DNA from: Ruditapes philippinarum
Taxonomy: Eukaryota
DNA: 64,000 bases
Direction of reading: 5' to 3'
Assembly: GCF_026571515.1 (NCBI RefSeq)
Contig: NW_026860876.1
Span: 124,001 to 188,000, forward strand
The number at the start of each line of letters is the position of its first letter. Position 1 is the stretch's first letter. Below, one piece after another: positions 1-64,000 of the stretch. The notes beneath the pieces were generated by a model. That model was not told the origin of the DNA. It made no database searches and was given only the letters and a program-made list of their open reading frames with translations. A program made the translations under genes and the position numbers.

Positions 1-167
1 CAATCCATACACTGTGATATTATGTTTTTCAACCATGAAATGCTTGCATAATTTTAAAGATATAAAATAATTAAAATTTTCCATGAAATAAATAAAATTG
101 ATAACTTTATTCAAGATTTCTATATTAAAATTATTAAGGGAATGCTTTTATACAAGAGGAAAGTCTC

Positions 168-1166
168 AAGTCATGCTGTGTATTGGTATTTTTCTGAGAG
201 CAACTGTTTTCATTACACTGGTCTCCTGCTGATAAGAGGGCCTCTGGGTAAATAACAAAAATGCAGATGTATGCAATATTTATTTAAAATTTCCTATTTT
301 TTTCCAAAATACATGTAAGACATAGATAAATGACTATAACTTTTGTATAATCAAATGTAAAAAATAATCATAATGGCATAAACGCATGTTAGATATTATT
401 GTCATTATTGTCTTTGAAGTTGAATTTTCTAATCTTATCATAAAAAACTGGTTTAAAAATCAATATCAGTGTTAACTTTTCTAGAAAGACTTCATATCAA
501 TATTTATCCACATTTCTTGCAATTCTGCATTAAAATGTGCAGCATCTTTTAGTTTCTGAACTAGGAAATGTTAATGTTTTATATTATAGATTTGACATAT
601 TTGCCTTGTCAGTTTTAACACATTTAGAAAATAATATATTTTAAAGAAAATATTTAAATACATGATTATAAAACTTTTGCAACTTCCTTTTCACTTTAAT
701 GCAGATCTTTTAAAAAAAAAATAAAATATCATACATGAGCAGAAAACAGTTACAGAAGATTAAAGTGTCAAAAGTCATGCTGTGTATTGGTGTTTTAATA
801 TAGTACCCTGCTGATAAGAGAGCCCCTCAGGGTAAATAACAAAAGGCAGATGATAAATATAAGTAGGCAATGTAGGGAATTCTGTATTCTCTGGATGTTG
901 GTGCAAATAAATTTCATTACAAGTAGTACAAAAAGAAAAAAAATATTTTTGCAGTTTATAATAAACTTATAAAAATAATCATATAGCATAATTATGTTGC
1001 AATGCATGAAAAAAAGAAAAAAGATTGGTATCGTCTCAAAAATGGAAATGAAAGATTTTCTAATCTTTTTATTAATATCCATGTCAGTTAAAGTATACAG
1101 TTACTAGTGTCCCACATGTACATATCAATACTTAAGCCACACATATCAATACTTAATCCACATTTC
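168..1166 (+). repeat. Old ~600-bp direct duplication
   Basis: Blocks AAGTCATGCTGTGTATTGGT, CCTGCTGATAAGAG, GGGTAAATAACAAAA, AAAAATAATCATATA and CATATCAATA..ATCCACATTTC recur in order at 168-516 and 772-1166. Confidence 0.75.
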
Positions 1167-1797
1167 ATACATACCACCATTATATATAAATATTTATTTT
1201 AAGAATAATATATAATCATCATTTATATTAATCTTAGGTGATTCTCAGTTTGAGAAGGTAAGAAAGATTATAAATGGGACAAAATTGACAAAATTTAGGC
1301 CAGTTATAAACAAATTAATTCTTTAATGTATTAAAGGCTATTAATGCTTAAAACCATTACCTTTAACTAAAACAACCTTTCCCATAAGTTAAGATAAAAA
1401 ATAACTAATTGGTATAATTTGTCCCCCCACTCCCTCCAAAAAAACAACAACAAAAAAAATTGACTGAATTTTGTTTAATTAGCATATCAATGTTTCATAT
1501 TTCATTACCAGATTTTAATAAAATAGAATCATATCAAATATCAATTAAAGCTATAATTGTTTATATTTACTTATTCTAACAATTAAGTTTTAAAGTACAA
1601 AATCAGTAAAATTAATGACTTTGAAAAATTATTGTTCTAATAGTTTACGCCATATTTTACAAAATCAAATATTCACAAATTCAAATTTATTATGAAAAAC
1701 TATTATACAGATATCTATATTTATCTATCTTTTTGTAAAAGTCAAGTTGCTATTCATTGAAATAAAAGGTAACTGCTTGATACATATAATAGGTCTG

Positions 1798-1900
1798 GTG
1801 CACTACAAAGTGCACTTATGAAGTGCACTAGTAGTGCACTACTAGTGCACTTTGAAGTGCACTAGTAGTGCACATCTAGTGCACTCCTAGTGCACTTTGT
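1798..1900. repeat. Array of nine GTGCAC palindromes (11-13 bp period)
   Basis: (A)GTGCAC(T) repeats with 3-5 nt variable spacers; near-terminal units ACAAAGTGCACT / AGTGCACTTTGT are reverse complements. Confidence 0.9.
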
Positions 1901-2233
1901 GTAACCTTTAGTGTGAACTCAACTGTAGGCATTGTTAAACATTGTTCATTTTTTCTTTTCACATCAGAGTAGGATAAAGAATTTCTTTCCTTATTTTTCA
2001 CCTTCCTACTCCCCCTTCCTTTCCTCCTCCTTTTTATTATTTCATTCTTTCAGATTCTCCTACCTTCCTTTCAATTCATTCCTAATTTGCTAATTCCGTA
2101 CTCAATCACTCAATCACTTCCTTATCTATTCTCTTATTTACAAATTTTTCACTCACTCAATCACTAACTCCATTCCTTCTTGCTTGCTTCCCGGTAACTA
2201 AGGTATTAACTCCTTCCTTCTGTACCTCATTAC

Positions 2234-2429
2234 GCCTCCGTGGTCGAGGGGTTAGAGTCGATGACTACCTCTCTAGCGTGGGTTCGATCCCCGGGATATG
2301 CTTTGGTAGTTTAGCGCGGAGGAAGGTAGTCTAGTACTGGTGTAACTCTCCAGGAACGATGGTTAGGAAACTACCCGCATATATGACTGAAATACTGTTG
2401 GAAAAATGCGTAAAATGAAACAAACAAAC
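2234..2429 (+). mobile_element. tRNA-derived SINE
   Basis: A-box TGGTCGAGGGG, B-box GGTTCGATCCC, 3' tail ATGACTGAAATACTGTTG..CGTAAAA and (AAAC)n. Confidence 0.75.
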
Positions 2430-2820
2430 TGTACTTTATTCCTCTTCTTAACTGTCTCAATCACATGCCCAAACAACTTATATCTCTTGTTCTGCAATTA
2501 AGATATATGAACTATGATCCATGATAAGCGTCACAATCACATCTGCGTAACTTTCAAAACTTAAAACGGTTACGGTTACTTGTATGTTCCTAGTTCAATA
2601 AACATTTTCCTTTTTAGAATTTCGTGACAATCAGATATAATATTAACAGATAAATCACGAATAGTGAAACATTATAATACCACATTGCTTTCAGTATGAT
2701 ATTCCTGTGGACTAAAATAATATTAATAACTGTCATCCTTTAAGATATTTGATTTAAAATACTAATATTTCTTTATTGTTTTGTGTCCTTGTAAAACAAA
2801 AATACAGTTAGTAAAATATG

Positions 2821-2940
2821 ATAAACAAGATCATCAAGGAAAGGCGGCATTCAATGCACGAAACCCCCACACGACCCTGTAACAGGAACCAGTGGCAAGG
2901 AGCCATGGATGATCTTAAAAAAAAACAGGACGCAAGGGAG
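2821..2940 (+). repeat. Dispersed repeat family B (representative copy)
   Basis: Core CAAGGAAAGGCGGCGTTCAATGCACGCAACCCCCACACGACC..ACAGGAACCAGTGGCAAGGAGC also occurs at ~33494-33585, 36131-36265 and partially at 22841-22866. Confidence 0.75.
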
Positions 2941-3639
2941 AGTTTACGCCCAAAAATGGCATAATTGAAGACACGGTCTTATGGAGCCTGTTCAGGGGAT
3001 GTTGTGGTAAGTGCAACGCTATCATCCACACCTTCTTGTACAAACTAAAGCAGAATTCAACATTTATAAATGATAGCGGTTAACTTTGAAACGTCCGCAG
3101 TTATGTCTGTACGGCGATTATCATTATATAAGTTTGTGGTATCAGAAGTAAAAGAGTTTTTAAAAACACCTTTTTTGAGCATACAGATGAGTCTGACAAT
3201 GGTCATTTGTTATATCTGAAAGGTATGACAATTTAAGCTAAACATAGGCTATATTCAATCGTTCAGCATAAAGATATTTACGCAGTATCGATTCGTCGGC
3301 TATATAGATACAAATCAACAAATAGCATCATTTATTAATAAGAAAGTAACAGTTGAGTCATAATAAACTAATTGGGGTGGGAAAATAAAACATTGTAATA
3401 AATCCTGAATGGTATCATTACTCCACAGGGAACAACTTCTCTAAAAATAAATGTGTCTGCAATGCCCTGTAAAGTATTTGCCTTTACATTCAGATAGAAT
3501 GTGATGACAATAGTGTAACACTGCTCCTTGTTTAATTCTAAACATTTAGTTTCGTTTTTATCATACAATGCAGTCAAACAAGATAGCTTATTTTGTACAA
3601 ATTTATCAAGTTCTTTCTAACATCATTTTACCATTTTCA

Positions 3640-3820
3640 TCTCTGTTTCGATTACGAAACAAGTTCTTGCAACTTATATAAATCACTCTCGAGTCCGCCT
3701 CCTGGAACCAACAAGTACTGGTGTGATATGAAGGAACACGGTCGTGACTCGATGAGGGCTCGAACCCATGATCCCTGGGTTGAGAAGCAAACACCTTAAT
3801 CAATAGGCAACCGCTCCGCT
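3640..3820 (-). mobile_element. tRNA-derived SINE
   Basis: Minus strand has B-box GGTTCGAGCCC, then AGTACTTGTTGGTTCCAGGAGGCGGACTCGAG, a body shared with the SINE at 27197. Confidence 0.7.
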
Positions 3821-6800
3821 TTAATGATTGTAATGAGGTCAATAAAATTTAATATAATCTTTCAATCATAATCGTTATATTTGAGCCTTTTTAATGTTAA
3901 TTTATTATTATCATCAACATTCGGTTTTCGACATGAGCGAACAAATCGGATCGGGTTTACTCTCACAATCACATAAAAATGTAAGTGAAAAAAATGCACA
4001 TTGTTGACACATGTTTCAAGTTGTAATTTCAAATCTAGCATCACTGAATTAAGTTCAGTTTGACAAAATTTTACTGTTTAATGTTATCAACAACCGGATG
4101 TACGAGGACTTACGTACGTAGGGCTATTCAAATATTGTGTAGTGGCACTTTTTAAACAAGTGGTATATCGGACATAATATTATTTGCAATGGGCTAGTAA
4201 GCGATATTTTTATGCTGGAGTTAAACATGTAGTTACTGTTTTCTTATTCCATGTTGTTGCTCGATTTCTTGATAACGTTTATCCATAAAATGTAAGTCAA
4301 TAGAATTTAGATAATAATTTTCCGTAAACTATTATTAATAGTACTCTATAGTGATAAATGATGTCGCACCTGCATAACCGATAGCAAAACTGACATCTAT
4401 ACGCCACCAGGATTTGTAAGGTTATGCAAAAGCAATTACCGATAGGTTTTGCTCGGAAATTAGGAAAAACTTATATCAATTAATTCTGTATGATCAGATG
4501 TTAAAATTGTTAAAATTGGAATAAGGTTATAAAAACGGTTATCCTTTTATGTTAATTCATTAAATGCAGTTCCTCCTACGTAAAGTACTAAATATATGTT
4601 GTTGGTAAAGGTGTACTAGTTTAGATAACAGTAAAGCGATCAGCTTTGATACATTGCAAAACATTTTTATAGTGTGTTAACCAGCATATCTGCTTGTTTG
4701 TATATTTTTTCAGGGTCAAGATAATATAAGTTGTATTCAGTGATTTTGATCGATACTCAATTATATCACATTATCAGTTAACAAAAAGGTCAGATTGGAA
4801 TAATAATAAGTCTATCATGAATCATGAATAAGGAAATGTGCAACTATATCATTATTTTATATCACGTTTTTCAATTTGTCATAGAATACATTCTATGAAG
4901 CTAAGAGACATGATATTTGTTTATATTCCAATGTATATAACAGTGGAATATAGAAGGCCTCTTCCTTACTGAAATATTTTGCTTTAAAAACGTGCAGTTT
5001 TCCTATCTATCTGAACTTACACCAGCTTTTTTACTATTCCATTTATAGAGATAATTCTTTCCAAAAATCAAGAGGCTAAGGCCTCGTCCATATAACGAAG
5101 AAAAATGTTACTAATAATAAAGCTAGTCGCTCTTGTAGAAATTGGTTTAGTTAGGTCAAACATTATTATGATGTCAATGATTTACATATGTACACCAGTT
5201 TTATCAGTCTTATACCTCGTTCTTCGTTCTTTCGCCCAGAATGATGAATACAAAGCAACACATAATTGTATAGATATTTGGTGTAACAAAATCAACAGTA
5301 TTGTTGGGCCCTTTGAGAGTGTATGGTAAATTTAAAAGAAAAATATAGTAAATTTATATTACCACCAAGTCATAGATCTGCCGTTTGTAAATTTCGTATT
5401 GGGGTCGCTTCAATGGGGATGGAAAATGGGATGTATAAAGGTTTACCAGAGCAAGCCATGACCTGTCCTTTTTGTAATTGATATTATAGAAAATAAATGA
5501 CATGTTATCTTGAAAAAATCTTCTTAACAATGAAATAAGGCGGTATTTGTTCACTAAAACATGTTCTTTAAGTAACAGCTTTTCGACACTTTCTAATGAT
5601 GACAAATACTATTTTCTTCTTTCAAACGTAGATATGATTCGCATTTGTGCCATAACCTGTTTTAATATTTTACAAAGACCCCGGTTTTTAATATTTATCT
5701 AATCTTCTTATTCCAGTTAATATTTATATCTTTCTATTCTGTATGAAAAACTACAGCTATTCTTATTATAATGATTTTTAACTAAAAAAAAATCGTTATT
5801 TTATTTAATATATTTTTATTTATTTTATATGATTTCTCAGTTTTAATATTATTTGCTTATTGCCTTTAATTACTTCTTCCGGGTAGTCACGGTGCTTATT
5901 AGTTTATGGAAGGCTATGGTTTCTCAATTTGAACACATAAACTTGTTGTTGTAATGATTTATGTATTTATGTATAAACATATTCTAACATTGTGATATAA
6001 ATTTTTCATCTCTTTAACTCCATGTTGGAGTGGAATTGTACATTTATTCTGTAAACTTTTCACGTTGTGTATATAATATCTGTACAATGGTGTAAATAAA
6101 GATTACTTCTACTATAATATGCAGTAATCACAGTTAACACATTTTGTCGACAAACTATTGTGTCATTATGCTTATCGACTATGTTGTCATTTTATGTTAA
6201 TTATGTTTTGCATTATTTTCATTATCATTTTTACAGCATTTTCTTCAATTAACTTCAAACTTTATCCGGTCGTGATGTAGTATATTTGTTAATTCTATTT
6301 ACTTTGTAATTCTGTAACATGAAATACACCCTGCTGTTAGTTTCAGTGTGAATTTGACGATTCCGGATACGGATATGACTTGTTCGGAAGTAGTATCATA
6401 TTTACATCCGTTCACTTTAACATCCAATTAATTATTCATGTCAATCAAATAACCACAATGTAGCAGGTCTTCTTCATCATTATCAAATAGTATTTTAAGC
6501 AATCGATACTCAACTGAGAATATATCATTTTGAAATACATGTACACTATTATAAAGTGCACCGGATAGACATTATACACAAGGTGTTTTTCACTCTCTTG
6601 TTTGCGAAAAAAATATATTTCTGTAAACCTTTTATAAAAAAATAAAAATGAAACATTGTTTTTCAGTTGTTTTATTATTCTATTATTCACTACGTATCCA
6701 ATCGGCGTTGTCCTGTCTTGATTGACAAGTTATTATGGTGTTTGTGGCAAGGACGCATACTGATATTGGTAAAAAATAAAGTTCTTAGCGGAATAAGAGT

Positions 6801-8573
6801 CCGCTGCGGAGACTAGCAAGATATTTTAAGTGATAGCGCACTATTATATATATAGAATGTTGATGACGATTTCGATTGCAAAATGAATACGCTTCAGCAG
6901 TCATCAATATAATGAAATAATCCGGGAAAACTAGACTCTTTATCGTCATGTTATTCATGAAAAGGAGTGTCAATAACTGTTACATTGCTGTCACGAAACC
7001 AATATGTCATAGATAATAGGGCAATTTATGTTAACTAGGCAACCAGTAAGCTCCATAATAGTGATTTTGTAAACCAAATGGATTAAGAAACAAATAAACT
7101 AACTGTATTACAACTAGTTTTTCTTATATAACAAAACATATGTGTCGTTTATTGACAACCTTTGATATATAACATAAAAAGAATTATTAGTATTTCAGTA
7201 CATACATGATAAAAAATTTAGCTTATAACATCACACAAACACATTCTACTTTTTTCATTATTTATGTTTTGATCGTATTTTGCGCAATATCATAACTGAT
7301 TGAAGTGTTGATACCTTATTAAAATGAACATTGTATAATTACAGCTTTACATTGCTTATTTATTCTTTTTTCTTATTCTTAAAGAAAGCACATACAAAAA
7401 TATGATATGTCTACAATGATTGATAAAGATATGTGGCAGAAATTTTACTACGAGTCCTAAGAAATGTAAAAAAATATCTGCTTTATACACACAATTAAAA
7501 CGCTCTTTACATTTAAAAACATAATGACACAGAAAATATTCAACAATGAGTAAATCATTTTAATATCAACCATAACCTTATCATTTAACAGGTTGACGTA
7601 ATGTTCAACTAATTAACATTTGTATATGTGTTTACTTATTATATCATTTCGAATATGTTGTCTTTTTGTATATGCATTACAGTTGATGATTTTTTAAATG
7701 TTGTTATTGAATTAAATGTTTTGAACAATCTTAATTACGTACACTTGTCTATTTTATTATTTTTGCTCGTAAAGAAGCATGTCAAATAATTGTAAAATGA
7801 ATAATTTGTTTTTATTTAAAAGCATATAAAAGTTTCACAGTTCATCTGTAGGGTAATTTTTCGATCTGATTAAGAACGTGAAGAGATTTTATATTGCTTA
7901 TAATTTTTAACAATTTTACCAATTATGATATATAGAGTTCTTTTTCATCGTGCTATCATATTGCATAAAAGAATCGAGATTTATTTCTTTTCCTATAAAA
8001 TTATTATAAACAATTAGTCTGGGAAATATTTTGCATGGGTTTTAAGTCAGGTAATATGGCGGGGAAGATCTTGGATATCTTGCCAATAATTTGATTAGTT
8101 CGCTTTTAGTAATAAATTGATTATATGCTGAAAACAAAACATAATCACGTTAAACGATATTTTAGAACATACATAATGATATTTCTAATAAATGAGACAA
8201 AATTTGATCTTTAATAGTTTTCAAATATAAAGTGGATTTGTAATATGCGATAAGTATTATTAATTGGTTGTATCCTCAAGAAAACTTTCCATTAATCATC
8301 TAGTTTCTTTGCTCAATGGCATGGCGGACTTGAACAAATTTAAAAAATTAATATTGACAAAAATAAAATTGAATATCATATGGTATCTAACTTTCTTATT
8401 TACAATTTGAAAAAAAAACAGACATAAAGTATTCAAACTGATCTTCCCTTTTCTACCACAACTGACTTTCGAACCATGTTTTTTACCCGAATCAAAGTCA
8501 GCAGACGTCACGGAAACAAACTCGAATATAAAATAAAATACATATACGGGAAGCAATGCTTTGCTTCAGAAAG

Positions 8574-9280
8574 CTAATGCGATTGTAGGCTTTTCAGCAA
8601 ACGAACATAATAAGCGAATGCGTTATCAAAACATTCTCTTTGTGTCGAAGAAGATGTACAGATAAGTTGCCGTTTTTCGATAGGTGACTTAATTGAAATT
8701 CCAATGTTTGACTTTAAATCATTGTTGTTGCGTCCCTTATTATTATTCAATCCAAGAACCATTGCAATGACATTTTCCAAAGAGTTATTGTCATTTGTTT
8801 TATCCAAACCATAATCACCTGACAGAGTTACTTCTGGTAAAATTACATTTTCTAGTTCATTGTTTTTCTCGTCAGTTGCCTCGTCAGGGTTAAATAAGAC
8901 TGATTGATCGTATGTGTCTTCTTTTTCCTCTGGCGATTCATTTGCGCCTGTGTCGTCAAGAAGATTCTTCAGTATATCAATCATGCCAGCAATGTTCCTG
9001 ATGTCCTGTAAACGTGTCTGTAAATCAGATTGTGGCTTAATATCAAGATTATATCCTGTGTTCTTGTCGTTCTGAAGATGAGCAAGGGTATTCTTTCGAG
9101 TCGGAAGATTTCGTTTGCCGATATTTCGAAGAGCAACAGGGTCCATCAAACTGTCGTGCATTCTAATAAACATGGAAAGTTGAGAATAGAAACACCTTTC
9201 CGAGCTTGATCCTTCGGGACACAGTCGCGATTGTAAGGCATGAAGACTTCTTGTTAATCTCGATGATTGATTTTCTGGTC
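8574..9280 (-). CDS. Coding exon 2 (terminal) of the prohormone: two Cys-loop peptides separated by an acidic/Asn-rich spacer
   Basis: Longest ORF in the window. Acceptor tattacAG|GA at 9281/9280; G+GA makes Gly, in frame with PENQSSRLTR. The spliced CDS is 807 nt (268 aa + TAG at 8576-8574). Convertase-type sites: RLTR, GKR, RK, KR. Peptides: SLHALQSRLCPEGSSSERCFYSQLSMFIRMHDSLMDPVALRNI-GKR (9248-9120) and KR-QLICTSSSTQRECFDNAFAYYVRLLKSLQSH-stop (8669-8577). Confidence 0.9.
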
Positions 9281-12200
9281 CTGTAATATATGAATTAAAT
9301 AAAAAGTTTAAAAAATAGCAAATTCGTGTGCATAATAAGTCAAAGAATTTAATAAACTTGATATTTATAGTAACCATGTATAATCAAAACGTAAACAACT
9401 AAGCGTTAAATGTAATTACACATAAAATTCCATAACTAACATGTATGTTTGCATGGAACTTTATTCATTAGACTTTAAGTAACAAATTTTCAATTTATGA
9501 TCATTCATATTGATTCACTTAAAAAAGTCTGCCAATCTTCTAACCTATGAGTATTTTTTCACATCCAAATTGAGACTAAAAACGATAAATTGAAATAAGA
9601 GCAAAACAACTTTATCAAAGGCTAAAGAACATTTGAACGGCTTTCGTTTTTTTCCACAAAGACATCCGGATACTTAAGTCTTTAGCAACTCTTATGCATT
9701 CATTGGACGCAATAAACCTAATGGCACCGCTCATTTCACGATTAATATTCCTGAAACATGCTTTATCAGCCTCCTCGTATTTCCACAGATGCAATAATTC
9801 CCTCAAGTTAAATCCAGTCATACTAAACCATTCATTGAGCGGAGTGGTGTTAACAATTTCAAACCGTATCAATTAATATGGTCGTGAAATTTCTGCTTCG
9901 GGATGAAGCTTTTATGCAGGAGATAATATAAATTAAATTGAATGGCGATTTTAGATAATTGTTTCAAATGTTTTTTTCCCAGCTAGCATCCTATAAAATG
10001 TTACATAAGTAGAAAGGTGTGGATATTTTGTAGGTTTAACAGAAATGAGAAACATACTAATACAAACAAAGTTTATTGGATTTTAAAAGTCAGTTTTAAT
10101 GAGACTTGGTTAAAAATTAATTTCTTTCTTGTAACGATATGTAGAACATCAGCGTACACTTTCTTGTACCGTGCTTGAGTACAAACAGAGATCCGAAATA
10201 TTCTAAAGCCCCTAATAAAATATTTGAAACATAACGTTTCAAGGTTCATTTGATTAGCTTTTTTCTCTCACTACCTTTTATTTCATGAACTGAATACAAA
10301 AGGTAAACGTCATTAATATTTGTTTTGGTTGTCGTTGTTGTTGTTGCTGTGGGTGTTAGAAACTTAGTGGTCTTACATGGAATATAATGTGCATTAGATT
10401 AAGAACGGTTTACTCGGTAATGGATGTATATCAAATAACTTTTAATTACTAGAATTTTTAACAGACGTAAAGTTGAACAGTGAAATAATGGTAATGAAAA
10501 TGCTAAAACACAACCACGTGATTTATTTTCAAGTTTTATGACATTCCGAAAATTAACCGATTTCAAGTCGTTTAAACCTAAAAGACAGACATTAAAAGCA
10601 ACCAACTTGATCGTTTCCCCCTAAATAATCGTCAAATATTGAATGTAGCACTCATAATTCGATGTAACTAAACCCAAAACTAAAATTAGCGCTGGATATT
10701 TACTACAGAATATGGAGCCAGACTTAATTATTTCAGCATTGAGTGCTAAAAGTTTTAATAATATTAGTTAAAAAGCGATATTGCCGTTATTGGCGCAGTT
10801 AAACTGAATATATCGGTCCGTTTAAAAAAATGGAAAAAGGCAATTTATCCCGTGTAGGCGCGCTTAATGATAAAATATTGCTCTAAGATATTAGCTTCGT
10901 CAAGGGATAAATCGTGGTTAAATAAAGTTCATGATTGCGAAAAATAAAAACTTACTTCAAAAAACTAAATAAATTCTGAAATCAAATACGGGGTCATATA
11001 GTATGCTTTTCCGTACGCTTTGGTTTTTAAATAACTAATATTTTATAAGAATGAAATAAAACGCTAAACGAATGGTTTGGATATAAAAAACATTAGCTTG
11101 TTATAATTTTCCGTATGATATTCATATTTTCATTAAATATTAATCATCTAACTCTTTATCTTGAAACCATGAATGATTAATAGGCTGTTATAATAAGCGA
11201 CAAACGGTGGTATTAAACAAATTATTCTTCAACATTTTTCCTGTAGCCTCTGGCTTACAACACACTATAATTGAAATCTGATTACCAATATTTCATGTAA
11301 TAAATGTACAATTCCAGTTTATTAAAGGTTATTTAATACATTACTTCCAATGTCTATTTTTTATCAAAATTAAAAAGATTGTTAACACGAAAAAGGAACA
11401 CAATTTCGTTCCTTTTTAATTAGTACTTATGAAAAATTAAGAAAGAAAATTTGTATATATGTGTTACAAAATAGACATTCCAAAATTGCATTATGATTTT
11501 TAGAATAATGTTTTTCACAATAAAATAAATTATAAAATAAAATTCGTGAATTTGAAGTTTTCTTTGATAAATAAATTATTATTTTATGGAAGAGTATTTT
11601 AATAATACTCAGGAAATCAATGGTGTATATGTATGCTGAACAAAAAAAGAAATTTAATCAACTACTTTGTATAATATAAGACATTGTAAATACACTGAAA
11701 CCAAATATTATCAAATGTTCGAACCTCTTTTTCTTTGTTAATAATGGCTCAATCATTTTAGAAGTATATAAGGAATTGAATCAGGTACATGCTGTATTTA
11801 GTCCAAATTACTTTTACCCAACCGCCTACTCAATACATGTACCACCTTTGTGTCAAAATTGTAATCGTAATCTGATACAAGTTAAACTCAGCACTTAATT
11901 GGGATAAATAGTAAAATTACTATATATATATAAAGACACTGAAACCGCAAAATAGGTAATTTATATAAACTTGATGTTGTCAGAAACCATCCTATTTCAC
12001 TGAAAGTTTAAATCCGGTTATTACAACATTTTTCTAGCATGATGTTTAAAATATTCAAATCTCTGATACTTTTTTATTAGTAGACAAAATACAGTGTTCT
12101 CCTTACGGTTTATAGTGCATATTCCGTTTGACAGATGAATCATTATTATTAAAGTAATATAGATATATTGCTATTTTTGTAACAATTGCTAGTGGCTTGT

Positions 12201-15200
12201 ATGGTATCACAAACAATACATGTACATGTCAAGGTAATCTGTTGACTGTCTGTGCTAATACATATTTATTCTTGTATTTAAAGGTCTTTACATACAAACA
12301 TCAATCATGTTCTGGTTTGAACAAGAATTTGTTGGAAAGAACACACAATTACTTGAATTAGAAATATTCACACAAAAGTACATGAAATATATTTTGTTTA
12401 CGTATATCATAAGAAGCCAGCATATACGGATATTAAACTTAAGGTAAATATCTAAATGATTCAAAATAAAATGTTAACTATGTTTACTTGACAATGAAAA
12501 ATAACAGTCAAATATTTGTTTCTTAGCGAGAATTTTTTCTCTCTTTTTTATACATTTTGACAATAGTAGAACATTGATTTGATGTCATATTGTCTACATA
12601 AAAGGTTATCATCAAAATCATTTTAACGAAGGCCTGGGAAATATGTTTGGAATTCCCTTCTACGCAGTTGTAGTTGTATGAATTATTGTATGTTTGTATG
12701 TATTCATGTTGCTGTACTGTATGTGTGTGTTTGCAAATACTTGTTTTCAAATGAATCTATTTTTAACCTTTCTTTGTCCTTGTATTCGTTTAATGTAATT
12801 GTAATTTTAATATACTTGAATATACGATGCTATTTATCATTTTCTGTGTTAAGACATTACATTTGTAATAAACTTTAATCTTGCATAACTTTAACATAGC
12901 AAATGTTTTACATGAGTCAACCGATAAAGACATTAGACATAACTATATGAAAACTAGAAACAATCAAGATCAATAAATCAAAGCAAAAGAAAAATCTGAA
13001 CTGTTTATACAGCGTGTTATAGTTTATTCAAAACATGCCTGAAATTGGCTTCAGCAAAGTGTTGTTTTTTTTTCTGTTTGACATAGCTAGTGTCAAATCC
13101 ATACGTACATTGCCTGAAAGATTAATTGTTATAACATATGCTTCGTGATAAATATTTCCAGGATAAGCTAGTTACATATGGAATAAAACATGTATTTAAC
13201 AAGTTTGTTTCCAACCCAATATCTGCATATGACAAGTTATATCAGTCAAAACAGGTTAAATACTGAGCTATCAATAAGATAAGTTATTTATTGCCTACAG
13301 ATTTTTTTTTGCGCAAGGCTTCTCAATTGCTGCATTGCAGCAACATTTGATCTTGTTGCCTCCAGAGACAACGAGTTAAATAAATTAAGTAATGAATTAA
13401 CATGTGAATATTGTTTCATTTATAACATAAAAAAAAAACTATTTACAAAATTTCATTGCCGTGCTCATAGTTTAGAGCAAAGACATTTAGCGTTAATTGC
13501 TAAGTTGCAAACGCGGCACGCATTTGTCGTAAATGACATTTTCACAAATATGGTCACTATGCCGTTATTGAAATATACAGCCATATAGAAATTTTATATA
13601 TTTTATGACTATTTTAAAACAATGTAATGTTTATTATTCAGTACTTAGGCATACCCCTGCTTTATGAAACGTCATAACGGAAAACAATTTATCATTTTAA
13701 GAGACATTTTCTGAATAAGAACTACCTCAATAGCAAATAGTCGCATGGCTTATTGCAGGCTAATATACTTGAGGTTTTTATTTATTTTACTCATCCGTAA
13801 ATTAACCGTTATCATCAATCCATTCATACGCATTCGACAATTATAAGAAGAGCTTTTTTCAAACTATTTGACCGTATTTCTGAGACGGAGACGTATACAA
13901 CAAACATATTATGAAACAATTCGATCTTTTGATGATATATAGTAATTTGCAAACTGTTAAAATCGATTCCATATTTTTGAATAACTCCAATTTGCAAGAT
14001 ATTACGTTTTATTGATATTCTTATAACCGTACAAATACGATATATGAGTTTACCTGGACATTAACTTATTTCTCATTTTGTTTGCGTATTAACACTAGAC
14101 TGGCTGATTTTCCATTGGGAATTTGTTTATATTCTTGTCCGAGCGCCTCATAAATAAATAAATACATAATTTTCTGCAGACGTAGTGCATTGTTAATAGG
14201 AAAATGAATAAAAAAGGAAACAAGTGGTTTTCTTAAAGCTTTGTACTTGTATAAGAGGCCAATTTTATATACAAATAAATTCCAAGATGCTTTTGTCTAC
14301 TGATAATTTTATTTAAAGTCTTAAAGTTTCTATTAAAAGCTTGTTTTTACAGAATATATTGTCTGTTGAATTTTACTATCAATCAGCTGTCAATTTCCAT
14401 GATAAAATGTATTCAAGTAACAAAATCGCAGCTTTAAAGTTTTACTTTTGTTCTGTTTTCACTTTGCTAAAAAGATATAAAAAATAATTTGAAATGATTT
14501 CAGTAAAATAAAGACCGATCGAGGCAGTTCAATTTCGTCGTGAATATTAAATTATGAATATCACTTATATTGTTTAAAACATACATACGATAAAAGTTGT
14601 ATATTAATTAACTATAATTGAAATTTACAAAAACTCTTAACGAGTAAGTGAACATACCATTGTAATTTTCATGTCATAGAATAACATAATACAAGATAAA
14701 ATGATTTTGAATCAAGTAATTTATGAAAATAAAAAACCTGGTCTTTTACTTTTTCTTTAACATCTTACTTTGACATCTTCGTTGACATTTCTAAAGAAAA
14801 AGAACGTTCAATGTAATTGCCGTTCATAAATTTGACAAGACTAAAGTTTTGGAGAGAAAAAAAGACAGATTGTTTCTTATATTGTAAATATAATAAAATT
14901 AATAATTATTCACACGTTACTTACACTTACTGTATATAACACTATTGTTTTGTTCAAGTTTTAAAGAATGATGGAAAGATATTTGTTATTTTTACATATA
15001 TCATTTAAGTGTATAAATCTATATATCTGATGCAAAAAGTATTGTTTGAATTATAAAGAAGTATAATTCCGAAATGCTTGTATGAAAAAATGGAGTAACT
15101 TATTGCCTTAAAAGCGAATGGCACATGCACAAACTTTTTGCTTAACGGATAAAACCCTACTTAAAATAGCAAAATAATATTTTGTTCCAGAACTTTTTAT

Positions 15201-15511
15201 TCTGTTTACGTACATTATTCATGTGTATTAGATAATAGAGACATTCTATGTTACAACATTTTCCTGAATCAACCTTAAAATAATGGAACCAATATAATTT
15301 TACTGTTGATAAAGTTTATTAAAATATTTCATAAGATATAGACTTATACCCTTTAAAAGCAGAATTAAAGTTGTTTCATGCTCAATTGCACTTAACTTTG
15401 ACTTTGTAATAACATTCTGTTTTAATATCTCAGTGAGATATAAACCGTATCAATTTAAGTCAAATGATATATTTATATACAAAATGAATTCATGAACTTC
15501 ATATATCTTAC

Positions 15512-15611
15512 CTTCCTCTTCTAATTCTAACGGCATTCCAAAGCATCCTAGTTGAATATTCGTCCCGGCGAGCATTATTTCAACAAATATTAATGCAAAT
15601 AAAGTTTTCAT
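15512..15611 (-). CDS. Coding exon 1 (signal peptide) of a secreted neuropeptide/prohormone precursor
   Basis: ATG at 15611-15609 opens MKTLFALIFVEIMLAGTNIQLGCFGMPLELEEE+G: basic N-terminus, hydrophobic core, likely cleavage at CFG|MP. The exon is 100 nt and ends at a strong donor GAAG|GTAAGA (intron starts 15511) in phase 1, matching the phase-1 acceptor at 9281. It is absent from the ORF track. Confidence 0.85.
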
Positions 15612-15681
15612 TTCGTTAAATTGTTCGTTGAATGTGTTGGCACCTTTTTTTTAAAATAAACTAGATCTAATTAATCTATAA

Positions 15682-15726
15682 CTATATACAAAACACGCAA
15701 AAAGATGTTTGTAAAATTCAACGTCA
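15682..15726 (-). promoter_or_regulatory. Candidate core promoter of the prohormone gene (TATA-like box plus half-CRE)
   Basis: On the minus strand, GTATATAG at 15689-15682 lies ~70 nt above the ATG, and TGACGT at 15726-15721 lies ~32 nt further up. The same stretch could instead be an intron 3' end preceding a 5'UTR exon. Confidence 0.25.
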
Positions 15727-17155
15727 CAAAAGTTTTTTCACTTTTTTCTCGTCACTCAAAGAAAGTCTTTACGTATCTTAAAAATAATAAGAATAAACCA
15801 AAACAAAACCAAAACAATGTTTTAGTTGTTATTAGATGTTTAGAAAGTATTGAATATATAGTACAGCAGTTAGTTATATTGAGCGTTATTTGACGTTAGA
15901 CGAGTAAAAGTTGTTACTTGTACAAAGAGTCATAGCCAATTGATATTGCGAGAGACGCGCTGTCGTTTTTATTTCCGATTGCCGCCATCTGAATAAATCT
16001 CCAATACTCATAAACGTTAATTCTGATTCATCCGATAATAGCAAGCGTGGGAATTTGTAGTCATTAAAGGATGATCTACAATTGCAATGAGCAGTTCATA
16101 CGTGCTGAGTTGTTATGAAAATAAAAACATCTCGGACAAAATTAAGGTTTAACATGACAAATGTCAGATTGAAAAGAATTGACAAAGCATTGCCAAAGCG
16201 ACCTTGATGATCTGCATTATTTAAACTGGTTTTGCAAAAATATATTAAGTTGATAAATAAGCACAGTACTAATCCGTTAAATAATTATGACCGAATTTCA
16301 ATGCCATAATAAACATTTGTTTCATAACACAATTATTACTAGTGCATAAATGTATACATTTTTTTTTTCTTGTATACTTTTTTATTTATATTCTGTCGCC
16401 TAAATTTTGCCATTTGTAGAACATTATGGAATAAAAACTTAATGACTAAATTTTTAATGACTGGTAAATAACGTTGTATAGTCCTTAAATAGAATCCGTC
16501 TTATGATCGCTTTTGTTCACAGTGCGCAATTTGGCGATATGGTTAAAATCATTTGCAACTCATTGGCCAATTTCCTAAACTGTTTTCTTCTGATGCTTTT
16601 TCGCAGTACATTTTTAGTGATTTTGTATTTTGTATAAAAGTCAAAATACCGATTTGGTGTAATGATATCATTTTACATTAACCATTTACATTTATTGTTT
16701 ACCCTTTTTGAAGAAGTTAATATCTATTCATTTCTCAGGCATAATATGCCTTAAACAATGTCAGAGATAACACAATGTCGAATGTCATTTGAAAAAAAAT
16801 CTCAGAGCAGATAAATTTAGTCACCTTAATTGAAAAAACATTTCTATTCGAAAATATTATACCAGGTAGTTATGGTTGTTATTTTTCTTTGTTTCTAAAG
16901 TTTCTATTTTATATTAGGAATGACGATTATAAATACGAAAAATAATTTGATAAATATCACGAAAATGTCTTTTGATAATGGCAAAAAGTTAAAATTAACA
17001 TAAATAAAAAGTAGTAACATAATTTTAGAAATACAAGCGGCAGCAAAATATAATTTGTTTCTTGATAATTGTGGATATTCTATTGCATGAAATAATTCCA
17101 ATTTTAAATGTTAGCAGATATTTCAACATTATTCAATTTAAATGTGTAACCTTGA

Positions 17156-17621
17156 CATCAACATAGTTGACTTGAATCTGAACAGGTGCGTCACCTTGAC
17201 AGCTTATAGCAATAAAAAGGATTGTTTATTAAACTGCGCCATACGATATCGGTTTTCGTTTTTGTGTTTAATTTTCTAAAACGAATTAAAATATGTATTT
17301 CCACTAATCCACTTTCGAACTTCTATTTAAGCTATTTCCGTCCATTGTTTTCTTTTGTTTTGTTTAGGGCACACGGATTCGTTTACTCATCAACATAGTT
17401 GACTTGAATCTGAACAGGTGCGTCACCTTGACAGCTTATAGCAATAAAAAGGATTGTTTATTAAACTGCGCCATACGATATCGGTTTTCGTTTTTGTGTT
17501 TAATTTTCTAAAACGAATTAAAATATGTATTTCCACTAATCCACTTTCGAACTTCTATTTAAGCTATTTCCGTCCATTGTTTTCTTTTGTTTTGTTTAGG
17601 GCACACGGATTCGTTTACTCA
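17156..17621 (+). repeat. Exact 232-bp tandem duplication
   Basis: 17156-17387 is repeated at 17388-17619 with no visible mismatch; CA microhomology at the junctions. Confidence 0.95.
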
Positions 17622-20600
17622 AAGAACATGCACCGCTTCTCCTGGAATGGTACGACAGTGTTACATTAAAGGTTCTGTGATAACCGCCGTATGATCTCAT
17701 CCAAAGATGTTTTCTAAATTCAAACTTTATCCATTTCATATTTCATTGATAAAATCTGCTTAGGTCGTTGCCATGAGGGTATGGGTGGTAGCGTAGTTTG
17801 CACTTTCAAGTACCGGCCATGATCAGGCCAAATCAAACCGAGCCGGGAACATTTTCAATTAAGCGTTTTTGTTTCTTTTCTGAGGATTCATTTTCTTTAT
17901 TTTATATAAATGTATGGTTTGATTTCGTTAAAAAGTGAAACAAAAAATACTCGTTCAAAAATAATGAATTCGATTCATCAGAAAAATGTTATCTTTACGA
18001 CGTCAAGGAATAAATCTTCGTTCTTCATTCTCTGTCAAGAATTAGAAATTATCAGTTAATGTTATCCATATTCATGAACCTTATTTATTCTCGTAAAAAG
18101 GCGTCTTGACAGAAAATGTTATCAGGAAACTTGATGCAGTAATCTTAGCAAAACGATTATCTTTAAAATGTTGAAGGGTGATCAGTTTTATGATAATTAT
18201 ATCGATTTTGTAATATTTTAATTTAATCTTCATTGGAATAAATGATATTTTCCTTTAGATAAATTACAAAAACATGTGTTTTCGCGAGAAAAAAAAACAT
18301 GGTTTTAAGATCTTATCTTTAGTCTACTGAAATGTATTTTCTTTTCTTTTTTTTTCAAAAAATAATGTCGATCTGTTTTATAACATATTTTGAGTGATTG
18401 TATATATGTGACACATTTGTATACAACTAAAATACAGTTTTATGAATCGGTTTAGTCAGGAGTGGGAAATGACCACCACTTTAACAATATCCATCTAAAT
18501 CAATAAGAGTGTCACACATAACAAAGTTTTTCATAATGTCTGGTAACCACTTTTGAGATATGTTGAATAAAATACCATAGCATACATACAAAGTATACAT
18601 ACACTTACATAATTAATAGGATTAAAACCACTCATAATTTTATCAATTTATTTGAATTGATCATATCTTGTAGGCGTGTGTTTTCAAAGTCCTTTAATAT
18701 TATTCATATTTAATAATATTTAGAAATAAATTGACTAAATGAATCCATTTTCCAATATTTTTGAACATTTATAACATACTTGTAATGAACTTAAATGTTA
18801 GTATGATAAATATAGTTTTTAATGTATGCCACTCGGAACATAATAATTATTATGTCCACAATATTTAACGTAATTTTGTAACATAACTAAAAATCTACCA
18901 GTAGTTATTTATCGATTCTTTGTGATTGTTTACCTCTTTTTTGACCTTATAACATAAATGAATTTAATCTTTTTTCGAACCAGAATTGATATATATATCT
19001 AATACATGTATCTCCTTTCTCCATTTATATAAAGTATTTAACATTTCATAATATCACTTGTTTTAAAATTATTACACTATTAATAACACTCCTATGAACG
19101 TAAGACATTCTGACATTTAATTGACCGACTTAATCGAGGAGCAGAAACTAATAACTTGAACTAGATATTCTTAAAGTTCGAGCGTCTAATGTTAACCAAT
19201 AGTTAATTGCTAAAGAGCACTCAAATCAAATGGTCCATAATGATTTATCAAAATAACTGTAACAAAATTTTATGTTAAGAATATGTAATTAATTAACTAT
19301 GAATCACATTGTTTTGCTCGTGATACTTCTATAAACGATAACTGAAAACAAATATTGTACTCATTAACGGCCTTCGGTACAAAATATAGAAAGTAGGTCT
19401 AAACTGATGGTTTTGAAAACGATATGTTGAAAATTAACAATATGCATTGTATACTACCATGAGAGTAGCTCCCTTACAAAATTCGTAGTCATGTACTTTA
19501 AAAAGCACACATCAAGATTCTTGCTTATTTTTTATGAAAATTTGAAAATGTTTTGAAAAGTAACATATTGTGAAGTATCCATAAAAGAAGCAAATTACAC
19601 ATTACAAACAGCACTCACAGCCCAAGTAAAGTACAAAATGAGGTAAAAATATTCAAAGAAATGGCCTTGACTGCAGTAGCAGAAATATGGTTATAAATAC
19701 TGAAAAATCATTAATGACACATGACGTATAAAGAATTATATAAATCTTAAATCTTGGTACCTTTCCTCAATTCTTAGGTTTGTATTTTGCTGACCTGGGG
19801 GCATACAGTTTTAAAAACTATATTTTAATATAATGCTTACTCACCTAAAAAATGATTGTAATACACCAATATTCGGCTCGTCACACAAGTCATGGAAATC
19901 TCAATATGTTCTACTATAAAATTACTTTGAGGCCTTATATTGGGTACCGAAATTACACATTATTTTCTATGAAGAGAAGTAGTTTCTGCCCATAATAATT
20001 ATACAATGTTTTGATATCAGTCCTATTTTCCATTAATAATCTTTGAACAAACCATTGTTCCAGTAGTAAATAGATATATCATTCTAAAAATACAATATAG
20101 ACTTAACATTGGTACCATTACCAGGTACCGTTTTCCCAACGCATTCACATGAAATGAATTGCTTGTATGCATGACATTTTACGCATTTTTTAATTTGGTA
20201 AATAGAACAAAATTCTCATATTTAAACAAGTTTCATCGTATTGACATTTTCACACAGGTTGTATCATTGAAAAAACCTTTTTAACAGGGCTCAAAAGTAA
20301 GTATGTTTGCGCATGCGCGTATATATGTGATCTCACCGCGTTAACAAGGTCACGTTTTTACAACACACAGGTGAAGATGATTCAAAATGAAAATGTTTTG
20401 TTGACACCTAGATTTTGCCTCTTTCACATGTTAGCGTGAATTGATATACGTTTGAAAAAATGATCAAACGTTTAAAGGAAAAAAGCGGGCACTGCTTTTT
20501 ATACAGGAAACTACTTGCATGTCAGTATATATATAATTATATATATATGTATATATTCTACCAGTCTTTAAATCATAAGAACGGAAGGCAAAAATAATAA

Positions 20601-23030
20601 ATTCAGAATTGCTGCGGCAACATATCTTTTTTACAATTATGACAATCTTCATCATATCTAAGCTGCTCATTGTTAAATAATTAAAAGAATAAGTATCGGT
20701 AAAATTATGGAACATTAATCATATTACTTAAAATGTTAAGAAACAAATATCCACAGAACACACTAAATAGGATGTTTTATTGTGATAAAAATAAACATAA
20801 TGAAAGTCTTATCATATTATAGGGTTTCAGCTCGTACTAACACCAAAAATGGTGTATGCGATATTTCCAAATTTTTAGTGCGGAGTTATAAGTAACAACC
20901 TCATGCGTGAAGGAAATAAAGCGTAATTAATTAAATTTACTTTGACATAGAATATACGAACAAGGTTAACAAGGGCAGAGAATCTTTCTAAAAGATACTT
21001 CTTGTTTTTTAAATGCGAACGAAGCTTCCTATTTAATTTTTCCTATTAAGTTAAAAACGTCACCTGGGTAACAATACGTGTAACATGTTTCAATTTATTT
21101 ATACTTCATTACAGCACTTTTAAGTGTTGAAAATTGAGTATTGCTCAAGCCGGAGATTTGGGGCGTGTGGGATGTTGCACATTTTTATAATCCCTAATGT
21201 ACAGACTAAATTAAACTGAAACTAAACAAGCAATTTTAACATGAATGATATTACAATGACATTTTTCCTTAAGGTAAACGTGGTGCTAATTAATATGCAT
21301 CATATAGAGACATCGAAACCTAATCCGATTTTAAATCGAAAGTCTTTTACACGAAGTACAAAATATTTTTGTCTTTAAGGCTTGTTTGGGAATGTTATAT
21401 TCCGGGACGAGCAAAATCACGCAAGAAATAATCACTTTGCCTGGTGAGGAAACATGTTTTCGTAGACAATACGTACTATAAAACAATTCAACTTATTTCT
21501 TTGCTTACGTTAAAAATGTCATTCACAGACAAATCAAATATCAATTTTGCCAAATTACTATTTTGAAATAATATTATTGTATGATTGTTGTTTACCTTAC
21601 ACAACATTTTGTTTGGTTGTTGTGCTATTTGAATTAGATATGTTCTTTAAATAACTTAACTAAATTTGGAATTATCCTGCCGCGGATATTGTTGTTGTTG
21701 TTATGGTTTAAAAATTTAATACGCTAAAAGAATACTTTTGTAATCATTGTTGATTTAAAAACAGTATATCTTATAAGAGTGAAGATGTCGAGTGGCTCAA
21801 TATACTGTTAGTATTCATGGGTACGATCCATTATCAGCTAGTTGATAACACTACCGTTACTTCAAAGTGAACATTTGACCGATGCGCTAACGAGTAATGT
21901 ATAGGTCAGCTTCATATAAATAGATGTATCAACCCTGTCAACTAAATATCTACTGCTACTATCATCTTAAAAACTATCGTAACAGTTTTCTCTGCAACTA
22001 CTTATCACAGCCTATACAGCTTTGATATATACGTGGTCCCAAACCATGGGATTCAATTTCAGGTCTGTCGCTCATCAACTTCCTGTTGACCGACTTAGAT
22101 AAATTTTCGACATTAATGGTCGATGGTAGGAAATTTTCGAAACAGTGTTCTCAGCAACTACTTATCATAATCTCTTATACAGCATCAACATGTGGTCCTA
22201 TACCGTGGGATTCGGTTTCAGGTCTGTCGCTAATTCTCTTCCTGTTTATCGACCTAGTTAAATGTTCAACATTAATGGTCAATGGTTAGAAATTTTCTTA
22301 ATATCACAGCCTCATGATACATGCAATTGGTTTACCAATGCAACCCGTCCTTTTCTGTCTTTGACCCATTGTTAGTTTGTAATGTACTTGAATATGTTAT
22401 TTGTAATAATAATAACTCCAAAGTCATATGCATATAATTCATCCAGTTGTTTCTGGTTTAATGAATAGAAAATAATTATAAGAAACTCGCTAGCATTTTA
22501 AATGACGCATGTGTTCTAAAAAAGAAACTTAATTTCAATCCCAAAGAAGATATATTTCAATAGTATATAGAAATTATTCAGGAAACAATAAATGTTTTGT
22601 ATTGCTTATATTCACATCAAAGCCATAAAATTCATAAATGTCTTTAACATTTGAAATTTAAAAAGCAAAATTCATGAAAATTGAATGTCTTGCAACTTGA
22701 AAATTTCAAATAATGCGTTTTGAAATGAAGTAAGAAGATTTTGTATATTATTTGTATATTGTTTTAAAATAACCAAAATATCATTATTAATATGAATATC
22801 TTTGCATATTTTCTAACGAGCAAATGGCGCAAGCTACAAGGTCAACAAAGAAGGGCGGCGTTCAAGTCATACGTTGAAAACCCTAGTTTGAATAGTAGCT
22901 CGATTATTTCATTGTGTTGACTGGTCATATTCATGTGTGTTAGATAAAAGAGTCATTCAGTACCAAACCTTTTTAGAATCGACCATAAAATAATAGAAAC
23001 AACATTATTTTACTGTTAATATATTTTATA

Positions 23031-23120
23031 TCATTCATTCATTCATTCATTCATTCATTCATTCATTCATTCATTCATTCATTCATTTATTTATTTATAC
23101 ATTCATTCATTTATTTATTC
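23031..23120 (+). repeat. (TCAT)n/(TTAT)n microsatellite
   Basis: Directly visible. Confidence 0.95.
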
Positions 23121-24304
23121 GTCCCCTTCCTAGGTTTTCCCGTGTGTCCTGTCCTGTCCTGTAATGCTGTCTTGTGTTATCAATGCTTTCTTTCTGTGTG
23201 TTTCCAAACTATTTGTGAGAAAGAAAATCTGTTTTACTTCAAATTTTATCAAGTTTTATTTTAGAAGCCTTTACTAAGCAGGAAGATTTTGTTTCATTTA
23301 CAAAAGATTTTAAATATTAGATATTTTATGACAATTAATTTTTATATCATTGAAGTTTTCAAATATTTTAGCCAAATACTTTTTTAAAAAAGCATGAATA
23401 ATTTCCATAACACAATTATTAACTATCATTCAATTACAATTTTCTTATATTTTTCCACGTAATATATTAACTTTTTATTTTGCACGAATCTTTTATGTGT
23501 AGCTCCAACTCTTACTTATAGTTGTTTTAAATAAGTTTAACTAAAATAAAGGAAAACGGAATCATTAAAGAATATCTAAAACAAGACAAAAACTAAAAAC
23601 TGAAAATGCTGTTCATGGACGGTAGTGATAATTGTTATTTACCATCCACGCCCCCTGGCAACAACTTACGCATAATTCAATATTAAAACATATAAATGGT
23701 GAAATATTGAATTTTGAACCTAAAATCATCTGCAAATGTTTTTTTTATACGGCGGTATCCATGGAACATTCAATATGACAAGTTCGGGACATTTAATGAA
23801 CAGCGGTGTATGGTCCCCAAGTTAAAGAAACAGATATGTAATGAGCGGAAGAAAATAAAAAGAGATCAGATATCACGAAACCTGCATATTACAGACAAGA
23901 CGTCAAATGACAAATTAGGATAGCAGACAACATTTCGTAAGGGTGATCAAACAGAATTCAAATAGAAATACTTGAATCATCCAGCATAAAGAAAAGCAGA
24001 TCAAAGAGAAACTCGGAAATTGTGAAAACATCAGCTAGTGTTCATACGGCGGTAATCAAGCGTAACTTGAAATATTTTTCAGTTGATAGATATAAGGTAG
24101 AAATAATGCCTATCTATGAGTAAATGAAGAGTATTCATATATTTTTTTTTTAATTTTCATTGGTCATATTTGTTTTTTTAATTATATGATTTACGTCACC
24201 TGACTAATCAATAACCCCGTTGACCCACATGAATAGCTAGAAATATCTTTTGCGGAAAAATGTTCAATTTACAAAAAGAGTGAGACAGCCTCACACGTTT
24301 GAAT

Positions 24305-24470
24305 GTTGAATTTTGCTAAAGCCGGTGCTAGCGGTCGTTGACGAAAATTTGCCTTTGACAGTGCCGTCCATGAACAAGCTTGATCAAACCGAGCCTGCAC
24401 CATTTAGATTTTTTCCGTTTCGGACATTCTTTAGGGATTCTTATATTCTCTATTTTTCATATTTCAAGCA
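24305..24470 (+). repeat. Dispersed repeat family A (representative copy)
   Basis: Core CCGTCCATGAACAGGCTCAATCAAACCGAGCCTGCAACATTTTCAATT also occurs at ~17760-17900(+), 23590-23665(-), 25700-25835(-), 42250-42372(-) and 56370-56440(+). Confidence 0.75.
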
Positions 24471-27196
24471 GTTTTAATTTTTACCTGAACATTTGTGACT
24501 ATAAGTTATTGTTCAATCGCTATTATAATAATATCAAATCTTTTGAAAATATACAACTAATTATCGCAGCTGGAGAGTGAAAAGAATGAACATTATGTCA
24601 CTTTAGTATGACTTATTTACTTACAAGATGACATTTTATTTATATCTATTAGTTACACAGCACGATATGTTTTATCAAATGTAATTAGAATGTCTTAAAT
24701 AAATTAAGAAACCAGAATCGTTCGTAAAATTTATTTTTTATCATTCATTTATTTTTTACGCTAACCCGTGACAGGCATTTCACGTGACATGAGTTATTTC
24801 TCAAGTGCCAAGGTTGTTTATTATAGTAGAAAAACTGAGAAAACGACAAATTGTTAAATTGTGAGATAAAGAAGAGTGGAATACAATCATTTGAACCCTA
24901 ACATTAATTAAATGGTAGAATTTTAATTGTCGTAAGGTCGCTCGAATGGCATTTCATGCTATGTACATAAATGATTTGAAAATAGCATGTGCCTATTAAG
25001 TAAATTATCAGAACTTTCTCAATTTTCAAGTTTTAAAAGCTAAAATGTATTCGGTTCTTGATAATTGACAAATATGACATTCATAGTGTGATTTCTTCAC
25101 GAATATCACGTGTTTTTAAGTATTTATGTAGTATTATACAGACTTACGATATCATTTGGTTGTTCAATGCTTAAAGAAATCATTTGAAAGATTTAACCTG
25201 TTTTATTTATTGCAAATATATTTTAAAGTGTTGAGCAATATTTCTGTAAATTATATTTTCAAATATCATAAAAGAAAATTATTTCAAGAAGTTAACAAAA
25301 GAATTTTATTTGATATTGTTTGTCTGTTTCAACGTTTATTTCACACGTAATTGGTTTGTCGATATAACTGGCATTCCTAAATTACTAACCAGTAATAACA
25401 AGTTTCCTCGCAAGTGATCGACTAATAATCCCACGTGTTTTCTGCATCGGAGGTGAGAGACAAGTGAACATAAGAATAAATGTCCTAGATAAATTGTAAA
25501 GGAGAAATTTAAAGGGTCAAATCAGCTTTCCTTATTACGCAAAGAAGATTGAATTCAAAGCTTTTGGATTGCAATATATTGCTGCAACTTTGCTTATTCA
25601 TATGCATTCATCATAATCAAAAACAATTATCATGCATTTAAATAAAGGAATTAAATAATTTTCTAGACATCAACTGCAATTGCAATTATGTTTTTTTTAA
25701 AAAAATAGACTAAAGAACGCACAAAGCGAGAAAATTGAAAATGTTACAAACTCGGTTTGATTGAGCCTGTTCGTGGACGGTAATGGAAAGTACATGTTAC
25801 CGCCCACACCCCTAGTACCGGCTTTAGCAGTATTGAAGAAGACATGCATTATCAGTGTAAGACATGACATTAGCATTTTAAAAGCACTTCAAAAGATAAA
25901 TGTTTTTTTTTCTGAAAAGTGCCAAAAATATTTGATTTAGTTCAGTCTGTTCTCGACAGATCATAGTAATTTATTTCCCTTTTGAATTCATATCCATGAA
26001 GAAATGTATGCCTCTTATTTCCTTAAATTTAACGAAATCCATGCCTTATAAAAAGAAAGGTAAGCCTCCGTATTCTTTAGTATGTATATATTTATATGAT
26101 ATTGCACATAAGAAAAAATGATTCTTCTTCTCATAAATCATATATAAACAAAGCTATACCTCTTATTTTCTCTAATTTTCTCTAGTTTTCATAAATTATT
26201 ATGATAAAATCTATGTCTGTCATTTAAAGACATACGCACCTCTAATTCTCATGAATATAAAGACGGATATACGTCTTATAATTATAAATGGATACTACAG
26301 AAAACATTGTCCTTTGTTTTTCATGAATATAAAAAGATATGCCTCAAATTTCCATGTATAAAAGGAAATGTATGCCTGTAATTTTCATAAATATAAAAAA
26401 AACTACAAAACAAATTCGTGTTCACATAGTCTCTTATCTCTATTTTCTGGCCGGTTGTTTATTGGGAAAAGTGTTGTTTGCTAAAACATATCGTATTCTT
26501 AATTTAAATGTTAACCAATTTTCAGACAAGAGACTATTACAAGCGTCAATTACTTGACTGTGTGTATGTATTTCCTTTATATAAACTACTTTATAAGGTT
26601 CGTATTGTTTACATGATTTTATGGTGTCTTAATATGATAACAATTTTATGTGAACGTGGCACAAGCACAAATTCTCACGGCATTTTCACACACACAAAAA
26701 ACGATAATCATTTATTGTAGTTTAAAAGGTTAAAGAGCTAAATTTGTTTAACACTCTTTTCATGTTCACGTTTGTTGTATTTTTATACAAAATTCATTTC
26801 CTTTTCCTCCTTTTTTTCATTTCCGCAACAAGCTTTTTATCAGTTAAGATTTGACGTAAATCAAAGAAGTGTACTCGTTATTAATTTTCTAGTCAATGTA
26901 TGAAATTTTGTACTTTTTTCTAGTTCATATATATATATATATATCTTTCTTAAAACTAAAAGCACAATAAGAAATGATAAAAATGATTAAATATATCTTA
27001 ATGAGGAAAAAATCGTTTTGTTTACACATTTTCTTTGAATTATGATCAGGTGTACTTTTTATAAAAACTAATTCATGTGTTATTCTACAAAAATAATTAG
27101 TGATGCGATATATTGTTAAGAGCCAACACTGATATATTAAAAATCAACATATGAGACCCAGAATTAGCTTAACAAAACAAACAATTGACGTTTTTT

Positions 27197-27415
27197 GCGG
27201 CGGCATTGTCCATTGGTTTTGCGTCGGACTAGTAATCTAAAGATTGCTGGCCGCGTGGGTTCAAACCCCGTCAAGGACAAGACGTTGTTTCCCTGAGCAA
27301 GAAACTATATAATTATATACTCATTGCTTAGTACTGTTTGGTTCCAGGAACGGATTCGAGAAAGTTTCAGTAAGTTCAAGCTTCCAGCACAAAAGAACAA
27401 AACAAATTTGTATGA
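27197..27415 (+). mobile_element. tRNA-derived SINE with a CORE-like segment
   Basis: B-box GGTTCAAACCC, CORE-like TCCCTGAGCAAGAAACT, then AGTACTGTTTGGTTCCAGGAACGGATTCGAG. Confidence 0.7.
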
Positions 27416-30400
27416 CCTAATGTATTACTATTGATGCTTTTAATACAAGATGTATAATATATTATGTAAGCTGTTAAATTAAGGTGACATTGGCTGCTAA
27501 GTTGTTACATATAGCAGTAACGCGTCGATGTTAGATTATACTCATATGTCCCTTTCATTCTATAGAATAAGTATTCACAGAAACAGATTGCTTAGTTAAT
27601 GTTTTTAATAATACATAAAAAGATATCTGGGATCATCCCTGTGTGGTTACATGCATCTTAATCAAGTACAACCTTATTCTGTTTGACAACAAGTATCAGT
27701 ATAAAGACTGTTATCAAGTAATATATAATTCTGAAGAATATACGGTTGTTTGTTCGGCACTGTGTTAGACTATAATGGGTACATTAGTGACAGACTTATT
27801 TCTTTTTCTTATACTTATTTTAATAATGCAAGCCACAACTTGTCAATTCATATGTTTCGATATTTAAAACAATTCAACTGAAACGCATCCAATACTTAAC
27901 TTTTGATATTTATTGTTGTCAGCAATTCCGTTTTCGGGACTTACCTCCTTGCCGTCAGTCAGTTTTCACAAGGTTGTTTATGTCAATATAAATTTTTAAC
28001 TTTTTTGTTTACATGGAGCAGAAATTAAACTAAAGCCAGACAACTGATCTATATTGATCTATATTATGTAATAATTATACTGATAGACACGCTTATTTTC
28101 TTAGAACATTCGTTAATTGTGTTCAGAGAAAATTAATTAATTAATTAATACACTAGGATGAATATTTTCAAAAGGAGTATAGTCTTCAAAAAAACGCCAA
28201 TCATAAAATTATTGTTCGGGTCCTTAAATAAAAACAAATGTGTGTACCGATGTTTTCTTGATGATTTTACTGACTCTAAATATTGATTATATATTAATTT
28301 AAATGTCTGACTGAAGTTCTATTTCTAGGTGTAGAACAATTTATTGACAATTTATAAACGGCGACGACAGATGACAAAAGCAGCTGTCTGTCAATAAAGT
28401 GTGTACATTGCTTTTGTTTTCTTAAGACTATTTATAGCTTCTTTTTTTCTCTCCCAAAGTCACGTCTATAGATTTAGTGATCTAGCTCTGCTTCAACATA
28501 CAAATCAGATTCAAAATAGCTTATTGTTCACAAAGTTGTATCTAAAATGTTGCTGAGAAACAGATTCCTTAGATAACCACTAACGTTTTGAGATTCAAAT
28601 GTTAAAAATGGGGAAAGCATATTCCCCGAGGGATAGACATTGACTACTTGTTTAAGAATATGAAATTTAAGGGCATCTAAATGCATTCAAATGTAAAACA
28701 AACCTTGTTTTAATACATTTTTGTATTAACACATTTTTAACCAAACTCATTTAAAGCACTTGATATAGAAAATATCTTGACAAAGTAATACATATTTTTA
28801 TTACTATAATTACGATTTTTGAAATATATCCTTTTAGTGTATTGACATTGCAATTTCCTTTCTTTTGATAGATTTATCATACGCTATCAATATACATTTA
28901 CTGTATCACTAAGAACTAAGATTTTAGACTGTAATTGTGGATTGGTTTACAATGGACACATTTTCCATACGTTTTTCAAATATTATGAAAACAAAAGAAA
29001 TGTGTCATTTGGATAGTCATATAAAATATTGCTTGTAAAAAGAATTTTTAATAAAATTCTTTGTGATTTTCATCTTACACTTGCTAACAACAGTCATGCG
29101 CAATTCGTTCGATGTCTGTTGTTGTTTGATATCAACATAGTTATCTATTTCATTGCAGATCTTTCATTATATACCAATTTAAGTCTGACTTTATTTCGGT
29201 GAAAATGTGCCTCAATATAATAGATTAGTGTATATGTTTATTGATAATAATGTTTAATAATATGAATTTATTTGTTTATTTATTTTCCTGTTCATGAAAA
29301 TAATTTGTTTATTTTAAGCATATATGTTGTACATTTTTTAAAATATTAAACCATTTTCTGAGCATCATGATGAAAAGAAACTTATTATTGTTAATAATCA
29401 GTCAACATAAACTTTAAGTTAATGCTTTATTTAATTTTTTTTTTATATTATCGATGTAATGTGATATATTAGTTCTACTCCTGTTTTTTTTTGCCCTTCC
29501 CAATGAAATCCAGAATGTCATATATTCTCTTAGATAAAGGAAATACGCTGTAGGAGTTTTGTTTTACCTATTAGTTTGTTTTGTTTCTGTGGGATTGGAC
29601 GAGTCTCATAACATTTTCTTTACATTTTTCCATTGTAAGAGGTTTTCCACTACGTATATCCTTTTGTGTTTTCTTTTATGTGTTCTTATCTGTCAATTTG
29701 AATTACCAGATTGTTTATTTAATGAAGAAAATAAATTCCTTTTACTTGTCAAAAACCTATTTATCCACCTCAGTATGTTTATATACAACTGTTTATCATT
29801 TTGTGCTCAGTTAAATATTAATATTAATTAATTTAACTGTGTGCATGTCCATAATAACATAGATTATTGTCTTTTGTAAGCACATGTAGCTTCGTAAAGT
29901 TATGCCATTGTTCAATGGACAACGCTTACAATGTATATCGTATCTGATGAAACGTTATGTACTAAATAATTATTGCTAGATTAGATACGCTTTCAACAAT
30001 TTTTATCAAATTAGCAAATGATTTACTTATACTGTTTCGTTAATCATGATAACATTGCTTGCTAACTTTTTCTTTGGCATTTGTGTTTTTCAGAACATGC
30101 TTTTGTAAATATATAGAAACATTTGACTTAAATTGCATTATTTTATAGGAGAAAGCAATCATCTTATATACAAAGAAAGTCTTTAATCATTTCAAGTTCA
30201 GATCTACAAATAAATATACCATTGATAAACGTTACCCACATTTTAACTGTTAGCTTTATTTATTCTTTTTCTATAAGGTATGGATAAAAAATGCTAACAT
30301 TGCAGTCAGATAGATGGTGTTTATATAATCCAACTAATACAGTATAATACAATCACGGTCAACGACAATACATTCAATGAGGCCAATCACTTCAAGAAAT

Positions 30401-31769
30401 AAGTTTATATCCTAAATCAAAACTGTTTCCCTCCTTAGTAGTATAATACTTCATTTATAGAAATGTTCTATACAAATGTGTAATTATCCATAGAAAAATA
30501 AGAACAAATAGTCATCAAAAATGTTCCTTCCGTATATAACACCCTTTTCTTTCATTAATGATATATTATGCTCAAATTTGATATTTGAAAAAAAAACTGA
30601 TATTTACTATAAAGTCTCATTAAAAATAAAAAAAATAAACGTCTTTTGAATACACATAGAGAAGATATGTTACATGTACGTTTCAAACCCTACATCATAG
30701 TACACATCAGGGTAGAGTAGACCAATTAATTTGACATTTAATAATGAATGCAGCTTCCTTAACTTAGTTTATACATTCACGTATTTAAATTAGACATATT
30801 CAGAAATAATTTACTAAACTTCAATAAAAGTATTTTACATATAGATGAGCATAGTACATCTCTAAATAAATCTAACCATTAGAAAAACAAGGACTTTATC
30901 GTCAATTCGCATGAAAAAGGCTACATTTTGTTTGTTAGTTGTTCTAAGGAATAAAATTAAGATCATTTAGGGTAACTATAACTTACTTATTACTAGACAA
31001 TCGAACGAGATGAACTTTCTTCGTTTAAAGATTACTAGGGCAGACGTAACAGACTAATATTTAAACGAAAGAAAAAATGCTAAATGAAATACTTTAAATA
31101 TATATCCGTATGTACCACATCTGTTGTAACATTGTTGCCTCTCATTACATCATTTCTTCCTATTTACGTTTACTTGTGACATTAAGAAGAGAGAAAATAG
31201 AATGTGAGGTTGTGATGAGATTGATAGAAAAAAAAAGTTTAAAAAAAATAAAACTATAAAAGAAGTATCAACTATTTTAACCTGACTAGACGTAATTCAA
31301 TGATCATATATCTAAATTAATGAAAGCTTAAAATCAATGTTGTTATAAATATAATAAGAATATTTTTTTGATGCGTTTATTTAAGGTCGCCGCCGGAAAG
31401 TCCATATGGGCGACCGTGAATATAAAAAAAAACACATTATAAAGAGCCTTTAGTAAGATTATTCACAGGTCGTTTGCTAGTTTTGCTTAAGGGAAGATAG
31501 AAGATGATACCAGAATGACTATCTTTTGGTCTCAAAAAATCATTGCAAGATACTGTCTATTTGCTGTTGGGGTTGTCATACCTATTTATTTATAGCATAA
31601 GTAATCCAGAAGCATTGTAACTTCATCAAGTACATTCAATGAATATAATTAAATTAGTTAAGTGTATCAAATGTAGGAAAATCCTAGCGTCATTTTAATT
31701 AATATGAAAAACAAGGTTTGTATAACGGAAAATATTGTGCCTTATAATTTTCATCGTCTTCCAATATAT

Positions 31770-32505
31770 TTAGTTATTCTCGCTATAAAGTATCGGGTAA
31801 AGGTTATAGTCTCGGTCATTATGTCCTCTTGTCCGTCCGTCATTCAGTCTAGCAAATGTAAGAAAAAAATTGAGATATATATAAAATTTTAACTTTATAG
31901 GTAAATAGATCTCGTTAGAGAGGAGTGTAATGCCCAACAATAAGTTTTCTATCCCTATATTCTTTGCGTTTTTGCCTATGGTTTTGTGCAGAGCATAACT
32001 CCAAAAGTATTAAAACTGCATGTGTGGATAGATCTGGTGCAGGAAGAGTGCAAAGTGCAAAGTTGAAAACTTTTCCTTTCAAAACTTTTGGGTTATTGTC
32101 ATTCGTTGCTTTAATATATGGTTCATTATTTTGCTATTTTCACGCTGTTTTTGTTGGTTATTTTGTGTTGTTTTTTGTTGTTGTTTTTTTTTTGTCCAGA
32201 TCAACTTGAAATTCTATAGATAAATCTCATTGAGGAGAAGTGCACCGCATAAAAATGATATTCTTGCCTTTCATACTCTTTTTGTTATGTCTGATGTTCA
32301 ATTTTTGTCTACAGCATGTTTCAAAATTATTTTAGATATCAACTTGAAACCTCACATTTTTCTATGTGAATATATTTTATTTAGGATGAATGTTTTGTAT
32401 AAGAATTATAAAATGATGACTCGCCTTTTTAGTGTTTGCGCTATTGCTTTTTTGTAAATAATTAGTTCTGTGCGTTTGCGTCGTACTGCTAGATAAGCAG
32501 TTTTC
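31770..32505 (+). mobile_element. Degenerate HINE-like element
   Basis: GTCCGTCCGTC microsatellite near the 5' end, AGCATAACTC / AACTTGAAA core-repeat motifs, and a 3' hairpin ACTGCT-AGATA-AGCAGT. Confidence 0.45.
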
Positions 32506-32560
32506 CTCAAATTATTTTAGAATAGCCTTTATTAAATGTGTGACCTTAAAATATTCTGTG

Positions 32561-33485
32561 TTTTTATATGCCCGAAATATAAATTATTAACACCCCCTGG
32601 CGTCCGTCTGTCCGTCCGTCCGTTAGCAATTTGGTTTCCGGAGCATAACTTAAGTTCCATTTGGCCGACAATATTTAAACTTCATAGGATGATTGTCCCT
32701 ATTGATGTTAGGGCCATAAGGTCAATGGTCAGGGTGACAATGATCTTTAACACTGGGTCATAATGATCTTTACACTGAATATTGTGGTTTCTTTACTTAA
32801 GTTCAATGAGGACCACAGTGTTCAAACTTCAAAAGACGATTGTGAATATTGAGTACAAGACCCCTGTTAATTTCTGGGTCACAAGGTCAAAGGTCGAAGT
32901 CACTATAGCCTTAAAACTGAAAATGGTTTTCGCTCAATAACTTAAGTATTAATCAACCTACAGCTGTAAAATTTTATAGGATGAACAGCCATGTCGAATA
33001 CATAACCCCTTGATTTAAGGGTCGGTCATAAGATCAAACGTCAGGATCACAATGACCTTAACACTGAAAATTGTGGTTTCTGGAGCATAACACAAGTTCA
33101 ATTTGGCTTACAGTGTTCAAACTTCATAGGATGATTGCCTATATTGAATAAAAAGATCCGTATCTATTTTGGGGTCACCAGGTCAAAGGTCAATATCAAA
33201 TGACCTTAATATTGTTACAACTGTCAGAATTTTGCTTAATATATTATGTTATACCCCGGCGTCTTTCCGTAAATCCGTTGTAGAATTTTTACTTACAAGA
33301 TAACAACTTGATGGTGGTGCTTTGGAAACAGAAACTGTATATATATGAAGGTTCTTCAGCTAAGAGGAGGATTGCTTTTTGACGGAGGTTATACTTTATT
33401 TAATTCCCATGTCTTACAGATGCTTTATCCTTACTAATAAAAACACTTTCGGGCATATAATGCTCCGCCTAGCGGTGCTCTTGTT
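32561..33485 (+). mobile_element. Helentron-associated non-autonomous element (HINE / DINE-1 / pearl-like)
   Basis: T-rich start and a 14-bp subterminal IR TTATATGCCCGAAA (32564-77) / TTTCGGGCATATAA (33447-60). It has a (GTCC)n microsatellite, several ~140-150-bp core repeats containing AAGGTCAAAGGTC, and a 3' hairpin GCTCCGC-CTA-GCGGTGC followed by TCTTGTT. Confidence 0.8.
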
Positions 33486-33677
33486 CAATTTGAAATATGA
33501 TAAATAAGATCAACAAGGAAAGGCGGCGTTCAATGAACGCAACCCCCATATGACCCAGCCACAAGAACCAGTGGCAAGGAGCCCAGGCGGAGCTCATTCA
33601 CTACTTTAGCGATTCGATTCTAGTTCAAATGCTTTAATTTGAGTATCGTCAGCTACTATAAATTTCACTTTCGTCAG

Positions 33678-33902
33678 AGGGAGTCCGTGGCTGAGTAGTT
33701 AAGGCCGTTGACTTCAAACGACATTCCCTTCACCGTTGTAGGGTCGCCATTTATTCTGGCATGTAATGAATCTATCCAGTTAGCTTAATATGGAACGTCT
33801 ATTCAGAGTGCCGCTCAGGCCTGACACAGTACACGTGAACCAGTAAAGCTGAAAGGTCGCCAATTGCATCTTCTGTGTTGGTGCGAAGTTAATTAACAAA
33901 AA
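33678..33902 (+). mobile_element. Degenerate tRNA-derived SINE (Meta-domain-like body)
   Basis: A-box GTGGCTGAGTAGTTAAG, body CTATCCAGTTAGCTTA..CCAGTAAAGCTGAAAGGTCGCC, tail TGTGTTGGTGCGA. Confidence 0.6.
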
Positions 33903-36900
33903 TTTAAAAGAGCAAACAAAAACAGAAAACCTTCGTCAGTATATCAGTATAATTATTAGCAAAGTAATTTTGTCTAATCTCTTCATGTATATCTTTCACA
34001 CTTGCAAGCTTAAGTGTGGCATTAACCGTGTTGTTATCTTTTTCAAATTCAATGTTGTAGTTATATAAGTGTATATGGATCGGTAACTGATTCCAATCTA
34101 ATAAGCAGTCTTGCCACAAGATTTTCTTTGCTCATTCTTTTTTAATCAGATTCAATTTGTCTGTGTTTATTGCAAAAGTTATAGACAACTACATTCCAAA
34201 CTTGGTATTTCTTAACCTTTCCATATACATTCAATGGATCAGTTTCTTCGATAGTATTCAAAATCACTAACTACATTTTTGCCGCTAGCGACATGTGTAT
34301 TGCTTTATAAAAATTCTTAAGTCATGCCACTAAGAGATGTGGAAATGATAATTGAGTATTAAGGTTGATAGTCCATCCGATAATTAATGACTTAGTGTCA
34401 TGGTAACAATAGGACATCCCATCTAATAAATGTTTACGAAAGGACTTAATTGGTTATAATATCTGTAATTAGCAGGTCTTCATTATTTTAGTAGTTCAAT
34501 ACCGTATTATATGTTATAAATCAAATGCTTGTAAATAATGCATCTGCCATCATAAAGCGCGGAAACATGTGAGTAATAAGTATACGTTTATAAATTACCT
34601 GTCACTAAGCGGGGATTTTGGTCAAAACAGTTCAAATTCAAAATTTATTACATTAAGAGTTTGTGGTTTATTTTTTGAATTCCAGCGAATTGAATTATTT
34701 TTATATTTTTTTATATTTCTAATGCTAGCCGGCACTTAGTTTTGATACGCAGTTATAGCATACGTTCTTAAATTTGTAGTCTTTAAATTTTTGATTCAAT
34801 ACCTACTTGTATTTGGGCTTATTCAGATAAACAGACTACACTACACATGTACCATAGTCAAAATTGCCCAATCTGTCTGAAAAAAACAACGTCTGTAACA
34901 TTACATTTTTGAATATGTACACATTGCGACAATAATATCGTGTCTTGTTATTTACTTCACATATATCCAGCGCAAAAATGATATTAAGGTCTGGTACAGT
35001 GTGATTGGGATTATGCTTGATGTTCTGGCAATTCTTTTCAGAGAAAAGGTTCATAACTGTATCACGTACTTAGTTGTATAATTGAAAATACGTATTACGC
35101 TTGTAGCAGTACAGGAGGATAGTAAATAAAGGCAACAAATTATTTCAGAAAATATTGTGGATGCTTTCTTGTTATTAGATATCATTTTCTTAAGCTTAAG
35201 CTGTCTGTAATAGTTGCACTTGTGTAAAGCAAGCATACATATTTTCATTATAATATTATTTGTAGGATATAATAAAATAAAATCACTATTGATAAAATGT
35301 ACCTTTTAATTATTGTTCTTGTATGTGCTATTTTCTTTTTTGAAAATGGTTTAAAACTTTAAAGCACTGTAGCTGTTTCATGTATAAACGCAGTTTGTTT
35401 TCAATTAAGAAAGCATAAAATGACTTGGTATAAATAAAGATATAATATCATCGCCATAAAAACAAAGAAGGCCAATCTTGTTTTTCTTCTTTTTTTTTTT
35501 TTCTTTTTTTTGGAATGCGGTATATATAACAGGGGTGATCAAATGTGTTGTCACAAGGATTGTTATTCATTTTCTAGAAACAGTGCAACAAACAACATCG
35601 GTGTGTATTGAACAGCATGCTAGGTTTTGTGTGTTATACCAAATGGTTTATAAACAACAGATAGGTATTAAAACATATAATGAGAAAAAACGTCTCGCAC
35701 ACAACGCTAACGACGTCACCAATCAAATATAACACTGTAGTAGTTGGTTTGTCAAATTCTATTTTGGTCGTAAATCGATTTTTGCATTTCAAACCATTCA
35801 AAAGAAGAACATTGTGTTTACTCTATGTAAGAACTTGGCGAAAGTATATTTTTATCTAATTTTGCTTTCATAAAAAAAGAATAATTTCACATCGCACGAA
35901 GAGAAGTCCTGTAATTTCGACAAATTATTTTGATTTTCTGTTTGAAGCATTTACTTGTTTTTTTCTCTTATACAATGTATATATATATATCTGAAGATTA
36001 TAAAACACGCAACTTTCCAAGAAAATATAATGTATTTTTCCTTGAAATAGGTTTAATGTTTATAAGCACGATTGAAATTTGATCTTTAATTCTTATGCAA
36101 TTATTATATAATTTCCTTCCCGGCGTCAAAAATATTAAAAACAACATCGACAAGGAAGGGCGACGTTCAATATATGCAACTTTCACACGACCAAGTAGCA
36201 CAGGACTTCCGGCAAAAAGCTCGAATGACACCTAACAGAAACAGGACAGGGCACACAACTAGGTCGAAAAATGCAATGTACCAAATCGTTAAAAAGGTTT
36301 CACTGTTAATTTTAAGATTCGTAATTGTTTGATTACCTAATAAATTTTATGTTAAAAGAAATAAAATCGCAATTTTATTCCCGGTTGCAAACCACTACAT
36401 TTACACCATGAATGTTTCTTCTTTTTTAAAAGTTATTGTATTTTAAGAAAAGTCTTTGAAAGGCTCAATGCATTTGTTTGAATTTAACTATTATATTATC
36501 ACAAAACTTTCTTATCTGGGTCAAATTAACCATCCTATGAAATTATGCGTTCACTCATTTGCCTGTATATTGCTCAATCTGATTGTGTGTATTGTTTTTT
36601 TTTTTATTTCATAGTATTGTTACATCCATGAGTATCACACAAACATTCTAAACATGGAAAAAGTATCAATGTTCTAAAAGCAATTCTTAACATGACATCA
36701 AATTTAATGAGCAACTAACAATATGAGTATTGAATGTACGGGATATAATGAACAATAAAATATTTTATAAAGAACAGAAAGTTGTATAGGAATGTTAAAC
36801 TTAGATGTACAACTTTATTCAAAAACACTGAGAGAAGAAAATAAGTGTCAAAACAAGCAAAATATAACACAAAGTCAAAACCCAAGGAGAAACATGAGAA

Positions 36901-38229
36901 CATAATAAGGACAACAAACTACTAGAGACAATAGTAACAGTGATAACATGTATATATATTTTTACAATATGTAAGGATGATGAAAATAACTATAAATATA
37001 ACGAGTACATCTATAATAATAATTTATACGTAAAATTTACACCAATTGGGAAAAAAATATGCAGTATTTTCGTAAAATATTTTTAATGCCCCCTTACTGA
37101 CCAACTGATTGCAGAAATGCTATAATTTATCCATTTTTATGCTTTTCTATCATACGATATTTTATGATGGTGTACTTCCTGAATGATGGGAAGAACAGTA
37201 TATTGCCAAATTTTGAAGGCGGGGCTCATGAAACAAAACAAAAAATACCCTAAATAATACTAAGTAAAATAATATTATTTATGGTTGATAGACTTATCGA
37301 ACTGGCTATTGAAAATATTCTTGTATTACATGTTATAATAACAAATAATGTAGCTTTATGCATCATTCCTAGACTGGGAAAATATGTTTGACCGCATTGA
37401 TCGGGTTTTTTTATGGAGAAAGTTACTAAATGAAAAAATAAGTCCAAACTTTGTTACTGTAATCAAGTCTATTTATCGTACTGTTTATCGCTTGTGAAAC
37501 CTGCATTCTGATCTAGTTGGTTCTAAAATTAGAGTAAAACAATTATTTATTTAATGTATATATCAGTTGGAACTCCAAGTTTGCCAAATGATAAGTTTAT
37601 TTGGTAGCATTGTTTTACAAACAATAAATTATGATGTTATGCTGCAGAGGTGTGAGGCATCATGCCGGTCCAAACATAGAAATTATACATGAAATGTTTT
37701 GTAGAAGATTGTTATGTGTTAAAAAATCAACCAATGTGTTAAGTTGTAAACTTGCTCATATACCAATGTCCTCTCATAGAAATCTAATATTGATCAAATA
37801 CTGGATAAAAAAAACTTAAGCTTAATGAACGGAAAATATTATATTAAATCTATATTGTGTTAAAAAGCGATGCCGAAAACGGTGTAACATATACTATAAA
37901 GACTACTTTAAAGCAGACTGGCTTGTTTTATATTTGAGAAAATCAGTTTTCTATGCATACAGATTTTAGTATTATCAAACATATTCTGTTAAAGTTTCTT
38001 CAATAGTTATTGATAACTCGACGTCTATATACAAACTGTTTATTTATACACTCATTTGAATTTGAAAATTATTAACCGAAATTCAGTGTAGCATTGTCTA
38101 AGTTTCGTTAATTTTCTTATGATCTGGTTATTGAACGTGGATAGAAATATGCCAAGACATGAAATATTGTTTAGAAATTTTGTATTGATATGTTCTTAAT
38201 TCCAAGACTTAAGATCAGCACTTATAAAA

Positions 38230-39283
38230 AGATAATTATTACATTATTTTTCCCTTTATGTATAGAGTAAATACTTGAAAAATTCTTTTAAAGACCCAAA
38301 GAGCTAGAGCAAAGATATTTAACATGAAACATTTTCTAATAGGTGTCTACCAAGTATGTTCAAATAAGGACCCTGGGGTTAAAATTGGGTTAAAATTGGC
38401 CCCATCCGGGAGGTCAATGATTTTCCTTATGTGTATAGTAAAAACTGAAAAGAATCTACGTTTAAAACCCCAAAGAGCTAGAATTTAGATACCAAGCATG
38501 AAATATCTTTTAGTGAGTGTGTACCAAGTTTGTTAAAATAAAATCCCTGGGATCAAAATTGGCATAAAAATGTCTACAACACCAAGACGATGTGTCGCGT
38601 CTAATAATCATGTCCCTACCTCAAACGTCATTGTCACACTACCATTTTGATGTTCGTTTTATCACAATTAGAGTTTATAGGTACACACATTCGTGTCCGG
38701 GTTGTAACTTTTTCATGCATCAAAGGATTTTAAATTAACTAGGCATGCATAAATGTCTACCACATATAGACAACATCGAGACCCATGTCCCTACATTCAA
38801 GGTCAAGGTCACAATTATAGTTTGAAGGTACTCATTCTCTCGAGAAGAGTTTGAAGAAACACATTCATGTCCGGACTGTAATAACTTTGTCATGCATGGA
38901 AGGATTTTAAAAACTTGGCACCTGGTCTACCACATCAAGACAAGACAATATGTCGTCCGTCTGTCCGTGTGTTCCCACTTACACAACAATCATGTCTAGA
39001 CTGTAACTTTGTCATGCATTGAGAGATTTTGAAATAATTTGGCACAAATGTCTATCTCATAACAACATTTTGTCGCGTCCAGGAACCACGTCCCCTTTTC
39101 AAAGGTCAAGGTCACACTTATATTTAGAAGGTTCATGCTATCACAATAAGAGATTACAGGTACAATAATACAAAGAACAATATTCAATAGTTACATTCAT
39201 TGTCTTTTCTTTTTATAATACCTGCAAGCTTAAGAAAATAAACCATTTCGGGGGCATTCGTCACTTAGGTGACAGCCCTTGTT
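38230..39283 (+). mobile_element. HINE-like element(s) with degenerate core repeats
   Basis: Repeated units with AAGGTCAAGGTCAC, TGTCCGGACTGTAACTTT and TTGGCACAAATG. The 3' end is TTCGGGGGCAT-GTCAC TTAG GTGAC-AGCCCTTGTT. The 5' boundary is uncertain. Confidence 0.6.
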
Positions 39284-39680
39284 CTGTCATCATTTATTTA
39301 TATTACAGTTTTAAAGTACAGATACATTCTCACTCGTCATTGAAGAAGATCAATTCAATTTCATGATACTTTTATCAAGTGAAATTAAATGGAGAACTAT
39401 GTGTTTTGAATTGATTCAAATTATGAGAATTATTTTAGTTTTTGAAGGTCATTTTGGTTTTAACTTGGTCTATTTAAGTTAACCAGTCATATTCTCTTCT
39501 AGTGTTTTTAAGTACAGTCTTTACATATAACTTCCATTCCTATTTGAATGGAATCATAAAAAACTGTTACAAAATACAGTAAAAGAGATAATTGAGAGAC
39601 ATTTTTTGCCTACATATATATCAGCACCGCTTCTTAAAGTAGGCAGGAAAAAAAACAACCATTGAGAAGTGAAAATACCC

Positions 39681-39903
39681 TTTTTAGCTTGACTATTCGA
39701 AGAATAGGGATAGGTATTGTACTCATGTACCAGGCGTCAGTGTCATACTTTGATTTAAGTTTGTGTGCAAGTTAGTATCTCAAAAACTATTGAAGGAAAT
39801 GCGTTGAAACTTCACACACTTATTTGAGGACATAATAGGAGGTCACTGTCCAAGGCCCATAACTCTAATATTCGAGCGCACTGTCCTATTGACAGCTCTT
39901 GTA
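39681..39903 (+). mobile_element. Short HINE-like element
   Basis: Starts TTTTTAGCTTGACTATTCGAAGAATAG and ends TCGAGCGCA-CTGTC CTATT GACAG-CTCTTGT (subterminal IR, hairpin, CTTGT). Confidence 0.6.
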
Positions 39904-39921
39904 TTGTAATATTATTTACAG

Positions 39922-40088
39922 AGCAAGATGGTCATAACCTAACAGCTGACGATCCAGACCTGATCACACGGGACCAAATAGATGATATTCTTGAGTCAGA
40001 ACTACGTAGAGAAAGACTCTTGAATGAGGCAGCTGGAATAAAAAGTTCTGGTCCGACAGCGAGATGGTTGAAGAGTATGTTTCAATGA
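39922..40088 (+). CDS. Candidate isolated coding exon of an unidentified gene (xQDGHNLTADDPDLITRDQIDDILESELRRERLLNEAAGIKSSGPTARWLKSMFQ*)
   Basis: Good acceptor tatttacAG| at 39921, then a phase-1 open frame of 55 codons to TGA 40086-40088. GC is visibly higher than the flanks and the composition is protein-like. An alternative donor AAGA|GTATGT at 40075 would give a symmetrical 153-nt internal exon. No partner exon was found. Confidence 0.5.
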
Positions 40089-43000
40089 CTTATTCTCTCT
40101 CATGATACTTTGATGAAGATATAAAATTTGAATTGAGACACTCATATTGTCACCCTAGTGCAGTAATGGGTTAAATTCTTCTTAACAGGTTAAATTCTTC
40201 TAAATCAAATATGGGTTAACCAGTAATTGCACATATAATGATATATATTATATGAAATGTATAATACACACATGTAAAATTTTCAGTGTTATATAAGACT
40301 ATATATAGTTTACCAACTTAACAGAAATATGTTAAACTCATATGTGCAAAATCGAAATCAAACATTTTGTAATTTAGCGAAATATGTATACTAGTATGCA
40401 AACTTGCTAAATAACAAGTCATGTATACTGTAATGCTATAAATACATAACATATATAATACTTGCGTTGTGCTGTTCTGTAAATCTTGTCTTTGTATTAA
40501 AAATCGTATTTATTGCTATGGAACATGTTTCTTAATGCTATAATATATTTGTAGTTGTATTCAATAATATAAAAGCTGTTTGTTTGTTTGTTCGTTCGTT
40601 CGTTCGTGTGTTTGTTTGTTGGCTGGTTGGTTTACATTTGCAGTTGTCTTCTACTCTGTTTAAAATTTGTGAACAATGAAAAGATAATATACAAATATAA
40701 TCTACAATAATTGACTTGTGAGCCATTGAATATGATGTGCTATTCACCGGCAGATGACATTTTGACCGAGGCGATGTTTAATGATTACTCTATAAGAATT
40801 TAAAAAATCTAAGAAAGTAACACCTTATACATGTACAACTTTTGCCTGTTTCGTTGAAGCGCGGGAAAAAAGACGCACGTGAAAGGCGAACAACAACTAC
40901 ATGAACGCTGCGCATACAAAAGTAATCCAAGTTTATGATCATCATTGCGGTGTAACTTTTAACTCTAATAGTAATGTTATGATATTTTGATCGAGAAATA
41001 TACCATAAATAACAAAACGCAACAATTATGTTTTAATAAGCACGCGTAATTAACAGTCTACGACATACGGTCATTGAATATAAGTCTCAATCTATTTTTA
41101 GACAGGGAAAATCAAATTCGGCCAGTGAATATGATACTACACCCAGTTAATATGATTCTATACAAAGTTCTGTTGACTACCGTTTTGACCAAATTGCAGC
41201 TATATTTAGATAATATAATAATCGATAATATTGATTTAAGGTTATGGATCATTATAAAATTACATACATTATAATAGCATAAAGTATTCTTTTACATGTT
41301 ACATAAATGTATCTACAATTGAAAGGTTAAAGGGGGTGGTTCTTGAGGATGGGACTATCAGTCCATGATTTAATCAGTATTTTTATGTAAAAATGACCAA
41401 TTAACTAGAAAACAGTGGTATGATTTGCTATTTCGGTATGAGTATGTCTAATATATTAAAATTGTGTATAAACAAAATGTACACATGTTTATGATTTCAC
41501 TCGTTGTGAAACAGGGTCGGAGAATCATTTTTACATGTAATATTTTTTATGAAAAACTGAACACTGAAACACGAAGAGATGACTTAGTGATGCTTTTACC
41601 GATCAACACAGATACTCAGTGGTGAATCATTTGAAGTTCTATGTGTCATGCATGTCACCGACATTCCAATGGCAACAGTTGTTATCGAAAAACATTTTTA
41701 GATTTAAAATCGAAATTATGATTTTATTTCTTGTTTGCGTGGCGAACTAAAAACATTCCAATGAAACAATCGAAATGAAAAATTGATGTATTATACTACT
41801 GCACTTTAACGTGAAGTTATGATTTCTTGCTGACTTGCTCAATTTGATTTCATAATTTACATCAGGACACAAAGGTTGATGCTTGTATTTGAGTAAGTTG
41901 TTACATTTTTTGTGTACAAGCACATCAATATTGTCATATTATATATTATTATACATTTGTACACAGATATATAGAAGAGTAAATCTTACAATACGACCGT
42001 TCTTAAATGTCATTTACAGTAACATTTATGACAATAATATCAGGTCCAGCTTGATGACACTCATTCAAAGACGGTATAATTAAACAAAAGAAATATTCTA
42101 AGAAAAATTATTTTATTGTATTTTTGGTATTGGTATCATTTCGAAAGCATATTAGTACTCAGTTAAAAGCATTACAAAGTATTGAATAGTAACAAATTTT
42201 AATATTTTTATCTAAACTCCGTTTATTCATATAACAATTAGTAAAAACGAATTCCTTGTTTGACACATATAAAATAGAGAAAATAAGAATCCCCAAAGAA
42301 AGCCCAACACGGCGAAAATTGAAAATGTTGCAGGCTCGGTTTGATTGAGCCTGTCATGGACGGTACTGTCATTTAAATTAGGTGTTCTAGGAGAGGTTTA
42401 CAATGGAAAATATGTACAACAATTAAGCCATAAATGTATGATTATTTAAAGAAGAAGCACTTTAACTACTCCTACTGATTAATTTATTTTTTTCAAAGAA
42501 ATATAATCCGGTTAGAAGTGGTATTAAACTCTTCAAAGGGATGCTTTATAATCGCAATGGATGTTTATTTTTTATCATCATCCCTGGATTGTTTGTCGTT
42601 ATCTCAAAAATTTATCCAAACCATAAGAATGATTTAGAGGAGATATTTTCATTTCTGTACCAAGGATTGTATCACACATAATTTTGTTTTGTTGTATATC
42701 TTTTATAATAAACATTGTTGATGTCATCTTATTAACAATATTATTCACATAATCTTTAAATGGCATTTCATGACAATCCCATAGCAAAAACAGGTTTTTT
42801 CAAATGTGAAAATTAAAAACATATAATTAATTTTTCTATTATATAGTAAGCAAATTTAATTAAGCTATTTATTTAATAATTGAAAGAATATTAAGTGTTC
42901 ATCAAATAATAAATCATAACAAAGGATTGCAAAATAAATTAATCGTTCTACAAAACTTTATTTCTTTATTCTGCTATCCTTTGCACAAGATTGAACACCT

Positions 43001-45730
43001 TAAGTTGTTCACAAACATTTGCAAGAGTTATTTCAATAAAGGAAAAGATATCCGGTATCTTATACATATTTCAAGGTTTAGTTTTTAAATTGCAATCACA
43101 TGAACCGGACGTCATGCACAGAACGTTATTTGCTTAAATTTCAGTGTAAATTCAAGCTAAGTAATCAACTTGCCATGCAGCATATTGTGATGAAAAACAA
43201 TTCTGTGTCTTATCATTAACATTTCTGAAAATACTTTTAATTTGTTATATTCAAAATACGACAACAGCAATTAAAACATTACCGTATTAAGTTACACTTA
43301 ACATTCTTTTATGCGAACAATAAAGTATACAAGGAATGTGTCCTTCACCTTCTTTAATCAGTGTGCTTTTATCTTGATAAGAGCATAACTGTTTTCAATG
43401 TATAATGTAAAGTAATCAAGCATTCGAAGAGAGGTGTGTTAATTTAAAACAATCACACTATACTTAAAGAATTTGATAGCAAATAGTTTGCACCGAAAAG
43501 TTTAGTTATTACAGAAAAATACCGAATCGAAATTGAAACTGTTGTGGATAAAACAATTTTAACACGTTATTTTCATTTCAATTCATTTATGGGTTAATAT
43601 GTCTACAAAATTATAGATGTGTATGTATTGTTGTTTAAATTTATAAAATGTTATATTTAAATGTATTGGTATCTAAATTTATTGATATTTAAATGAATTG
43701 ATATTTAAATGTATTGATATCTCAATTAATTAATACTTAAACATATGGAAAATTTAATTTATTGATACCTTTATGTATAGGTATTTAAAGTAATTTTCAT
43801 TTTAAATGCATTGATGTAAATGTCGGTTTTGAAAAAACTTATGTCATTGTTTAGAAAATGATATCGAATCAAGTATTTTAAAATCAGCAATCAAGTCGCA
43901 AATAATTAGTTGTAAATATTTTTAGCAATTTCACATAAACTGTAGTACCAATAAAACTTATGTTGTAGACATTGAACTGTTGAGAACCCATAAATCAATG
44001 TCAATGCAATTTAGAAAATAATGACTACATCTGAAATTGAAGAATATTCGATAATCACCTTTTCTTCTAATGTTCAGAAATAATCTTCGGTATGCTTATA
44101 TTGGTATTATTTTTTTAAAGCAGCATAGCATAGAATTCCAAAAGTGTGGCTCAAAGAAAGGAGGTAGAGGAAAGAAACATATTTTAGATAAATATGTGTA
44201 CTCAGTTTACTGTAATCATACTTTTTGATATGACTAAGTGTGTGGACAACTGCACTTTGATCAATGGTAAACTGTACATATATAGTTATTTATTTCTTAC
44301 TAATTAGTTATTATTATTATTATTATTTATTATTATCTGAGGATCTTAATGATGAAAAAAGAAACACATGAAATATATGTCGAAAAAAGAATTGTGGAAG
44401 CAGGTGAATATGTAATTAATAACATTTTAGTTATTGTAATATTCGTCTGACGTATTTAACATTTATAGACTCATATAAAATAATATAAAATAAAACCAAA
44501 TTTAGATAATGAAACTCTGATTTAACGCGGATATGAAATACAGGTTATGTGTCTCATATTTAAGTGGACCTTATAAATGAGTAAGATGTTACTGTTATAC
44601 TATGGAGACCTAAATATTAAGCAAGTACCTTAGTACTAAGCACAAACACATCGGATGACAATGTTAATTATTCCTCCTCGAACATAAATTGACTTTTAGT
44701 GTCTAAATATATATCTTTGTCAAAGCCTTTAGAATCAAAAATACGTTACATAAATAATAAAATATTTCAGCATAACGGACAATGTGTTTAAAATAAAAAT
44801 TTGTTTTTAGCTAAACACATTTTTCAATTTATTGAATAAAAATTACTTCCTTATGAAAACATGAAAATTGCTTATTAACAACTACACGTATCCGCTCTTC
44901 CTCTTCAACTATACTACGGCTTAGGAAACTAACTTATAGAGAATATTATATATTATTACCCCTCACTTTTTTCGTAATGCTTATTCCCCATAGGCCTCTG
45001 GGAGTTATTTTTACTGTTAATGCACGTGTACCACGTGACTAAAATGTTGTACTGTTACAAAGGTAACAGTATTTTTAACAGTATAAAATCTGGTCACGTG
45101 GTCTATTTTCTAAATAAAATGAAATAAAATGGCCGCCATTTTTTTCTCGATTCATTCTTATTTTCGACGTTAGGACATCAATTTCATCTCTGGAGTAAAT
45201 ATGACACTCATAAAATTTAGTTGTTTGTACCCTAGTGTGCTTTTCGCGTATAAAATATCTTTTTGTTTTCAACGGAAGTAATTGCAATGTAAATAGTTAT
45301 GTGTCAAACTGGAACATGCAGACGATTTAAGCATAAAACAATGGATTATTTAACTATTTTTATCAGTGAAACGTTACATATATGGTAGACAGACATAGGA
45401 TATCATCGTTATTTTGTCAAAAAACAAGAATATAAACTAAGAATATTCTGAAAACAGAAGGATCAGATTTCACAGATCATAACCGTGTAAATGGGTTAGT
45501 GTTTTGTTTTCGAAATAAATACTAGCTTATTGTATGTTTATGATTTGTAGATATTATCACTTGCTTAAAGAATGAAAGAAAAAGAAAACTTCTCAAGTAG
45601 GCCTAAAGTACACTTAAAACTTAAAAGGTAAGGACAGTTTAGTTTTTGCTACTCTTGGTTTATTTTTGTTACAGTTAGATTAAGTTGACAAATTCAGACC
45701 ATCACAGTATTTGTTCGGGGTAATAAAATT

Positions 45731-45841
45731 AATAACACATGGGTTTGTTTGTTACAGTAAAAATATCATCCCTACGCCTCGGGTAACAGTTTTTTCCTCG
45801 GGATGATACTTTTACTGTTACGGAAAAACCCATGTGTTATT
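45731..45841. repeat. Long imperfect palindrome (~46-bp arms) at the end of an insertion
   Basis: AATAACACATGGGTTT..ACAGTAAAAATATCATCCC / GGGATGATACTTTTACTGT..AAACCCATGTGTTATT. Confidence 0.85.
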
Positions 45842-45916
45842 TATAGAAAAAAAAATTGTAAAATGAAAAAAATGAGGATGTATGACATTTGTTCTCTCTT
45901 TATACGTAAGAAAATA

Positions 45917-46219
45917 GATTTACATTTTGAGGTTCGTTATGTTAAGGTCAAGGTCACCGTGACCATCACCTAGATAATTTGTAAATAATTTGTATTTTAT
46001 ATTTTTGCTGTGCTGTCTCAATATTTTATACAAAGATATGTCCTGACAGTGTATATTAACCTTACTGATTTACATTTTGAGGTCGTTATGTTAAGGTCAA
46101 GGTCACCGTGACCATCACCTAGATAATTTGTAAATAATTTGTATTTTATATTTTTGCTGTGCTGTCTCAATATTTTATACAAAGATATGTCCTGACAGTG
46201 TATATTAACCTTACTGATT
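45917..46219 (+). repeat. ~150-bp tandem duplication of a HINE-type core unit
   Basis: Units start at 45917 and 46067 with GATT microhomology. The paralogous region ~60660-60800 has one unit only. Confidence 0.9.
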
Positions 46220-48587
46220 CTAGGGTCAGTCAGCACAGTGACATTCAACCCTGTTTATAGATGTTTTACAACAAAATGTGTAGTTTATTCGGGGCTTCAA
46301 TTACAAAATATAAATATCACATCGCCCTGATGGTGGAACGAAATGTGCAGCCTAAGCCAGTGATATAAATCGAAGCGTTACCTAAATATGAAATCTTCTC
46401 AACTTTTTATCTTGGTTTACCCACATAATAAAGAGAGATAAATGTTGTTTACGGCAAAGAATAATATACTATTACACAAAATGATTTCGGCAAGTAATGA
46501 AAACTGAGAGAAACAAAGAAACAACACATAAATAGCTTAGTAAACTTTTTATCTTTAAATTCAATATCTTCATACCATGAATAAGTATACTGAATTCTGT
46601 AAATATTTCTTTATAAATTAATTTAGCTGTTTGCCTTTTACGTGTATTTTGCTTGACGCTCAGAAATGCTTTTTAATTGTCATTATGTCCATCTCAGTAT
46701 TTAAAAGGTGAATGAACAGCTGCAGGGAAATGTCCAGACTTAAACATAATTCTTTTTTAATTTCATTACTTTACTTTGCATGAATAATGATTAGCCCAAG
46801 TGAATGTTGAAATTTCCCTTCCTTCAGTTATATTCGGTTATTCACAGATTTGCGCTATCTTTTAAAATTGAGGCGTTTTAATTAATCTAAAATGTATTCA
46901 ACTCTAAACATTTATTATTTTTATTGTAAGTCAATTACCAATGTAATAGATACTCGTTTACAAAAAACATCATGTTCGTCTTAACTTGAAAGCGGGAAAT
47001 TAATTGTTGCTTTGAGCATTTTTATTATTATTTTGCAAGAGTTTTTATTATCAAAAAATTTAATTATTTGAAGCTTAAATTTGAGCAAAACAAATCAGGA
47101 AAAGTCTGAAAATCCTTAACGTTTTTAGATTACGATTGATAGGTGAGGACATGTGGTTATCCTGCCACGAGTACAATGACTTATTTGCTTGCTAATATGT
47201 TATTGGAAACGATATCAAGTATCGTAAAGCTTTTTAAAGTTTGAAAACTGAGAGATAACTTATAGCTATATTGACTGATACATGCTATGTTCAACATAGC
47301 TATGTTTTTCAAATTAAATGTCATATATCGACATTATAATTATTATTAATTGGACAACATCATTATTGTATTTGTTTACCTTCTTACTTTTACTTTTATT
47401 TACAATACAGTAGCAATACATTGCTTTATATGTCATCGTTTGCCGGCAACCTTGACAGATACTTCTGGCACATGGACATTGTACCACGTTTATAACAAAT
47501 TGAAACATCATTTAAAAATACGCCGTATCTTCTATCTGATAAAGTATTATTAAAGATCTATGATCACTAAAAATCATCGTTTACATTACAAAGTTCATCC
47601 TTTCAACAATAATGTATTTCTGATTGCAATAGACACAATGTAAGTGATAGATATTGTTTGATGCAATGTAAAAATAGGATATATATGTTTGCTGCCACAG
47701 GATATTCATTTTTCCTGGTCGGTGATTACAACGGAAGACTACGAGTGAATACGATAGTGTCTTCGTGCTTTTTAACATTAACAGTTATAAAATGGCGAAA
47801 ATTTAACATTTCCAGTGTTTCTAAATGTTGCACTTTTACTCGCTAATTTATGGGCAACCTTTTATGAAATAGGACGAAAATAAGGACGATAAACAATGGT
47901 TATTTTAAATGTTTTACTGCGAGCGACGTGAACACCTTACGTTCTTTAAACAAACCCTTTAAGTTTCTAAGCTAAGCAGACGGGCCTGCAACCTAAGCTT
48001 ATAAGTCTCGAATTTGCTATTTTGCATAAAAACTGCGCGCACTGGTGAAGAAACGGAGAAAAATAGCATTAACGGGCACACGATGTTGTAGCACTTGCGT
48101 GACTTAAAAAGCTGCTAGTAAGATTCAAAACATAAAGTACCTAATTACCGAACTAGACGTAAACAAGTGCTAGAAATACATCTTTTGGCTTCTGCAAATG
48201 TATTCAATTAATAAATGAAAAGTTTACAACGGATATCTCTGAAAGAAGTAAAGGTTTCCTGTATTTGCAAAATGTCGCAATTATGAGAAAACAACCAAAA
48301 TATTAGTTTACGTTGGTATGCCTTATACCAATACTCCAAAATTATTAACTGACTCAGCATGAGATCCTTGAATAACCCAATTCAATCACAGCCGTAAATC
48401 AAAGCACAGAAGGCGCTGAATTTGTTTGGGTCTCAGAATGTCAGACAGGTGAAGGTTGTGAGATTATAAACCAATTTGTTTTTGTATAGTGCCACCAATG
48501 CTAACTGTAGTAAATTGGCTATAAGGCTAAATGAACACTGATATTCAATTCAATGTTTATTTGACTTGAAAAATTAAAATAAAATGA

Positions 48588-48662
48588 GTTGCCTCAACTG
48601 GGATTTGAACTCCAGACTTCTCGATTCCTAAGCGAGCGTGCAAACCCCTCGGCCACGGTGAA
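48588..48662 (-). pseudogene. tRNA-derived fragment (SINE head or pseudo-tRNA)
   Basis: Minus strand has A-box GTGGCCGAGGGGT and T-arm CTGGA-GTTCAAAT-CCCAG. The acceptor stem is not well paired. Confidence 0.55.
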
Positions 48663-49697
48663 GTTATTTGTAACGGCCTGAAGAAAACCATATTATTCTA
48701 AATTAGGGTTTGTAACTCTTATTATTTCGACGCTAAACCTGTTGTTTAACACAGATGTAAATAATCATGGACCTTACTATAAGCATTTATATTTATAAAG
48801 AATAAAACAATATTAGAACTCTTCGACCATTCGGGAACTATTTTGCTTGAAAATTAATGCGCCTGTCATTTGACAATCTTTACGCAGTGATCTCCCCTGA
48901 ATTTTTCGGCGTTAGTGTACATATAAAGGGAAGTAACTGCTTCAAAAAGCGAACTACTTTCGGTATTTACAATTAACAGCAGGGTCTGAAATTCCGCTAC
49001 CATTATTTGTTTGGTCTGACGACCCAAACAAATAAATAGAGGATATTAAATGAGTGTTTTTTAATACTAAATTTATTAAACGAGTTGAATAAATCATATT
49101 ATGCGAGCCTCTGGCTCAGTAAACCGTTAAAATGAGTAATTGTTCAATGACGCGCCAATAGTCTAACGCTTACATTAGCGTGCGTCAACGATATGTTTAT
49201 ATATAGCGCAAATGACGTCACGTCAAAGTGTTATTACACTAGTGTAATATCGTTTTTATTAAATGGCTTTATTACACTCCTGCGCGGCGGTTTATGTGAT
49301 AAAAAGAATTATTTGACTAGTTCAATTATTTGATCTTTCAGCACAATGAAGTAGTTATCTACGCTAGGTTGTTGGGGTCTTAAAAGTAAAAATAATCATT
49401 AGTTATAATACGCACAATCATTTTGTACCTTTAGACTTGTATTACTGTATGAGAAACGTTAATATATGTTTGTATTTTGAAGATGGTTGAATTGTCTGAA
49501 TCTATATAATATTAAGTGATTCTCGCCGGGAACGACACCTTTTATGTCACGATTTAAAACAAATGCAAAACATTGTAGAGGTCCGCTTTGCCGTGTTTTA
49601 CACAAAATATAAATAGTCCCGCTTCTATAATGTCTTGTTTCCGACAAGGAGGTTTTTAACTGTTTAAAGTATTCCTCTATGTATAAATTATGCTTTA

Positions 49698-50316
49698 CCC
49701 TTTCCCTCATGAGCATATTGTGAAAAATGGCCGTTTTCACTGAAAAGCCTCCTGTTACAAGTTCAAACTGCTATGAAACTATGAAAAATGCTTCAATACT
49801 AATGAAACTTGGCACAAATGTTGACTGGACCATTGCCTTTGTAACGACATGCTCAGTCTTAAATTTCCTGTTACAATGGCTACGAGGGGACATCACAAAA
49901 TTGCCAAAAATCACTATTTTGCCTCGAATTTTTCCATCAAAATTTATTTCAAAGTGCTGCAACTTCTCAAGGGATTGAGATAGAGTCAAAGGCTTTTCAC
50001 CGTTGGTTACACGTAACCATATGATCGACCTGGGGTCATTTTTAGCCTCTCACAAATCCAAAATTTTCTTGGCGATCAGGGGGACTCCGCCCCCTTCAAA
50101 CCCCCCAAACAGAAGGGGGCACATCCCCCTTCTGGCAACCCCCTGATGTATCTTTTAGATGAGGGGCGGCGCCGAAAAAGTGCTAACTTTTTTTAGCAAC
50201 ATTTCTCAAACAAACACATTCTTTTTGGGGCCCAAATAGGACATTATTTCACTATTTCAGGCCTAAAAAAGGGGGGGTCGAAAGTGCGTTGATTCGCCTA
50301 TATATGAGGCAAAGGG
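49698..50316. mobile_element. piggyBac-type MITE (619 bp)
   Basis: Ends CCCTTTCCCTCAT / ATGAGGCAAAGGG, flanked by TTTA (degenerate) and TTAA. Confidence 0.75.
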
Positions 50317-50442
50317 TTAACAAAAAAGGATGAAAAACTTTGGAATCACCCAAAATCTAGTTTTTCCATGTTAACATGTGGTCTTTCACCTAAGTTTGGT
50401 GAAAAATTGTTGTTTTGTAACATTTATAATTTTTTTAGTTAA

Positions 50443-50587
50443 CCCTTTCCCTCATGAGCATATTGTGAAAAATGGCCGTTTTCACTGAAAGCCTCCTCTT
50501 TGGACCATTGTAACGACTTGCTCAGTCTTAAATTTCCTGTTACCATGGCTACGAGTGCGTTGATTCGCGTATATATGAGGTAAAGGG
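50443..50587. mobile_element. piggyBac-type MITE, 145-bp deletion derivative of the adjacent copy
   Basis: TTAA-CCCTTTCCCTCAT...ATGAGGTAAAGGG-TTAA. The interior is a patchwork of segments from 49698-50316. Confidence 0.8.
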
Positions 50588-51141
50588 TTAAGGGATGGGG
50601 CAGTGAATAGAATATATAGAAAATAACATGCTACTGTTTTTTGTTGCTTTTTGTTGTTGTTTTTGAAGTTTTGATATCAATTTTATCAGGGGAGGATGAT
50701 ATGGGGCCATGTAACATGAATTAATGTATATTTTATATGAATAGAACAGTTTTATTCTTTCCTAGTTATTATAGCTCAAAAAACCTAACATTATTTCGTT
50801 GTTATTCATCCTTGCTGATAAGTAGAAGTCGATGTTATCATTAAATCTGGGCGAACGTTTGATGACGTAGCTCATTTTTGAAGACATTCAAATTAAGATA
50901 GTATTACCCTATAAAAGGCATTTTTGAAGGTATGGTTTGGCATTTTTAATTAAAAATTGTTGACGTTTACGCATGGTACCTTAATGAAATTTATTTTCAT
51001 TACAAAACTTAAGTTTTTGTTATTTCTTTTAAAAATACAGCATCTCATCGGAAATGGTGATTTTATTCAATTAAAATTCAAGCAACGTAAAGCTTTCAGA
51101 GGACCAGAAATTTGTTAGCAGGCTCCTTTTGATGTTGACTA

Positions 51142-52151
51142 CGAGGGTTGTTCGGGAAGTTCTGGGAATTTTGTCATATCTCCTATATCTTTTGTTTCTA
51201 AGACGTAATATTTTGCACATACTAAGATTAGCATATCACGGAACTATTCCTAAAAATTGAATAGAATCAGACAACAATAGCCGGAAATAGCAGTAACCAT
51301 AGCAACACTATAACGCCGCACCGGAGCAGTCCGACTCTAAAGAAAGTATAACGCGCTACACTAATAATATTTCGTAATTTTGATAACGTAAAAAATGCGC
51401 GAAAACGCTGGTCAGCAGCGGAACGTCATGACGTCATTTCCTGAAAATATCATAACGTTATTTAAATTCTCAACGGATCAACATTGTTTTAAAGTTGTTG
51501 CCCAGAGCCACTGAGTAAACAACATGACGTCGATAGGTGACGTTGAATTGCGAAGCATCGTGAAATTTTGTGTTGCGCTGGAAAAGTTTTCCACAGAAAC
51601 AATGAAAATGATCAATTCTACAGGAAAATACAAGAAATGCAGTCTGGCTACAGTGTATAGATGGCATGCTCGTTTTAAAGAAGGAAGAAACCCTCCATAC
51701 AGCCCGGACCTCGCTCCGATTGACTTCCGTGTGTTCCCGGAGCTCAAATCACAGCTGCGTGGAAAACGCTTTGACTCAGCTGACGATCTTGTTAAGCATA
51801 CGCAAGCTATAGTCTCGTCCTTTACCGATAGCTGGTAGGTGGAAACATACAATAAGTGGATCAGCCGACACAGGAAATGTATCGAAATTGCAGGTGACTA
51901 CGTTGAAAAGGTGCGACGATCGATGGACTTTAACGTCGCATAACGTTGCAAATGACGTCGGCGTGCTCCGGGTGTTTGTTATATGGTTATTTACTATTTT
52001 TATTATGTTTTAGTTTCTGTGTGTATGATGATGATATTTTCAGATACTGTACAGAATATATTGAAATAAATGCGTATATATTTATATTTACGCTAACCCG
52101 ACTACAACGTGTGCTATAAAACAATTATCAGAACTTCCCGAACAACCCTCG
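51142..52151 (+). mobile_element. Non-autonomous mariner (Tc1/mariner) element with an internally deleted transposase
   Basis: 23-bp perfect TIRs CGAGGGTTGTTCGGGAAGTTCTG, with TA on both sides (51140-41, 52152-53). ORF 51524-51838 fuses the HTH N-terminus (ELRSIVKFCV..TVYRWHARFKEGR) to PPYSPDLAPIDF; after a stop it continues KWISRHRKCIEIAGDYVEK. Confidence 0.95.
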
Positions 52152-55030
52152 TATGAATCCATAAGATTGATTTACTCGAACACAGTTGGGATATATAAAA
52201 AATAGATAAATACGTACCATCCGTCAATTATGTTTTTATACCGACTTGTATATACTTATACGTTTATCGACGTGTTGGGCGGTTTCTACCAATTTGATTG
52301 TACGGTTTGACAACTAACATGTGTTTACACATTGATAATTTAAATTCGGGATCTTTAAATTTCCGACATTTATATAATTTATGTTTAAAGTACGTCGCGA
52401 CAAATTTTGAGTTCATTGTTTTTCAAAAGAAACATATGAAAAATCTATTTAAAAAATAATGAATTCGCGCAAATTACATATAAAGTATTGCTTCCTCAAA
52501 GAAAATATTTTATATGTTTTCAGTGTGAAATATATTGGTATTTCGTGCATTTACATCTAAAAGTCTTGTGTTTGAATAACTATAAAAACAGATTTTTCTT
52601 AACTTAACATCCCTGTTAATATCATCATTCCCGTGCATTGTGACATAAGATAAACGACAAAAGCATACTACAAGTTGCTTCTGTTGTCTTTGCAGCTAGG
52701 TAAAATATTTGATTAAACTGTTGAATGATAATACTCATTCTTGGTATATGCTCCTGCTATTAAAACAATTATGGCATTTCACAATATAGTATAGTTTTCA
52801 TTACATTATCAATGTTGTGATCCCATAATAAACCTGTGAATAACCATGGTATTATAAAGACGGCAAATAAAAACCTGTTAAAATATATATCTCATCAATT
52901 TTCCCACTCCTTTAATTAAAGCATTTCCAACCGTATGTGATATACTATAAATATATTAAAATATACTATACTTGAATCAATGAATTGCTGAATATAAAGA
53001 ATGACATTTCTTTTTATTACAAATAATAAAATGAAACACTTAGAAGTATAAACATTCAAAATAGAAAATTAAAGCCACCTGAATAATAAAGATATGAAAA
53101 AAATCCGATTTTTTTAATTCTTTTTTATTTTTTTATTTTTTTTCATAGTACGCTTGAACCCTTTACAGGCAAAACTTAGTTTAACAATAAAAGGGGTTTT
53201 ATTGCAGAAGAGTTTATAAATTTAAGTATTAAGTGTTTTGTCAATGTCATTGTTTAAGAAAATAATGTAACTATTTGAGACGTTTGACAAGACATTCTTT
53301 AAAAGAAATGTTTCTTTGTCAGGCGAAGTAAACATTTCCTGCGTGATGCTTTTATCACAAGTCTCTCAGTAAAGTCTTATAAATACAGAAAGTAAACGTA
53401 TGCAAAATGTGTTGGATTTACGACCAGTCTTATGTTACATTTACTTGATTAATTTTATATGAAAATAACGGAAGAGATTCAAGAGGATGTTCGAAAGTAT
53501 TATATATGTTGTCTAATGATGTACCTTATCAAAGTATTTTCAGAGAACTAGTTTTGTGTATAAACTCGTTTATTATTTTATCGTCACTATATGTTGTCTA
53601 GCTTTAATCTCAAGTATATACATATTCATTGCAATACTTTTACATCGATTTATGTTATTAGCAAGTACACGAATGTTTTCATGTTATAAAAAAATGAGTT
53701 TCACGTTGTAAGCATTTTATTGCCAAATACGATAGTGATAGTTTATGTAGTTTTTATTTCCATTTGTATTGCATTTTTAACATTATCGAATATATTATGC
53801 GTATTAAGGTTACAGACAAAATTGCAAATTGGCCATTTTCATTTCAAACTAGCAAACATTTTGTATCTGAGAAGGTTTTGTACCAGCCTAAGAAACGAAA
53901 ATATAATTGACCACTTTATCAAAAGTACACACAGATATAAGGTAGAAACAATCATAATAAACTAGTCTTTTCACCTTATAGCGCTTGCAGTAATCTTAAA
54001 GCCATAAGGGAGTGTTTGGAAAGTCATGTTAAAGGATTAAAATCAACAAAGAAAAGGTCACAGGGATACAATTTAATTGTTCCCTTTATAACTTCCAGAT
54101 AAATTGACATCAAACTCATTTCTCTGTTTAAAAATTGAAATGAACCAGTCATATATTACAAAAAGTTGACTTTGGTAATGGTGATCGACCAATAATCAAG
54201 CCAGGTAAACGATAGACCTACCTCTTCCAGAGATAAAGATAAATCGCTCTATCGCTACTTCCGAGCTAGTGCATGTCGCTAAAATTAGGTGACAACAAAG
54301 GTAAAGGGTTGACATTTTTATATATATTTAACATATTTTGTAAACTACACCAAATATCGAAATTCGAAGAATGCTATACCATGTTAATTTGATTAAAAAT
54401 TCCAAGAAGTTGAAAAAATTGTGTTTGAAATATGCCATTGTGATGGCGCTTCAACCGTTTCAACATGAAACAGATTCAATCTACGGTTCTTAATCCCTGA
54501 ATTTCCTTCTTGTTACCTTTTCACTCACATTTAAAACTTGAAGGCAAACTTTGAAGATATCATCCCATATAGATATATCTATTGTTTTAGTTTTTAGACA
54601 TTTAATTAAATTTAAAATACAGAACTGTTCAGCATCAAAGGTTTGAAATTACATAGGCCTTTAAAGTTGAAGAAAGTGATTCTAAATTCCAACTGAATTT
54701 ACCGGTAATGACCCACAAGCACACAAACACAAACGCCAGTTTGATTGCCCACGCACAATTTATATCAGCTAAAAATTAGAAAAGATTATTTTTTAATCGT
54801 ATGTATGTTACTGAATATACTAGTACCCTTATATTTATATGAGAGCCTTAGGCTAATCAACACCCTAATAAGGGTAGACATAATTACTATAATAATACGT
54901 GGATAATATATATTTTAACATTGGCATATTTCATCATTAAACATTTCACTCTTTTCATTAAATTTTATTACCTTGTGAATATTGCCAATTCAAAATTCAA
55001 TTCAAAGCGTCAAAGTTAAGAAACGATAGA

Positions 55031-55225
55031 ATGACGACGTTCAATTTGACGAAGCAACGCGTTGTGATTAAACTATGCGTGAAGCTGAACAAATATCGGC
55101 GAATATCACGGAAATGTTTACAAATGCAACATGAATTCTAATGTGGACAGAACAATCGTATAAAACTTGTACAGACGTTAGAGAGGCGGCATAGAATCAC
55201 CGGAGAATCGTACAGGAAGGGGCAT
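55031..55225 (+). mobile_element. Degenerate mariner transposase N-terminal fragment
   Basis: MTTFNLTKQRVVIKLCVKLNK, then a frameshifted RTIV*NLYRR*RGGIESPENRTGRG. This matches the mariner QRxxIKFCVKLGK..RTxVYxWxxRFKEGRESxEDxxRSGRP pattern. Confidence 0.65.
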
Positions 55226-56929
55226 TAATTTAGAAATAATATGTTACATCAGTGACATTACTTACGAAGACCGATGTCATATGACGTCAAAACAGACGCA
55301 ATCGAGTAAATAATTATCTTTTGAAAATTTGCAAAATAAGCGTTTTTGAGATTGCATATTCGTGTCCACAATATATGCATTTAAACCACATGCCTCCAGA
55401 TGAGTCAAAATATTTCAAAAAAATCAAACTTGAGAAAAATGTACTAAGATGTAAGGAAAAGTAAACGTGCGATTAATGACTGATTTTCCATTTTTTTTTT
55501 GGTAGTTAACGTTGTTTGTAAGTGTCATTGATAATGTGTAAATTGTTTCCTTTTGGTTACTTCCCAATATTACACATTCCAATACATTTTTCAAATTTTC
55601 ATGAAAATTAGCATGAATCTTTATGGATAGTCTATTACTTCTTAGCAATGTATTTTTATTTGTTTTCCTAGATTCATCATGATCAGATGCTTTACTTTTG
55701 CTATTTCCTAAACAATCAAGACTTTTTTTATTGAAAAAAGAGTTATTAGGTAAAAACAAATTCTGAAAAAAAATAAATTGAACTTAAAAAATATTCATTT
55801 CCGAGCTACTGTTTAACTACAAGACATTTCTTTTCGAAAATAAATTGATACAATTGCGACAATAAATTTGAATAAAGGACACTCATTATAGTATGCTGTT
55901 TTATGGAAAAATTATGGATTACTTCTAGATATCCCCTTTTAAATGTAACCAATTAATTATTTTCATAATTATAAACTATTTTATATTCTGAAATAAATGC
56001 AAATTTGCGTTGTATATAAAAGGTTGTTACGGGACAAATGCATCGCATTTCTTGGCATCTTTTGCAAGAGGACGTTATATTATTGCAAATAGAAATAAGA
56101 TAGTGTGTCATGTACAAAAACACCGAAACGTTGAAACTGTCTGGGTACAATGTTTACTGATATGCTCTTCTTATGAAGCCAAGTAGTTATAATTTTTTAT
56201 CTCATACAATAAGGAAATGAAATATAACAATATAATCTTTTTTATGTTTAATATAAAAATAATCATTGAAACAAAAAGACAAAAAATAAAGAGTAACAAA
56301 AAGTAAAATTCAGTTTTGTTTATTGTTTGTTTGATGCCTAAGTTGTGGTTGTAAACTATTCAAAATATATGTCCCATGCCGTCCATAAACATGCTCAATA
56401 AAACCGAGCCAGAAACATGTTGTTTTGTGCGGTCTTTAGGTATGCCGTATCTTACTGCGTGTTATATTTGAACTATTTATTACGAACATATATAATATGA
56501 TCATGTTTCTGTAATGCATTTACTTTGTCATATGTTCAGGTCAGTTGTAACAATTGTATATGTAAATATACATTTCCTTACAAAATTGAACAAAATCCCT
56601 AAAGAACGTCCAAAACGACATAAATGCAAATGTTCCAGTAGATTGAACTTGTTCAAAATTGAAATCTACCACGCGTCCTAACAATAATGCGAGTAAAACT
56701 AGTGAGTTAAACATGATAAATATGAAACCACATCCTCTGAAACCATAACTCAAAAAACATAACATTTGAATTTCTTACATAATTAACTAAGACGAAAAAC
56801 CGGAAATATACGAGGAAAGAAAATCAAGGAATATACCGAAAAATAAGCTGCACAACTTCTATTGTTTTGCACGATTTAAGTTAAAAACGTTAAAATGCTT
56901 TTCAGTTTTCAGTGATTTTTGTAATGAGA

Positions 56930-57400
56930 TTTTGAGAAAACTGACGGGCGAATTATCTTGATTATTTTTCTTTATTATTATTATTATTCCTGATTATCCT
57001 CAAATAAACATGAAACTAATTTTCGGTTTTTCCTTATTATGATATGTATCCTGAGAAAACGGAGAGGACGAATTATCTTTACTTTTCCGGATAAGTTATT
57101 TGTCCTGATTTCCTCAAATAAATTTCGGTAAAATAGTTTCATTTTTCCCAATGAAGATATTATCCTGTGAAAACGGAGAGAATGAATGATCTTTAATTTT
57201 TCACACAAGTTACTTTCCCAGATGTCCAACAAATGGAGCATAAATAAATAAATAAATATCGAAAAAGGTATTTCCATTTTCCCAATAAGATATTTATTTT
57301 TGGAAAACTGAGTAGTCAAATGTTTCACACATGTTACTGGTCCAGATGTTCATCAAACAGATCATAAACACCGAAAAAATATTTTCTGTCTTTTCTGTCA
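56930..57400 (+). repeat. Degenerate minisatellite, ~4 units of 115-135 bp
   Basis: Recurring GAAAAC(G/T)GAGAG..GAATTATCTT..CCTGAT..CCTCAAATAAA blocks near 56934, 57050, 57164 and 57301. Confidence 0.6.
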
Positions 57401-58382
57401 AGTCAAAACAAAACCTCAGTGGAGTTCTTTTAAAGACTGCCTGAATATTACGACGCTTTAAATGTTACTTTTAAACTGTTGTCAATCTTGTTGAGACAAT
57501 TGACATTTTATAGATAATGGTAATGAAATAATAATGAAAACTGTGTTTGTAAATCTTTACTATTTTGAAACTTTTATTCACTTGTATCAAAGTGTTTTTA
57601 AAGGTTTTTTGTTTTTGTTTTGTTTTTATCCCTTATAAACAGGCAGTCTGATTGAAAACAAATAGTCTATGTATATCCATTGTTACATAAAATATATTTG
57701 TTTATTTTTCATATAAGATTGAAATATATTCACTGAATGAACACTAGATGCAATATTTTCATGAGTGGCGTAATCACAAGTGAAAACAGAATAGCTGGTG
57801 CACACGAAATATATTTCAATCTTATATTACAAAATTGTTTGCCGTCCTTTTTGTTATTTTATTAGTTCTTATATTACTTGCTTTCTGGTATAAAGAATAT
57901 TTATTAACCATACACCGTGTTATTGTCATTAATGATGAACAATGTATAGGCGTGTTGTAGAAAAATTTCGATTTTTACTCAAATGTATCTATATTTTGCA
58001 TCAAAGTAAAAGTCCTTGACCTACGTGGCTTTAAAAAAACTATAGGGTGTCAGTATCAGTATAAATTCAAGCTAAGTAAACACCTTGCCATGCAGCATTT
58101 TGTGATGAAAAACAATTCTGTGTCTTATCATTAACATTTCTGAAAATACTTTTAATTTGGTATATTTAAGATCCCACACCAGCATTTATAACATAACCGT
58201 GTTAAGTTACACTTAACACTATTTTATGCGAACAATAAAGTATACAAGGAATATGTCCTTCACCTTCTGAAAACATTGTGCTTTTATCTTGATAAGAACA
58301 TAACTGTTTTCAATAAATCATAAAAAGTAATCAAACATTCGAAGAGAGGTGTGTTAATTTAAAACAATCACACTATACTTAA

Positions 58383-59027
58383 AGTTACATTAAATAAATA
58401 TGTTAAAATATTTTTGCCGTCGGCCTAAAAATCAAGCATTCTACAGTTTCATTAACCTTTTTAACAGTATCGTTGTAAATCTCATCAAATATTGTTCATA
58501 AATTAGGATTTTAAATGGAAAACCCCACGGTAACACTAAAGTTCGTATACGAATTTTAACATGCAAATGAAGACTATAATCAGCTCGTGTATGCGCTACG
58601 TCACGGAGTTATAGTTGCTATCCGGAACACAGCAAATATAAGATTTTTCTTGTGCAAACACACTTTTACCGTTTAAGCTTCACGGTGCACTAGGCCTGTG
58701 GTTCAGAAAAAATAATCATCTCATAAAAAAGATTAATTTGTATGAAAATATCCGTTACAATGCGGAAATATACCGTTAAATTAGGACTGCTACTTATAGT
58801 CATGTTTGTTGATTTAATATTGATGTACGGATGATCTGAAGGCGGAGTTTCTCATGCAAACAGAAATTGTACTTCCGAATTCGCCACAATGAGGTTGCAC
58901 ATTTGTATGCTCATTAAACTCATTTTGGTTGCCTGGACACCAAAATAAGATCTGGAGTCGATATGAAACCCAATTTAATAATGAAATGTCGCTATTTATT
59001 TTTTTATGAAATTTATTTAATGTAACT
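58383..59027. mobile_element. Kolobok-type non-autonomous DNA transposon (645 bp)
   Basis: 17-bp perfect TIR AGTTACATTAAATAAAT with TTAA on both sides. The paralogous segment near 43460 shows the empty site ctatacTTAAagaatttg. A TTAA TSD with RR..YY ends fits Kolobok rather than piggyBac. Confidence 0.85.
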
Positions 59028-59839
59028 TTAAAGAATTTGATAGCAAATAATTTGCACCGAAAAAGTTAGTAATTACAGAAATGTACCGAATCGAAATTGA
59101 GACTGTTGTGGATAAAACAATTCAAACAAGTTATTTTTATTCATTTTTAGGGTTAATATGTCTACAAAATTATTAATGTGTATGTATTGTTGTTTAAATG
59201 TATAAAATATTATACTTAAATGTATTGATATCTAAATGTATTGATATTTAAATGAATTGATATTTAAATGTATTGATATCTCAATTTATTAACTTAAATG
59301 TATGGAAAATTTAATTTATTGATACCTATATGTATAGGTATTTAAAGTAATTATCATTTTAAATGCATTGGTGTAAATGGCGGTTTGGAAAAACATATGT
59401 CATTGTTTAGAAAATGATATCGAATCAAGTAATTTTAAATCAGCAATCAAGTCGCAAAAAATTAGTTGTAAATATTTGTTTAGGCAATTTCACATGAACT
59501 GTACATCTAGTACCAACAAAACTTATTTTGTAGACATTGAACTGTTGAGAACCCATAAAACAATTTCAATGCAATTTTTAAAAAAATGACTACGTCTGAA
59601 ATAGAAGAATATTCGATAATCACTTTTTCCTCTAATGTTCATTGGTATATTGATATTACTATTTTAAAGCAGCGTAACATAGAATTACAAAAGTGTGGCT
59701 CAAAAAAAAAGGAGGAAGAGGGAAGAAACATATTTTAAATAAATATGTGTACTCAGTTTACTGTAATCATATTTTTTGATATGACTAAGTGTGTGGACAA
59801 CTGCACCTTGACCAATGATAAACTGTACATTTATAGTTA

Positions 59840-59987
59840 NNNNNNNNNNNNNNNNNNNNNNNNNNNNNNNNNNNNNNNNNNNNNNNNNNNNNNNNNNNNN
59901 NNNNNNNNNNNNNNNNNNNNNNNNNNNNNNNNNNNNNNNNNNNNNNNNNNNNNNNNNNNNNNNNNNNNNNNNNNNNNNNNNNNNNNN
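59840..59987. other. Assembly gap (148 N)
   Basis: Run of N. The equivalent position in copy 1 (~44289-44350) is an (ATT)n-rich stretch. Confidence 1.
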
Positions 59988-61060
59988 GATGAAAAATGAA
60001 ACACATGAAATATATGCCGAAAAAAGTATTGTGGAAGCAGATGAATATGTAATTTATAACATTTTTAGTTATTGTAATATTCGTCTGACGTATTTAACAT
60101 TTATAGACTCATATAAAATAATATAAAATAAAACCAAATTTAGATAATAAAAATCTGATTGAACGCGAAAATTCAGATTATGTGTCTCATATTTAAGTCA
60201 ACCTTATCAATGAGTTGTTACTGTCAAAGATGTTACTGTTATAATATGGAGACCTAAATGTTAAGTAAGTACCTTAGTACTAAGCACAAACACATCGGAT
60301 GACAATGCTAATTATTCCTCCTCGAACATAAATTGACTTTTAGTGTCTAAATATATATCTTTGTCAAAGCCTTTAGTATCAAAAATACGTTACATAAACA
60401 ATAAAACCGACAATGTGCTTAAAATAAAAATTTGTTTTTAGACAAATACATTTTCAATTTATTGGATTTAAATTACTTCCTTATTAAAACATGAAAATTG
60501 CTTATTAACAACTACACGTATCCGCTCTTCCTCTTCAACTATACTACGCTAAAGATGATTGGCTAAGGTAACTAACATATAAAGAATATAGTAACATTTT
60601 GAAAAATGAAAAAATGAGGATGTATGACATTTGTCCTCTCTTTATACTTCAGAATATAGATTTAGATTTTGAGGTCGTTCTGTTAAGATCAAGGTCACCT
60701 AGATAATTTGTCAATAATTTGTATTTTACATTTTTGCTGTGCTGTCTCAATATTTAATACAAAGATATGTCCTGACCGTGTATATTAACCTTACTGATTC
60801 TAAGGTCAGTCAGCACAGTGACATTGAACTAAATAAACCTTTCCCTGTTTATAGATGTTTTACAACAAAATTTGTAGTTTATTCGGGGCTTCAATTACAA
60901 TATATAAATATCACATCGCCCTGATGGTGGAACGAAATGTGCACCCGAAGTCAGTGATATACAACCTTCTCAACTTTTATCTTTCTTTACCTACATAATA
61001 AGAGAGATAAATGTTGTCTACGGCAAAGAATAATATGATTTTACAAATTTTAAAAATGTG

Positions 61061-61133
61061 CAGCCTGACCGGGACTCGAACCCGGGACTCCCGGAACACC
61101 GTACCGCCGCTCTACCGACTGAGCTATCCGGCC
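61061..61133 (-). pseudogene. tRNA-like cloverleaf inside the 3' LTR of the TRIM
   Basis: 73 nt: GGCCGGA TA GCTC AGTCGGTA GAGC G GCGGT ACGGTGT TCCGG GAGTC CCGGG TTCGAGT CCCGG TCAGGCT G. D and T arms and the A/B boxes are intact, the acceptor stem pairs 6/7, and the anticodon arm is degenerate (GGT at the anticodon position). TATATA lies ~20-25 nt upstream and T5 downstream. Confidence 0.8.
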
Positions 61134-61309
61134 GCTTACACATCTTCTCCCCTATATAGTGAACAGTTCTGAACCGTGACATACTCCCCTGCTATATTGA
61201 AATTCGTCCTCGAATTTCACAGAGTTACAGAGCAATGTAAATTAAACTCTGAGCTTTACAGTCACGGCCCCACGTTGGGCGCCAAATGTCACAGGGTGAG
61301 AAAAATGTG

Positions 61310-61382
61310 CAGCCTGACCGGGACTCGAACCGGGGACCCTCGGAATACCGTACCGCGGCTGTACCGACTGAGCTATCCGGCC
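61310..61382 (-). pseudogene. tRNA-like cloverleaf inside the 5' LTR of the TRIM
   Basis: Second copy of the same 73-nt unit, with a few substitutions that break one D-stem and one T-stem pair. Confidence 0.75.
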
Positions 61383-61430
61383 GCTTACACATCTTCTCCC
61401 CTAAATAGTGAACAGTTCTGAACCGTGACA

Positions 61431-62367
61431 TACTGCTGTGCAGGAACAGACTCATTAGGAGTATTAGAAGTAGAAACAGAAATATTGGCCTGAGGGGTTG
61501 CCTGCTTAGAGGAAGAGAAGTTGCTAATCTGGACAAGCGCAAGTCTTCCTCAATGGCTCTCAACTCTTTACGAAGAGTATTGAAGTTGAGGTCCTTCTGA
61601 AAAAGAAATCTAGAGGCATTTCAAGCTCTATATCACGAAGGCCTGACCACAACCTACCCCGCAGCATCTCATCCTTGGACATCCTATCAAGATTGCACTG
61701 TATACTGCTAAGCAACCTCTCCAGACGCTAACTATAATCAGCAACAGACTCTGCCACTCTCTGCTGTTCATTATAAAACTGTTCCTTCAACCTTTCAGTT
61801 GAATGAACATTACCATAAATGCCATCTAACTCATTCAAGATCTCGGGAACAGTGGCATTTTCACCTAAATGCAAAAGAACACCTCTGGCACTGCCTTTCA
61901 AAATAGATAAATATAGAATCCCTAAAGAAAGCCCAAGACTTACGAATGGCCTCCCTGATAATAAATGGTGGATAATTACCCTCATCAATGACACAATTAA
62001 CATCATAGCGCCATATCTCAAACATTGACGAGTTGTATTTCCCATCTCCTGAAAAAGAAGGTAACTCAGGGATACGGGCATGTACCAAGTCCCTATTTGT
62101 CACAAAAGACAAGTATGGTTGAGGGTTAGGCATGGGTGGAGGAATGCTATTAACAGGTGGAGGAAAGTGAACCTGATGTGTACCTGTTCTGCTGATATGT
62201 TCCCGTATAGGAGTAGGTGTAACATTAAATGTATGACTTGGGTGTACTGTATGAGGTGTACTTGCCATTGCATTAACTTGAAACTTACCAGATTTCTGTG
62301 ACTGTCTAGCAAAAAATTCCAGATCTGCATCTGAATAGTCTAAGGACTGAGTTGTACCATCCGCCAT
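61431..62367 (-). mobile_element. Decayed Ty3/Gypsy gag (PNMA-like capsid), frameshifted and truncated
   Basis: Overlapping ORF pieces join to LPSFSGDG..FEIWRYDVNC..REAIRKS/LKGSARGVLLHLGENATVPEILNELDGIYGNV..LKEQFYNEQQRVAESVADYS*RLERLL..DEMLRGRLWSGLRD..LRKELRAIEEDL, a typical Gypsy/PNMA capsid pattern. It has a stop, frameshifts and a 34-nt insertion, and no pol follows. The AT-rich 62368-64000 may be its 5' leader. Confidence 0.85.
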
Positions 62368-64000
62368 GATGAGAAAACAAAAAAAATGGATTGGACCAAA
62401 AAAAATAAACGTGACTTAAAATTCAGGATTTCAAATGGCCCAAATTGTACACCATACACTAAAAAAAATGATTTACATCAGTAACCAGTTTAGGTCTATA
62501 AAGACGTAATAAAAAACAAACAATAGAAATAAAACAATTTTATTTCAAGGGAAAAAAAACACAAAGACTTGAAAATAATTAATCAACTTTATTCAAATTA
62601 TGACCCACACAGTGCACCATTCATTACACAAAATTTCAAGGTCACCTGAATAATATAATATGTACCATACAGTCAGTAAATTAGATCAAAGTTTGTAAAA
62701 CAATAGATCTAATAACACTAATATTCAGTCTCTATTATAAAGCAGTATTAAATTCAACTAAATGATATTCTATGCTTAACTTACTAAAGACACCTAAGAT
62801 TGTCAAGTTACAGGTCTATGAAATTATACTGTGAAATGCACAGACACTTGTTACTTGCTATAGTGTATAAATTTCAACTAATTTATGGTAATTGCAAGAG
62901 ACACACAGGCTTGTAAAATTATATGCAGGAATTCTGTATTGCAAACAATGTTCAGTCCAGTACTTTATACAATATCTGAAAAAAAATCCCAAAGACCTAA
63001 CTTACATGTATATAGATTATCTATAATTTACCTGCTCAGACACAGACTCAACTTAATACAAGTACACACAAAGCTAACCAGGATAAATAAATGTGTAAAG
63101 TTTTCTTTCTTCTGATTTAGACAATTATTTCAATGCAAAATGTTTAATTTTCAGTTCATAAAGTAAAATAATATACCTATCAACAGACTTTTTATAATGA
63201 CTAAATGAGTAGAACCCAAATTATTAATTTTTCAGCTGTGATAGAGTAGCAACAATTGATTTGCTATTTGTATAATTGTATGTTAGATTCTTGTAAATAT
63301 AGAATAATTCTATATAAGAAAATATATTACCACTTACACAAAACACTTCACTATTCGAAAATGAAGAAGAAGTTTAGTGTCGGTTCTCACAAACTGTGTA
63401 TAAAAATATAAAATCAGCGGAATTCAAAAATGAACAATTTATTCTAATTAAAGAATAAATATTTCACTTCAAATCTATTTACCGGCTACATGATACCGTC
63501 GCAGTATTTCAAATGAAATGTTATTTTAAGTTTACAGAATTTTAAATATAATTGATTTTAACTGCCCGGGTTGAACAATTTATTCTAACTAAAGAATAAA
63601 TATTTCAAACCTACTTGTATACTTTATATTTACTCACAAGTCAACTACAATGATCTGTTCCTACAATAAATGCTAAACTATTCAATCTACATGCTTACTT
63701 CAGGCAAAATTCTGGTTCAAGCAAGTCCTGCTTTTAATAAAATAATAATAATAAAGATAGGTACAGTAAGTAATCAGGTACAATAAGTTATCAGGATAGG
63801 ATATGAAATAATTCAGCTGTTGGATATATAATATCTGGGGTAATATAGGATTTATTACAGTAAATGGGAGTAGCTTCAGATAGGGACAGGTGTTATTCAG
63901 ACTAGTTATTCAGACCAAGATGAAAGATAAAAGAGACAGAGTGTTAGCTCACCAACCACCTGATAGTTAAATGCTGTGTCTACATGTCTGTGAACTGTAT

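What the first reader, a model, noticed from the sequence alone, without database searches (positions are those of the whole stretch)
8574..15611. Unassigned prohormone gene encoding two homologous C-x8-C-F loop-plus-helix peptides
Seen in sequence: a 100-nt signal-peptide exon (15611-15512), missed by the ORF track, splices in phase across a 6.2-kb GT-AG intron to the 707-nt exon, giving 268 aa. Convertase sites delimit a 43-aa peptide (after RLTR, ending LRNI-GKR) and a 31-aa C-terminal peptide (after KR, starting with Gln). The two align without gaps, LCPEGSSSERCFYSQLSMFIRMHDSL / ICTSSSTQRECFDNAFAYYVRLLKSL, giving C-x8-C-F-x3-[LF]-x2-[FY]-[IV]-R-[ML]-x2-S-L. The ~145-aa spacer is acidic/Asn-rich and Cys-free. 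Established: Gly before KR signals amidation and N-terminal Gln cyclises to pyroglutamate. Inference: each peptide forms one disulfide ring followed by an amphipathic helix, the layout of calcitonin/CRH-type class B GPCR ligands. The 10-residue ring and lack of a C-terminal Pro-amide do not match calcitonin, and I recognise no named family. This is the best candidate here for an undescribed signalling system.
Basis: partly seen in the sequence, partly recalled or inferred. Interest (0 to 1): 0.85.

Follow-up and report, generated by a model that had tools for sequence, protein, structure and literature searches.

The report
Clam RxIamide-type neuropeptide precursor gene
This is a real two-exon clam gene for a secreted peptide-hormone precursor, but it is not an unnamed system: it is most likely the counterpart of the oyster "RxIamide" neuropeptide precursor, and it shows that this family, with its paired disulfide-ring modules, is shared by bivalves and snails.

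Summary
A 100-nt first exon (15611-15512, minus strand) and a 707-nt second exon (9280-8574) join in phase across a GT-AG intron. The product has a signal peptide and an RLTR site. Next comes a 43-aa peptide with a C-x8-C ring that ends in LRNI-GKR, then an acidic Cys-free spacer, a KR site and a 31-aa C-terminal C-x8-C peptide.

About 45 homologues exist in bivalves (Mercenaria, Mactra, Mya, Dreissena, unionids, scallops) and gastropods (Haliotis, Nucella). All that carry a name are labelled "uncharacterized" or "hypothetical". Conservation is confined to the two peptides (mean pairwise identity 0.58 and 0.42, against 0.14 in the spacer). The two peptides are internal paralogues (hhalign 97%).

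The Crassostrea gigas RxIamide precursor (Stewart et al. 2014) has the same layout: a basic cleavage site, then C-x8-C, then 17 residues, then DPVEYRNIGKR, and a terminal C-x8-C module. It also carries six short DFRNIamide copies, and mass spectrometry has shown its amidated peptides. I compared it by eye only, because the oyster sequence has no reference id.

No similarity to calcitonin, CRH or insulin was found. No RNA evidence could be obtained for this species. The scan has not reported this family on other DNA. Modest novelty: a new member of a known kind, with a wider range and an unnoticed conserved architecture.

The parts
15683..15688 (-). TATA-like element about 72-77 nt upstream of the ATG; putative core promoter
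   Evidence: Sequence. The block is conserved with the paralogue's upstream region (TGTATATAG against TGCATATAA). Its function is inferred.
15512..15611 (-). Exon 1: start codon, signal peptide (about 25 aa, predicted cut after ...GCFG) and start of the acidic propeptide; 33 codons plus 1 nt (phase 1)
   Evidence: 48% identity to the N-terminus of Mercenaria LOC123536483. The family shares a G|[hydrophobic]-P junction. The paralogue has the same exon.
9281..15511 (-). Intron, 6231 nt, GT...AG
   Evidence: No internal repeats of 40 nt or more. No RNA evidence was obtainable.
9249..9280 (-). Start of exon 2: rest of the propeptide (G)PENQSSRLTR, ending in the furin-type RLTR site
   Evidence: A basic site at this position in 34 of the 35 members that hold this part.
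9120..9248 (-). Peptide 1, 43 aa: 9-residue lead, C-x8-C ring (Cys codons 9221-9219 and 9194-9192), predicted helix, tail DPVALRNI
   Evidence: Mean pairwise identity 0.58. Both Cys, the Pro after the first Cys, and D, R, I of the tail are invariant or nearly so. Helix at residues 26-44 and 47-51, pLDDT about 84-87.
9111..9119 (-). Gly-Lys-Arg: amidation donor plus dibasic cleavage site
   Evidence: Invariant in all 30 aligned members. The homologous oyster end was found amidated by LC-MS/MS (AVQDPVEYRNI-amide).
8676..9110 (-). Spacer, 145 aa, acidic, Asn-rich and Cys-free, with one moderately conserved predicted helix (residues 83-111 = 9032-8946)
   Evidence: Composition. Identity 0.14. Length in the family ranges from a handful of residues (about 6, scallops) to about 145 aa. 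Helix.
8670..8675 (-). Lys-Arg cleavage site before peptide 2
   Evidence: KR or KK conserved in bivalves; an RxR-type site in gastropods.
8577..8669 (-). Peptide 2, 31 aa, N-terminal Gln, C-x8-C ring plus predicted helix, not amidated; internal paralogue of the ring-helix part of peptide 1
   Evidence: hhalign 97%, E 1e-10. Identity 0.42. Helix 213-233, pLDDT 86-89.
8574..8576 (-). Stop codon TAG

Best explanation
The locus is a two-exon gene of a heterodont clam (closest named relative: Mercenaria). It encodes a secreted neuropeptide or peptide-hormone precursor and is homologous to the oyster RxIamide precursor.

Inferred processing: after the signal peptide is removed, convertases cut at RLTR, GKR and KR. 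This releases two products. The first is a 43-aa peptide whose Cys pair closes a 10-residue ring that staples the start of a helix, and whose C-terminus is amidated to ...DPVALRNI-NH2. The second is a 31-aa C-terminal paralogous ring-helix peptide, probably with pyroglutamate at its N-terminus.

The amidated RNI tail is the most conserved element. It is also the part that oysters have copied six times as short DFRNIamides, so it is the likely receptor-recognition core, acting on a still unknown receptor (most likely a GPCR). The ring-helix modules are also under purifying selection and are either part of the long ligand or co-released partner peptides.

Shown: the gene structure in the sequence, conservation of the family, the internal duplication, the predicted helices, and amidated RxIamide peptides in oyster ganglia (literature). 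Inferred: splicing and processing in this species, the disulfide pattern, the active part and the receptor type.
For: Gene model.

Family: about 45 members in Bivalvia and Gastropoda. Conservation is confined to the peptides. GKR is invariant and C-x8-C is kept in every copy that is present.

Protein language-model neighbours are all neuropeptide precursors, though scores are below 0.9, so this is a lead only.

Oyster RxIamide precursor: TKR, then 4 residues, then C-x8-C, then 17 residues, then DPVEYRNIGKR. The clam family has 14-18 residues at that place. The region after the ring shares 14 of 30 residues with Haliotis and the pattern C-I-x-x-Y-[LF]-S with scallop. The precursor ends in LLC-x8-C-A-D..., like peptide 2. 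LC-MS/MS detected the amidated AVQDPVEYRNI and all six short copies in ganglia. Expression in visceral ganglia is tied to early gametogenesis.

dN/dS between the gene and its in-genome paralogue: 0.12 for ring plus helix, no non-synonymous change in the tail, 0.43 in the spacer.
Against: The link to oyster RxIamide rests on an alignment by eye. The oyster sequence exists only as text in a paper supplement, so it was not scored formally. Database-wide searches did not return it.

This clam has no short tandem RxIamide copies and no internal basic site corresponding to the oyster RLRHR cut, so its amidated product must differ in size from the oyster peptides.

No transcript, tissue or peptide data exist for this species. 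The scallop ganglion catalogue did not list the scallop member, so neural expression is not certain outside oysters.
Confidence: 0.72

Rival explanations
1. One reading: each ring-plus-amphipathic-helix peptide is a long helical ligand of a class B (calcitonin/CRH-type) GPCR, and forms a signalling system of its own.
For: The predicted helix begins inside the ring, as in calcitonin-type peptides. The helices are moderately amphipathic (muH 0.45 and 0.40; 3.5% and 6.7% of shuffles reach this). The ring-helix part is conserved and under purifying selection. At 43 aa with a C-terminal amide, peptide 1 is in the size range of CRH and calcitonin.
Against: No Pfam hit to Calc_CGRP_IAPP, CRF or DH31 families in any of 30 members. 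No PDB sequence or fold relative. The ring sits 3-10 residues from the N-terminus rather than at residue 1-2. The end is Ile-amide, not the ...SP-amide of mollusc calcitonins, and scallop has separate calcitonin genes. Oysters cut the tail off and have multiplied it as 8-9-residue amides, a pattern typical of short-peptide receptors.
Confidence: 0.12
2. An independent mollusc family that only converges on an ...RNIGKR end, and is not homologous to oyster RxIamide. It would then be an unnamed prohormone family.
For: Searches with a single sequence and with profiles never returned an oyster protein. The oyster comparison is by eye only. The oyster precursor has six short repeats that no member found here has.
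Against: The shared features are many and in the same order: basic site, C-x8-C, 17 against 14-18 residues, D-P-V-x-x-R-N-I-G-K-R, acidic spacer, basic site, and a final C-x8-C-x-D at the C-terminus. Both are bivalve genes.
Confidence: 0.1
3. The ring modules are not ligands. They would be carrier or sorting domains for the RNIamide tail (as neurophysin is for vasopressin, or like the conserved Cys tail of luqin precursors). Alternatively, the two Cys-bearing chains are cross-linked to each other as an insulin-like two-chain hormone.
For: The order signal, Cys peptide, long excised spacer, KR, C-terminal Cys peptide resembles the B-C-A layout of insulin. Conserved Cys-bearing C-terminal pieces of unknown function occur in other mollusc precursors, such as luqin and PKYMDT.
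Against: There are four Cys rather than six, and no CC motif. Pro and Gly inside each ring fit a closed loop. The AlphaFold2 models show no packing of the two helices (pTM 0.23-0.24).
Confidence: 0.06

Closest known systems
Crassostrea gigas RxIamide neuropeptide precursor (EST HS206944; Stewart et al. 2014, PMC4200219)
   Same: Signal peptide, then a propeptide ending in a basic site, then a C-x8-C ring, then 16-17 residues, then DPVxxRNI-GKR. An acidic spacer follows, then a basic site and a C-terminal C-x8-C-x-D module at the very end of the precursor. The R-x-I-amide end has been shown by mass spectrometry in the oyster.
   Different: The oyster has six tandem short xDFR(N/S/Q)I-amide copies in the spacer, and an RLRHR site that frees the tail as an 11-mer. 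The clam has neither, so its amidated product would be the whole 43-mer. The oyster peptide 2 tail is shorter (10 residues after the ring, against 18).
Mollusc calcitonin-type peptides (e.g. the scallop peptides listed in PMC5996578)
   Same: A disulfide ring of similar size (x6-x8) followed by a helix and a C-terminal amide. There are often two related peptides per precursor.
   Different: In calcitonins the ring starts at residue 2, the peptides are about 32 aa long and they end in ...SP-amide. There is no detectable sequence similarity, and the calcitonins are encoded by separate genes in scallop.
PXRX family (De Oliveira et al. 2019, PMC6425005)
   Same: A conchiferan-only precursor family with four conserved Cys predicted to form two disulfides.
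   Different: Its defining P[FM]R[WY] motif is absent from all 44 sequences examined here.
Insulin/relaxin precursors
   Same: Layout: signal peptide, Cys-bearing peptide, long excised spacer, dibasic site, C-terminal Cys-bearing peptide.
   Different: Four Cys instead of six or eight. No CC-x3-C-x8-C or C-x11-C pattern. The first peptide is amidated. No sequence or fold match.

Membership tests
RxIamide neuropeptide precursor | Peptide ending R-x-I followed by Gly and a dibasic site (R-x-I-amide) | tested here: met
   LRNI-GKR at 9131-9111. I, G, K, R are invariant in 30 members. Oyster peptides.
RxIamide neuropeptide precursor | Long first copy: C-x8-C, then about 17 residues, then D-P-V-x-x-R-N-I-G-K-R | tested here: met
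   Window: C-x8-C, 16 residues, then DPVALRNIGKR. Oyster: C-x8-C, 17 residues, then DPVEYRNIGKR. Compared by eye.
RxIamide neuropeptide precursor | C-terminal C-x8-C module that ends the precursor | tested here: met
   Window peptide 2 against the oyster ...LLC-x8-C-ADRIASNTYI end. Compared by eye.
RxIamide neuropeptide precursor | Several tandem short xDFRNIamide copies. This is a feature of the only described member, not necessarily of the family. | tested here: not met
   None in any of 44 homologues. No DFRNIGKR-coding site in the whole genome.
RxIamide neuropeptide precursor | Statistically significant sequence similarity to the oyster precursor | not tested
   The oyster sequence is available only as text in a supplement, with no reference id, so the scored comparison was left out.
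RxIamide neuropeptide precursor | Expression in ganglia and detection of amidated peptides | not testable with these tools
Calcitonin/DH31 | Sequence match to Calc_CGRP_IAPP or DH31-type profiles | tested here: not met
   0 of 30 members. No PDB relative.
Calcitonin/DH31 | Ring at the N-terminus of the mature peptide, and a C-terminal Pro-amide | tested here: not met
   The ring starts at residue 10 of the predicted 43-mer and the end is Ile-amide.
CRH/DH44/ELH | Match to the CRF profile; linear peptide without Cys | tested here: not met
   No Pfam hit. Two invariant Cys.
Insulin/relaxin | Six or more Cys in the B- and A-chain patterns | tested here: not met
   Four Cys, as 2 x C-x8-C. No Pfam or PDB hit.
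PXRX | P[FM]R[WY] motif together with four conserved Cys | tested here: not met
   The motif is absent from 44 of 44 sequences. Four Cys are present.

The most novel reading that the evidence does not exclude
The twin disulfide-stapled helix modules are the ancestral hormones of this family, conserved since before bivalves and gastropods split. On this reading the whole 43-aa ring peptide with its RNI-amide tail, and the separate C-terminal ring peptide, each act on a receptor. The short oyster RxIamides, the only products studied so far, would be a derived minimal form. The known RxIamide system would then hide a second, overlooked class of long structured ligands.
Probability: 0.25. Interest if true: 0.6.

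Novelty: new member of a known kind. Interest (0 to 1): 0.38.

Why it matters

This locus and its relatives show three things:
- The family spans at least pteriomorph, palaeoheterodont and heterodont bivalves, and vetigastropod and caenogastropod snails.
- Its conserved core is a duplicated C-x8-C ring-helix module plus a DPVxxRNI-amide tail.
- The oyster short repeats are probably a lineage-specific multiplication of that tail.

This gives receptor-deorphanisation work defined long and short candidate ligands. It also assigns a set of "uncharacterized" mollusc proteins to a family, among them a scallop gene that the scallop neuropeptide catalogue did not list. It is a useful annotation and a modest evolutionary insight, not a new kind of signalling system.

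Tried and rejected
- **Spliced model.** As the operators required, the joined exon 1 + exon 2 model was never built or searched. Each exon was used by reference.
- **Known families and folds.** Pfam on the window protein and on 30 members gave nothing relevant. A PDB sequence profile search gave one chance hit at E 0.42. Foldseek against the PDB gave nothing. ESM Atlas structure neighbours were meaningless because the stored models have low confidence.
- **CRF and calcitonin in the clam genome.** Pfam CRF and Calc_CGRP_IAPP scans gave only chance hits: a mitochondrial-carrier exon and a non-coding stretch.
- **Do peptide 1 and peptide 2 bind?** Complex prediction returned "no answer" (score 0.02). 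This is not evidence for or against binding.
- **More relatives.** A metagenome scan confirmed no locus.
- **Literature.** Full-text searches for sequence motifs and LOC identifiers found nothing. The motif was absent from the supplements of the scallop, De Oliveira, Thiel and Reishia papers. PXRX sequences could not be found in the held supplements.
- A scored alignment of the oyster RxIamide precursor against the family profiles, because that sequence has no reference id.
- **Antimicrobial peptide reading.** Rejected because the peptides are near neutral and too conserved.
Full report
**What is in the sequence**

On the minus strand an ATG at 15611 opens a 100-nt exon that encodes MKTLFALIFVEIMLAGTNIQLGCFGMPLELEEE plus one base. 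A GTAAGAT donor follows at 15511. After 6231 nt, a T-rich tract and an AG (9282-9281) precede an exon that runs to a TAG at 8576-8574. The split codon G|GA keeps the frame of the only long ORF in the region. At 269 stop-free codons, this is by far the longest open stretch in the whole 64-kb window, which is about 30% GC; the next is 184.

I numbered the exon 2 translation from its first whole codon:
- residues 1-10: PENQSSRLTR
- residues 11-53: a 43-aa peptide with Cys20 and Cys29
- residues 54-56: GKR
- residues 57-201: a 145-aa spacer (26 D+E, 14 K+R, 23 Asn, no Cys)
- residues 202-203: KR
- residues 204-234: a 31-aa peptide starting with Gln, with Cys207 and Cys216

**Is the gene real?**

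The support is therefore comparative.

The exon 2 translation finds full-length homologues. The annotated Mercenaria mercenaria protein LOC123536483 (267 aa) begins MKNLLILLSVDVLLAGTTIYMGCFGLPIQ.... Exon 1 of the window aligns to its residues 1-33 at 48% identity (E 3e-11 for that comparison). The distance from the GCFG motif to the RLTR site agrees within one residue. Other members, such as P0005 and P0009, carry a signal peptide and both peptides on contigs of only 1.0-1.5 kb. That suggests a cDNA origin, but this is an inference.

The same genome also holds a paralogue on another contig. It has a 100-nt first exon (MKIFGVLVMFEVTFTWKTIHLGCFGMSIEEAEE), the same GTAAGAT donor, an intron of about 10 kb and the same CAG|GA acceptor. 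The two-exon structure is therefore conserved.

**The family**

Three word-indexed searches and one exhaustive phmmer search gave about 45 sequences. The named sources are:
- heterodont and related clams: Mercenaria, Mactra antiquata, Mya arenaria, Dreissena polymorpha
- unionids: Sinanodonta, Potamilus
- scallops: Mizuhopecten, Ylistrum
- gastropods: Haliotis rubra, H. rufescens and Nucella lapillus

All that carry a name are labelled "uncharacterized" or "hypothetical". None of 30 members hits any Pfam family.

In a 30-sequence alignment the invariant or nearly invariant positions are the four Cys, the Pro after the first Cys, and D, V, R, N, I, G, K, R of the tail. Mean pairwise identity is 0.58 in peptide 1, 0.42 in peptide 2, 0.14 in the spacer and 0.18 in the propeptide. 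Spacer length ranges from a handful of residues (about 6) in scallops to about 145. C-x8-C spacing is kept in both modules in every sequence that contains them, and a basic site upstream of the ring is kept in all but the truncated paralogue P0004.

Profiles of the two peptides align without gaps over 28 columns at 97% probability (E 1e-10), so the two modules are an internal duplication.

AlphaFold2 models of the scallop protein and of the window exon 2 product put a helix from about three residues before the second Cys to the end of each module. pLDDT is 70-89 there, the spacer is disordered, and the two helices do not pack against each other (pTM 0.23-0.24). The helices are moderately amphipathic.

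**Which family is it?**

Full-text searches for motifs and gene identifiers found nothing. A search of supplementary files for RNIGKR then turned up the Crassostrea gigas "RxIamide" precursor (EST HS206944). It appears in the reference set of an abalone paper and in the original paper by Stewart et al. 2014.

Its order of parts is: signal peptide; propeptide ending TKR; four residues; C-x8-C; 17 residues; DPVEYRNIGKR; an acidic stretch; six tandem xDFR(N/S/Q)IG(K/R)R units; then ...LLC-x8-C-ADRIASNTYI at the C-terminus. The window protein has the same order: a basic site, C-x8-C, 16 residues, DPVALRNIGKR, an acidic spacer, KR, and a terminal ...LIC-x8-C-FDN... module.

After the ring the oyster sequence shares C-I-x-x-Y-[LF]-S with scallop. 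By my count it shares 14 of 30 positions with Haliotis, including the R-L-R cluster.

I take this as homology with about 85-90% confidence, but it is an alignment by eye. The oyster sequence has no reference id, so I left out the scored comparison.

What the papers say about the oyster gene:
- The family was named in 2014 as one of three new oyster neuropeptide families.
- All seven predicted amidated peptides, including AVQDPVEYRNI-amide cut after RLRHR, were detected by LC-MS/MS in ganglia.
- The transcript is expressed in visceral ganglia and is higher in early gametogenesis. [quoted passage not shown]
- The scallop catalogue reported the other two oyster novelties in scallop but not RxIamide. 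LOC110448393 is nevertheless a clear member of the family found here.

**How it probably works**

Shown in oyster: the R-x-I end is amidated and the peptides are made in ganglia.

Inferred here: the clam precursor is cut at RLTR, GKR and KR. The clam has MHD where the oyster has its internal RHR site, so the amidated product should be the whole 43-mer. Gastropods have RLRK at that place and may release a shorter tail.

The tail is the most conserved part, and it is the part oysters multiplied. I therefore take it to be the receptor-recognition core. No oyster-type short copy is encoded anywhere in this genome.

The ring-helix part is not a mere spacer. It is strongly conserved across classes. 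Between the window gene and its old in-genome paralogue (dS about 0.4-0.7), dN/dS is 0.12 for ring plus helix, against 0.43 for the spacer, on small counts. Whether it extends the ligand, acts alone, or helps sorting cannot be decided here.

**Other families considered**

- Calcitonin: scallop calcitonins are separate peptides with rings of x6-x8 that start at residue 2 and end in ...SP-amide.
- CRH/DH44 and insulin patterns fail in the same way.
- PXRX, a conchiferan family with four Cys: its defining P[FM]R[WY] motif is absent from all 44 sequences.
- Foldseek found no analogue.
- The language-model neighbours are a mixed set of neuropeptide precursors at scores below 0.9. That fits the general class but no particular family.

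**Verdict**

The claim of an unnamed system is not: this is a divergent member, probably the orthologue, of the RxIamide precursor family. Three points are new and modestly interesting. The family is much wider than thought. The twin ring-helix architecture is the conserved, probably ancestral, state. And clams deliver the RNI-amide tail on a long structured peptide rather than as short repeats.

Noticed in passing
G000:C4829, exon 1 at 79539-79638 (+) (L007:1501-1600) and exon 2 at about 89726-90168 (+) (L002:1553-1965): An old truncated paralogue of the window gene. The first-exon structure and splice sites are the same, and the ring, helix and DPVALRNIGKR are intact. The RLTR site has changed to RVTG. 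Homology stops in mid-spacer, the ORF ends ...LFSLIKK, and no peptide 2 was found. An independent JGI contig protein (P0004) ends the same way, so this is not an assembly slip. dN/dS in the ring-helix part is 0.12, which suggests the copy with peptide 1 only is or was functional.
   Followed up: partly
window 15612-15760 (-) against L007:1350-1500: Conserved blocks upstream of the two paralogues' start codons: CTGACGAGAA...TGAAAAACT about 150 nt upstream, a TATA-like element 72-77 nt upstream, and a conserved 5'UTR-like AAAGGTGCYAACA...TTCAACGAA...TTTAACRAAATG. These are candidate promoter and leader elements.
   Followed up: partly
window 8946-9032 (-): The otherwise divergent spacer holds one predicted helix (residues 83-111, ...LQTRLQDIRNIAGMIDILKNLLDD, pLDDT 65-76). 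It is recognisably conserved among the long-spacer clams, and perhaps echoed by ...VYDDLLKA... in the oyster precursor. Function unknown.
   Followed up: no
window 61861-62367 (-): The second-longest ATG/GTG/TTG-started ORF of the window (168 aa), with no Pfam match. It lies next to the stretch that another note of this scan (s1-807837) reads as a miniature LTR element.
   Followed up: partly
family-wide (signal peptides; window 15537-15611): The heterodont members carry a charged residue (E, D or K) in the middle of the signal-peptide hydrophobic core (FVEIML, SVDVLL, LIKLML, MFEVTF). This is unusual but conserved. The predicted cut, G|[hydrophobic]-P, is shared by bivalves and gastropods.
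   Followed up: no

Follow-up and report, generated by a model that had tools for sequence, protein, structure and literature searches.

A 249-bp repeat of a tRNA-like sequence on the minus strand of a Ruditapes philippinarum contig (NW_026860876.1, positions 124,001 to 188,000; this whole 64,000-nt stretch is the window) raises the question of whether it represents a tandem tRNA pseudogene, a SINE or an LTR retrotransposon, and, if the last, how an element with a Pol III terminator ahead of its primer-binding site (PBS) could be copied. The locus very likely holds a truncated copy of a high-copy, non-coding TRIM of the Helenus type; Pol III likely transcribes the element from the A and B boxes in its LTR, and Gypsy enzymes likely copy and integrate it. 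The observed part of this reading comprises the anatomy of LTR, PBS, internal part, polypurine tract (PPT) and LTR, the tRNA-like units, the high copy number and the precise TG...CA ends at many sites.

Anatomy of the element

The components lie in the order LTR-PBS-internal part-PPT-LTR on the minus strand, forming a direct repeat with a start-to-start spacing of 249 (Table 1). The earlier note had resolved the apparent 249-bp tandem repeat into LTR-PBS-105 bp-PPT-LTR in this orientation, and that anatomy was borne out. Its description of a 144-bp LTR ending in GTGACA holds for the 5' LTR and fails for the 3' LTR, which is 130 bp long and is without its last 14 bp, without GTGACA and without the terminal CA. 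This truncation, the surrounding gag remnant and the conflict between the T5 run and full-length transcription by Pol III had been overlooked. The element measures 379 bp, or 393 bp with a whole 3' LTR, which is below the 1000-bp limit for TRIMs. The two LTRs are 94.8% identical, differing at 7 of 130 positions (LTR-LTR BLAST E 1e-56, well outside chance), and a BLAST search found no third LTR copy within the window.

Two T separate the end of the 5' LTR from the start of the PBS at 61284. The claimed exact 18-nt complementarity to the tRNA-Lys(CUU) 3' end was confirmed for Apis mellifera; the PBS was scored against the tRNA-Lys-CTT ends of Apis mellifera and Aplysia, from which the clam's own tRNA may differ. 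The sole listed frame of at least 90 aa across the internal part begins in the gag remnant. On the sense strand of the element, runs of four or more T occur only at 61305-61301 and 61056-61052, so that both LTRs carry the T5 run attributed to them. The TATA-like box attributed to the LTR is perfect in the 3' LTR, and the 5' LTR reads TATTTA. In RNA run X24, 244 of 387 and 252 of 376 reads over the TATA position of the 3' LTR carry the letter of the 5' LTR, and the perfect TATATA is a minority variant.

Table 1. Features of the element and of the adjoining gag remnant, in window coordinates
Feature	Position	Strand	Evidence or remark
PNMA-type (Gypsy-like) gag remnant, frameshifted	61431..62367	-	tblastn of P0008 in four pieces; context, outside the TRIM
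5' LTR	61287..61430	-	144 bp, TGTCAC...GTGACA; loose ends accumulate precisely at 61287 and 61430 in runs of both DNA and RNA
U3 arm, purine-rich, complementary to U5 across the T5 run	61383..61402	-	predicted folds and duplex
tRNA-like unit of 5' LTR	61310..61382	-	Rfam RF00005, 29.9 bits; box A 61375-61364, box B 61331-61321; GGT at anticodon position; arm pairing
T5 run in U5 of 5' LTR, a canonical Pol III terminator upstream of the PBS	61301..61305	-
PBS	61267..61284	-	18/18 complementary to Apis mellifera tRNA-Lys-CTT 3' end, 17/18 to the Aplysia entry (PMC10886601 Fig. S2A, S2C)
Internal part, non-coding	61182..61286	-	105 bp
Hairpin just ahead of the PPT, 9-bp stem and 4-nt loop	61198..61219	-	fold; common to oyster Helenus-3_CGi, -4_SaGl and -4B_SaGl and to other LTR elements
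PPT adjoining the 3' LTR	61182..61193	-
3' LTR, cut at the T5 run	61052..61181	-	130 bp; 7 differences from the 5' LTR
TATA-like hexamer (TATATA in 3' LTR, TATTTA in 5' LTR)	61153..61158	-	starts 25 nt before the tRNA-like unit
tRNA-like unit of 3' LTR	61061..61133	-	Rfam RF00005, 43.9 bits; ARAGORN Thr(ggt); box A 61126-61115, box B 61082-61072
T5 run where the copy ends	61052..61056	-

Copy number and family ends

Four public runs were aligned to positions 60950-61699 of the window (750 bases), with 8391 contigs aligned from run X1 and 7600 from run X5. Across the element the summed depth in X1 came to 57,000-781,000, compared with 31-88 for the right flank; such a depth is not a copy number, and we estimate that copies are probably in the order of thousands. 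In many records the aligned part broke off at precisely 61287 and 61430: X1 gave 147 and 134 such contigs, X5 gave 156 and 125, and X24 gave 462 and 404 reads. Agreement among the flanks at these exact LTR ends was 0.40-0.44, indicating that many unrelated sites border them. The earlier note had asked whether further copies exist and whether they end in simple-repeat tails like SINEs; many copies with exact LTR ends and no shared tail were found.

In X1 as in X5, the LTR had roughly fourfold the summed depth of the internal part, which suggests many solo LTRs. For tandem arrays of the clam family, joints at which a record goes back along the element were seen in the runs and can also be explained by ordinary junctions between LTR and internal part. 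Of the changes seen, C>T and G>A were the most frequent, accounting for 32 of the 66 places in X1. At PBS positions 61268 and 61272 about half of the depth differs, possibly reflecting subfamilies primed by another Lys-CTT isodecoder.

Insertion site and truncation

The element breaks into the gag remnant near residue 300 of 364, and the frame of the remnant changes near 61900, 61600 and 61507. The first three gag pieces are 87-100% identical to the R. philippinarum protein P0008, which matches the Pfam family PNMA (E 4e-10) and, weakly, Retrotrans_gag. The summed depth on gag was about 1100 in X1 and 500 in X5, compared to 31-88 and 15-43 respectively on the other flank, which suggests that gag belongs to a small multi-copy family. 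In addition, a deep X5 contig (record 22) departs from the window sequence at the LTR start, where gag goes on without the element. Given this contig and the gag depth, the simplest view is that the TRIM is an insertion into one gag copy. The adjacent gag was rejected as a helper of the element, as the window is without a matching PBS or LTR.

At the other end, no more than about 7 bp separate the truncated LTR from the point where a local duplication ends (58056-61045 / 43141-46476, 82-91% identity). None of the contigs listed in the public runs crosses the whole locus, and the truncation is therefore read from this assembly. An N gap at 59840-59987 lies inside the same duplication.

We considered the alternative that the copy was patched into a DNA break as cDNA or as an array fragment, with no integrase involved. 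Such an event would account for the PPT-like letters of the left junction, for the cut right end and for the missing remainder of gag, and both junctions offer it some support: AGCAGTA, the last bases of the left flank, is close to the PPT end, and the cut right end joins the end of the local duplication. The last four flank bases, AGTA, also resemble target sites of a related family (TGTA, CGTA and CATA; see below), however, the left LTR end is exact, and the multi-copy gag continues without the element in X5 record 22, as expected for an ordinary insertion followed by deletion. We therefore regard break patching as rather unlikely, while it deserves to be kept in view. Under the preferred reading, the copy likely landed in a Gypsy gag that was decaying, and the last 14 bp of the copy, its target site duplication (TSD) and the remainder of gag were lost afterwards.

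Target site duplications and a related family

The TSD is unreadable at this locus because the right end of the 3' LTR is lost. When flanks are pooled, those of X1 and X5 have TATG at the end and CATA at the start, as a 4-bp AT-rich target would allow, and X24 shows TATG only. Exact-pattern scans for the clam family gave no match in metagenome contigs, one, none and none in three scans of viral contigs and one in genome contigs. The two matches (L001 and L122) were rejected as chance, their agreement being confined to the 19-20 pattern bases.

A scan with the pre-PPT hairpin retrieved 120 metagenome loci of an estimated 160 or so. A related family was found in 41 of the 120 (L033:1-1480, L076, L083, L100, L112, L119 and 35 more), with a 152-bp LTR, a 110-bp internal part, a primer site for a tRNA other than Lys and an atypical PPT. 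Its LTR bears a well-paired tRNA-Ala(TGC)-like unit scoring up to 65.7 bits in Rfam, and 162 of 276 columns could be aligned to the LTR and internal part in the window. Its LTR-start and PBS motifs had no match in Data S1 of the Helenus survey by Kojima (2024, PMC10886601), as far as that file was covered. Three-LTR arrays of this Ala family are present in L033 and L076. Of six elements with both outer ends, five had an exact 4-bp TSD and none a 5-bp one. These TSDs support the mechanism in the lineage, not for the clam family itself. One copy of the Ala family (L070:615-695) is cut at the PPT and is followed directly by a different tRNA-like sequence.

Transcription and proposed cycle

We infer transcription by Pol III and a Gypsy helper. 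In the proposed cycle, TFIIIC would occupy the boxes, and transcription by Pol III would begin at the 5' LTR's tRNA-like unit. In human systems, T5 allowed no read-through in vitro and was leaky in vivo (PMC3141230, consulted in part). Given the in vitro result, few Pol III transcripts begun in the 5' LTR should reach the PBS, and most are predicted to end at the T5 run in U5; given the leakage in vivo, a product of minority read-through is favoured. The read-through minority would extend across the PBS, the internal part and the PPT as far as the T5 run of the 3' LTR, yielding an RNA of about 330 nt in which the tRNA-like unit is the repeated R. Host tRNA-Lys(CTT) would then prime the minus strand and the PPT the plus strand, and insertion by a helper integrase at AT-rich sites would produce a 4-bp duplication.

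Two features would fit Gypsy elements as the putative source of these enzymes. The PBS is common to Gypsy-125_CGi, according to the sections of PMC10886601 covered. The pre-PPT hairpin, whose fold is equalled by 5 of 200 shuffled sequences, also precedes (as 18 nt) a PPT and TG in 17 other loci of the 120 (among them L019, L021, L026, L043, L052, L054, L055, L061, L078, L085, L089, L115, L118, L120 and L121). These are the remainder of 29 flagged loci after 12 were dropped as nine copies of one sequence and three of another, neither of which has a real purine tract. One of two upstream frames put to Pfam (that of L118) matched a Tf2-type SH3 domain (E 1e-8) and, weakly, a chromodomain, corresponding to a Gypsy integrase tail of chromovirus type. 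The recurrence before PPT and TG together with this integrase tail suggests that the hairpin likely acts as a Gypsy-type cis signal, apparently one shared widely, in the proposed cycle.

RNA data were also compared with the proposed transcript. In X24 (about 4% of the run), 6645 reads aligned, equally in both directions, and 89% of them run on into unlike sequence. No pile-up of starts or ends of the kind that a discrete transcript would give is among those listed for X24. This fits an element present in RNA mostly as a passenger of host RNAs. Separately, hundreds of RNA reads in X24 and X16 share one flank at loose ends at 61363, 61398 and 61232 (agreement 0.92-0.96), which suggests that a small number of abundant host transcripts, or a single one, contain pieces of the element.

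Alternatively, Pol II may make the transposable RNA, directed by the TATA-like box in U3 or by promoters of the host, in which case the tRNA-like unit would serve mainly as an RNA structure or a TFIIIC-bound element and the T5 run would be harmless. The position of T5 between the boxes and the PBS suits this alternative, T5 being an efficient terminator in vitro (PMC3141230), as does the TATA-like hexamer beginning 25 nt upstream of the tRNA-like unit. The acceptor stem is paired at 6 of 7 positions here and at 7 of 7, with other sequence, in the oyster relatives for which folds were seen, which is unneeded for the function of the A and B boxes alone, and the RNA reads lie mostly inside longer RNAs. 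Against Pol II, the perfect TATA is a minority variant, and the TATA-like run of the oyster relatives lies, judged by eye, about 8 nt from the unit (PMC10886601). The boxes are unchanged between the LTRs while the spacer between them varies, U5 has no evident poly(A) signal, and the same source gives Cassandra, a TRIM of plants, as reported to be made by Pol III. On balance, Pol II as the source of the transposable RNA appears unlikely but is a serious rival, and transcription by Pol III from the boxes is the preferred reading.

U3-U5 complementarity

The whole LTR is predicted to fold as a long stem bearing the tRNA-like unit (z -2.5; 1 of 200 shuffles), and the fold computed for the predicted RNA of 331 nt has its 5' U5 paired to its 3' U3 (z -2.0; 2 of 100 shuffles). 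The U3-U5 duplex itself was reached by 1 of 300 shuffles, or 1 of 500 when the terminal repeats were left out. In the proposed cycle, this pairing of the 5' LTR U5 with the 3' LTR U3 would keep the two ends close to each other for strand transfer. A similar U3-U5 complement in different letters can be seen by eye in the oyster families 4_SaGl and 4B_SaGl. In the related Ala family, only 1 of 18 LTR copies had a duplex below 5% of shuffles, and in L057, a decayed oyster-type copy described below, the duplex was not significant (30 of 300 shuffles; 191 of 500 after trimming of the ends). In stability the antisense duplex comes close to the sense one (-20.4 vs -22.3), and the U5 of the window also pairs with foreign U3s (-18.2 and -19.9). 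On these grounds the duplex was rejected as a general feature, and U3-U5 pairing is absent from the four mentions of secondary structure located in the Helenus paper (PMC10886601).

It is conceivable, if improbable, that the pairing acts as a switch. The premise is that a hairpin would strengthen a short U run as a Pol III terminator; no paper on hairpin-dependent termination was found in the literature searched. In this model, the 5' transcript, being without U3, would pass the first T5 run, while the 3' U3 would extend the acceptor stem to the U run and cause Pol III to stop; the same pairing would then provide a panhandle for strand transfer. If true, the switch would solve the terminator paradox of LTR elements with tRNA promoters. 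It would then also be the Pol III equivalent of retroviral polyadenylation that depends on U3, maintained by compensatory changes between the clam and oyster lineages over about 500 million years.

The tRNA-like unit

The tRNA-like unit is 73 nt long in each LTR, and both copies exceed the gathering score of 29 for Rfam RF00005 and contain the box A and box B patterns. ARAGORN called only the unit of the 3' LTR, as tRNA-Thr(ggt), leaving that of the 5' LTR uncalled. Pairing was 6/7 in the acceptor stem, 4/4 and 3/4 in the D arm, 3/5 in the anticodon stem and 5/5 and 4/5 in the T arm, and the anticodon loop begins with A and C at positions 32 and 33, so that U33 is missing. The unit had previously been described as a complete tRNA cloverleaf; it is of full length and Rfam-positive with intact A and B boxes, but its pairing is imperfect, most of all in the anticodon stem. 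The nearest oyster families, unlike the clam, retain a full anticodon stem (PMC10886601 Fig. S1A).

None of the seven differences between the LTRs lies inside the A or B box and six lie between the boxes, in agreement with the earlier suggestion that the promoter arms were kept while the anticodon arm decayed. The probability of such clustering was about 0.011 for any 30-nt span, and 0.0008 for that interval when picked post hoc. Dating of the insertion by LTR divergence was rejected, because the clustered differences point more to subfamily variation or template switching than to a clock.

GGU is not the usual eukaryotic Thr anticodon. That the LTR encodes a working tRNA-Thr(GGU) would accord with the ARAGORN call and the Rfam scores above the gathering threshold, and Kojima deems related oyster LTRs able to encode tRNA-Thr-GGT (PMC10886601). 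It is nevertheless highly improbable for the clam, in which the anticodon stem is paired at 3 of 5 positions, positions 32 and 33 hold A and C where a pyrimidine and the invariant U33 belong, and the acceptor stem has one mismatch.

Comparison with known elements

Helenus elements, also called TRIMp3, were defined as TRIMs of less than 1 kb with tRNA-like LTRs, a PBS and a PPT, with 4-bp TSDs in animals, probable Gypsy helpers and boxes of the forms TRGCY...YGG (A) and GGTTC (B) (Kojima 2024, PMC10886601). The parts of this paper covered state that Pol III activity is unvalidated for any Helenus. The clam element agrees with the definition in size, tRNA-like LTR with boxes, PBS, PPT, lack of coding capacity and interspersed multi-copy occurrence with defined termini. 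The identification of tRNA-bearing TRIMs as Helenus, given in the earlier note, was therefore correct, and its expectation that the class is known and the family perhaps new agrees with the absence of the family from the part of Kojima's list covered.

The closest families, judged by eye, are Helenus-3_CGi, -3_CVi, -4_SaGl and -4B_SaGl, an oyster group with a Thr-GGT unit and a Lys-CTT primer (PMC10886601). The clam element shares with them the TGTCAC...TGTGACA ends, the ACGGTA loop, the Lys-CTT primer site, the pre-PPT hairpin, a similar PPT and a T run in U5. The LTR is 139-140 bp in the oyster group and 144 bp in the clam, and the internal part 103-120 and 105 bp respectively. In contrast, the sequences of U3, the acceptor stem and the middle of the internal part differ, the anticodon stem is paired at 5/5 positions in the oyster group against 3/5 in the clam, and the PBS match is about 13 nt against 18. 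The metagenome contig L057 (positions 394-630) holds a decayed one-LTR copy of the oyster type resembling Helenus-3_CVi, of which 159 of 264 columns aligned to the clam element.

All 51 bivalve Helenus families listed come from five orders of Pteriomorphia, and the molluscs of Table S1 are Pteriomorphia only (PMC10886601). In the portions of the paper's text covered, Ruditapes, Mercenaria and Venerida are unmentioned, and whether such genomes were searched is unstated. The clam LTR had no match among the bivalve families in the supplement sections examined. Nine window motifs from outside the hairpin were also compared with the supplement, in which sequences are line-wrapped so that a motif across a break can be missed; seven had no match and two matched only generic box regions of Lingula families. 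Among the literature retrieved on Helenus, TRIMp3 and Ruditapes elements, no report of the clam family was found; the family may be in Repbase or Dfam. Judged from its sequence, the clam element appears to be a new family, and a new host-order record, of a published kind, which Repbase or Dfam may already have catalogued.

Other small elements were also considered. The plant TRIM Cassandra resembles the clam element in having a small-RNA-gene promoter within each LTR and self-complementary LTRs predicted to close its RNA into a hairpin, as in the clam LTR, and differs in its boxes A and C derived from 5S rRNA, its primer site and its plant hosts (PMC7215508, as far as covered). An Rfam scan of positions 60000-64000 gave just two tRNA matches and no 5S rRNA-derived sequence, and membership of Cassandra/Ajax was rejected on the absence of such sequence from the LTR. 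The element biv-TRIM (Satovic et al. 2019, PMC6934838) is abundant in R. philippinarum and shares the host, TRIM anatomy, solo repeats and arrays, but has repeats of 202-218 bp, an internal part of 77-80 bp, no canonical PBS and a conserved 14-mer. This 14-mer is absent from the window at up to two mismatches. Identity with biv-TRIM was rejected on the repeat and internal lengths, the canonical PBS and the absent 14-mer, with a motif search covering one short supplement, whose figures may be images. Bivalve tRNA-derived SINEs likewise have a tRNA-derived head with A and B boxes, but have no LTR pair, PBS or PPT and are LINE-dependent (PMC11481361, consulted in part); membership was rejected, since the clam copies end at LTR termini with unrelated flanks. 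More generally, a tRNA-derived SINE or tandem tRNA pseudogene with a coincidental PBS and PPT, which the 249-bp period and an end at a T run followed by AT-rich DNA might recall, is already contradicted and can be given almost no weight: an 18-nt PBS comes right after GTGACA and a PPT right before TGTCAC, hundreds of records end exactly at both LTR termini, 14 bp past the T run, and no motif match was found in eight supplementary text files of the bivalve SINE survey (PMC11481361).

Significance and other features of the window

The kind of element is already published (Kojima 2024) and the gain is incremental. The clam family extends the range of Helenus from Pteriomorphia to a venerid clam. 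The common Thr-GGT loop, primer and hairpin imply that the elements either arose no later than the divergence of the two bivalve subclasses (about 516 Ma, a date cited in PMC6934838) or were passed on by horizontal transfer. The family is also an abundant substrate for addressing the Pol III claim made for Helenus and the question of a T5 run before the primer site. Since ARAGORN calls the LTR as tRNA-Thr, a family this large will inflate the tRNA gene counts of its host, which is a farmed species.

Elsewhere in the window, an exact 234-bp tandem duplication at 17156-17621 (100% identity) is either recent or an assembly artefact. The minus strand at 8577-9278 encodes the uncharacterised protein LOC132713672, identical at 234 of 234 residues to R. 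philippinarum XP_060552305.1, a match that identifies the host as the Manila clam, of the order Venerida. No Pfam family matched this protein, and named homologues were found in Mercenaria and Dreissena only. From its dibasic sites and two similar Cys-X-Cys-Phe peptide motifs, it looks like a neuropeptide precursor. A mariner-like transposase remnant with weak HTH_48 and DDE_3 matches lies on the plus strand at 51515-51838.
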